This document shows, piece by piece, positions 1 to 36,052 of a stretch of DNA of 36,052 nucleotides; positions within the stretch are counted from its first letter, which is position 1; every line of letters begins with the position of its first letter. Where the stretch lies: IMG/VR virus record IMGVR_UViG_3300042199_000067, one strand, 5' to 3'. Position numbers and translations under genes: made by a program. This stretch comes from a virus. The notes under the pieces were generated by a model. It searched no databases. It saw only the letters and a program-made list of their open reading frames with translations, and was not told where the DNA came from.

Positions 1-127
1 AAAAAAAAAATAAAAAATATTTTTTTCTAGAAAATAATAAAAAAACCTAAAATACGCTGGCTTTCTACGCTACTGTTCTACGCTAGTTAAATAGTAGATG
101 AAGCCAAAAATACATGATATTGTTACT
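1..127. repeat. Terminal overlap: identical copy of 35926-36052 (genome closes into a 35,925-bp circle or is terminally redundant)
   Basis: Base-by-base comparison: position 1 aligns to 35926 (10 A then T at 11, versus T at 35936). Identity runs to the window end (…gatattgttact). Confidence 0.95.
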
Positions 128-373
128 GAAAATCTGTTACCAAATCGTAAAAACTTAAATGTAAGTGTGGGTTTTGACAGAAAAAACAAGATTTGGCGTT
201 TTATTGGCTATAGTTGCGGTAAATGTGGGCAATCATTAAAGACAGTATATGTAGCCAAAAAGCATATATGTCAAGCAACTGTGTTACGCCGTCAGTTGCG
301 TAATGATATTGAAGAACTGAACATAAAAACAGTTGATGGTAGAGTATGGAAGCCAATTGTCTTAGACAATTGA
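98..373 (+). CDS. Small basic protein with a C2HC zinc-ribbon-like signature, function unknown
   Basis: ATG at 98 lies immediately after the right arm of the ori-like palindrome. 91 aa. CGKC (C-x2-C) is followed 12 residues later by HIC (H-x-C). Confidence 0.6.
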   Translation: MKPKIHDIVTENLLPNRKNLNVSVGFDRKNKIWRFIGYSCGKCGQSLKTVYVAKKHICQATVLRRQLRNDIEELNIKTVDGRVWKPIVLDN

Positions 374-405
374 TTTCATTCAAAATTTTTCTTAAAGGAA
401 CAGAA

Positions 406-1377
406 ATGAAACGAATATTAGTATGTGGGGCAGGTGGATTTATAGGACACCACTTAGTTAAAAAACTTGTTAATCAAGGTCATCATGTTATAGGCGCAGA
501 CCTTTATCATCCAGCCTATGAAAAAACATTAGCACATGAGTTCTATGTTGTGGACTTGCGTGACCAACGAACGGTTAAACATTTGTTAAGCCAAGAGATT
601 GACGAAATCTATCAATTAGCCGCTGACATGGGCGGCGCCGGCTATATCTTTACAGGTGACAACGATGCCGATATCATGCATAATAGTTGTCAAATCAACT
701 TAAACATACTTGACAGTATGGTAGATAGAGGCATCAAGAATGTATTCTATACCAGTAGTGCTTGCATGTATCCAAGACATAATCAGACTGATTACTTGAC
801 GCCAAATCTATGTGAAGATAGTGCTTACCCTGCAGACCCAGATAGTGAGTATGGTTGGGAGAAACTGTTTTCCGAAAGACTTTACATGACTTATGCACGG
901 AACTATAATCTAAACTGTCGTATTGCCAGACTGCATAATGTTTATGGGCCATTAGGCGCCTACGATAATGGGCGTGAGAAAAGCCCAGCAGCCATTTGCC
1001 GCAAAGTTATCAATAGTAAACAAGTTGTAGACATATGGGGCAATGGTCGTCAAACTAGAAGTTTTTTGTATATTGACGAATGCATCACTGGCATACTTAA
1101 GATTATGGAATCTGACTATGACAAACCATTAAATTTGGGTAGCGACCGTATGATATCTATTAATGAACTTGTACATATGGTTGCAGATATTGGTAACAAG
1201 AGTGTAGTCATTAACAATGTGCCAGGACCAATTGGCGTCAATGGCCGTAACAGCGACAATACATTGATTAAGAGTGTATTGGGTTGGACTCCAGATAACA
1301 ACTTAGAATATGGATTAAAACAAACATACGATTGGATCAAGAGCCGCATTGATAATGGATTGACAGATATCAAATGA
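406..1377 (+). CDS. gme: GDP-mannose 3,5-epimerase family SDR (GDP-D-mannose to GDP-L-galactose/GDP-L-gulose)
   Basis: The tracked ORF starts at 346, but ATG 406 follows AAAGGAACAGAA and opens with the Rossmann motif ILVCGAGGFIGHHL. The protein is collinear, from memory, with plant GME. Shared motifs: LAADMGG, SSACMYP (catalytic Cys), EYGWEKL (Y-x3-K), GREKSPAAICRK, WGNGRQTRSFLYIDEC, LGSDRMISINEL, PGPIGVNGRNSDN, LGWTP. Confidence 0.9.
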   Translation: MKRILVCGAGGFIGHHLVKKLVNQGHHVIGADLYHPAYEKTLAHEFYVVDLRDQRTVKHLLSQEIDEIYQLAADMGGAGYIFTGDNDADIMHNSCQINLNILDSMVDRGIKNVFYTSSACMYPRHNQTDYLTPNLCEDSAYPADPDSEYGWEKLFSERLYMTYARNYNLNCRIARLHNVYGPLGAYDNGREKSPAAICRKVINSKQVVDIWGNGRQTRSFLYIDECITGILKIMESDYDKPLNLGSDRMISINELVHMVADIGNKSVVINNVPGPIGVNGRNSDNTLIKSVLGWTPDNNLEYGLKQTYDWIKSRIDNGLTDIK

Positions 1378-2156
1378 AATACCTTGTAGTCAAAGGATGG
1401 GAAGGTTTTAGTGATAGACTACAATGTTTAAGTTATGCAGTAACCTGTAGTCTACGCTATAATCGCACATTGTATGTAGATTGGACAGACGATATCTGGG
1501 GTACAAGTTTCTACGATTACTTCTACTTTGAGGATCTACATTACATAGACGATTATCGTAAGATACCTAAAACTAGCACGGTACATCCACACTTTTGGAA
1601 TCACAAACTCATGCTACCTGCACATACTTGGGTCTATGACATGAAGGATCAACTTGTCTTTGACATAAGTAAATGTAACGAATTTACTGATGTATGGGTA
1701 CAGCCTGGCATTGGCTATCGTGAATACAACATGCCATTGCTTACTAAACATTTGCGTGTAAGACCAGACATTGTTGAACAAATTTATACTGAACCTATCA
1801 TAGATTTACCCGTCGTACATCTTCGTGGAACTGATAGGACATTCACAGATGAAGATTGGGCACGGTGTAGGCAACTTGCGCCTGTAGCGTATGTGTTGAG
1901 CGATGACACTAAATTAATAGAACGATGGATGAATGAAAGTCCAGCCAGCATAGTCATCAGCAAGCCAAAACATGATGTTACGCATTTCAGCACAAACATA
2001 GACAAACATCAGTATAACCTAGATTTATTGCGTGAGTTTTTTATATTGGCTAGTGCAAAAGACGCACACGCATTAAATGTTGATAGTCTGTATTTTAAGA
2101 TGAGCAGGATAATCGGTACTTGCCCATACTACAAGTCAGTAATCAACAAGTCATAA
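1374..2156 (+). CDS. Putative GDP-sugar-dependent glycosyltransferase of the fucosyltransferase-like superfamily (GT11/GT23/O-FucT type)
   Basis: ATGA start/stop overlap with gme implies translational coupling. The N-terminal KGWEGFSDRLQCLSYAV resembles the GGLGNQMFQYA box of GT11. VVHLRGTDR resembles the H-x-R-R-x-D motif of alpha1,2/alpha1,6 fucosyltransferases. Size is 260 aa. This is a motif-level call only. Confidence 0.5.
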   Translation: MKYLVVKGWEGFSDRLQCLSYAVTCSLRYNRTLYVDWTDDIWGTSFYDYFYFEDLHYIDDYRKIPKTSTVHPHFWNHKLMLPAHTWVYDMKDQLVFDISKCNEFTDVWVQPGIGYREYNMPLLTKHLRVRPDIVEQIYTEPIIDLPVVHLRGTDRTFTDEDWARCRQLAPVAYVLSDDTKLIERWMNESPASIVISKPKHDVTHFSTNIDKHQYNLDLLREFFILASAKDAHALNVDSLYFKMSRIIGTCPYYKSVINKS

Positions 2157-2190
2157 ATATAAGATACAATATTGTGTAGGAAAAATAAAG

Positions 2191-4380
2191 ATGCCACAAC
2201 AGATTAAGTCAAGTTACAATGAAGTCATTGTACCCTTTCAAAAGATGAGTTTCACGCCGGATGTACCACCCAGTGCACTGGGCCCGAATGAATACAACGA
2301 TGGTGTCAATGTAGAAACAGATGTTCGTGGTATTCGCAGTATGGCTGGCGACCAATATATTCTTCCTGCATTGCCAGGTATGCCAGCGACAAATGGCAGC
2401 CCTACATTCGTTACAGGTGGCTTCCGTGGCGATGGTAAGTTTTATTTTATTGTTGCAACAACATCAACTAACCCACTAGATCCTGGACAATGGTGGGCTA
2501 GCGATGGCGGTAGTTGGCAAAACATTACTCCAAATACAGGCGACTTCACACAATACAATCAAGCAACAAACATTACAGAAGCATGGAGTGGCACAGTTCC
2601 ATTCTTTAATGACGAAAGCAATCCACCAATGTTCTGGCCCGAGCCTACGATTGCAAATCCTAGTCCAGTCATGATTATGTACAGTAATCAAGTACCATTA
2701 GATATTGATACTATCACAACATTAACAGCAACAACAAAACAAATTAAAGTTGCTGGTCAAGCGACTGAACCATTTCAAACAGGTGATTTCATACTAATTA
2801 ATAATGTTAATCCAAGGTATTATAATGGGGGACCGTTTGAAGTTATAAGTTGTACGACAACATACGATGTTATAGACCAAGCATGGTATACTTACATTGT
2901 ATATGAAAGCACGGTAACTGACGCTTATCTAACTGGCGGCACAGTTAGTCCAGCATACGCATGGAACTATACACCAGAATGGAAAAGCGTTTATGCAAAG
3001 TTTATGCGTATCTATAACACACCTAATGTGGGTTCAATACTTGTAGCAGGTAATTTAACTGTTACACCTAAAGTAAGTTTTACTGGCGACACAACAACTG
3101 GCAGTAATGTTATTGTTACAACCAGTGCAGTTAGTAATTGGGTTGGCGCAGAAGTGTTTAGTTTTGACTTCCCCGCAGGCACTACAGTCACCGCAGTAAC
3201 GCCGGGCGTAAGCATACAAGTTAGTACAAACAGCACAGGAACAAACACAGCAGTACCTATTGATTTAGGATTAGCCGATACTGAAGTATACCCTGTCTCA
3301 GTACGATGGAGTCAAGCGTTTGGTCTTAATCAAGCACCATTTACCTGGGAACCTACTGTAGTCAATATTGCTAACGAATTAGAAGTGCCATTGCGTGGTG
3401 GAGCATTAGATGCATTTCCCTGTAATGGTCAGTTCTTCTTGTGTAGTTATTGGGACACAGTTGTATTCAGTCCCATCAACTTCAGTACAACATCAACGCC
3501 TATACTTGGTGTAAGAATGTTTAACCAAGGTCGTGGTATACTGTCAAGCAACTGTTGGGCTAATACCGATAAGTTAGTTTATGGTATTGACGCAAGAGAT
3601 GTATGGGTCTTTGATGGTCAAGACTTTCGTGGCTTAGGTAATCAAAGAGTAAAGAATTGGTTGTTTGACCAATTGGACCCACAATACTACGATAGAGTTT
3701 TTATGGAAGTCAATACGCAAAGAGCGCAAGTTGAGATTTATTATCCATCAAAAGATAAACCAATTAACGATGGCGTACCAAACAAAATGATATCATACAG
3801 ATATGATTTAGATTGTTGGAATGCACCCAGAGATGTTACAAATGCTACATTTAGTTGCGAAAGCCCTATTTGGGAATATGATGGCTCAAACTGGGTTGCA
3901 GCCCCAGGCAGTCGCACAGTTGTTTACGCACAAGGCGGCAATAGTGGTTCACAATTAATACAAAAAGACCAAGGTTATAGTCGTGCTAATGGTGATCCAA
4001 TAACAAGCCAATTTAGACGAGACAATATAAAACTGCTAAAAGATTATAGTGGTAAACTTATGGTTCATCGTATACTGCCTGAAGTCGTGAACTTGGGCGC
4101 TGATCCATTCAGTACAGACGATGAACGACCTGTTGATCCTGCGACAAGTACAAACTTAGGTAATGTTACAGTTACACTAGAAGGTGCTGGAAGTGTAGGC
4201 GCTGTGCCAACAAGTAAGCCTAGCATCACTATGGCAACCAACACAGAAAGTCCATGGTGCCAGTTCAATCAAAATGCATATCGTGTCAACAACATTGAGA
4301 TTAGTAATACTAGCAACAATAGTGTTTGGATGTGTACCGCAACTACATGGCAGTTCACACAAGTTGAGGATGACAGATAA
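2191..4380 (+). CDS. Large virion structural protein (tail/nozzle or receptor-binding complex component), family not recognised
   Basis: 729-aa ORF after AGGAAAAATAAAG. Composition is T/S/N/W/G-rich and beta-type with no low-complexity repeats. TAATG overlap with the next structural ORF. Confidence 0.6.
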   Translation: MPQQIKSSYNEVIVPFQKMSFTPDVPPSALGPNEYNDGVNVETDVRGIRSMAGDQYILPALPGMPATNGSPTFVTGGFRGDGKFYFIVATTSTNPLDPGQWWASDGGSWQNITPNTGDFTQYNQATNITEAWSGTVPFFNDESNPPMFWPEPTIANPSPVMIMYSNQVPLDIDTITTLTATTKQIKVAGQATEPFQTGDFILINNVNPRYYNGGPFEVISCTTTYDVIDQAWYTYIVYESTVTDAYLTGGTVSPAYAWNYTPEWKSVYAKFMRIYNTPNVGSILVAGNLTVTPKVSFTGDTTTGSNVIVTTSAVSNWVGAEVFSFDFPAGTTVTAVTPGVSIQVSTNSTGTNTAVPIDLGLADTEVYPVSVRWSQAFGLNQAPFTWEPTVVNIANELEVPLRGGALDAFPCNGQFFLCSYWDTVVFSPINFSTTSTPILGVRMFNQGRGILSSNCWANTDKLVYGIDARDVWVFDGQDFRGLGNQRVKNWLFDQLDPQYYDRVFMEVNTQRAQVEIYYPSKDKPINDGVPNKMISYRYDLDCWNAPRDVTNATFSCESPIWEYDGSNWVAAPGSRTVVYAQGGNSGSQLIQKDQGYSRANGDPITSQFRRDNIKLLKDYSGKLMVHRILPEVVNLGADPFSTDDERPVDPATSTNLGNVTVTLEGAGSVGAVPTSKPSITMATNTESPWCQFNQNAYRVNNIEISNTSNNSVWMCTATTWQFTQVEDDR

Positions 4381-5624
4381 TGACAGTAGCAAAGTATCCA
4401 GTTGAGAATAGTGATGAAGAAGGCGTAGTTGACGCAGTTAATTATTTGTTGAGCGGTCCTGCAGGCTTAGGACAGAACTTTGCAGGCTATAGCACATATA
4501 CTCCTGCGTATCTTAAACCAACTTTCCGTCAGCCATTTGTGACTCCTATCACAAGTGAACCCACGCCACTGTTTAGCCAGGTATCGTGTAATAACGCTTT
4601 TGGTTGCGATGAAAATGGTACTCCAGTTGGTCTAACAAGCACACGATATGTGTTATATCAATTCACTACACCATTCACTAGCCCACCATTTCAATTTGGT
4701 GACAGGATATTTGCTGGTGGATTTAGCCCTAACGATTACGATAGCAGTTCATATTATGGGCCGCCCAGCAGTCCTTCATTAGTATTTGCGTGTACAAACA
4801 CTTATGTCATCATACAATATAACAATTTATATAGTTATCCACCATATGTAAGCGGTGGATATGTTGGTTTCAATAGATTGAATTTCACATTAAGCACAGA
4901 TTGTAATGGTCGTGTTAATGTGACAGGTGGTACAGACCGTGTGTTCGTGAGTGGTCAATTGATTTGTGATATAGAATATAACAGCACGATACCAAACAGC
5001 GAATTTGATGTGACAGTAAGTATTGAACGCTTGACTGGTTATGTTAGCAATGCCCCAGGTAGCACAGACTTTGTTTTTGACGAACCAATCACGACATTGG
5101 CACAACGAAGATATCATTATAATGTCACAGGTAATGGAACGATTACTGATTTAGAAACAATCTTTACACAATTCATTGATGGTCCTGAGATACCATTTGG
5201 TTACTATTGGTATCTATTACAATTCGCATTCACTAATAAACCAAGATATAAAACAAGTTATGCGATAGGCGGCGTAGAAAATATTTCAGTAAGTGGAGTC
5301 AGCGTACCACAGAATACAAGTTATACAGGATTATTGCCTGTGACTGTGACTGGTACTGGTGCAGGTTTAGATATTGATTTAGACATAGATACAGGATATG
5401 GGTTAAATTATGAACAAAACACAACTCTTGCTTTAATTAACAATGTTGGTACAGGATACCAAGTTGGAGACATATTAAACATACCTGGCACTAGTTTGGG
5501 CGGCGCAAGCCCTGCTAATGATATGACATTAACAGTAACACAAATCGTATATCCTGGAGATGCTACAGCAGGCGTTGTAACTTTAGGACTACGCAGTTTG
5601 ACCGCGCAAGTTGTCAAGCAATAA
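4380..5624 (+). CDS. Tail-fibre-like virion structural protein
   Basis: 414 aa, coupled to the upstream ORF by a TAATG overlap. The N-terminal AVNYLLSGPAGLGQNF motif is one I associate with fibre/structural proteins of aquatic podoviruses (recollection only). Rich in T/S/G/N/Y. Confidence 0.55.
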   Translation: MTVAKYPVENSDEEGVVDAVNYLLSGPAGLGQNFAGYSTYTPAYLKPTFRQPFVTPITSEPTPLFSQVSCNNAFGCDENGTPVGLTSTRYVLYQFTTPFTSPPFQFGDRIFAGGFSPNDYDSSSYYGPPSSPSLVFACTNTYVIIQYNNLYSYPPYVSGGYVGFNRLNFTLSTDCNGRVNVTGGTDRVFVSGQLICDIEYNSTIPNSEFDVTVSIERLTGYVSNAPGSTDFVFDEPITTLAQRRYHYNVTGNGTITDLETIFTQFIDGPEIPFGYYWYLLQFAFTNKPRYKTSYAIGGVENISVSGVSVPQNTSYTGLLPVTVTGTGAGLDIDLDIDTGYGLNYEQNTTLALINNVGTGYQVGDILNIPGTSLGGASPANDMTLTVTQIVYPGDATAGVVTLGLRSLTAQVVKQ

Positions 5625-5647
5625 TGATTAAATATATAAAAGGTTAA

Positions 5648-9973
<4,326 letters not shown>

Positions 9974-10005
9974 GCATACACTAAATATATTATAAAGGAC
10001 AACAT

Positions 10006-10716
10006 ATGAGTTTCGGCAAATCAAGTTCATATACAACACCACAGTTAACACAAGAGCAAAAGGATCAGATTGCGGCGCAAACTGGCTTTTTCACTGGTAC
10101 AATCGCACCTACATATCAGGAAGCGGTTCGTGGTGCTACAGAACTATACAATGTTAACGCCCCAGGCGTATTAAATGCGGCACAAAATCAAGCAGGTGTT
10201 GCTAGACAAGCACAAGAAGCACTAGGTAGTACTGGTGAAAGTGCATTACGCACGGGTATCACAGGATTAGAAAGTATTTTTAATCCAAATTACGAAGCAA
10301 ATCAAATTAGTGCCGCACTAGCACCCGCACAGCAACAGTTTCAACAAAATGTTACTAACTTGCGTAGTCAATTTGGTGGTGCTGGTAATCTAGGTAGTGC
10401 TAGACAAGCATTAGCAGAAAGACAATTAGCAGGTCAAGCACAGGCACAACAAGCAAGCACAGCCGCACAGATTCAGCGTGATGTAGCACAACAAAGATTG
10501 GCTGCAGGTCAAAGTCTAGCAGGATTAGGTCAAGGCGGATTAGGACAAGCAATGGGTGCCGCAGGACAAGTTGTTACTGCCGCAATGACGCCACAAGATT
10601 TGTTTAACAAATATGCTGGAGTTATTTTCGGAACACCTAGTGCCGCATATAATCCTAACTTTGCTGGTACACAAGGACAATCACAAACTGGCATGAACTT
10701 CGGCATCAAGATTTAA
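10006..10716 (+). CDS. Gln/Ala/Gly-rich internal virion (ejection-type) protein candidate
   Basis: AAAGGAC RBS, 236 aa, low-complexity Q/A/G composition. First of three consecutive such ORFs, in the position of podovirus internal/ejection proteins. Confidence 0.55.
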   Translation: MSFGKSSSYTTPQLTQEQKDQIAAQTGFFTGTIAPTYQEAVRGATELYNVNAPGVLNAAQNQAGVARQAQEALGSTGESALRTGITGLESIFNPNYEANQISAALAPAQQQFQQNVTNLRSQFGGAGNLGSARQALAERQLAGQAQAQQASTAAQIQRDVAQQRLAAGQSLAGLGQGGLGQAMGAAGQVVTAAMTPQDLFNKYAGVIFGTPSAAYNPNFAGTQGQSQTGMNFGIKI

Positions 10717-10725
10717 GGATAGATA

Positions 10726-13101
10726 ATGGCTTACCAATATACAGATTATTCAGGTTACGGTGACGAATCTAATGAAGAAACACGCAAGCGTAGATTAAAA
10801 TATGCAAGCATGTTTGCTGGAGGATTACCTATTGAAGATATGGCAGGTCAATATCTTACTGACAGATTTAATGAAGCGGGACAAAATATAACTAATGCCG
10901 CAAATTTAATAACAGATCCTGCTGAAGAAATGAAGCGTAGAATGGGTATGATTCAACAACAACCTAGTGTTCAAGTTGCTGGTCCTGCTCAGTTACCACA
11001 GCAGCCACAACAAGGTATGACTGCTCAAAGTGTTGCTCCACAAGAACTTGATCCAGCAGAAATGGAAAGATTGCGTCAACAAAGATTGGCACAACAGCAA
11101 CCAAAAGCACAACCTGCACAACAACCTGCACAACCCTCGCAAGCGCAACAAGCCGCACAAGCAATGGGTGCTACACCGCCTGCCGCAGGACAACAAGTTG
11201 AACAACAACCACAATGGGCAAAAGATTTGATTGCTAGTCAAGGTGATATGACTAAACTTCACGCTTTTGTTGGCAATGAAAACAATCCTGAAGAACAACG
11301 CAAGTGGGCATCTGGTTTATTACAGAAAATGTTTAAGGATCAAGCAGACCGTGATGATGCTGCCGCATTGATACAAAGATTTGTAACGGGTGATCCAAGT
11401 GCTATCAATACTGTTAGTAGAGATTTACGCAAAAGAACAGATGAAGGTAGTTATATCAAAGCGTATTTGTTTAATCGTTTAGGTTTAACAGACTTAGCAA
11501 GAGAAGAACAATTCAAATTAGGCGCTGGTGGCAAAGTAGGTCAAGCAAGCGTTGATGGAAAACAATATACAGTTGAGTATGATGCTCAAGGCGCTCCACT
11601 TCGTGCTTGGAATGTTCGTGGAACAGTAGTAGGTGAAGATACGCTTGCTAAGATTAGTGCAGGCGGATTACGACCTGGCGCACAAATTTATGGATTTACT
11701 GGTGAAGTTGGTATTGTTAAAGATCCTAGCACTGGTAAAGATGTTGAAGTTCGTCAAAGAACTAATAGTCAAACAGGTCAAGTTGAAAATGTTATCGTTA
11801 CTGGTGAAAATGCTGGTAAATTGTATACTGGTACAGCGATACCACAAGCCAAATCTGTATCTACAGCAATGGCAAAGATGGATTATCAAACTATTACAGC
11901 ATTACAACAACGACATGGTGGCAATGTACTAGATGCGTTGAAAGAATTCCAAAATATAGCGGGCCCATTAGATGATGCTGGTCGTCAGCGTTTCTTACAA
12001 ATATATGGATATGGTGGAACTGTTCCCGGTGGCGCAATGCCTGGCATGCCACAAGGCGCACAACCAGTATATCGTCCAGGCGTTGAACAACAACCTGCAC
12101 AAATACAACAGGCTCCTGCACAAGCACAACAAATGCCTGCAACCACTACACAAGCACAAGGTAGTGTTGCTCCTACACAACAAGTAGCAAGACCACCGCA
12201 GGCTCCTGTACAACAACCAGTTGCTTCACAACAATTACCAGTATCAAGACCACCAACAGTTGGCGTTCCTGGCGTAGGTCGTCCAGGTGGTGGATTAACA
12301 ACACCTATAGGCGCATTACAAACTCAACAATCATTGGGTAAAACAGCAGGTGAAGCACAAATTGGTATTGCTAAAGAGCGTAGTCAAAGTTATAATGAAT
12401 ACCTAGACAAAGAACTCGCTCCACAAGCAGAAAATGGTAATACAGTTGTTAGTGTTCGCAAACAACAGTTTGCTATTTTTGATAGACCGGGTATTGACGC
12501 TAATAAAATCTTTGGTTTATACAATGCCGCACAAGAAAATCCTAGTGACCAAAAATATAGTATCATTCGTGATATATTTGGTGGCATCTTTAAACCTGAA
12601 ATAGAAGTAAGTCAAAGATTAGCACAATTAAATCTAACCCCTACTGAAAAATCAGCATTAGAAGAATACAATTTGGCTAATCAAAAAATTAATGTGGCAA
12701 CATTGAAACAAACTGCCGGCGCAGGTTCAGTTAGTGATGCTGAACAAAAAGCCAATAGACAAAGCAACATAGATCCAACTAAGATTCCTGCACTGGCAGC
12801 ATATAACGCTATGGCTCAAAGTCAATTTGATGGTGACAGAGCAAGATGGAAAGCAGATTGGGCCATCAGACAACCTGCTAATAACAGAATTGAATTAGAT
12901 GCGGCATGGCGTAAAGAAAGTCAACGCTTGAGTAAGATATATGAAGATATGGCTAAAGAGCGTATTAAATTCATTAATCAAAACGGCAACACATATAATG
13001 CTGTGCGTGAAGGTTACCGTAGATTTCCAATTCCAGAGTATGATCCAGATACAAATACATGGAAGAAAACAAAGCCACTGGGTGCAATATTAGGAAGATA
13101 A
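10726..13101 (+). CDS. Large internal virion (ejection/core) protein candidate with Q/P/A-rich linkers
   Basis: AAGGATAG RBS, 791 aa. Two long Gln/Pro/Ala low-complexity segments flank ordinary domains. No lysozyme or transglycosylase motif could be recognised by eye. Confidence 0.55.
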   Translation: MAYQYTDYSGYGDESNEETRKRRLKYASMFAGGLPIEDMAGQYLTDRFNEAGQNITNAANLITDPAEEMKRRMGMIQQQPSVQVAGPAQLPQQPQQGMTAQSVAPQELDPAEMERLRQQRLAQQQPKAQPAQQPAQPSQAQQAAQAMGATPPAAGQQVEQQPQWAKDLIASQGDMTKLHAFVGNENNPEEQRKWASGLLQKMFKDQADRDDAAALIQRFVTGDPSAINTVSRDLRKRTDEGSYIKAYLFNRLGLTDLAREEQFKLGAGGKVGQASVDGKQYTVEYDAQGAPLRAWNVRGTVVGEDTLAKISAGGLRPGAQIYGFTGEVGIVKDPSTGKDVEVRQRTNSQTGQVENVIVTGENAGKLYTGTAIPQAKSVSTAMAKMDYQTITALQQRHGGNVLDALKEFQNIAGPLDDAGRQRFLQIYGYGGTVPGGAMPGMPQGAQPVYRPGVEQQPAQIQQAPAQAQQMPATTTQAQGSVAPTQQVARPPQAPVQQPVASQQLPVSRPPTVGVPGVGRPGGGLTTPIGALQTQQSLGKTAGEAQIGIAKERSQSYNEYLDKELAPQAENGNTVVSVRKQQFAIFDRPGIDANKIFGLYNAAQENPSDQKYSIIRDIFGGIFKPEIEVSQRLAQLNLTPTEKSALEEYNLANQKINVATLKQTAGAGSVSDAEQKANRQSNIDPTKIPALAAYNAMAQSQFDGDRARWKADWAIRQPANNRIELDAAWRKESQRLSKIYEDMAKERIKFINQNGNTYNAVREGYRRFPIPEYDPDTNTWKKTKPLGAILGR

Positions 13102-13102
13102 T

Positions 13103-13870
13103 ATGGATCAAAATTTACAACAAAAAATTGATGAAGCAAGAAAGAATGGATATACTGATGAAGAAATTCAACAGTATCTTGCTACCAGTCAACAGCCTGT
13201 GCCTACACAAGTACCTATTGACCGTAGCGAAGAATATAAAGGTCTAGCGCAAGGTATTGCATTAGATACAATGGGTAATGTTATTGATGTTGGAGGTAAA
13301 GCGGCGGCAGTTGGTGCTGGAGCATATGGTGCAAAAAAAGCATTTGATTATATTGCTAATAGGGGGCCTGTTGCACCACAAGTAGCACAGCAAGCCGCAC
13401 AGCAAGTTGGACAGCAGGTAGCACAGCAAGCCGCACAGCAAGTTGGCGCAAGAGCAACTGGTACTGCAGGTCAACAAGCGTTTGGGCAAATGGCCGAACA
13501 ATTGGCTGATAATAGAATACGCTTTCCAACACAACCTACTCAATCAGTTGCACCATCAGCTGGCGTACAACCAGGACCAGTAAGACCTGCAGAAATGCCA
13601 CAACAAAGTATGATTGACAGAGCAAGTCAAATGGTTCGTCAAATGGCAGCAAATAAAGCAGTTCAAAACATGGCTAAGTTTGGTGGTTTAGCAAGTTTAA
13701 GTTTGTATAGTCCAGAATTAGGACCAAAAACACCTACAGTGGGTAGAATGCGAGGTTATGAAATAAATCCAATGACTCGTAGACCTTGGACGCCACAAGA
13801 AATAACTCAATATGAAAATAATCCAATGGCTTTTGATAGCATGTTGGGCCCTGTACAGGCAAGAAGATAA
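13103..13870 (+). CDS. Internal virion (ejection-type) protein candidate
   Basis: ATG lies 1 nt after the upstream TAA. 255 aa. Contains VAQQAAQQVG x2, encoded by a 29-nt direct repeat at about 13383 and about 13419. Q/A/G-rich. Confidence 0.5.
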   Translation: MDQNLQQKIDEARKNGYTDEEIQQYLATSQQPVPTQVPIDRSEEYKGLAQGIALDTMGNVIDVGGKAAAVGAGAYGAKKAFDYIANRGPVAPQVAQQAAQQVGQQVAQQAAQQVGARATGTAGQQAFGQMAEQLADNRIRFPTQPTQSVAPSAGVQPGPVRPAEMPQQSMIDRASQMVRQMAANKAVQNMAKFGGLASLSLYSPELGPKTPTVGRMRGYEINPMTRRPWTPQEITQYENNPMAFDSMLGPVQARR

Positions 13871-13879
13871 GGAAAAGAA

Positions 13880-14311
13880 ATGAATACACTAGAACAACTA
13901 ACACAAACATTCAATGACAACTTTGTTGCATACTATCGCAGCCATGTTGCACATGTAAACATTTTAGGTCGCAACTTTTACAGCGACCATAAACTATTAC
14001 AAAAAATCTATGAGGATCTACAAGACCAAATAGATAAAATCGCAGAACTAATCAGAACATTAGATGGCTTTATGCCTGAAGAAATACAAGATGTATTAAA
14101 TCGTAGCAATATACCTACTACTATGATATTTGGCGATAGTGATACATTATTAACAGAGGTAAAAAATGATTTGGAATCGCTTAAAGGAGAATATGAAACT
14201 CTTATGGCTACTGCTGAAAGCGAAGGTCACGAAGAAATAGCAAACTACGCACAGGACAGAATACTTGCCCTTGCTAAATTTGTATGGATGTTAGATTCAA
14301 CTTTAAGTTAA
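13880..14311 (+). CDS. dps: Dps / ferritin-like four-helix-bundle protein
   Basis: AAGGAAAAG RBS, 143 aa. HVAHVNILGRNFYSDHKLLQKIYEDLQDQIDKIAELIRTLDG matches the Dps helix A/B pattern (H…G.NF…H..…E/D…D.IAERI..LGG). The C-terminal part, GHEEIANYAQDRILALAKFVWMLDSTL, matches the last Dps helix. Confidence 0.75.
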   Translation: MNTLEQLTQTFNDNFVAYYRSHVAHVNILGRNFYSDHKLLQKIYEDLQDQIDKIAELIRTLDGFMPEEIQDVLNRSNIPTTMIFGDSDTLLTEVKNDLESLKGEYETLMATAESEGHEEIANYAQDRILALAKFVWMLDSTLS

Positions 14312-14390
14312 GACGCCATGAGTGCTATCAAGAACCATATGATTTTGCGTCTTTCTAGTATGGGCATCAACGAATTGGCAGGCGAGTTTG

Positions 14391-14879
14391 TTAAGCACTC
14401 AATTTTTTGTATGCGTAACTACCACGAACATCATAACCATGTTTTTGATGTAGTTTAAGAAAAGCATTTTGGTCTTTACGCATAGTGGTACTGCAAATGA
14501 TAGGAACAGAACAGTATGAAGCGAATACTTCCCACATTGATAACATATCTGTTATTAAGCGTATTCGTAGTTTTGTGGACAATGATAGATTTACATGAGC
14601 CATGCGAATCACAATCATCTCATCATCACTCCAAACTGCTCTTTCCCCACGAACAGCCCATGTGTATGCCAGTAGTTGATTATTCTCATCTACGCAAACA
14701 CTAAACAGACAAGTTAAAGGATTATAGAATTGATTTACGATTGCTAATGTTACATTACGACTATAAGTTACAGGTTCTGGAACGAATATGTTGTCAATCT
14801 CAGACTGAAAATGGCTTTGCGCCATATTGACGATACTTTCTACATCAGTACCAACTGCAGGTCTCCAAATATAATTCAT
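14391..14879 (-). CDS. Reverse-strand accessory gene; weak GNAT-acetyltransferase-like pattern
   Basis: 162-aa ORF, convergent with dps and divergent from the next + gene. The C-terminal AHVN…RIRLITDML…A…FLKLHQKHGYDVRG resembles the GNAT core plus a C-terminal (F/Y)..GF motif. No clean Q/RxxGxG/A box. Confidence 0.35.
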   Translation of the reverse strand: MNYIWRPAVGTDVESIVNMAQSHFQSEIDNIFVPEPVTYSRNVTLAIVNQFYNPLTCLFSVCVDENNQLLAYTWAVRGERAVWSDDEMIVIRMAHVNLSLSTKLRIRLITDMLSMWEVFASYCSVPIICSTTMRKDQNAFLKLHQKHGYDVRGSYAYKKLSA

Positions 14880-14909
14880 AGCAATTCCTTAAATAATTAT
14901 TTACTAAAT

Positions 14910-15263
14910 ATGAATATGAACTCTGAATTACCAATTAAGAAAAAAGATGGAAGAGGTGGTGCAAGACCCGGCGCCGGTCGCAAAGCCGGCGGAAAAAATC
15001 TTGTTACCATTGACACATTATTGGGTAGTCTAGCACAGAAAAGTAATGGCAAACCATATGAAGATATGCTTATTGAAGATTTCTTCAAAGCCCGTGCTAG
15101 TGGCGACACACAACTTATAATCAAATATCACAATTTGATATTGAACAAAGTCATGCATACATTAAATCGTGTTGAAGTTGAAGATAGCCAAGATGCTATT
15201 CAAGCAAAACAACAAGCGTTTAGTGACGCATTGGCAAAACTTGTCGGTAAACAAGGAGAATAA
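14910..15263 (+). CDS. Small DNA-binding-type protein with N-terminal [17 protein letters not shown] arm (possible small terminase or packaging accessory)
   Basis: The tracked ORF begins at 14811, but that part overlaps the divergent gene. In-frame ATG at 14910 ([25 protein letters not shown]…). The Gly/Arg arm is typical of N-termini of phage DNA-binding or small-terminase proteins. Confidence 0.5.
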
Positions 15264-15271
15264 ATACAATT

Positions 15272-15421
15272 ATGCCATTAATTAAGTCAAAAAGTAAAGA
15301 GGCGTTTAAGAAAAACATCTCTACTGAAATCAAAGCAGGAAAGCCGCAAAAGCAGGCTGTTGCTATTGCTTATGCGACTCAAAGGGCAGCAGGTAAAAAG
15401 AAAACAAAGGCGAAAAAATGA
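15272..15421 (+). CDS. 49-aa Lys-rich mini-protein ([49 protein letters not shown])
   Basis: Below the 60-aa track cutoff; translated by hand. ATG at 15272, TGA at 15419-15421. The [13 protein letters not shown] core is a short motif I recall from aquatic phage genomes (recollection only). Confidence 0.6.
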
Positions 15422-15558
15422 ACACAAAACGAATGAATAGACTTGAAGAATTAGGTCGTGTTAATGCTGAAAAAGCAAAGACAGCAAAAGGTAAAAAGAA
15501 TCTTATGGCTGAAAAGAAGCGTGTTATTAGTGAATTAAAAAAGCCAAAGAAAAAGTAA
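15418..15558 (+). CDS. 46-aa Lys-rich helical mini-protein
   Basis: ATGA overlap with the previous ORF. Hand translation: [46 protein letters not shown]. Confidence 0.5.
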
Positions 15559-15559
15559 T

Positions 15560-15787
15560 ATGAAAAAGAATGTTAAACTTAGCGTTGGTCGTGGAGAGAA
15601 GTTACCCGCAAGTAAAGGCGCAGGTTTAACAGCGAAAGGTCGTGCGAAATACAATCGTGAGACAGGTAGCAATTTGAAAGCACCTACAAAAGATAGTAAG
15701 AACCCACGACATAAGAGTTTTTGTGCTAGAAGCAAATCTTGGACAGGTGAACGAGGTAAGGCTGCTAGAGCAAGATGGGGATGTTAA
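15560..15787 (+). CDS. 75-aa basic protein (…GLTAKGRAKYNRETGSNLKAP…PRHKSFCARSKSW…)
   Basis: ATG lies 1 nt after the upstream TAA. Strongly K/R/G-rich. The KSFCAR motif is recalled from short phage and giant-virus proteins (recollection only). Confidence 0.6.
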   Translation: MKKNVKLSVGRGEKLPASKGAGLTAKGRAKYNRETGSNLKAPTKDSKNPRHKSFCARSKSWTGERGKAARARWGC

Positions 15788-15949
15788 ATGAAAAACGGAT
15801 TATACGCAAACATACACGCCAAGCGTGAAAGAATAAAAGCAGGCTCAGGCGAGCGTATGCGTAAGCCAGGATCTAAAGGTGCGCCAACTGCGGCAGCATT
15901 TAGACAATCAGCGAAGACCGCTAAAAAACCAAAAGGAAAAACAAAATGA
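15788..15949 (+). CDS. 53-aa basic mini-protein (MKNGLYANIHAKRERIKAGSGERMRKPGSKGAPT…)
   Basis: ATG directly abuts the upstream TAA. TGA at 15947-15949 overlaps the next ATG (ATGA). Hand translated. The motif is recalled as a widespread short phage peptide family. Confidence 0.6.
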   Translation: MKNGLYANIHAKRERIKAGSGERMRKPGSKGAPTAAAFRQSAKTAKKPKGKTK

Positions 15950-16389
15950 AACAAAACAATGGACTATTTTATGCACAGGGCCCTGGCTTCAGTCGTGGTT
16001 CTGACAAGTTCAGTCACAATCAATGGAGCGGTCACAGCAATGATGGTCGCTTAGTAAATAAAGGTCGTGGTCCTACTAAGGGCAATCAAGACCATAAGCC
16101 TATGAATGTAGGACCAAGCGCAACTAAAGATGCGTTTAGAGGACCACCTTCATGTCACGATCCAAAAGTGCAACAGGGCAAAGAGATGTTTACAGGACAT
16201 GCTCAAGTTCGTACACCAGGTGGTACTCGTAGTTGGGATCCACAAAAGGGTCAGAACTACAAAGGTAATCCTGACAAGATTAATGTAAGTGGATACAGTA
16301 TGGGTGATGGTAAAGTTGTCAAGGGCAGCCGTCCAGTGGCAGCAGGTCAAACAGACGGTATCAACTATGGTCCTAAAAAGCAATACTAA
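15946..16389 (+). CDS. 147-aa Gly/Pro/Lys/Asn-rich, probably disordered basic protein carrying GRGPTKGN
   Basis: ATGA-coupled start. No hydrophobic core is evident. KGRGPTKGNQDH is shared exactly (GRGPTKGN) with ORF 16734-17039. Confidence 0.65.
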   Translation: MKQNNGLFYAQGPGFSRGSDKFSHNQWSGHSNDGRLVNKGRGPTKGNQDHKPMNVGPSATKDAFRGPPSCHDPKVQQGKEMFTGHAQVRTPGGTRSWDPQKGQNYKGNPDKINVSGYSMGDGKVVKGSRPVAAGQTDGINYGPKKQY

Positions 16390-16399
16390 GGAGTAGACT

Positions 16400-16729
16400 A
16401 TGACTGTATACTCTAAATTAGGCGCAACAACTGCTGTTACTGCAAATGCGGCACTAACACTTAATATTAGCAATATCACTACTCCATTGTTTGGAACTAG
16501 TTCAATTAGTTTTGTTAAAGTAACAAATGGTAGCAATGTTGACAATATCAAATTAAGTTTTAGAACTAGCGCAGTATTAAGTACTGATAGTAATCCTGTT
16601 GTTATTCCGCCATCAGCAACAGAATTCATTCAAGTGGCAGAAACAAACAATACTGGCAATGTATACTTCTATGTAAGTAGTGCAAACGCTGTTGTTGGTT
16701 ATATCACTCCAGTAACAATTGTAGGATAA
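16400..16729 (+). CDS. 109-aa charge-poor, beta-rich T/S/N/V protein (possible small virion or decoration protein)
   Basis: Strong AAGGAG RBS. About 8 charged residues in 109. Alternating hydrophobic/polar pattern. Confidence 0.6.
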   Translation: MTVYSKLGATTAVTANAALTLNISNITTPLFGTSSISFVKVTNGSNVDNIKLSFRTSAVLSTDSNPVVIPPSATEFIQVAETNNTGNVYFYVSSANAVVGYITPVTIVG

Positions 16730-16733
16730 TATT

Positions 16734-17039
16734 ATGAAATCAAATACAAAAATGACATTCAATAGTGGTCGTGGACCACAAGTTGGAAATAAAGGTAATA
16801 GTGAAAAGCGTGCCACTTTTATGGAAGAAAAGAACACACGCAGTAGCGAAAAGGCACAACTTGCTGATATGATTACTAACGCATTAGGTATGCGTGGTCG
16901 TGGTCAAGCAGGCAAAGTTAATCCTGCATTAGAAAGCGTACATGACACAACTAACACAGGTCGTGGACCTACAAAGGGCAACGCTGGTAAGCGTAGCACA
17001 GTAAAGAAGGGCGCAATGGGCGCAACTTCTGGTTATTAA
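16734..17039 (+). CDS. 101-aa basic protein with GRGPQVGN and GRGPTKGN motifs
   Basis: ATG lies 4 nt after the upstream TAA. Two copies of the GRGP-x-x-GN motif. Last gene before a strong terminator. Confidence 0.65.
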   Translation: MKSNTKMTFNSGRGPQVGNKGNSEKRATFMEEKNTRSSEKAQLADMITNALGMRGRGQAGKVNPALESVHDTTNTGRGPTKGNAGKRSTVKKGAMGATSGY

Positions 17040-17046
17040 TGTAGTC

Positions 17047-17080
17047 AATACAAGGGTACATAAATACCCTTGTATTTTTA
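17047..17080 (+). terminator. Rho-independent terminator
   Basis: 12-bp perfect stem, aatacaagggta / tacccttgtatt, with a 6-nt loop and a following T run (ttttt). Confidence 0.8.
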
Positions 17081-17095
17081 TTGAAAGGAAAATTT

Positions 17096-17908
17096 ATGAA
17101 TAGAAAAACTACAAATGAACCCAGCCCATGGGACAACGATATTGTCGTTGAAAATGCGGTAGAACCTCATGTTGACTTAGTAGAAGAAGTCAAGAAATCT
17201 AAAAAGCCAAAACAAAAAACAGAAGAAGTGCAGGCATTGACACATCCAGAATTTGATATGGATGGATTGATGACTGACTTTCCAACGGCAACTGAACTTG
17301 AAAGATTTGTTTATGACCAAACTGGTGTTGTATTAACACTAAAAGGTCGTGCTAATAAACTAAAATATCAAGTTGCTATGGATGTATTAAATGGCGTACA
17401 AGTTGATCCTAAGTTTATTGGTGGTGAGAATCCATATATTGATAGAACTGAATTAGTTCCTATTGATCCAATCAAAGAAGTACCTGAGCGTAGCAAATTA
17501 CTACCTGACCGTAGTGAAGTTCAGAACTTATTCTATGTTCCTACTTTCCCACATCCAGATGAGGAAGCAAGAGCAAAAGATATGAAATGCCATATGTTGT
17601 TTAGAAAATACAAAAATGGTATGATTAGTTATGAAATCATGGGTCCATTAAGTCAACGACCAGTTGGCGAAAAGATTGATAAGTTTGGTCGTATTCGTCC
17701 TGAAGTTATCAAATGGTATGATCCAAGAAGTGGTGAACAAGTTGTTCAGCGTGAAGATGGAAGTTTGACTCCTATCGGTAAACGACTTCGTGCTACTATG
17801 CAAACATATCGTGTTAACAAGAGTAACCAATGGGATGTATGGGTAGACCGTGAATTCGTCACATTGAATGATAGTGTTGCTAATAATCCTTGGGACTTAA
17901 ACAAATGA
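17096..17908 (+). CDS. Hypothetical protein (270 aa), no motif recognised
   Basis: The track starts at TTG 17081. ATG 17096 follows AAAGGAAAA. The ORF ends in an ATGA overlap with the next gene. Confidence 0.6.
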   Translation: MNRKTTNEPSPWDNDIVVENAVEPHVDLVEEVKKSKKPKQKTEEVQALTHPEFDMDGLMTDFPTATELERFVYDQTGVVLTLKGRANKLKYQVAMDVLNGVQVDPKFIGGENPYIDRTELVPIDPIKEVPERSKLLPDRSEVQNLFYVPTFPHPDEEARAKDMKCHMLFRKYKNGMISYEIMGPLSQRPVGEKIDKFGRIRPEVIKWYDPRSGEQVVQREDGSLTPIGKRLRATMQTYRVNKSNQWDVWVDREFVTLNDSVANNPWDLNK

Positions 17909-18225
17909 ACGACAGAGACCAAGAAATTAAAAGGGCACAAGAGGCAGCACGATATAATGACACATTAATACTACAAAAGATTAATGCTAGTCATCGTATG
18001 GCTTTTACTGAAAAGTTTCCTGGTCAAGTTGAACACATATTACGCTTACTAACCGAACGCTTACAAAACGGATTAGATAAGCGTGATAATGTGAATTTGG
18101 ATGATGTTAATACATGGAAACTAACACCAAGTGAATTGTGTGATTTAAGCAACGCAGTTTATAAAATGTATCTTGTAAGAGAGGGTCTTAAAGAACATGC
18201 TATCACCAGACATATTGATGAATAG
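17905..18225 (+). CDS. Small terminase subunit candidate (by position only)
   Basis: 106 aa, ATGA-coupled to the upstream ORF. Its 3' end overlaps the terL start. Helical and charged. No sequence motif supports the call beyond synteny. Confidence 0.4.
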   Translation: MNDRDQEIKRAQEAARYNDTLILQKINASHRMAFTEKFPGQVEHILRLLTERLQNGLDKRDNVNLDDVNTWKLTPSELCDLSNAVYKMYLVREGLKEHAITRHIDE

Positions 18226-19807
18226 AGCATTGAGGTATGTTGTTGATGAAAATAAACTTACAATTGATGCATTAAAAACTATACCCGGGCCATTAAAAAA
18301 TAAACTTCAAGATTTAGCAATATCTATTGCTGATGACATGAGGTATAACCAACTTAAATATTTTCGTCCATTTGAACACCAATATAGATTCTTTGAAACA
18401 GGAAATAATGAGCGTAGAGGAATACTCGCGGCTAATCGTATCGGGAAAACCGTATCTACTTGTTTTGAGACAGCCTATCATCTCACGGGACTGTATCCTG
18501 ATTGGTGGAAAGGCCATCGTTTTGAAGGCCCAATCACAGCAATGGTCGCAGGTGAAGGATGGAGTCAGGTAGCACTTGTATTGCAAAATGAATTATTAGG
18601 TTCGCAAGATGTTAAATTACAAGAAAATCTTGGTACTGGCGCTATACCTAGGGATTGTATTGTTTTGGATACAATGCGTAATGACGGTGCTAATTGTATT
18701 GGCTGTGAAATTAAACATACTTCAGGTGGCAAAAGTTACTTATTATTTGCCAACTACACACAAGAAGTTCGTCAGTTACAAGGTTTCAAATTAAATCTTG
18801 CTGTGTTTGACGAACAACCTCCTGATGATTTTTTTAGTGAAATTGTTACCCGTACAGCAACTACACAAGGTAAAGTTTTGTGTTCGTTCACGCCATTAAA
18901 GGGACTGAATGGTCTAGTTAGTAAGTTTTGGAATCGTGAAGAAGGTTACGAATATATTCGTGTGAGTTGGGACGATTGCCCAGAATATGATCCTTGGGGT
19001 CAACCATTTTTATTAAAAGAAACACGCAGACAATTAGAGCGTGATTATTTGCCACATGAGCGTGAAGCACGAATTGCTGGTAAACCTGTCATGGGTAAAG
19101 GCGCTGTGTTTCAAATCAAGAACTGGCCTACATATAAGACTGGTGATATTGATTTTACACAATTAAAAACTATACATCGTGTTATTAGTTTAGACTTAGG
19201 TCTAGTAAATGATAAAACTGTTATAAGTTTAATATATTGGGAACCATATGAAAGAACTGCATATCTTCACAGGCAAATCATCGTTCAAGGAATTGAAGAG
19301 GCTGTGCCAACACAATACATCAACCATTTACTCAGACCAGAAGTATTTGGCACGCCCATTGTACTACCGGCAGATGCAAATACAAGTGGACGCTATACAA
19401 TGTCGGCTAATAGTATCCGTGAGTTGTTTGAACAATACGAATTAAATGTTTACGAAAAACCCATAATGAATCCACCTGACAGTCAAGGTCGCATAACTAA
19501 TCATAAGAGTTATGGTATCAATCAGATGCGTCAGATGTTAGAGATTGGTACATTGATGATTAATGAAAACTGTACACAATTTTTAAGCGAAGCACAAAAT
19601 TACTATGTTGACCCACAAGGACGATTTAGTGATCCTGACGATTGTATTGATAGTTGTCGTTATGGTATACTTGCTTGCTTACAGGGCATAGCAGAGCCAT
19701 GGGACAATCGTACAAATCGTGAGCGTATGTTAGCGCATCGTGATAGATATATTAAACCTGATGATAGTAATAAACCAGCATGGAAGAAAACTTATGCAGC
19801 CAATTGA
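18197..19807 (+). CDS. terL: Terminase large subunit
   Basis: Walker A LAANRIGKTV and Walker B LNLAVFDEQP. RNaseH-type nuclease Asp motifs VISLDLGL and C-terminal DDCIDSCRYG. 536 aa. Alternative start at ATG 18218. Confidence 0.9.
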   Translation: MLSPDILMNRALRYVVDENKLTIDALKTIPGPLKNKLQDLAISIADDMRYNQLKYFRPFEHQYRFFETGNNERRGILAANRIGKTVSTCFETAYHLTGLYPDWWKGHRFEGPITAMVAGEGWSQVALVLQNELLGSQDVKLQENLGTGAIPRDCIVLDTMRNDGANCIGCEIKHTSGGKSYLLFANYTQEVRQLQGFKLNLAVFDEQPPDDFFSEIVTRTATTQGKVLCSFTPLKGLNGLVSKFWNREEGYEYIRVSWDDCPEYDPWGQPFLLKETRRQLERDYLPHEREARIAGKPVMGKGAVFQIKNWPTYKTGDIDFTQLKTIHRVISLDLGLVNDKTVISLIYWEPYERTAYLHRQIIVQGIEEAVPTQYINHLLRPEVFGTPIVLPADANTSGRYTMSANSIRELFEQYELNVYEKPIMNPPDSQGRITNHKSYGINQMRQMLEIGTLMINENCTQFLSEAQNYYVDPQGRFSDPDDCIDSCRYGILACLQGIAEPWDNRTNRERMLAHRDRYIKPDDSNKPAWKKTYAAN

Positions 19808-20012
19808 AAAAGAACCAATGTATTTTACAATGCTTATGGATAGAAGTCCGGCAATAATGTGTGAAAATCACGCAAGAGCATTTGAACAAGTAATGATTGC
19901 ACATGACATACCTCATACAATTTATGAGTTAGAAGATGACGATGAGCATGAATGTCATGCATGTAATTTACAGTATGAACTGACTAAACCAAGAATTATA
20001 TTACCTAATTAA
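19794..20012 (+). CDS. 72-aa Cys/His-containing acidic protein, unknown function
   Basis: The track starts at 19740 inside terL. ATG 19794 follows GGAAGAAAA. Contains CENH … HECHAC, a possible metal site. Confidence 0.45.
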   Translation: MQPIEKEPMYFTMLMDRSPAIMCENHARAFEQVMIAHDIPHTIYELEDDDEHECHACNLQYELTKPRIILPN

Positions 20013-20021
20013 GGAGACATT

Positions 20022-20135
20022 ATGGGAAAAGGTAGCAATCCAAGACCATTTGATATCCCTAAAGATAAGTTTAGAGACAACTGGGAACAAACATTTGGTA
20101 AGAAGAAAAAAGAAGAACCAACTGATAAGAAATGA
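20022..20135 (+). CDS. 37-aa mini-protein MGKGSNPRPFDIPKDKFRDNWEQTFGKKKKEEPTDKK
   Basis: Strong AAGGAGA RBS 5 nt upstream. Hand translated. ATGA overlap with the next gene. The GKG-x-x-PRP … W..(I/T)FG pattern is recalled as a common short phage ORF. Confidence 0.6.
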   Translation: MGKGSNPRPFDIPKDKFRDNWEQTFGKKKKEEPTDKK

Positions 20136-20986
20136 AATGTATAGCAACATGGAGTTTTAGTCCATGGTTAAATGATAAGGGAAGTAGTGTATGGCATAGC
20201 ACAACAGATATGTTGGCATGTAGTGTTGCCAGCATTGAAAGTTTCAATAAAATATATGGTCGTCCAACATTATACACAGATACATTAGGTCGCAATGTTT
20301 TTAGTCAATTGACAAAAAATTGTGACTTTGTAGTTGAATATGATGGCATAGATAGATTAGTGCCAAATACATTATGGGCTTACAGCAAGATATTGACATA
20401 TGAAAAGCAAAAAGAACCTTATCTACATTTTGACTTAGATTTCATAGTACACAAAGATTTAGAGTTAGTTGATTGTGATATTGCGTTTCAAAGTTTTGAA
20501 CATATCGGTGGCAGTTTAGAACGAGTTTACAATCTGGGAAGATTATACAAATATTATAAATTGCCCAGTGTTTTTCCTAGAACTGAACATGAATTGGATA
20601 GTATACAATGTCCTAATCTAGGATTTATGTACATGAACGATATGAAGTTAAATCGTGAATATACAGACACAGCAATCAAGTTGGTAGAAAATAATCGTGA
20701 ATTATTCAAAACTGACAAGAAATTACATATTTGTAGTGTTGAACAACAGACATTGGGATGTATATTGAAATACTACAAAAAGATAAAAACAAAGGTCTTA
20801 TTGAATAATCATAAGACAGATTATCCATTTAACGATTATTTCACTCATTTTATCGGTGGATGGAAGCAAAAGAAGTATCCTGGCGTTATTGAGTTACAAG
20901 ACAAGAATTATGGCAGTTACAAAACGAACGAACTATGTGATGTTGCTAAGTTTTTAGATAACTTAAAGTACTCGCTACGACACTAA
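20132..20986 (+). CDS. Accessory protein with DxD-type motif (possible GT-A-like glycosyltransferase), inserted between terL and portal
   Basis: 284 aa. LWAYSKILTYEKQKEPYLHFDLDFIV has an acidic D-x-D after a hydrophobic strand. The position is typical for a moron. The fold is not verifiable by eye. Confidence 0.3.
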   Translation: MKCIATWSFSPWLNDKGSSVWHSTTDMLACSVASIESFNKIYGRPTLYTDTLGRNVFSQLTKNCDFVVEYDGIDRLVPNTLWAYSKILTYEKQKEPYLHFDLDFIVHKDLELVDCDIAFQSFEHIGGSLERVYNLGRLYKYYKLPSVFPRTEHELDSIQCPNLGFMYMNDMKLNREYTDTAIKLVENNRELFKTDKKLHICSVEQQTLGCILKYYKKIKTKVLLNNHKTDYPFNDYFTHFIGGWKQKKYPGVIELQDKNYGSYKTNELCDVAKFLDNLKYSLRH

Positions 20987-21027
20987 TTTTACAGACATAA
21001 ATATAATAATAAGGGTACAGTCACGAT

Positions 21028-23310
21028 ATGTTAGACATTAAACAAATACCTATTGATAGGATCAATCAAAACAAGAATATCAACGCACGATTTGTGCGTA
21101 TGAAAAACCTCATGGATGTGAAAATGGCATCCTATCTGCGCTATTTAGGGACTAAAAATGCTGTTAACAGAGCCAGCGATTATCACTATTTGTGCCTTGC
21201 TGTTACTGACAGTACTGCTCCAGTAAATGGTATTGACTATATTCACCCTAGCGTAAAACCAGTAGTTGATTATGCTACTGCTGTAATCGCTAAAGGATTG
21301 ATGCCAAATGGCGAGATTAACTTTGAGTTTGTCGCTGATGGAGAAGATGACGAAAGTGCAAGTAGACAAGCGACAGATATGGTTAGCAAGATTGTTAACC
21401 AAATGAATGACCCACACTTTATATTAGAACGCTGGATCATGGACGCTGCCATGCATAAGAATGGTATGATGATGATTAAGCCTGTGCGTGAACCTATCAC
21501 ACGCTATGTTGAGATTCAAGGTACTAATGACCAATTATTAGCGTTTGAAGCACAAGCAAGTAGCAGTGGTCTTACAGCAACTCGCCAAAGCAAGCGTAAA
21601 ACTAATGTAGATATGGAAAACGCAATGGCAGAAGTTACACAATTATTAGGTCCTGAAAAGCGTGATGCCATGCGTGGATTTATGGACGAACATATAGCAT
21701 CATTACAGGAAAGTCCTGACGAAGCAAGTATGGAAAGTATGACCATTATGCGTGATAATTTTAATCAAGGTATGGTTGATACTGAACAAAGCGTTTTAGA
21801 TGAAGCATTAAACAGAAACACAATCTATACAGCAAAATATAAATTAACTGGTTATAATCTTAATATCAAGTTTCATCCTATCGCACAACATTATTGGATC
21901 TGTGATCCTACAGTACCTGAAATGAAGGATCAACCTTTCTGCGGTTACTATGATCCTATGACTATTCAAGAAGCAGTAGATTTATATCCAGGCATTAACT
22001 TAGAAGAATTTGAACGCTATGCTGAATACAACATGAATGGCGCATATCAAGCAGGTTCAGTATTAAACAACTTAGCCATTCACGCAAGAGACTCTGTACC
22101 TGTCATGGGTATTCCTGTCAGTAGTGCGAGTAGTGCTGATCCAGATAGTCGCCAGATTTCAGTTGTTACAGTTTGGAACAAATATGATATTGATGGTGAT
22201 GGTGAACTAGAACTTGTAGAAATCATTTATAGCGGTAGTTACATCATTAGTGCTAGAGAAGTAGAATTTATTCCTGTAGCAAATATGTGTCCAAAGCCAT
22301 TGCCAGGTAACTTCTATGGCATGAGTATTGCTGAAAGTGTTATTCCTATGCAGGAGTATAATACATCGGCAGCAAGAGCAGAAATTCAATTAGGATTATT
22401 GACAGCAACACCTCGCATTGGTGTTAAGCCAGACAGATTAGATTTTGAGATGTTACAAGATGGTGAGAGTGCTATCTTTATATTAGATAGCAAATTTGAT
22501 CCTAGTAAAGATATCTACCAATTGCCTCCTCCAAGTGGAAACTTACAGTTCTTGGAAGTTGCTATGAATCGTATTCAGCAAGACACAATGGCTATGGTAG
22601 GTATGACTACTCCGCAAGATGTATTCAATCCAGAAGTCATGGCGCCTGGTAATAGTGGTATCAAATTGCAACTTGCGTTAAGTCCTAACCAAATTATACA
22701 AGACAATACTGTTCGTAATGCGGCAGAAGGTCTTAAAGAAGCACTATGGTTAGTATGGCGTACATTGATACAATATGGTGATGATTATGGTGTCAAGAAA
22801 TTGGCACAGAAATCACATCCAGACAATCAGCCAGAATTCTTAGACTTCTTAGCATGGGACGATATGAACTTCTGTGACCGTCATCAGATTGAATTGAGTC
22901 TAGCAGTTGGTATGATGAGTGAAGAAAATCAATTAGCAAGATTACAAATCATTCAAAAGTGTCAAGCAGATTTATATCAAGCAATACAAAGTATGGTTAT
23001 GCAAGGTACATTGACTCCTGATATATTCAAGAAAGTCAAGAAGCCATTCGCAGATACATTATATGTATTGGGCGTGAAAGATGCTGATGTGTATTTGCCT
23101 AGCGATGATGAAGTTATGAGTATGATACAACAGGCACAACAGGCTATGGCTAATAAGCAACCAAGTCCTAAGGATCAGAAAGATACTGCTAGTGCCCAAC
23201 TTGATATAGCAAAAGCAAATCAAATTATGAGTGAATTAAGCGGAGATGATGCCGAAACAACATTAGATTTAATGGCTATCGCTCAAGGACAACCAAAAGT
23301 CTATTCGTAA
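21028..23310 (+). CDS. Portal protein (P22-like architecture)
   Basis: 760 aa, in the first large-ORF position after terL. Long C-terminal Gln/Ala-rich helix (…MIQQAQQAMANKQPSPKDQKDTASAQLDIAKANQ…) like the P22-type portal barrel. Acidic N-terminal third. Confidence 0.75.
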   Translation: MLDIKQIPIDRINQNKNINARFVRMKNLMDVKMASYLRYLGTKNAVNRASDYHYLCLAVTDSTAPVNGIDYIHPSVKPVVDYATAVIAKGLMPNGEINFEFVADGEDDESASRQATDMVSKIVNQMNDPHFILERWIMDAAMHKNGMMMIKPVREPITRYVEIQGTNDQLLAFEAQASSSGLTATRQSKRKTNVDMENAMAEVTQLLGPEKRDAMRGFMDEHIASLQESPDEASMESMTIMRDNFNQGMVDTEQSVLDEALNRNTIYTAKYKLTGYNLNIKFHPIAQHYWICDPTVPEMKDQPFCGYYDPMTIQEAVDLYPGINLEEFERYAEYNMNGAYQAGSVLNNLAIHARDSVPVMGIPVSSASSADPDSRQISVVTVWNKYDIDGDGELELVEIIYSGSYIISAREVEFIPVANMCPKPLPGNFYGMSIAESVIPMQEYNTSAARAEIQLGLLTATPRIGVKPDRLDFEMLQDGESAIFILDSKFDPSKDIYQLPPPSGNLQFLEVAMNRIQQDTMAMVGMTTPQDVFNPEVMAPGNSGIKLQLALSPNQIIQDNTVRNAAEGLKEALWLVWRTLIQYGDDYGVKKLAQKSHPDNQPEFLDFLAWDDMNFCDRHQIELSLAVGMMSEENQLARLQIIQKCQADLYQAIQSMVMQGTLTPDIFKKVKKPFADTLYVLGVKDADVYLPSDDEVMSMIQQAQQAMANKQPSPKDQKDTASAQLDIAKANQIMSELSGDDAETTLDLMAIAQGQPKVYS

Positions 23311-23346
23311 AATAAACGCATAAATAAAATATAATTGGAATAGAAT

Positions 23347-23697
23347 ATGATTAGTGAAGATACGATTGACCATTATAATACAAAACTTAATGTTGACTTA
23401 AACAATATTAAAAATATGACAGCGGCACAAAAAGACCGTGTCAGACATTATGGTAGTCAAGCAGAAGCATTATTAAAAAATAAAGATTTAGCGATGTTTG
23501 TCCATCACTTTAAGTTTGAACTAGCAGATAATATTGCTAGTTTGCGTGGACATACAACAGAAGATAATTTGCAACGAGTTGCGTTATGTAACGAACTTGT
23601 TGGAATTGACAATTTCGTAAATAGCCTTAAAAGGGCAGTTTATTGGAAGAATCGTATTGGTAACACGAATGAAGTGCCCAATACAACTAACAATTAA
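23347..23697 (+). CDS. Hypothetical protein (116 aa) between portal and scaffold
   Basis: ORF with an in-operon position. No motif recognised. Confidence 0.5.
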   Translation: MISEDTIDHYNTKLNVDLNNIKNMTAAQKDRVRHYGSQAEALLKNKDLAMFVHHFKFELADNIASLRGHTTEDNLQRVALCNELVGIDNFVNSLKRAVYWKNRIGNTNEVPNTTNN

Positions 23698-23706
23698 GGA
23701 AATTAA

Positions 23707-24861
23707 ATGACAACAGAAATCAGCCCTAACACTCAAGTGAGTGCGGCCACTGAATCACCCGCTGTTCCGAGTTTGGATAGTATAGCACAAAAGATGACCG
23801 CAATGCGTGAACAAACCTTGCGTAATCAACTTCGTGCTACCGAAGAGGACGCAACAGGTACAACTGAGACGGCAGAATCAGAAGTCCCTGTGGCAACAGA
23901 TAATGTGCCAGAAGTTGATGAATCAAATGACGAGTATATTGGCGAAAGCACAGAAGAATCAGATAGCCCTGAACAGGTAACTACTGGTAATTCTGACAGT
24001 ACAGCAGATGAACTAATTGATTTTATTGAGTTTGCAGAAACTAATCCGAACGCTAAGTTCAAGTTTATGCGGAACGGTAAAGAAGTAGTTATTGATGCTA
24101 AAAAGGCGGCAGCAATATTAGGTCAAGGTTCAGCAATACATGAAGAAGCAAGAGAGTTAAAAATCCAAAAGGCTGAGTTTGAGGAGTACCTAAACCAGAC
24201 CCGTGCTAAAACTGAAGGTTTAGCGTTAGCGATGGAGTTTACTATTGAACCTCGCTTGAGAAATGCTTATGATGAAATTGTGAAAACACAAGGTTATCAG
24301 ACTACATTTCAAAAGCAACTACAGCAAACTAAAGACCCGGCAATGCAAGCAAGAATTCAAGCAAGCATGGCACAGAACGAACAGTATATTAGGCAACAAC
24401 AGCAACTAATCGGGCAGTTGAAACCACAAGTAGACCAGTTTCGTAGTATCAGGTCACAACAGATTGCAGGTAGATTAGATGAGGCTCGTAGAAACTTTAG
24501 TGATAAAGAGTTGAAGAATGAATATGTCTACAACGAGATCCGTGAAAAGGTCGCTAAGATATGGCCACACGCAAAGGAAGAAATCATTCCTGGTGTACCA
24601 AATATTGATTTAATCAGTAGTGATGAAAATCTATTAAGTTTGGTTCGTGATGGACTTAAGTATCGTCAAAAACCTAACAGTAAAAGTGCTGGATCTAGTT
24701 TGGCGCAGTTAACTAACCGTAAAGGTAGCACTACGCAACGCAGCAACGATGATAACATCTCTAAACTTCGTGAACAAGCCAAGAGTGGCGATAAAAAAGC
24801 CGCAGACAATCTACTAGTTGCTCAATTACAAAAAATCAGAGCAAGTCGTGGAGGTCGTTAA
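23707..24861 (+). CDS. Scaffolding protein
   Basis: AAGGAA RBS. Acidic, Ser/Thr/Glu-rich N-terminus, then long Gln/Lys/Glu helical segments. Basic C-terminus (KIRASRGGR). Immediately upstream of the coat gene. Confidence 0.6.
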   Translation: MTTEISPNTQVSAATESPAVPSLDSIAQKMTAMREQTLRNQLRATEEDATGTTETAESEVPVATDNVPEVDESNDEYIGESTEESDSPEQVTTGNSDSTADELIDFIEFAETNPNAKFKFMRNGKEVVIDAKKAAAILGQGSAIHEEARELKIQKAEFEEYLNQTRAKTEGLALAMEFTIEPRLRNAYDEIVKTQGYQTTFQKQLQQTKDPAMQARIQASMAQNEQYIRQQQQLIGQLKPQVDQFRSIRSQQIAGRLDEARRNFSDKELKNEYVYNEIREKVAKIWPHAKEEIIPGVPNIDLISSDENLLSLVRDGLKYRQKPNSKSAGSSLAQLTNRKGSTTQRSNDDNISKLREQAKSGDKKAADNLLVAQLQKIRASRGGR

Positions 24862-24893
24862 TAATAGCCTAATTAAATTTCAAGGAGAATAAA

Positions 24894-26066
24894 ATGGCAG
24901 AAATTACAACCAGTCAAATTGGTAATGGTACAACCGCTTATGGTTCAGATATCGTTGTCAAAGACTTAGATTTAGATGTTTCTAATCGTGTTAAAGATGA
25001 TACACCTGTGTTGAACATGTGTATGAGCAAAAAGCGTAAAGTAAATTCAACATTACCATTATGGACTGATGACATTTATCGTGCGCCAGCAGTACAAGCG
25101 CAAGTTGAAGGTGCTACAGTTGCTACTTCTCAAGCAGAAAGCAATCAGCGTTACAACTTAGGTAACTACACACAAATTTTCAGTACAGTTATCGCCGCTT
25201 CAGGTACAGCCCGTGCAGTTATGCAGGCTGGTGGTGACCCACAAGCATATCAAGAAGTCAAGCAATTGATTGAATTGATGTTTGATGTGGAATTACAACT
25301 AGTTCGTAATGACCAAATCGGTACAAAGTATGCCGGTCAAACTGGTAGTGCTTCAGGCTTACCAGCAGGTCAAACAGGCCGTCGTATGGGTTCATTAGCA
25401 TCCTTCGCTGGCACATGGAGTTTTAATACAACTTCTGGTACATTGAGTGGTTTAGACACTTTCTTCAACAACGAAGATACTGACTCTGCAACTCAAATTT
25501 CTAATGCATTACGCATTTATGCAAATGGTAGTTACTACTATGCTGGTACTTTCACTAACCAGTATTTCTCACCTGCTCTATACAAGCAGTTGGTAACTGT
25601 TGCTGAACAGCGTTACAATGCTAAGATCCGTACTGTTGTTGCTCCAACTTCATTGCGTACAAGCATCTCTGATAACATGCCTCAGTCAAGAGGTATCAAT
25701 CGTGTTGACTCAGCAAGAGGCGACACAATCAGCACTTATGAAGGTGACTTCAACTACACTTACGAAATCTTTGATTCTTGGATCATGGATCAAGTCGTAC
25801 CTAACCAAATGTACTTCTTGAACGAAGATGTAGTACAGTGGGGTGCATTGCGTGATTTAGGACCTAACAACGAAGTATTCAGCAATGCTGACGCTTCATT
25901 GGATCAGTTCATCATGGAAGGTACATTGATTGTTCGTAACCCAGCTGGCGTTGCTGTGTTGAACAACATTGAAGCAGGTACAACTGCTCAATCTTCATTG
26001 CCTGGTCCTCGTGCAGCCGCTCTTGTCAGCCGCACAAACTTCGGTCCTGGAGATGTTACACCTTAA
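24894..26066 (+). CDS. Major capsid protein
   Basis: Best RBS in the genome (CAAGGAGAATAAA-ATG). 390 aa. Codon usage is shifted to ggt/cgt/act/gct, as in highly expressed genes. Lies after the scaffold gene and is followed by a strong terminator. Confidence 0.75.
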   Translation: MAEITTSQIGNGTTAYGSDIVVKDLDLDVSNRVKDDTPVLNMCMSKKRKVNSTLPLWTDDIYRAPAVQAQVEGATVATSQAESNQRYNLGNYTQIFSTVIAASGTARAVMQAGGDPQAYQEVKQLIELMFDVELQLVRNDQIGTKYAGQTGSASGLPAGQTGRRMGSLASFAGTWSFNTTSGTLSGLDTFFNNEDTDSATQISNALRIYANGSYYYAGTFTNQYFSPALYKQLVTVAEQRYNAKIRTVVAPTSLRTSISDNMPQSRGINRVDSARGDTISTYEGDFNYTYEIFDSWIMDQVVPNQMYFLNEDVVQWGALRDLGPNNEVFSNADASLDQFIMEGTLIVRNPAGVAVLNNIEAGTTAQSSLPGPRAAALVSRTNFGPGDVTP

Positions 26067-26091
26067 TTTTATTAAGTGTAATAGCAAGAAG

Positions 26092-26114
26092 AAAGGCTCT
26101 ACGGAGCCTTTTTT
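26092..26114 (+). terminator. Rho-independent terminator after the coat gene
   Basis: 8-bp stem aaaggctc / gagccttt, tacg loop, T run. Confidence 0.85.
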
Positions 26115-26132
26115 CGCATCATAAATACTAAT

Positions 26133-26717
26133 ATGAATGACAACAACCAACCAGAATATCTGGACGATAATGATCCAGAAAAGAACTACAATTTCTACCG
26201 TCAAGACAACGGTGGAATGGTCACAAATGACAATGGAGTAGCAGATAGGTTACTTCAAAATAACGACCTTTATAATAGCATGAAGGGCGATTGGAAACGC
26301 ACAGATTTTAACAAAAGCAAAAACATACTAGTTACTAGTGGTCGTGAAGATGGTAAATTCTATATTAGGCGTGAACAGTTGAATGCAAAAGCAATCGCTG
26401 AACATTGCAAGAATTATCGTCATGCGGCAGAATTAGGTATTCCTGATCCATTAGCACCAATCGGTGAAGATGGTAAGTTACAGCACAAATGGATGGAATT
26501 ACCAAAAGTCGTAGCGATTCGTATCAGCGATGACTATTTTGGTGGCATGCCTTGGTCTGCAATTAAACACGACAGAACATTAAAGGCACAATTTTATAAG
26601 GTAGTAGAAAAAGAATATAATCAATATGTCTGCTATCCGGGCGGTAAGTTGCCAATCCCAGTTGATGTACCTTATCCAACTAAAAAGGGTCAACAAAGAT
26701 TTTTCCAAGGACATTAA
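26133..26717 (+). CDS. Head-tail adaptor-position protein (194 aa)
   Basis: First ORF after coat, as P22 gp4 and T7 gp11 are in their genomes. No sequence similarity to T7 gp11 by eye. Positional call only. Confidence 0.35.
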   Translation: MNDNNQPEYLDDNDPEKNYNFYRQDNGGMVTNDNGVADRLLQNNDLYNSMKGDWKRTDFNKSKNILVTSGREDGKFYIRREQLNAKAIAEHCKNYRHAAELGIPDPLAPIGEDGKLQHKWMELPKVVAIRISDDYFGGMPWSAIKHDRTLKAQFYKVVEKEYNQYVCYPGGKLPIPVDVPYPTKKGQQRFFQGH

Positions 26718-26720
26718 AAT

Positions 26721-27935
26721 ATGTTTAACATACAAACAGGAGACGAATTAGTAGACTTCATTAAAGAATTTACTGGAAGCACTAATACGCAAGAAATTAA
26801 AAATTGTATATTCTTAGCAGAATTATCAATGCGTAACATTGAGTTACCAGCATTGCGTAGCGACCCATATGATCCATTATATATTGGTATCGTTGATAGT
26901 GAGGGCGGTATTCCTATTCCTGGTGATATGAATAAACCTATATTGTTCTTTAAGCAAGGACAGCAATATATTACAAGTGCTACTGCAACTGGAACAGTTG
27001 GACAAAACACAGTAGTATTGACTAGCGAACCACCTCAACAACTTACAGTAGGTATGTTTGTGTTTGGTACAGGCATACAAACTGGTACAACAATTCTAGC
27101 AACAGGTGGCGGTGGATTAGGTGATACATTAACATTAAGCAATAACAACACAGGTACAGTTAATGGTACATTAACATTCCAAACAACACCTCCTGCAAGT
27201 CAAAGCAGTCAGACAGGTCCATGGATTGTTTACGATAGAATTGGTGACAGAGATATCATTACGCAAGGCATGATTGCACAATTATATTTGCAGCCAGTCA
27301 ATGTACCAGCAGTTATTCGTGGCAAGTTTAGTGAAGTTGGACAAAAATATAAGTTTTTACCATATGTTGCTGAAGGCGACTTAATCAACATGTATTATTA
27401 CAAAGCGTGGCCGTTACTTTTTGCTCCTGTAGCAGACGAAGTAATCAGCACAACTGGTAGCGTAAACCCAATCAGCGGTTCAGGACCATGGACAATCGCA
27501 ATCACAGGTATGACTAGCACAGCAAGTGTTAGTGTTGGCGATTTTATTACTGCTACTGATGGTACAGGTAGTTTGGGCTTTGGCTTCACAAGTGCTGAAG
27601 TAACACAGATACTAAGTAGTACTAGTATGCAAGTTGTTGTCACTGGTGGTACAAGCCCAACAGGTGGTACAATCACAAACATCAGTTTAACAAACCAAAC
27701 TGTACAGACTAATGCAGTATTAGCAACATGGCCAGAAGGTTATGTATACTCTACTTTGCGTGAATATTATATCAAGCGTCACAACACAGAAGATGCGGCA
27801 ACATATCAAGCAAAGTTTGACAATGCTTGGAATACTGTTGAAGACCAAAACAATCTTGGTAAATGGAGTGGCGGACACACAAGATTAACAAGTGTATGGC
27901 AACCTAGACAATATCGCCAATACAATATTAAGTAA
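26721..27935 (+). CDS. Tail hub/tubular-position structural protein (404 aa)
   Basis: Second ORF after coat. T/G/S-rich central part. Ends just before the AAGGAAA RBS of the fibre gene. Confidence 0.4.
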   Translation: MFNIQTGDELVDFIKEFTGSTNTQEIKNCIFLAELSMRNIELPALRSDPYDPLYIGIVDSEGGIPIPGDMNKPILFFKQGQQYITSATATGTVGQNTVVLTSEPPQQLTVGMFVFGTGIQTGTTILATGGGGLGDTLTLSNNNTGTVNGTLTFQTTPPASQSSQTGPWIVYDRIGDRDIITQGMIAQLYLQPVNVPAVIRGKFSEVGQKYKFLPYVAEGDLINMYYYKAWPLLFAPVADEVISTTGSVNPISGSGPWTIAITGMTSTASVSVGDFITATDGTGSLGFGFTSAEVTQILSSTSMQVVVTGGTSPTGGTITNISLTNQTVQTNAVLATWPEGYVYSTLREYYIKRHNTEDAATYQAKFDNAWNTVEDQNNLGKWSGGHTRLTSVWQPRQYRQYNIK

Positions 27936-27944
27936 GGAAAAAAC

Positions 27945-30900
27945 ATGCCAGTAACTAATACAAGCAATTACACAACATTATACAGCACTACTGCTGGCGC
28001 TGTTGCACCACAACAACCATATGGTAATGCAAATGTTGAAGCATTCTTAAATGTTGGCACAGATGGTGGCAACACAGTACAAAACATTATTGCAAATGGA
28101 ACTATTACTGCTAATGGTAATATTGAAGCAAATGGGTATTTTGTTGGTGATGGTGGATATTTAAGCAATGTTACCGCAAATACAGCAAATACCGCAAATA
28201 CAGCAAATACCGCAAACTATGCTAACTTTTCAGGTAATTTAGTTAATGGAACAAGCAATGTAAGCATTCCTGTTGCTAATGGCAATATTACATTTGGAGT
28301 AAATGGCAATGCTAATGTTATGGTCGTTTCTGTTGACCAAGTTGCAATTGGTGCGAATGCAGGGCAAACTAATCAATTACTTAAATCTATAGCGGTTGGC
28401 GAAAAGGCTGGACAAACTAATCAAGGTAATATTTATGGTTATGCTATTGCCATTGGACATAATGCCGGTAGTAATAATCAAACAGGATTTAGTGTTGCAA
28501 TTGGTAACTCAGCGGCTAGTAATAATCAAGGCTACGCAGGGGTTGCTATAGGTAAAGAAACGGGTAGAAATGACCAAGGCAACTATAGTGTTGCTATTGG
28601 TGGTGGTGCCGGCTTTACTAGTCAGGGTTCAAATAGTATTGCTGTTGGTAAAGACGCAGGATTCATGAGTCAAGCAAATAACAGTATTATATTAAATGCT
28701 ACTGGATCCGTACTAAACCAAACAACTGCAAATACATTTACAGTTAAGCCTGTGCGTAATGCCAATACAGCAAACATGTTGTTTTATAACAACACTACAG
28801 GTGAAATAACATATGACGCATTAATTGCTCCTAATTCAGTAGCAAATTCTAACTTCGCAAATTTCGCTGGCAATGTTACTAATTCAGCACAGCCAAATAT
28901 TACAAGTGTTGGTACATTAGTCAATGTTACAGTTACTGGTAATATTACTAGTACCACTGGCATATTTAATGGAGATGGAAGCGGTCTAAGCAATATTAAT
29001 GTTAGCAACATTACAGGAAATGCTAACTTTGCAAACTTTGCTGGTAATGTAACTGTAAGTAACCAACCTAATATTACAAGTCTTGGTAATTTATTATCAT
29101 TGCAGGTAGGTAATACTAGTAATTTAACTTTATTTAATTTTAATCCAAATACAGCCGCCATACCTGGCACAACAAGTAATGTAAGTTTATTAAAAACATC
29201 ATCAAATTATACTTTTAACGAAGGCAGTTATGTTACCAATTGGGATTACAACATTGATAACATAACTTGGAATCAATTATATTATGGTAATGATTTGAAT
29301 ACTGGTAATACCATTTATGCTGGTAAACAAGCAATGAGTGGTTATGGGGCTCCTGGTAGTAATGTCGTTCCCGGCACTTATACAGTTCAAGTTTTTGAAA
29401 CTTCAAGTGATTTAACCAATCCCAACACAGGTACAGGAACCAGTTTAAGTGTTGGTCAAGGTGGATTGACTGCGATTGTTGGATCACAAACAAGTGCTCC
29501 TGCAATAGGTGCATTCATATATGGTAACACTACGCAAAGTCAAGCAAGCGCAATTCGTATCAATCGTAGACGAGGTAATGGCGATGTTCGCAGTAATGTG
29601 GCAGCAAGTGATTATTTAGGTAACATTGAATGGCGTGCTGGTGGTAGTGCTACTGGTTCATTAAACAGCAGAATTGCTACATTTGGCGCTAAAGTAGACA
29701 GCAGTTATGGTGGTCCAGGTAATGTCATGCCAATTGGCTTTGAAATGGATGTAGTGAATAGTAGTAATGCTTTCATCGCACATAGTTTCTATGCAAATGG
29801 TAATGTAAACTTTAGCAATAATGTCAATGCCGCTAGTTTTAGCGGTAATGGTGGCAACTTAAGCAATATTGCAGTTGGTAATATTACTGGTTTAGGTAAT
29901 ATTGCTACAATTAATTTAGACGGCAATGCAAGTAACATTCTTTATGGTAATGGCGTATTTGCAACGCCAGCGACTCAATCTATACTCGCTAATGGCACAA
30001 GTAATGTCAGTATACCATCTGCAAATGGTAACATAAATTTTAGTGCAAATAATAACAGTAATTTAGTTCAAATTAGTGCTGATACTAATGCACTAGTGAA
30101 TGTTTTCCCATTAATTACTCAAACAAATGCATTGCGTTTTAATAGTATAGGTAGTCCGCAACAAGATTGCCGTATTACATTTGCTAGATATGAAACAAAT
30201 GTTGCAAATTCAACAAGTGTACAACCTAATGCTAATGTGGGAACATTGATATTTTTTGCACACAATGGTACTGGATTAAGCACAACATTACCTGCAATAA
30301 TTCGTGCTAAAGTAGATGCGGCGTATACTGCTAATACAGCAAATATACCATATGGCTTACAATTTATAGTTGCACAAACTACACAAACAGGTACTGCAAA
30401 TACGGGTTTTTCACATAATTTTTGGAGTAATGGTAATGTATCATTTGCTAAAACAGTTAATGCAGCCAATATAATTCTTTCAGGTAATGCTAATATAACT
30501 GGTACTGCAAATATAACTGGTAATAGTAATGTTGGTAATTTAGGTGCAAGTGGATTAATTACCGCTACAGGCAATATTACTGGTGGCAATTTATTAACAA
30601 ATGGATTACTTGATGTTAAAGGTAATGTAACATTAGGTAATGCAAGTAGTAATTCATTTGTGACAATTACCGGTGATAAAACAGTTAATAGTTCTGTAAG
30701 TTTAGTTGACACACAATTTGCAGTTGCATTAAGTAATGTTAATACTAGTGGTGGATTCAGCCCATTTAGATTTAACCAGTACACTTCATTAAGTAGTCAA
30801 GTAGGGGCAATGTTTTTTCAGCGTGCCCGAGGAAACAGTTTTGCTAATCAAAGCCCAGTACTTGCAGGTGACGAAGTTGCAGTTTTTAACTTTTTAGTTA

Positions 30901-31415
30901 ATAGTAATAATGTTGCTACAAGTCTTAACCAAATATCAAGTTCAGTTACATACAATGATAATGCAGGTAATATAGGCGGCAGATTAACATTGGATGCTAG
31001 TGGAGTTGGCACGACAGGTCAAAGTTTAAGTAAAATTGAATTGACTTCTGCTAATATCAATGTTAGTGGTAACATTAATATAACTGGTAATGCTATTGTT
31101 AACTCAAACACAACTATCTATAGTAATGGTTTGGTTAATGCTACACAGTTCAGCACAGCCAATACAAACATTTATGCTAACGGTGCGGTTAACACTAATG
31201 GCGAACTTACAGCAGACAATGTTAAGATTGATACTAATGGTTTCATGAAACTTAGTAGTTATACGGCGGCGGCATTAACAGCAATCACAGGACAGATTGG
31301 TTGGATGGCTGCTGTAAGCGATAGTGCTAGTGGTGGTAATCCAAATGGCATGATTGCGTTCTGGGATACAACAAACGCTCGTTGGAGTTATGTCCACGAC
31401 AATAGTGCGGTATAA
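27945..31415 (+). CDS. Tail fibre (1156 aa, Asn/Thr/Ser/Gly-rich) with YadA-head-like repeats and internal duplications
   Basis: (S/Y)(V/I)AIG-x-x-AG-x-x-NQG units x6 lie at aa about 130-255 (nt about 28335-28710). The ANFANFAGNVT…QPNITS(V/L)G module occurs twice (about 28856 and about 29030). NGTSNVSIP-x-ANGNI-x-F occurs twice. The C-terminal end is GQIGWMAAVSDSASGGNPNGMIAFWDTTNARWSY. Confidence 0.75.
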   Translation: MPVTNTSNYTTLYSTTAGAVAPQQPYGNANVEAFLNVGTDGGNTVQNIIANGTITANGNIEANGYFVGDGGYLSNVTANTANTANTANTANYANFSGNLVNGTSNVSIPVANGNITFGVNGNANVMVVSVDQVAIGANAGQTNQLLKSIAVGEKAGQTNQGNIYGYAIAIGHNAGSNNQTGFSVAIGNSAASNNQGYAGVAIGKETGRNDQGNYSVAIGGGAGFTSQGSNSIAVGKDAGFMSQANNSIILNATGSVLNQTTANTFTVKPVRNANTANMLFYNNTTGEITYDALIAPNSVANSNFANFAGNVTNSAQPNITSVGTLVNVTVTGNITSTTGIFNGDGSGLSNINVSNITGNANFANFAGNVTVSNQPNITSLGNLLSLQVGNTSNLTLFNFNPNTAAIPGTTSNVSLLKTSSNYTFNEGSYVTNWDYNIDNITWNQLYYGNDLNTGNTIYAGKQAMSGYGAPGSNVVPGTYTVQVFETSSDLTNPNTGTGTSLSVGQGGLTAIVGSQTSAPAIGAFIYGNTTQSQASAIRINRRRGNGDVRSNVAASDYLGNIEWRAGGSATGSLNSRIATFGAKVDSSYGGPGNVMPIGFEMDVVNSSNAFIAHSFYANGNVNFSNNVNAASFSGNGGNLSNIAVGNITGLGNIATINLDGNASNILYGNGVFATPATQSILANGTSNVSIPSANGNINFSANNNSNLVQISADTNALVNVFPLITQTNALRFNSIGSPQQDCRITFARYETNVANSTSVQPNANVGTLIFFAHNGTGLSTTLPAIIRAKVDAAYTANTANIPYGLQFIVAQTTQTGTANTGFSHNFWSNGNVSFAKTVNAANIILSGNANITGTANITGNSNVGNLGASGLITATGNITGGNLLTNGLLDVKGNVTLGNASSNSFVTITGDKTVNSSVSLVDTQFAVALSNVNTSGGFSPFRFNQYTSLSSQVGAMFFQRARGNSFANQSPVLAGDEVAVFNFLVNSNNVATSLNQISSSVTYNDNAGNIGGRLTLDASGVGTTGQSLSKIELTSANINVSGNINITGNAIVNSNTTIYSNGLVNATQFSTANTNIYANGAVNTNGELTADNVKIDTNGFMKLSSYTAAALTAITGQIGWMAAVSDSASGGNPNGMIAFWDTTNARWSYVHDNSAV
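28173..28217 (+). repeat. 18-nt tandem repeat x2.5 (accgcaaatacagcaaat) encoding (TAN)n
   Basis: Read directly. Protein: NTANTANTANTANYAN. Confidence 0.9.
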
Positions 31416-31417
31416 TC

Positions 31418-31627
31418 ATGTTGGAAATGTTAATGGCTTTTATCAAATCTCTACCTACTTGGTTAAGTCAAGTGGTAGAGGTTCTTGTTGTCGCTGTTGT
31501 ATTTTTAACGATAATGACATTTCTTGCTGGTGTATGGTGTGGTATACGCATTATTGGGCGTAGGGCGAATAGTATTGAAGAAATACAATTCTTCCCACCA
31601 AAAGTTACATTCAAAAATAAAGAATAA
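31418..31627 (+). CDS. 69-aa membrane protein, holin-type lysis candidate
   Basis: ATG lies 2 nt after the fibre stop. Hydrophobic span VVEVLVVAVVFLTIMTFLAGVWCGIRII, then a charged C-terminus. Last gene of the late operon. Confidence 0.4.
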   Translation: MLEMLMAFIKSLPTWLSQVVEVLVVAVVFLTIMTFLAGVWCGIRIIGRRANSIEEIQFFPPKVTFKNKE

Positions 31628-31634
31628 ATATATG

Positions 31635-31743
31635 TGTAGATGGGCAATGAAGTTCCGTTAACCCTGTCACATGTTGTGAAGGTCGTTGTTTAAGTAATCT
31701 AATGCCATTAGATGTTATTTCCTGATGTTATTGCCCATCTACA
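31635..31743 (+). other. Long-range inverted repeat (14-bp perfect arms, 81-nt spacer) in the 3' UTR of the late operon; possible structured RNA, processing site or protein-binding site
   Basis: tgtagatgggcaat (31635-31648) is the exact reverse complement of attgcccatctaca (31730-31743). A second complementary pair, ctgtcaca 31664-31671 / tgtgacag 31754-31761, interleaves with it. Confidence 0.5.
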
Positions 31744-31793
31744 TCTTATATCCTGTGACAGAATTAAAATAATAATCACAGATGTAAACAATT

Positions 31794-31820
31794 AAGCCTG
31801 CAATTAGCAGGCTTTTTTTT
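31794..31820 (+). terminator. Rho-independent terminator closing the late operon
   Basis: 8-bp stem aagcctgc / gcaggctt, aatta loop, T8 run. Confidence 0.9.
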
Positions 31821-31909
31821 ACCCTAAATGCTTGTATGTTAAATCAAGGTATAATATACTCAATATACGGCGCCATTGCGTGCCAGTTTTTCACTTTGCC
31901 CTAATAGCA

Positions 31910-31937
31910 TTGTGTTTACCTACATCTATTGTATAAT
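31910..31937 (+). promoter_or_regulatory. Sigma70-type promoter candidate (TTGTGT-16 nt-TATAAT)
   Basis: Hexamers read at 31910-31915 and 31932-37, about 35 nt upstream of ATG 31973, which has an AAGGA RBS. Confidence 0.45.
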
Positions 31938-31972
31938 TACTTTAATGCGAGAGCAGACATTAAGGAAATGAA

Positions 31973-32278
31973 ATGACAAACTTAAATCATGAAATTTTAG
32001 TAGAACAGATAATAAATCCAACTACTAAAAAAATTAATTTAATTGATATAATTGAAGATATGGATAGAAAGGTTCTTGAGATTTCAAGACAAACTAAGCC
32101 AACTAAAATAGCGAAAGCATACGCAGAAGAAGAAGAACAAAAATTATTGTTTTTGCAAGATATAATTAAAAGATGTGTTAGGTCAGCGTACGATGATGTA
32201 GAAGCATATGAAAAAACTACTCATTGGTCAACATTAAAAAAACATTACGACATTGAAGTAATCGTAAAAGAAAAATAA
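31973..32278 (+). CDS. Early protein, unknown function (101 aa)
   Basis: AAGGA RBS with 6-nt spacing. Charged and helical. Followed by a terminator. Confidence 0.65.
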   Translation: MTNLNHEILVEQIINPTTKKINLIDIIEDMDRKVLEISRQTKPTKIAKAYAEEEEQKLLFLQDIIKRCVRSAYDDVEAYEKTTHWSTLKKHYDIEVIVKEK

Positions 32279-32280
32279 TA

Positions 32281-32299
32281 AAAGCCCGAAAGGGCTTTT
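32281..32299. terminator. Bidirectional hairpin terminator between convergent genes
   Basis: 7-bp stem aaagccc / gggcttt with gaaa loop. T-rich on both strands after the stem. Confidence 0.65.
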
Positions 32300-32579
32300 A
32301 ACTTAATAACTTAACTAATACCATTAACTGTTGATATTCAGTTTGTATGTGTGGGTGTTCTTTACATACTTGTAGCATCTCTGCCCAGTTATCAAAATCA
32401 TGTAAGAACTGTTTTAGTTCTGGTTCGGGCATTAGTATTGCCATTTCACGCTCACGACTATAAGTTATAGTTTCATGTGGATTCATGGGCAATTTGAATT
32501 CTTGTATGCGTTGTAATATTTCACCAGTAGGTTCTATCTTGCAACGGTACATTTGTTCTAACATTGTTTTATCATTCAT
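32298..32579 (-). CDS. Reverse-strand early-region protein, unknown function (93 aa; GTG at 32600 would add 7 aa)
   Basis: ORF on the minus strand, bounded by a terminator and the divergent control region. No helix-turn-helix or other motif recognised. Confidence 0.55.
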   Translation of the reverse strand: MNDKTMLEQMYRCKIEPTGEILQRIQEFKLPMNPHETITYSREREMAILMPEPELKQFLHDFDNWAEMLQVCKEHPHIQTEYQQLMVLVKLLS

Positions 32580-32653
32580 ATACTTACTTATCAAAAACAC
32601 AAAAAAACAGCCTTAATTAGGCGTTTTTTTAACATTTTTATAAATACATGTGA

Positions 32654-32671
32654 TGTTGTATTTTTACAACA
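32654..32671. promoter_or_regulatory. Inverted repeat TGTTGTA-tttt-TACAACA overlapping a leftward promoter candidate
   Basis: 7-bp arms read directly. On the minus strand, TTGTAA-17 nt-TATTTA lies here, upstream of the minus-strand gene. Confidence 0.4.
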
Positions 32672-32727
32672 GTTACCCAAAAAACTTTACAGACACAGTA
32701 AAATATGATTAAATACACTTGTAACTT

Positions 32728-32754
32728 TTGACAGAGTTACATTCCTTCTAATGT
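32728..32754 (+). promoter_or_regulatory. Rightward promoter candidate (TTGACA-15 nt-TAATGT)
   Basis: Consensus -35 at 32728-32733. The -10 spacing is short (15 nt). An alternative is TTTACA (32686)-17 nt-TTAAAT (32709). Confidence 0.4.
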
Positions 32755-32759
32755 CAATC

Positions 32760-32788
32760 GTGAGTGAGTGTTGGTAGCACTCACTCAC
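32760..32788. promoter_or_regulatory. Perfect 11-bp palindrome GTGAGTGAGTG-ttggtag-CACTCACTCAC at the predicted start of the rightward early transcript (operator or 5' stem-loop)
   Basis: Read directly. Lies 6 nt downstream of the TAATGT hexamer and 52 nt upstream of ATG 32840. Confidence 0.6.
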
Positions 32789-32839
32789 ACTCTCTACCAA
32801 GAGTTTGACATAACGAAGACCATTAGAAAAGGAATTGAA

Positions 32840-33001
32840 ATGAGCAAAGATTTAAGTTTAGAAAAGGTTATGAGCCTACAACAAGAGTTGGAAGAGGCAC
32901 TAGAAAACTATTGGCATTTTTTAGATGTGGGCGATTATCGTCTTGCTGATATGTGGAATGAAATCGTTGACCAGATTAGCAAAGACATAAGGAGTCTATG
33001 A
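32840..33001 (+). CDS. 53-aa acidic early protein
   Basis: The track starts at GTG 32768, inside the palindrome. ATG 32840 follows AAAAGGAATTGAA. Sequence begins MSKDLSLEKVMSLQQELEEALENYWHFLDVGDY… and is D/E-rich. Confidence 0.55.
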   Translation: MSKDLSLEKVMSLQQELEEALENYWHFLDVGDYRLADMWNEIVDQISKDIRSL

Positions 33002-33165
33002 TGTGGATACTATTTTTTATAGTTTATGGATTATTGTTAATGTGTTTTTTCATTCTTGGATATGATGATTACAAATATAATCGTGACAGTAAAATAAAAA
33101 CATTATCCAATAGTGAACAAACAAAAAGATATCAAGAACTTTATAAAAGTTGGAAAGGAAAATGA
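32998..33165 (+). CDS. 55-aa single-pass membrane mini-protein
   Basis: ATGA overlap with the upstream stop. Hand translation: MMWILFFIVYGLLLMCFFILGYDDYKYNRDSKIKTLSNSEQTKRYQELYKSWKGK. Confidence 0.45.
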   Translation: MMWILFFIVYGLLLMCFFILGYDDYKYNRDSKIKTLSNSEQTKRYQELYKSWKGK

Positions 33166-33166
33166 A

Positions 33167-33274
33167 ATGTATACGACATTATTATTAATATGGGCAGTTA
33201 GTGTGATTGTATTAGAATTGTATACGATACATGTATTGAAAGGATATGTCAATGATAAACAAAGAATTGAGTAA
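33167..33274 (+). CDS. 35-aa hydrophobic mini-ORF (tentative)
   Basis: Hand translation: MYTTLLLIWAVSVIVLELYTIHVLKGYVNDKQRIE. It fills the gap to the primase gene and overlaps that gene's start. Confidence 0.25.
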   Translation: MYTTLLLIWAVSVIVLELYTIHVLKGYVNDKQRIE

Positions 33275-34100
33275 TTTACCATGGCGTTATGTTAACATCA
33301 AGAATGGTGAGAAGGTGCCGATTGGTAATGGTTGGCAAAAACATCCACATACATTAAGTGAAATCACAACAAACAATATTGGCGTTGTATTAGGCCCAGC
33401 TAGTGCTGGGCTTTGTGCCATTGACTTTGATGGCATTGAAGCAATAGACCATTTCAACAATACTTTTCCAGAGATTGATATCACAAGTTTAGATACTGTG
33501 ATGTGGACTAGTGGCAAAGAATATCGTATGCAGGCTGCGTTTACAATACCAGAGATATATTGGGATGTATTGAAACGCAAGGTTGTCAACAAACTAGAGT
33601 TTCGTTGGACTAACACACAAAGCATATTGCCACCAAGTACATTAAATGATGGGCGTGAATATGTATGGATCAAAAAGCCTAGTGAAGTTAATGTATTAGA
33701 ATTACCAGAACAGATACTTGTATATTGGCTAAATCTCATGCTTGAAGAACATACTAAGTATGATAACATTCCACAAACAACATATGAACCTATAGAAGTT
33801 GACCAATATTATGTTGATGAATTGTTGACTAGGATTAAAAATAAAGTTGGGCACTTACAAGGAGATTATGATGTTTGGCGTACGATTGCATGGGCAACAT
33901 GTAGTGCAGTTGGCATACAAAGTGCAGTACATTTGATGCTAAAACATTGGCCCTATAAAACTAAAAAAGAAAAAAGTACCTTACATGCGTGGCGTCAAGG
34001 ACATGGGCCCACATTAGGTACATTGATTAAATTAAGCGGTATTAGCAGGGACGATAGAGAACTGTTAGAATTACAAATAAAATTAAGGAAAAAGAAATGA
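33246..34100 (+). CDS. Archaeo-eukaryotic primase (Prim-Pol)-like replication protein
   Basis: NIGVVLGPASAGLCAIDFDG matches the hhhDhD catalytic strand of bifunctional primase/polymerase N-terminal domains. It sits directly upstream of the NTPase and is coupled to it by ATGA. ATG 33252 has better RBS spacing than 33246. The expected SGxGxH motif is not clean (WTSGKEYRMQ). Confidence 0.5.
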   Translation: MSMINKELSNLPWRYVNIKNGEKVPIGNGWQKHPHTLSEITTNNIGVVLGPASAGLCAIDFDGIEAIDHFNNTFPEIDITSLDTVMWTSGKEYRMQAAFTIPEIYWDVLKRKVVNKLEFRWTNTQSILPPSTLNDGREYVWIKKPSEVNVLELPEQILVYWLNLMLEEHTKYDNIPQTTYEPIEVDQYYVDELLTRIKNKVGHLQGDYDVWRTIAWATCSAVGIQSAVHLMLKHWPYKTKKEKSTLHAWRQGHGPTLGTLIKLSGISRDDRELLELQIKLRKKK

Positions 34101-35866
34101 GTCAGGTAATAGAAATGTTAACAGATGAACAAAGATTAGTAGATGAATTACAAAAACAAATACAGCAAAAACAGCGTGATATTGATAACTGGCGTGATAA
34201 GATTAATGATGCTGATGATACATTAAGCACATTAAAAATTAACGAGCCATTAACAACAGACAGAAAACAAAAACAACAACTCAAAAACGATATCAAGGCA
34301 TTGACAGAGCAAATTAAACAATGGAAAAAGAATGTTGAAAACGATGAAAAGATATTAAGTGAGGCTAAGTTTAGTCTTAAGAAATATAACGCAAAAAAGT
34401 ATGAACAAAAGAACAAAGAAAGTAATAAAAATACAGCGGAAAAAGTCTTTGACGAACACAATATACATTACATCATCTTTGACCAGCAATGGTGGTCAGT
34501 AGATCCAGCTGGCGATAGAATGAGCGTCAAGATTAACAGTAGTGAAGCAGGCGTCATCAAAGACTTGATTTTCAATGACAGTGGTCGTGAGATACAAGTT
34601 GAACAAGAATTAAAAGCATTAGCAAAAGAACTTGGCAGAATGTATAAACATATGGTTCGTGACTTTGAACCAGATAGGCCTGGCGTATACAATCAGATGA
34701 ACACTATTCGTAAGCAATGGTTAGAGCCAATCTATGATGTAACTCCACATGATAGTTTTAGATTGTTGTTATTGAGTATTGCGGGCGGAGATGATGACTA
34801 TGCGGATCAATTAGAAAAGTGGGTAGCATATCGTTATTGTAATCCACAAGATGTTATGGTTCCAAACATTGACAGTTGTGCTATTGGTGGCACAGGGCGT
34901 GATACTTTTTACAATATACTACGCAGTATTTTTACTGATGAATGCTGTGGTAGCGTAGGTACAGAGACATTCAAGGGCACACATAATGGTGACTTGTTTG
35001 GTAAAATGGTCATTAAAGTTGATGAAAAAGACAGTTATAGCGTGCCAATTGATAAAGTCAAAGAGTTCACAGGTAGCAATCGTTATCGTCATCGTGCTAT
35101 GAATAAAGATGCTAGAGATGTAGCAAGATTGTTTAGTTTTATCTTTTTTAGAAATGGCTTTACAAGCACAGCAAAACTAGCAGGGACAGGCACAAGTGGT
35201 GAGGATCGCAGATTTGAGCCTATCATTGCTAGAGTTAACTTGCCACGACATTTAGCGTTTTATCACAAACTTATCAATAATATCAATGAGATTCCTGATG
35301 AAGCAACAATCAAAGCAATGACTATATTGATTAAAGAATGGCAACAAAAATACTATAAAAACGAGACTAGAATTAGCGAATGGTTGGGTCATATTATCAC
35401 TAAACACAACGCTAAAAACATGACTGAATTACTACCATTGCATGGAAAGTATTATACTGAGATGCTTACAAGACAGAAAAAGGGTATTGATGGATTCATG
35501 CCAAAATTCATGAATTTGATGGGTATGGGTATCAGCACAGTCATTAATATCACACAAGCACATAAACTATATGAAGCCGCAGAAAGTCAGAAATGTAAGA
35601 AAGATTATTTCAAGAATGAAATGATGTATTGGCTCAACAATCATATGGGTTGGGACTGTGAAGAAGTTACTGTAGATTGCTATACATGGAAAGGCTGTAG
35701 AAACGAAGATAGACGCAAAATGACTGTTGTACAGAACAAACTAAATGTTCCAGAAAGTTATATGTTTAATATTACAGACTTTATTGATACAGATGCTACA
35801 GATGAAAAGGGTACAACTGTGGGAGAAAAGATTAATGTGTTCAGTATTCGTGATGAATTACGGTAA
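34097..35866 (+). CDS. D5/P4-type (SF3-like) replicative NTPase/helicase candidate with N-terminal coiled coil and a deviant P-loop
   Basis: AIGGTGRDTFYNILRSIF aligns with the G-x-GG-x-GKSTF-x-x-L-L P-loop of D5/P4-family NTPases, but has R-D in place of K-S. Walker B is GKMVIKVDEKD. 589 aa. The first about 110 aa are K/Q/E-rich coiled coil. Confidence 0.5.
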   Translation: MSQVIEMLTDEQRLVDELQKQIQQKQRDIDNWRDKINDADDTLSTLKINEPLTTDRKQKQQLKNDIKALTEQIKQWKKNVENDEKILSEAKFSLKKYNAKKYEQKNKESNKNTAEKVFDEHNIHYIIFDQQWWSVDPAGDRMSVKINSSEAGVIKDLIFNDSGREIQVEQELKALAKELGRMYKHMVRDFEPDRPGVYNQMNTIRKQWLEPIYDVTPHDSFRLLLLSIAGGDDDYADQLEKWVAYRYCNPQDVMVPNIDSCAIGGTGRDTFYNILRSIFTDECCGSVGTETFKGTHNGDLFGKMVIKVDEKDSYSVPIDKVKEFTGSNRYRHRAMNKDARDVARLFSFIFFRNGFTSTAKLAGTGTSGEDRRFEPIIARVNLPRHLAFYHKLINNINEIPDEATIKAMTILIKEWQQKYYKNETRISEWLGHIITKHNAKNMTELLPLHGKYYTEMLTRQKKGIDGFMPKFMNLMGMGISTVINITQAHKLYEAAESQKCKKDYFKNEMMYWLNNHMGWDCEEVTVDCYTWKGCRNEDRRKMTVVQNKLNVPESYMFNITDFIDTDATDEKGTTVGEKINVFSIRDELR

Positions 35867-35868
35867 AA

Positions 35869-36010
35869 TAGCGTAGAAGTCCAGCGTAGAACACCAGCGT
35901 AAATCGTGTTTTTTTAGCGAAATCAAAAAAAAAAATAAAAAATATTTTTTTCTAGAAAATAATAAAAAAACCTAAAATACGCTGGCTTTCTACGCTACTG
36001 TTCTACGCTA
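35869..36010. promoter_or_regulatory. Candidate origin of replication: three AGCGTA(GAA) boxes, a 76-bp A/T-tract spacer, then three inverted boxes
   Basis: The left arm is tagcgtagaaGTCCagcgtagaaCACcagcgta (35869-35901). The right arm, tacgctggCTTtctacgctACTGttctacgcta (35978-36010), is its imperfect reverse complement. The spacer contains A11, T7 and A7 runs. It starts 3 nt after the helicase stop. The right arm is duplicated at 53-85. Confidence 0.5.
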
Positions 36011-36052
36011 GTTAAATAGTAGATGAAGCCAAAAATACATGATATTGTTACT
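35926..36052. repeat. Terminal overlap, second copy of 1-127
   Basis: Exact identity with 1-127. Confidence 0.95.

What the first reader, a model, noticed from the sequence alone, without database searches (positions are those of the whole stretch)
406..2156. Coupled GDP-mannose 3,5-epimerase + fucosyltransferase-like gene pair: candidate phage-encoded L-galactose/L-gulose glycosylation cassette
Seen in the sequence:
- ORF 406-1377 carries every hallmark I remember of GME: GAGGFIG, LAADMGG, SSAC catalytic Cys, Y-x3-K, GREK-PAA-CRK, QTRSF-IDEC, GRNSDN.
- It overlaps (ATGA) a 260-aa ORF with a GFSDRLQ N-terminal box and an HLRGTDR motif, reminiscent of GT11/GT23/O-FucT enzymes.

Established knowledge:
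- Those transferase families use GDP-beta-L-fucose.
- GDP-L-galactose, the GME product, is its 6-hydroxy analogue. It can substitute for GDP-fucose in plants (L-Gal replaces L-Fuc in Arabidopsis mur1 xyloglucan).
- Virion O-glycosylation by phage-encoded transferases has been reported in some mycobacteriophages.

Inference: the pair forms a minimal make-the-donor, transfer-the-sugar module fed by host GDP-mannose. It heads the operon that continues into Thr/Ser-rich structural ORFs, including about 400 residues of Thr-Gly/Ser-Gly at 8219-9415. This suggests O-glycosylation of virion fibres, or remodelling of the host surface. I am not aware of a phage system built on GME, but I cannot search to confirm this.
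Basis: partly seen in the sequence, partly recalled or inferred. Interest (0 to 1): 0.85.

Follow-up and report, generated by a model that had tools for sequence, protein, structure and literature searches.

The report
Phage L-galactose sugar-tagging gene pair
A small freshwater phage carries an inserted two-gene cassette: one enzyme probably turns host GDP-mannose into GDP-L-galactose, and a NodZ/FUT8-like transferase probably attaches that sugar, perhaps to Thr-Gly repeat proteins; similar gene sets are already annotated in cyanophages, so the chemistry is not new.

Summary
ORF 406-1377 is a GDP-mannose 3,5-epimerase (GME). It matches solved GMEs at E about 1e-94 against 4.5e-27 for the next SDR, and the Ser/Cys/Tyr/Lys/Lys catalytic set is intact. 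ORF 1374-2156 overlaps it by ATGA. It belongs to an unnamed family whose profile hits NodZ (E 2e-9). Its AlphaFold model (pLDDT 93) matches only GDP-fucose fucosyltransferases.

The window is a complete circular phage genome of about 35.9 kb. The pair is a 1.8-kb accessory insertion, absent from 55 related contigs. Pairing of GME with a fucosyltransferase-type enzyme recurs in unrelated viral contigs in other gene orders, which supports donor-transferase coupling.

The novelty claim fails. More than 50 phage records encode GME homologues, and cyanophage S-SCSM1 was published with GME plus a "NodZ".

Two things are new. The genome also holds a GT8-like transferase (DUF6734, 20132-20986). Across bacteria, phages and giant viruses, this transferase family lies next to (Thr-Gly)n repeat proteins. 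That points to the 1441-aa TG-repeat protein (5648-9973) as acceptor.

Donor and acceptor are both inferred, not shown.

The parts
406..1377 (+). GDP-mannose 3,5-epimerase (GME) homologue, 323 aa. [quoted passage not shown]
   Evidence: phmmer against PDB: 8sg0 at 7.6e-94 and AtGME 2c59 at 2.7e-92, against 4.5e-27 for the next SDR. Pfam Epimerase PF01370 at 3.6e-44. The GAGGFIG NAD site, SSAC (AtGME S143/C145), YGWEK (Y174/K178) and GREK (K217) all align; positions are.
1374..2156 (+). NodZ/FUT8-like glycosyltransferase of the GT23-type fucosyltransferase superfamily, 260 aa, with no membrane anchor. It is the predicted L-galactosyl (or L-fucosyl) transferase.
   Evidence: The single sequence has no Pfam, NCBIfam, PHROG or PDB hit. 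The 71-sequence profile hits NodZ 2hhc at E 2.3e-9, and FUT8 aligns HLRGTDR to HVRRTDK and SDD to TDD. AlphaFold model pLDDT 93, pTM 0.90. Foldseek PDB: NodZ 4.7e-9 (TM 0.63), then AtFUT1, FUT8, POFUT2, POFUT1. The best BFVD hit is the S-SCSM1 'fucosyltransferase' at 2.2e-9.
1374..1377 (+). ATGA start/stop overlap that joins the two genes (translational coupling is inferred).
   Evidence: Sequence read. The two genes abut in the same way in the relatives L001 (94% identical) and L006/L007 (transferase 62%, GME 72% identical).
5648..9973 (+). 1441-aa protein of the structural gene block. It has a Pro-rich N-terminal part, an Ala/Glu/Gln coiled-coil-like part and a Thr-Gly/Ser-Gly tract of about 400 residues (8219-9415). 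It is the candidate acceptor of the glycosylation.
   Evidence: ORF; composition. The equivalent protein in L006, which also carries the pair, has about 285 TSG-rich residues. Homologues of the transferase lie next to (TG)n proteins in bacteria, other phages and giant viruses. Its role as acceptor is an inference.
20132..20986 (+). DUF6734 protein, 284 aa: a GT-A fold, GT8-like retaining glycosyltransferase with an invariant HxDxD motif. It is a possible partner enzyme that adds a primer sugar.
   Evidence: Pfam DUF6734 at 6.5e-25. Invariant H99, D101 and D103 in a 15-sequence alignment. AlphaFold pLDDT 93. Foldseek PDB: LgtC 6.5e-7, then LARGE1, glycogenin, XXYLT1 and the ABO transferases. 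It lies between the terminase and portal genes, the slot where other phages carry f234 plus the NodZ-like transferase. The partnership is an inference.
98..373 (+). 91-aa ORF that marks the left edge of the insertion. It is not part of the cassette.
   Evidence: In relatives that lack the pair, its homologue ends about 90-110 bp before the homologue of ORF 2191-4380 (L085, L098, L119, L125).
2191..4380 (+). 729-aa virion structural protein that marks the right edge of the insertion.
   Evidence: PHROG 3287 'virion structural protein' at 2.6e-20. 55 IMG/VR relatives share it at 52-85% identity and none has the GME or the transferase.

Best explanation
The pair is an accessory glycosylation cassette of about 1.8 kb. 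It was inserted between the replication module and the structural module of a complete, circular podovirus-like phage genome of about 35.9 kb.

Step 1 is well supported by sequence. The GME homologue converts host GDP-D-mannose into GDP-beta-L-galactose, with GDP-L-gulose as a side product.

Step 2: the fold and motifs are shown, the donor is inferred. The translationally coupled, soluble NodZ/FUT8-like transferase binds this GDP-L-hexose through its HxRxxD and DD motifs and transfers the sugar. The genome has no GDP-fucose pathway, so GME is the only donor-making enzyme the phage supplies.

Step 3 is inferred from genomic context only. The most likely acceptor is the Thr-Gly/Ser-Gly tract of the 1441-aa structural-block protein (5648-9973). 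The sugar would go either straight onto Thr/Ser or onto a primer sugar laid down by the phage's second transferase, the GT8-like DUF6734 protein. The result would be an O-glycosylated phage protein made in the cytoplasm before assembly.
For: GME identity. PDB hits of E about 1e-94 are restricted to GMEs, and the catalytic S/C/Y/K/K set is intact.

Transferase identity. The profile hits NodZ at 2.3e-9, with FUT8 motif alignment. A high-confidence model matches only GDP-Fuc fucosyltransferases.

Coupling.
- ATGA overlap.
- The pair is kept at 62-94% identity.
- GME also lies next to the transferase in reversed or different order in L024, L032 and L046, and 6.4 kb away in L022.
- A different O-FucT-like gene sits beside a GME in L206.
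- S-SCSM1 has a GME and a distant homologue of this transferase in one cluster.
- GT23 FUT8 accepts GME-made GDP-L-Gal (PMC8787198).

No other donor pathway. Pfam or PHROG scans of 27 + strand ORFs, including every + strand ORF of at least 100 aa except 31973-32278, found no GMD or GDP-fucose synthase.

Acceptor.
- The window and L006 both carry the pair and a TG tract of about 300 aa.
- TG-repeat proteins lie 17-145 bp from homologues of the transferase in giant-virus contigs L063 and L075, in proteobacterial MAGs L260 and L261, and in Fimbriiglobus L265. They lie within 1-4 kb in Oryzomonas, L264, L266 and the L041 phage group.
- 5 of 11 lineages are within 250 bp, P about 4e-6 under uniform spacing over 10 kb.
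- The window's structural proteins find no match at E 1e-3 anywhere in the L041 or L047 loci, so the two TG proteins share no detectable similarity outside the repeats.
- Fusions of the family to TPR domains (P0100, P0141) fit a protein acceptor.
Against: - No biochemical data exist for any member of this transferase family or for any phage GME.
- The closest solved relatives (NodZ, FUT8, AtFUT1) act on glycans, not on peptides.
- 66 of 72 IMG/VR loci that carry the transferase have no GME within the flanks. Most of them also have no TG-repeat ORF.
- 120 IMG/VR stretches with at least 10 TG units contain no homologue of the transferase. These stretches are irregular pieces of contigs.
- L111, a relative without the pair, still has a TSG-rich tract of 280 aa, so TG repeats do not need this enzyme.
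- Apart from the window lineage, the loci linked to GME and the loci linked to TG repeats do not overlap.
- Whether the 1441-aa protein is in the virion is not shown.
Confidence: 0.55

Rival explanations
1. The cassette remodels the host surface. It makes GDP-L-galactose and adds L-Gal to a host envelope glycan (LPS or O-antigen, capsule, or S-layer glycan) during infection. This could block superinfection or stop progeny from sticking to cell debris. Phage proteins would not be the target.
For: The nearest solved relatives NodZ, FUT8 and AtFUT1 all glycosylate sugars. [quoted passage not shown] The pair is a dispensable accessory insertion. Fusions of the family to GT2 and to sugar-type methyltransferases point to glycan building.
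Against: ORF2 has no membrane anchor or signal sequence. No flippase, polymerase or lipid-carrier gene was found in the phage ORFs scanned (27 + strand ORFs, including all but one of those of at least 100 aa). The repeated close adjacency of the family to TG-repeat protein genes in three domains of hosts is not explained by this reading.
Confidence: 0.25
2. The two enzymes are not coupled through the donor. The transferase uses host GDP-L-fucose like its relatives. The GME serves another purpose, for example draining GDP-mannose away from host envelope synthesis or feeding a different transferase such as the DUF6734 enzyme.
For: Most homologues of the transferase have no GME nearby. The superfamily's natural donor is GDP-L-fucose (established knowledge; one search hits). 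GT8-type enzymes such as DUF6734 are a separate transferase present in the genome.
Against: The ATGA overlap and the conserved adjacency in several gene orders and lineages. GT8-like enzymes normally use UDP-sugars, not GDP-sugars (established knowledge). A phage with no GDP-fucose genes would depend on the host making GDP-fucose.
Confidence: 0.12
3. The cassette is a recently acquired passenger of no use to the phage, or it is decaying.
For: It is absent from 55 relatives.
Against: Both ORFs are intact, with all catalytic and family-invariant residues. They are kept as a pair at 62-72% protein identity in L006. Together with DUF6734 they take about 7% of a 36-kb genome.
Confidence: 0.03

Closest known systems
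Cyanophage S-SCSM1 'cell wall synthesis and modification' cluster (Wang et al. 2022, PMC9602691) and GME homologues in other T4-like cyanophages (S-SM2, P-TIM68, S-SSM7 and others)
   Same: A phage-encoded GME, about 50% identical to ORF1, lies in one cluster with fucosyltransferase-type enzymes. ORF134 'NodZ' is a distant homologue of ORF2: hhalign E 2.5e-4 over 227 columns with the GGFGNR, HLRATD and LSDD motifs aligned, and it is the best BFVD structural hit.
   Different: There the GME sits in a sugar gene cluster of about 15 genes that also holds GMD and GDP-fucose synthase, in a 229-kb myovirus, 8 kb from the NodZ-like gene. Here a 36-kb podovirus-like phage has a minimal, overlapping two-gene unit with no GDP-fucose pathway. 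The genes directly after the GME in S-SM2, P-TIM68 and S-SCSM1 are unrelated to ORF2. Neither system has been tested.
NodZ and FUT8 (CAZy GT23, alpha-1,6-fucosyltransferases)
   Same: The fold and the GDP-sugar binding motifs are shared: the N-terminal G-x-G-D/C box, HxRxxD, DD, and a C-terminal Ser. FUT8 accepts GDP-L-Gal.
   Different: Identity is only 15-17%. ORF2 does not reach the Pfam NodZ model even at E 0.1. The second Arg of HxRR is Gly. The known acceptors are GlcNAc of chitooligosaccharides or N-glycans, while context here points to TG-repeat proteins.
[quoted passage not shown]
   Same: Full-length alignment, catalytic residues and NAD site.
   Different: ORF1 lacks the plant N-terminal extension of about 28 residues: query residue 3 aligns to chain residue 31. 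It is encoded by a phage and feeds a transferase rather than ascorbate synthesis.
Mycobacteriophage virion glycosylation (Freeman et al. 2023, cited in PMC12582341)
   Same: Phage-encoded transferases are proposed or shown to O-glycosylate the phage's own structural proteins in the cytoplasm.
   Different: As far as I recall (not checked here), those systems use other transferase families and host donors and have no donor-making GME. Modification here is only predicted.
Protein O-fucosyltransferases POFUT1/POFUT2 and TPR-bearing SPINDLY-type enzymes
   Same: They belong to the same structural superfamily (one search hits at 9e-4 and 5e-3). They transfer onto Ser/Thr of proteins. Fusions of the family to TPR domains recall TPR-bearing protein glycosyltransferases (my knowledge).
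   Different: POFUTs need folded EGF or TSR modules, whereas the proposed acceptor here is a disordered dipeptide repeat. The similarity is weaker than to NodZ.

Membership tests
GDP-mannose 3,5-epimerase (GME, EC 5.1.3.18; extended SDR) | Extended-SDR fold with an N-terminal GxxGxxG NAD-binding motif | tested here: met
   GAGGFIG at residues 8-14. Pfam Epimerase at 3.6e-44 and GDP_Man_Dehyd at 9.4e-29.
GDP-mannose 3,5-epimerase (GME, EC 5.1.3.18; extended SDR) | Catalytic Ser/Tyr/Lys plus the epimerisation acid/base pair Cys145 and Lys217 (AtGME numbering; roles from my memory of Major et al. 2005) | tested here: met
   SSAC, YGWEK and GREK align column for column with AtGME SSAC, YGLEK and GREK. 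Their positions in ORF1 are 117, 149 and 189.
GDP-mannose 3,5-epimerase (GME, EC 5.1.3.18; extended SDR) | Closer to characterised GMEs than to any other nucleotide-sugar SDR | tested here: met
   GME chains score E 7.6e-94 to 1.9e-91. The next hits are a UDP-glucose 4-epimerase at 4.5e-27 and GDP-fucose synthase at 1.9e-21. NCBIfam has no model that passes its cut-off.
GDP-mannose 3,5-epimerase (GME, EC 5.1.3.18; extended SDR) | [quoted passage not shown] | not testable with these tools
   This needs an enzyme assay.
GT23 / NodZ-type fucosyltransferases (superfamily with GT11, GT37, GT65, GT68) | The fucosyltransferase-type fold with a C-terminal Rossmann domain that binds the GDP-sugar | tested here: met
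   The model has pLDDT 93. Foldseek gives NodZ at E 4.7e-9, TM 0.63, and ranks 1-36 are all GDP-Fuc fucosyltransferases.
GT23 / NodZ-type fucosyltransferases (superfamily with GT11, GT37, GT65, GT68) | Motif I HxRRxD, whose Arg binds the donor phosphate (FUT8 R365; my knowledge) | tested here: inconclusive
   H149-L-R151-G-T-D154-R aligns to FUT8 HVRRTDK. H, the first R and D are invariant in the family. The second Arg is Gly152.
GT23 / NodZ-type fucosyltransferases (superfamily with GT11, GT37, GT65, GT68) | Motif II acidic pair (FUT8 TDD) and the motif III Ser | tested here: met
   The invariant D177 and D178 align to FUT8 ATDD. The invariant S238 aligns to the Ser of NodZ 'TSAF' and of S-SCSM1 'SSF', but only in weak local alignments.
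GT23 / NodZ-type fucosyltransferases (superfamily with GT11, GT37, GT65, GT68) | Passes the curated Pfam NodZ model (PF05830) | tested here: not met
   ORF2 gets no Pfam hit at E up to 0.1. Two of the ten fusion proteins scanned pass the 28.3-bit cut-off over the N-terminal box, P0139 and P0193, and P0236 also exceeds it at 29.5 bits. ORF2 is therefore a distinct family inside the superfamily, not a NodZ member.
GT23 / NodZ-type fucosyltransferases (superfamily with GT11, GT37, GT65, GT68) | Uses GDP-beta-L-fucose and makes an alpha-1,6 link to GlcNAc | not testable with these tools
   Donor and acceptor need assays. Context suggests GDP-L-Gal as donor and TG-repeat proteins as acceptor.
Phage virion-protein glycosylation systems | Phage-encoded transferase(s) together with a modified structural protein | tested here: inconclusive
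   Two transferases are present and a TG-rich protein lies in the structural gene block. Modification and virion location are untested.
GT8-like retaining GT-A transferases (for the DUF6734 ORF) | GT-A fold with a DxD metal and nucleotide-sugar site | tested here: met
   Invariant H99xD101xD103. Foldseek gives LgtC at 6.5e-7, then LARGE1, glycogenin and XXYLT1. There is no sequence-level PDB hit.

The most novel reading that the evidence does not exclude
The unnamed NodZ-like family (1383 cluster representatives at E up to 1e-3) is a dedicated O-glycosyltransferase for (Thr-Gly)n / (Ser-Gly)n repeat proteins, shared by bacteria, tailed phages and giant viruses. In bacteria it is often joined by a sulfotransferase. 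In this phage lineage it has been teamed with a GME, so that a virion-associated TG-repeat protein is decorated with L-galactose. That would be a sugar and a substrate class not yet described for phage particles.
Probability: 0.35. Interest if true: 0.8.

Novelty: new variant of a known kind. Interest (0 to 1): 0.6.

Why it matters
If the mechanism holds, this is the smallest self-contained example of a phage making its own unusual sugar donor and using it: two overlapping genes feeding on one common host metabolite. That would make it easy to test and easy to transplant for L-galactosylation in the laboratory.

The wider point is the link between this uncharacterised transferase family and Thr-Gly repeat proteins in bacteria, phages and giant viruses. 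It offers a concrete, testable function for a family of more than a thousand sequence clusters, and for the widespread but unexplained TG dipeptide repeats. It would also extend virion glycosylation, so far shown mainly in mycobacteriophages, to aquatic phages.

The gene content itself (GME plus fucosyltransferase-like genes in phages) is already in the literature, so the enzymology alone would not surprise a specialist.

Tried and rejected
- Single-sequence searches of ORF2 found nothing useful: Pfam, NCBIfam, PHROGs, PDB phmmer, and tblastn against 50,697 phage records. Only the family profile and the structure model worked.
- I tested whether the genes just downstream of cyanophage GMEs are hidden homologues of ORF2 (S-SM2 'putative transferase', a P-TIM68 hypothetical, S-SCSM1 'coatomer'). 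They are not: hhalign probability is 1.1% or less.
- Reverse test: 120 IMG/VR stretches holding (ACNGGN)x10 contain no homologue of the transferase and only one GME, in L206. The stretches are arbitrary pieces of contigs; L177 is from the same contig as L041 but misses its transferase gene. The test is therefore weak. It still shows that TG repeats are common without this enzyme.
- Some TG runs on the opposite strand are really (Pro-Val)n in the coding frame, as in L206. I therefore checked frames and ORF context for each locus I cite. The 625-aa antisense ORF 7591-9468 in the window is such a mirror image.
- The promoter and terminator scan of 1-2400 was at background level. The only feature is a weak hairpin at 354-372, so there is no evidence for or against a separate transcript.
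- The f234 family has no significant match in the window (best E 1.5).
- Literature searches for Thr-Gly repeat glycosylation returned nothing.
- A DNA-modification role was considered and dropped. No hypermodified-base genes were seen, and no GDP-sugar-dependent DNA glycosyltransferase is known to me.
Full report
**1. The observation**

The two ORFs are real and lie where stated. ORF 406-1377 (+) encodes 323 aa from the ATG at 406, which follows an AAGGA-type ribosome-binding site. A longer reading from the ATG at 346 overlaps the preceding gene and is less likely. ORF 1374-2156 (+) encodes 260 aa. Its ATG overlaps the stop codon of ORF1 as ATGA at 1374-1377. The stretch 8219-9415 encodes 399 residues, of which 354 are Thr, Gly or Ser, inside a 1441-aa ORF.

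**2. ORF1 is a GDP-mannose 3,5-epimerase**

Against all PDB sequences, the five best hits are GDP-mannose 3,5-epimerases, at E 7.6e-94 to 1.9e-91 over the whole length. The next SDR is a UDP-glucose 4-epimerase at 4.5e-27, and GDP-fucose synthase scores 1.9e-21. In that alignment SSAC, YGWEK and GREK match AtGME SSAC, YGLEK and GREK. After correcting for the two extra N-terminal residues of the PDB chain, these carry S143, C145, Y174, K178 and K217. The catalytic roles of those residues are from my memory of the AtGME structural work. The GAGGFIG NAD motif is at residue 8. Pfam and PHROGs give only the generic epimerase families, and NCBIfam has no GME model that passes its cut-off.

**3. ORF2 is a NodZ/FUT8-like transferase of an unnamed family**

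Alone, ORF2 matches nothing in Pfam, NCBIfam, PHROGs, PDB or 50,697 phage records. It has 84 homologues in the large protein collection, all unnamed. An alignment of 71 of them has 16 invariant columns, including H149, R151, G152, D154, D177, D178 and S238.

The profile hits NodZ at E 2.3e-9. It also aligns, weakly but in register, with FUT8: HLRGTDR to HVRRTDK and SDD to TDD. The AlphaFold2 model is confident, with pLDDT 93.1 and pTM 0.90. Its 36 best PDB matches are all GDP-fucose-dependent fucosyltransferases: NodZ at 4.7e-9 (TM 0.63), then AtFUT1, FUT8, POFUT2 and POFUT1. Among predicted viral structures, the best match is the 'fucosyltransferase' of cyanophage S-SCSM1 at 2.2e-9, followed by giant-virus transferases.

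An exhaustive profile search finds 1383 cluster representatives at E up to 1e-3 and 508 at 1e-10. ORF2 does not reach the curated Pfam NodZ model, and only a few distant members do. It is therefore a separate family within the fucosyltransferase superfamily, not a NodZ in the strict sense.

**4. Genome context**

The window ends in an exact 127-bp copy of its start. It is therefore a circularly closed assembly of a complete genome of about 35.9 kb. All large genes are on the + strand:
- SU10-type major capsid protein and portal, and the large terminase.
- A Prim-Pol and a DUF5906 primase/helicase at the window end. These lie directly upstream of the pair once the circle is closed, as in the 94%-identical contig L001.

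Pfam or PHROG scans covered 27 + strand ORFs, including every one of at least 100 aa except 31973-32278. They show no GDP-mannose dehydratase, no GDP-fucose synthase and no lipid-linked glycan machinery. There is a second transferase. The DUF6734 ORF (20132-20986), between terminase and portal, has an invariant HxDxD motif. Its model (pLDDT 93) matches GT8- and GT6-type retaining GT-A enzymes such as LgtC, LARGE1, glycogenin and XXYLT1. A 55%-identical DUF6734 protein has a longest contig of 36,665 bp, the length of the IMG/VR contig behind L095, a relative without the pair. If it is that contig, this enzyme is more widespread in the phage group than the pair.

**5. The pair is an accessory insertion**

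Fifty-five IMG/VR contigs share the 729-aa structural protein at 52-85% identity, together with the following genes in the same order. None of them has a GME or the transferase. In several, the homologue of the 91-aa ORF (98-373) ends about 90-110 bp before the 729-aa gene. The pair is kept, genes abutting, in L001 and in L006/L007 (GME 72%, transferase 62% identical). So 'heads the structural operon' is correct as a position. The position is a module junction into which a 1.8-kb cassette was inserted.

**6. Are the two enzymes coupled?**

Several lines say yes:
- The ATGA overlap.
- Among 72 IMG/VR loci with a homologue of the transferase, six have a GME within 10 kb, in four arrangements that differ from the window. 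These are transferase then GME in L024 and L032 (gaps of about 40 bp), GME-f234-transferase in L046, and GME 6.4 kb upstream in L022/L023/L042.
- In L206 a different O-FucT-like gene (PF10250, below its cut-off) directly precedes a GME.
- In S-SCSM1, GME and a distant homologue of ORF2 (hhalign E 2.5e-4, 227 aligned columns) share one sugar cluster.
- The GME review records that mouse FUT8 and two plant fucosyltransferases transfer L-galactose from GME-made GDP-L-Gal (PMC8787198).

Against this, 66 of the 72 loci have no GME in the flanks. Most family members must therefore use a donor supplied by the host.

**7. The acceptor**

This part is inference, but the context signal was unexpected. 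The window and L006, the two pair-bearing genomes in which the region is assembled, both have about 300 residues of TG/SG repeat in the large structural-block protein.

Independently, homologues of the transferase lie beside TG-repeat proteins in many settings:
- Giant-virus contigs: L063 (membrane-anchored transferase, then 66 bp on a membrane protein with (TG)30) and L075 (a 710-aa protein with about 290 TG residues, then 17 bp on the transferase).
- Proteobacterial MAGs L260 and L261: a (TG)70 protein, then the transferase. L260 adds a sulfotransferase.
- Oryzomonas: a giant protein with a TG/SG run, a sulfotransferase, then the transferase.
- A Fimbriiglobus MAG: a 1275-aa TG-linker protein, divergent, 72 bp away.
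- A betaproteobacterial beta-glucan utilisation locus: a lipoprotein with a (TG)15 linker, 1.5 kb away.
- The L041 phage group: a 1391-aa TG protein 4 kb away. The window's structural proteins find no match at E 1e-3 in the L041 or L047 loci, so the two TG proteins share no detectable similarity outside the repeats.

Six of the nine bacterial loci found among 185,579 species genomes have such a protein nearby. In 5 of 11 lineages the gap is 250 bp or less, P about 4e-6 if spacing were uniform over 10 kb. L260 and L261 may count as one lineage. Fusions of the family to TPR domains fit protein substrates. Fusions to GT2, to methyltransferases and to the f234 family fit stepwise glycan building.

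The caveats are real:
- Most viral loci with the transferase show no TG protein in the flanks.
- TG repeats are common without the enzyme.
- L111, a relative without the pair, has a TSG-rich tract of 280 aa.
- Outside the window lineage, the GME-linked and TG-linked loci are different loci.
- I had no proper genome-wide background.

**8. Most likely mechanism and rivals**

The most likely chain is this. Host GDP-mannose is converted by the GME to GDP-L-galactose. The soluble NodZ-like enzyme transfers L-Gal in the cytoplasm. The best candidate acceptor is the TG/SG tract of the 1441-aa protein, either directly or on a primer sugar from the GT8-like enzyme.

I give the whole chain 0.55. The enzyme assignments are near 0.9, the donor coupling about 0.65 and the acceptor about 0.4.

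The main rival is remodelling of a host surface glycan (0.25). That is how the S-SCSM1 authors read their cluster, and it fits the glycan acceptors of the closest solved enzymes. Uncoupled functions (0.12) and a useless passenger (0.03) are less likely.

**9. Comparison with what is known, and novelty**

tblastn finds GME homologues at 47.5-53.8% identity in 55 phage records, mostly T4-like cyanophages. The 2022 S-SCSM1 paper names the GME, the GDP-fucose genes and three fucosyltransferases including a 'NodZ'. A NodZ-like gene was also noted in cyanophage S-SRM01. None of this has been tested biochemically.

Four things are new here:
- The minimal, overlapping two-gene form in a small podovirus-like genome without a GDP-fucose pathway.
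- Its clean status as an insertion.
- The second, GT8-like transferase.
- The cross-domain association of the transferase family with Thr-Gly repeat proteins, for which I found no literature.

I class the finding as a new variant of a known kind, with moderate interest (0.6). There is a more novel reading, a dedicated TG-repeat O-glycosyltransferase family fed in this phage with L-galactose. I hold it at about 0.35 probability.

Noticed in passing
window 1-127 and 35926-36052: The first 127 bases are repeated exactly at the end of the window. The window is therefore a circularly closed assembly of a complete phage genome of about 35.9 kb. The junction matches relative L001 at 98% identity.
   Followed up: yes
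window 20132-20986 (+): The DUF6734 protein between terminase and portal is a GT-A fold, GT8-like glycosyltransferase with an invariant HxDxD motif. Its best structural matches are LgtC, LARGE1, glycogenin and XXYLT1. Pfam lists the family as of unknown function.
   Followed up: yes
window 13880-14311 (+): A ferritin/Dps-like protein (Pfam Ferritin at 2.5e-15) lies just after the block of large structural and ejection-type proteins. This is an unusual gene for a small phage.
   Followed up: no
window 7591-9468 (-) and 8682-9422 (both strands): Long antisense or off-frame ORFs reading (Pro-Val)n, (Glu-Gln)n and so on are mirror images of the TG-repeat DNA and are not genes. The same ambiguity affects TG and PV calls in other loci, for example L206.
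   Followed up: yes
window 5648-8200 (+): The N-terminal 850 residues of the 1441-aa protein hold a PEPVYTP-type proline-rich repeat and about 200 residues of Ala/Glu/Gln-rich, coiled-coil-like sequence. In relatives the protein appears to be roughly half this size (gene spacing), and only its C-terminal 190 residues are conserved.
   Followed up: partly
L260 2-3308; L004/L262 1-10897: Bacterial three-gene sets: a TG-repeat surface-type protein, the NodZ-like transferase, and a PF13469 sulfotransferase. They occur in a proteobacterial MAG and in Oryzomonas. From memory, this recalls the fucosylation-plus-sulfation decoration of Nod factors.
   Followed up: partly
L063 1670-3576; L075 7804-10918: In giant-virus contigs, a homologue of the transferase (membrane-anchored in L063) lies 17-66 bp from a membrane or secreted protein with 30 to about 150 Thr-Gly units.
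   Followed up: partly
L024 9297-9995; L046 4890-5588; L022 9315-10001; protein P0236: A family of 229-234 aa with no Pfam match (starts ...SVFGxNPRY..., contains RDADSR) sits beside the NodZ-like transferase in 10 viral loci, including those with a GME. It appears to be fused to the transferase in P0236, judging by eye from that protein's N-terminal sequence. It is probably another transferase.
   Followed up: partly
L206 1640-4427: A viral contig carries an O-FucT-like gene (PF10250, below cut-off), a GME (51% identical to ORF1) and a further 261-aa SDR in a row, downstream of a PV- or TG-repeat ORF.
   Followed up: partly
proteins P0100, P0141, P0193, P0231, P0103, P0021, P0168: Members of the transferase family are fused to TPR repeats, to FkbM-type or SAM methyltransferases, and to a GT2 domain. 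P0141 also has a C-terminal region that looks heptosyltransferase-like by eye; this was not tested.
   Followed up: partly
L002/L003 and L264: In a betaproteobacterial MAG the homologue of the transferase sits inside a beta-glucan utilisation locus (GH16, GH17, GH30, GH81, GH1 and an ABC sugar transporter). A lipoprotein there carries a (TG)15 linker.
   Followed up: partly
L038 679-2940: The large terminase of one phage that carries the transferase is interrupted by an intein (Intein_splicing and Hint domains).
   Followed up: no
window 27945-31415 (+): A 1156-aa ORF after the head genes has no Pfam or PHROG match. It is presumably a tail or fibre protein.
   Followed up: no
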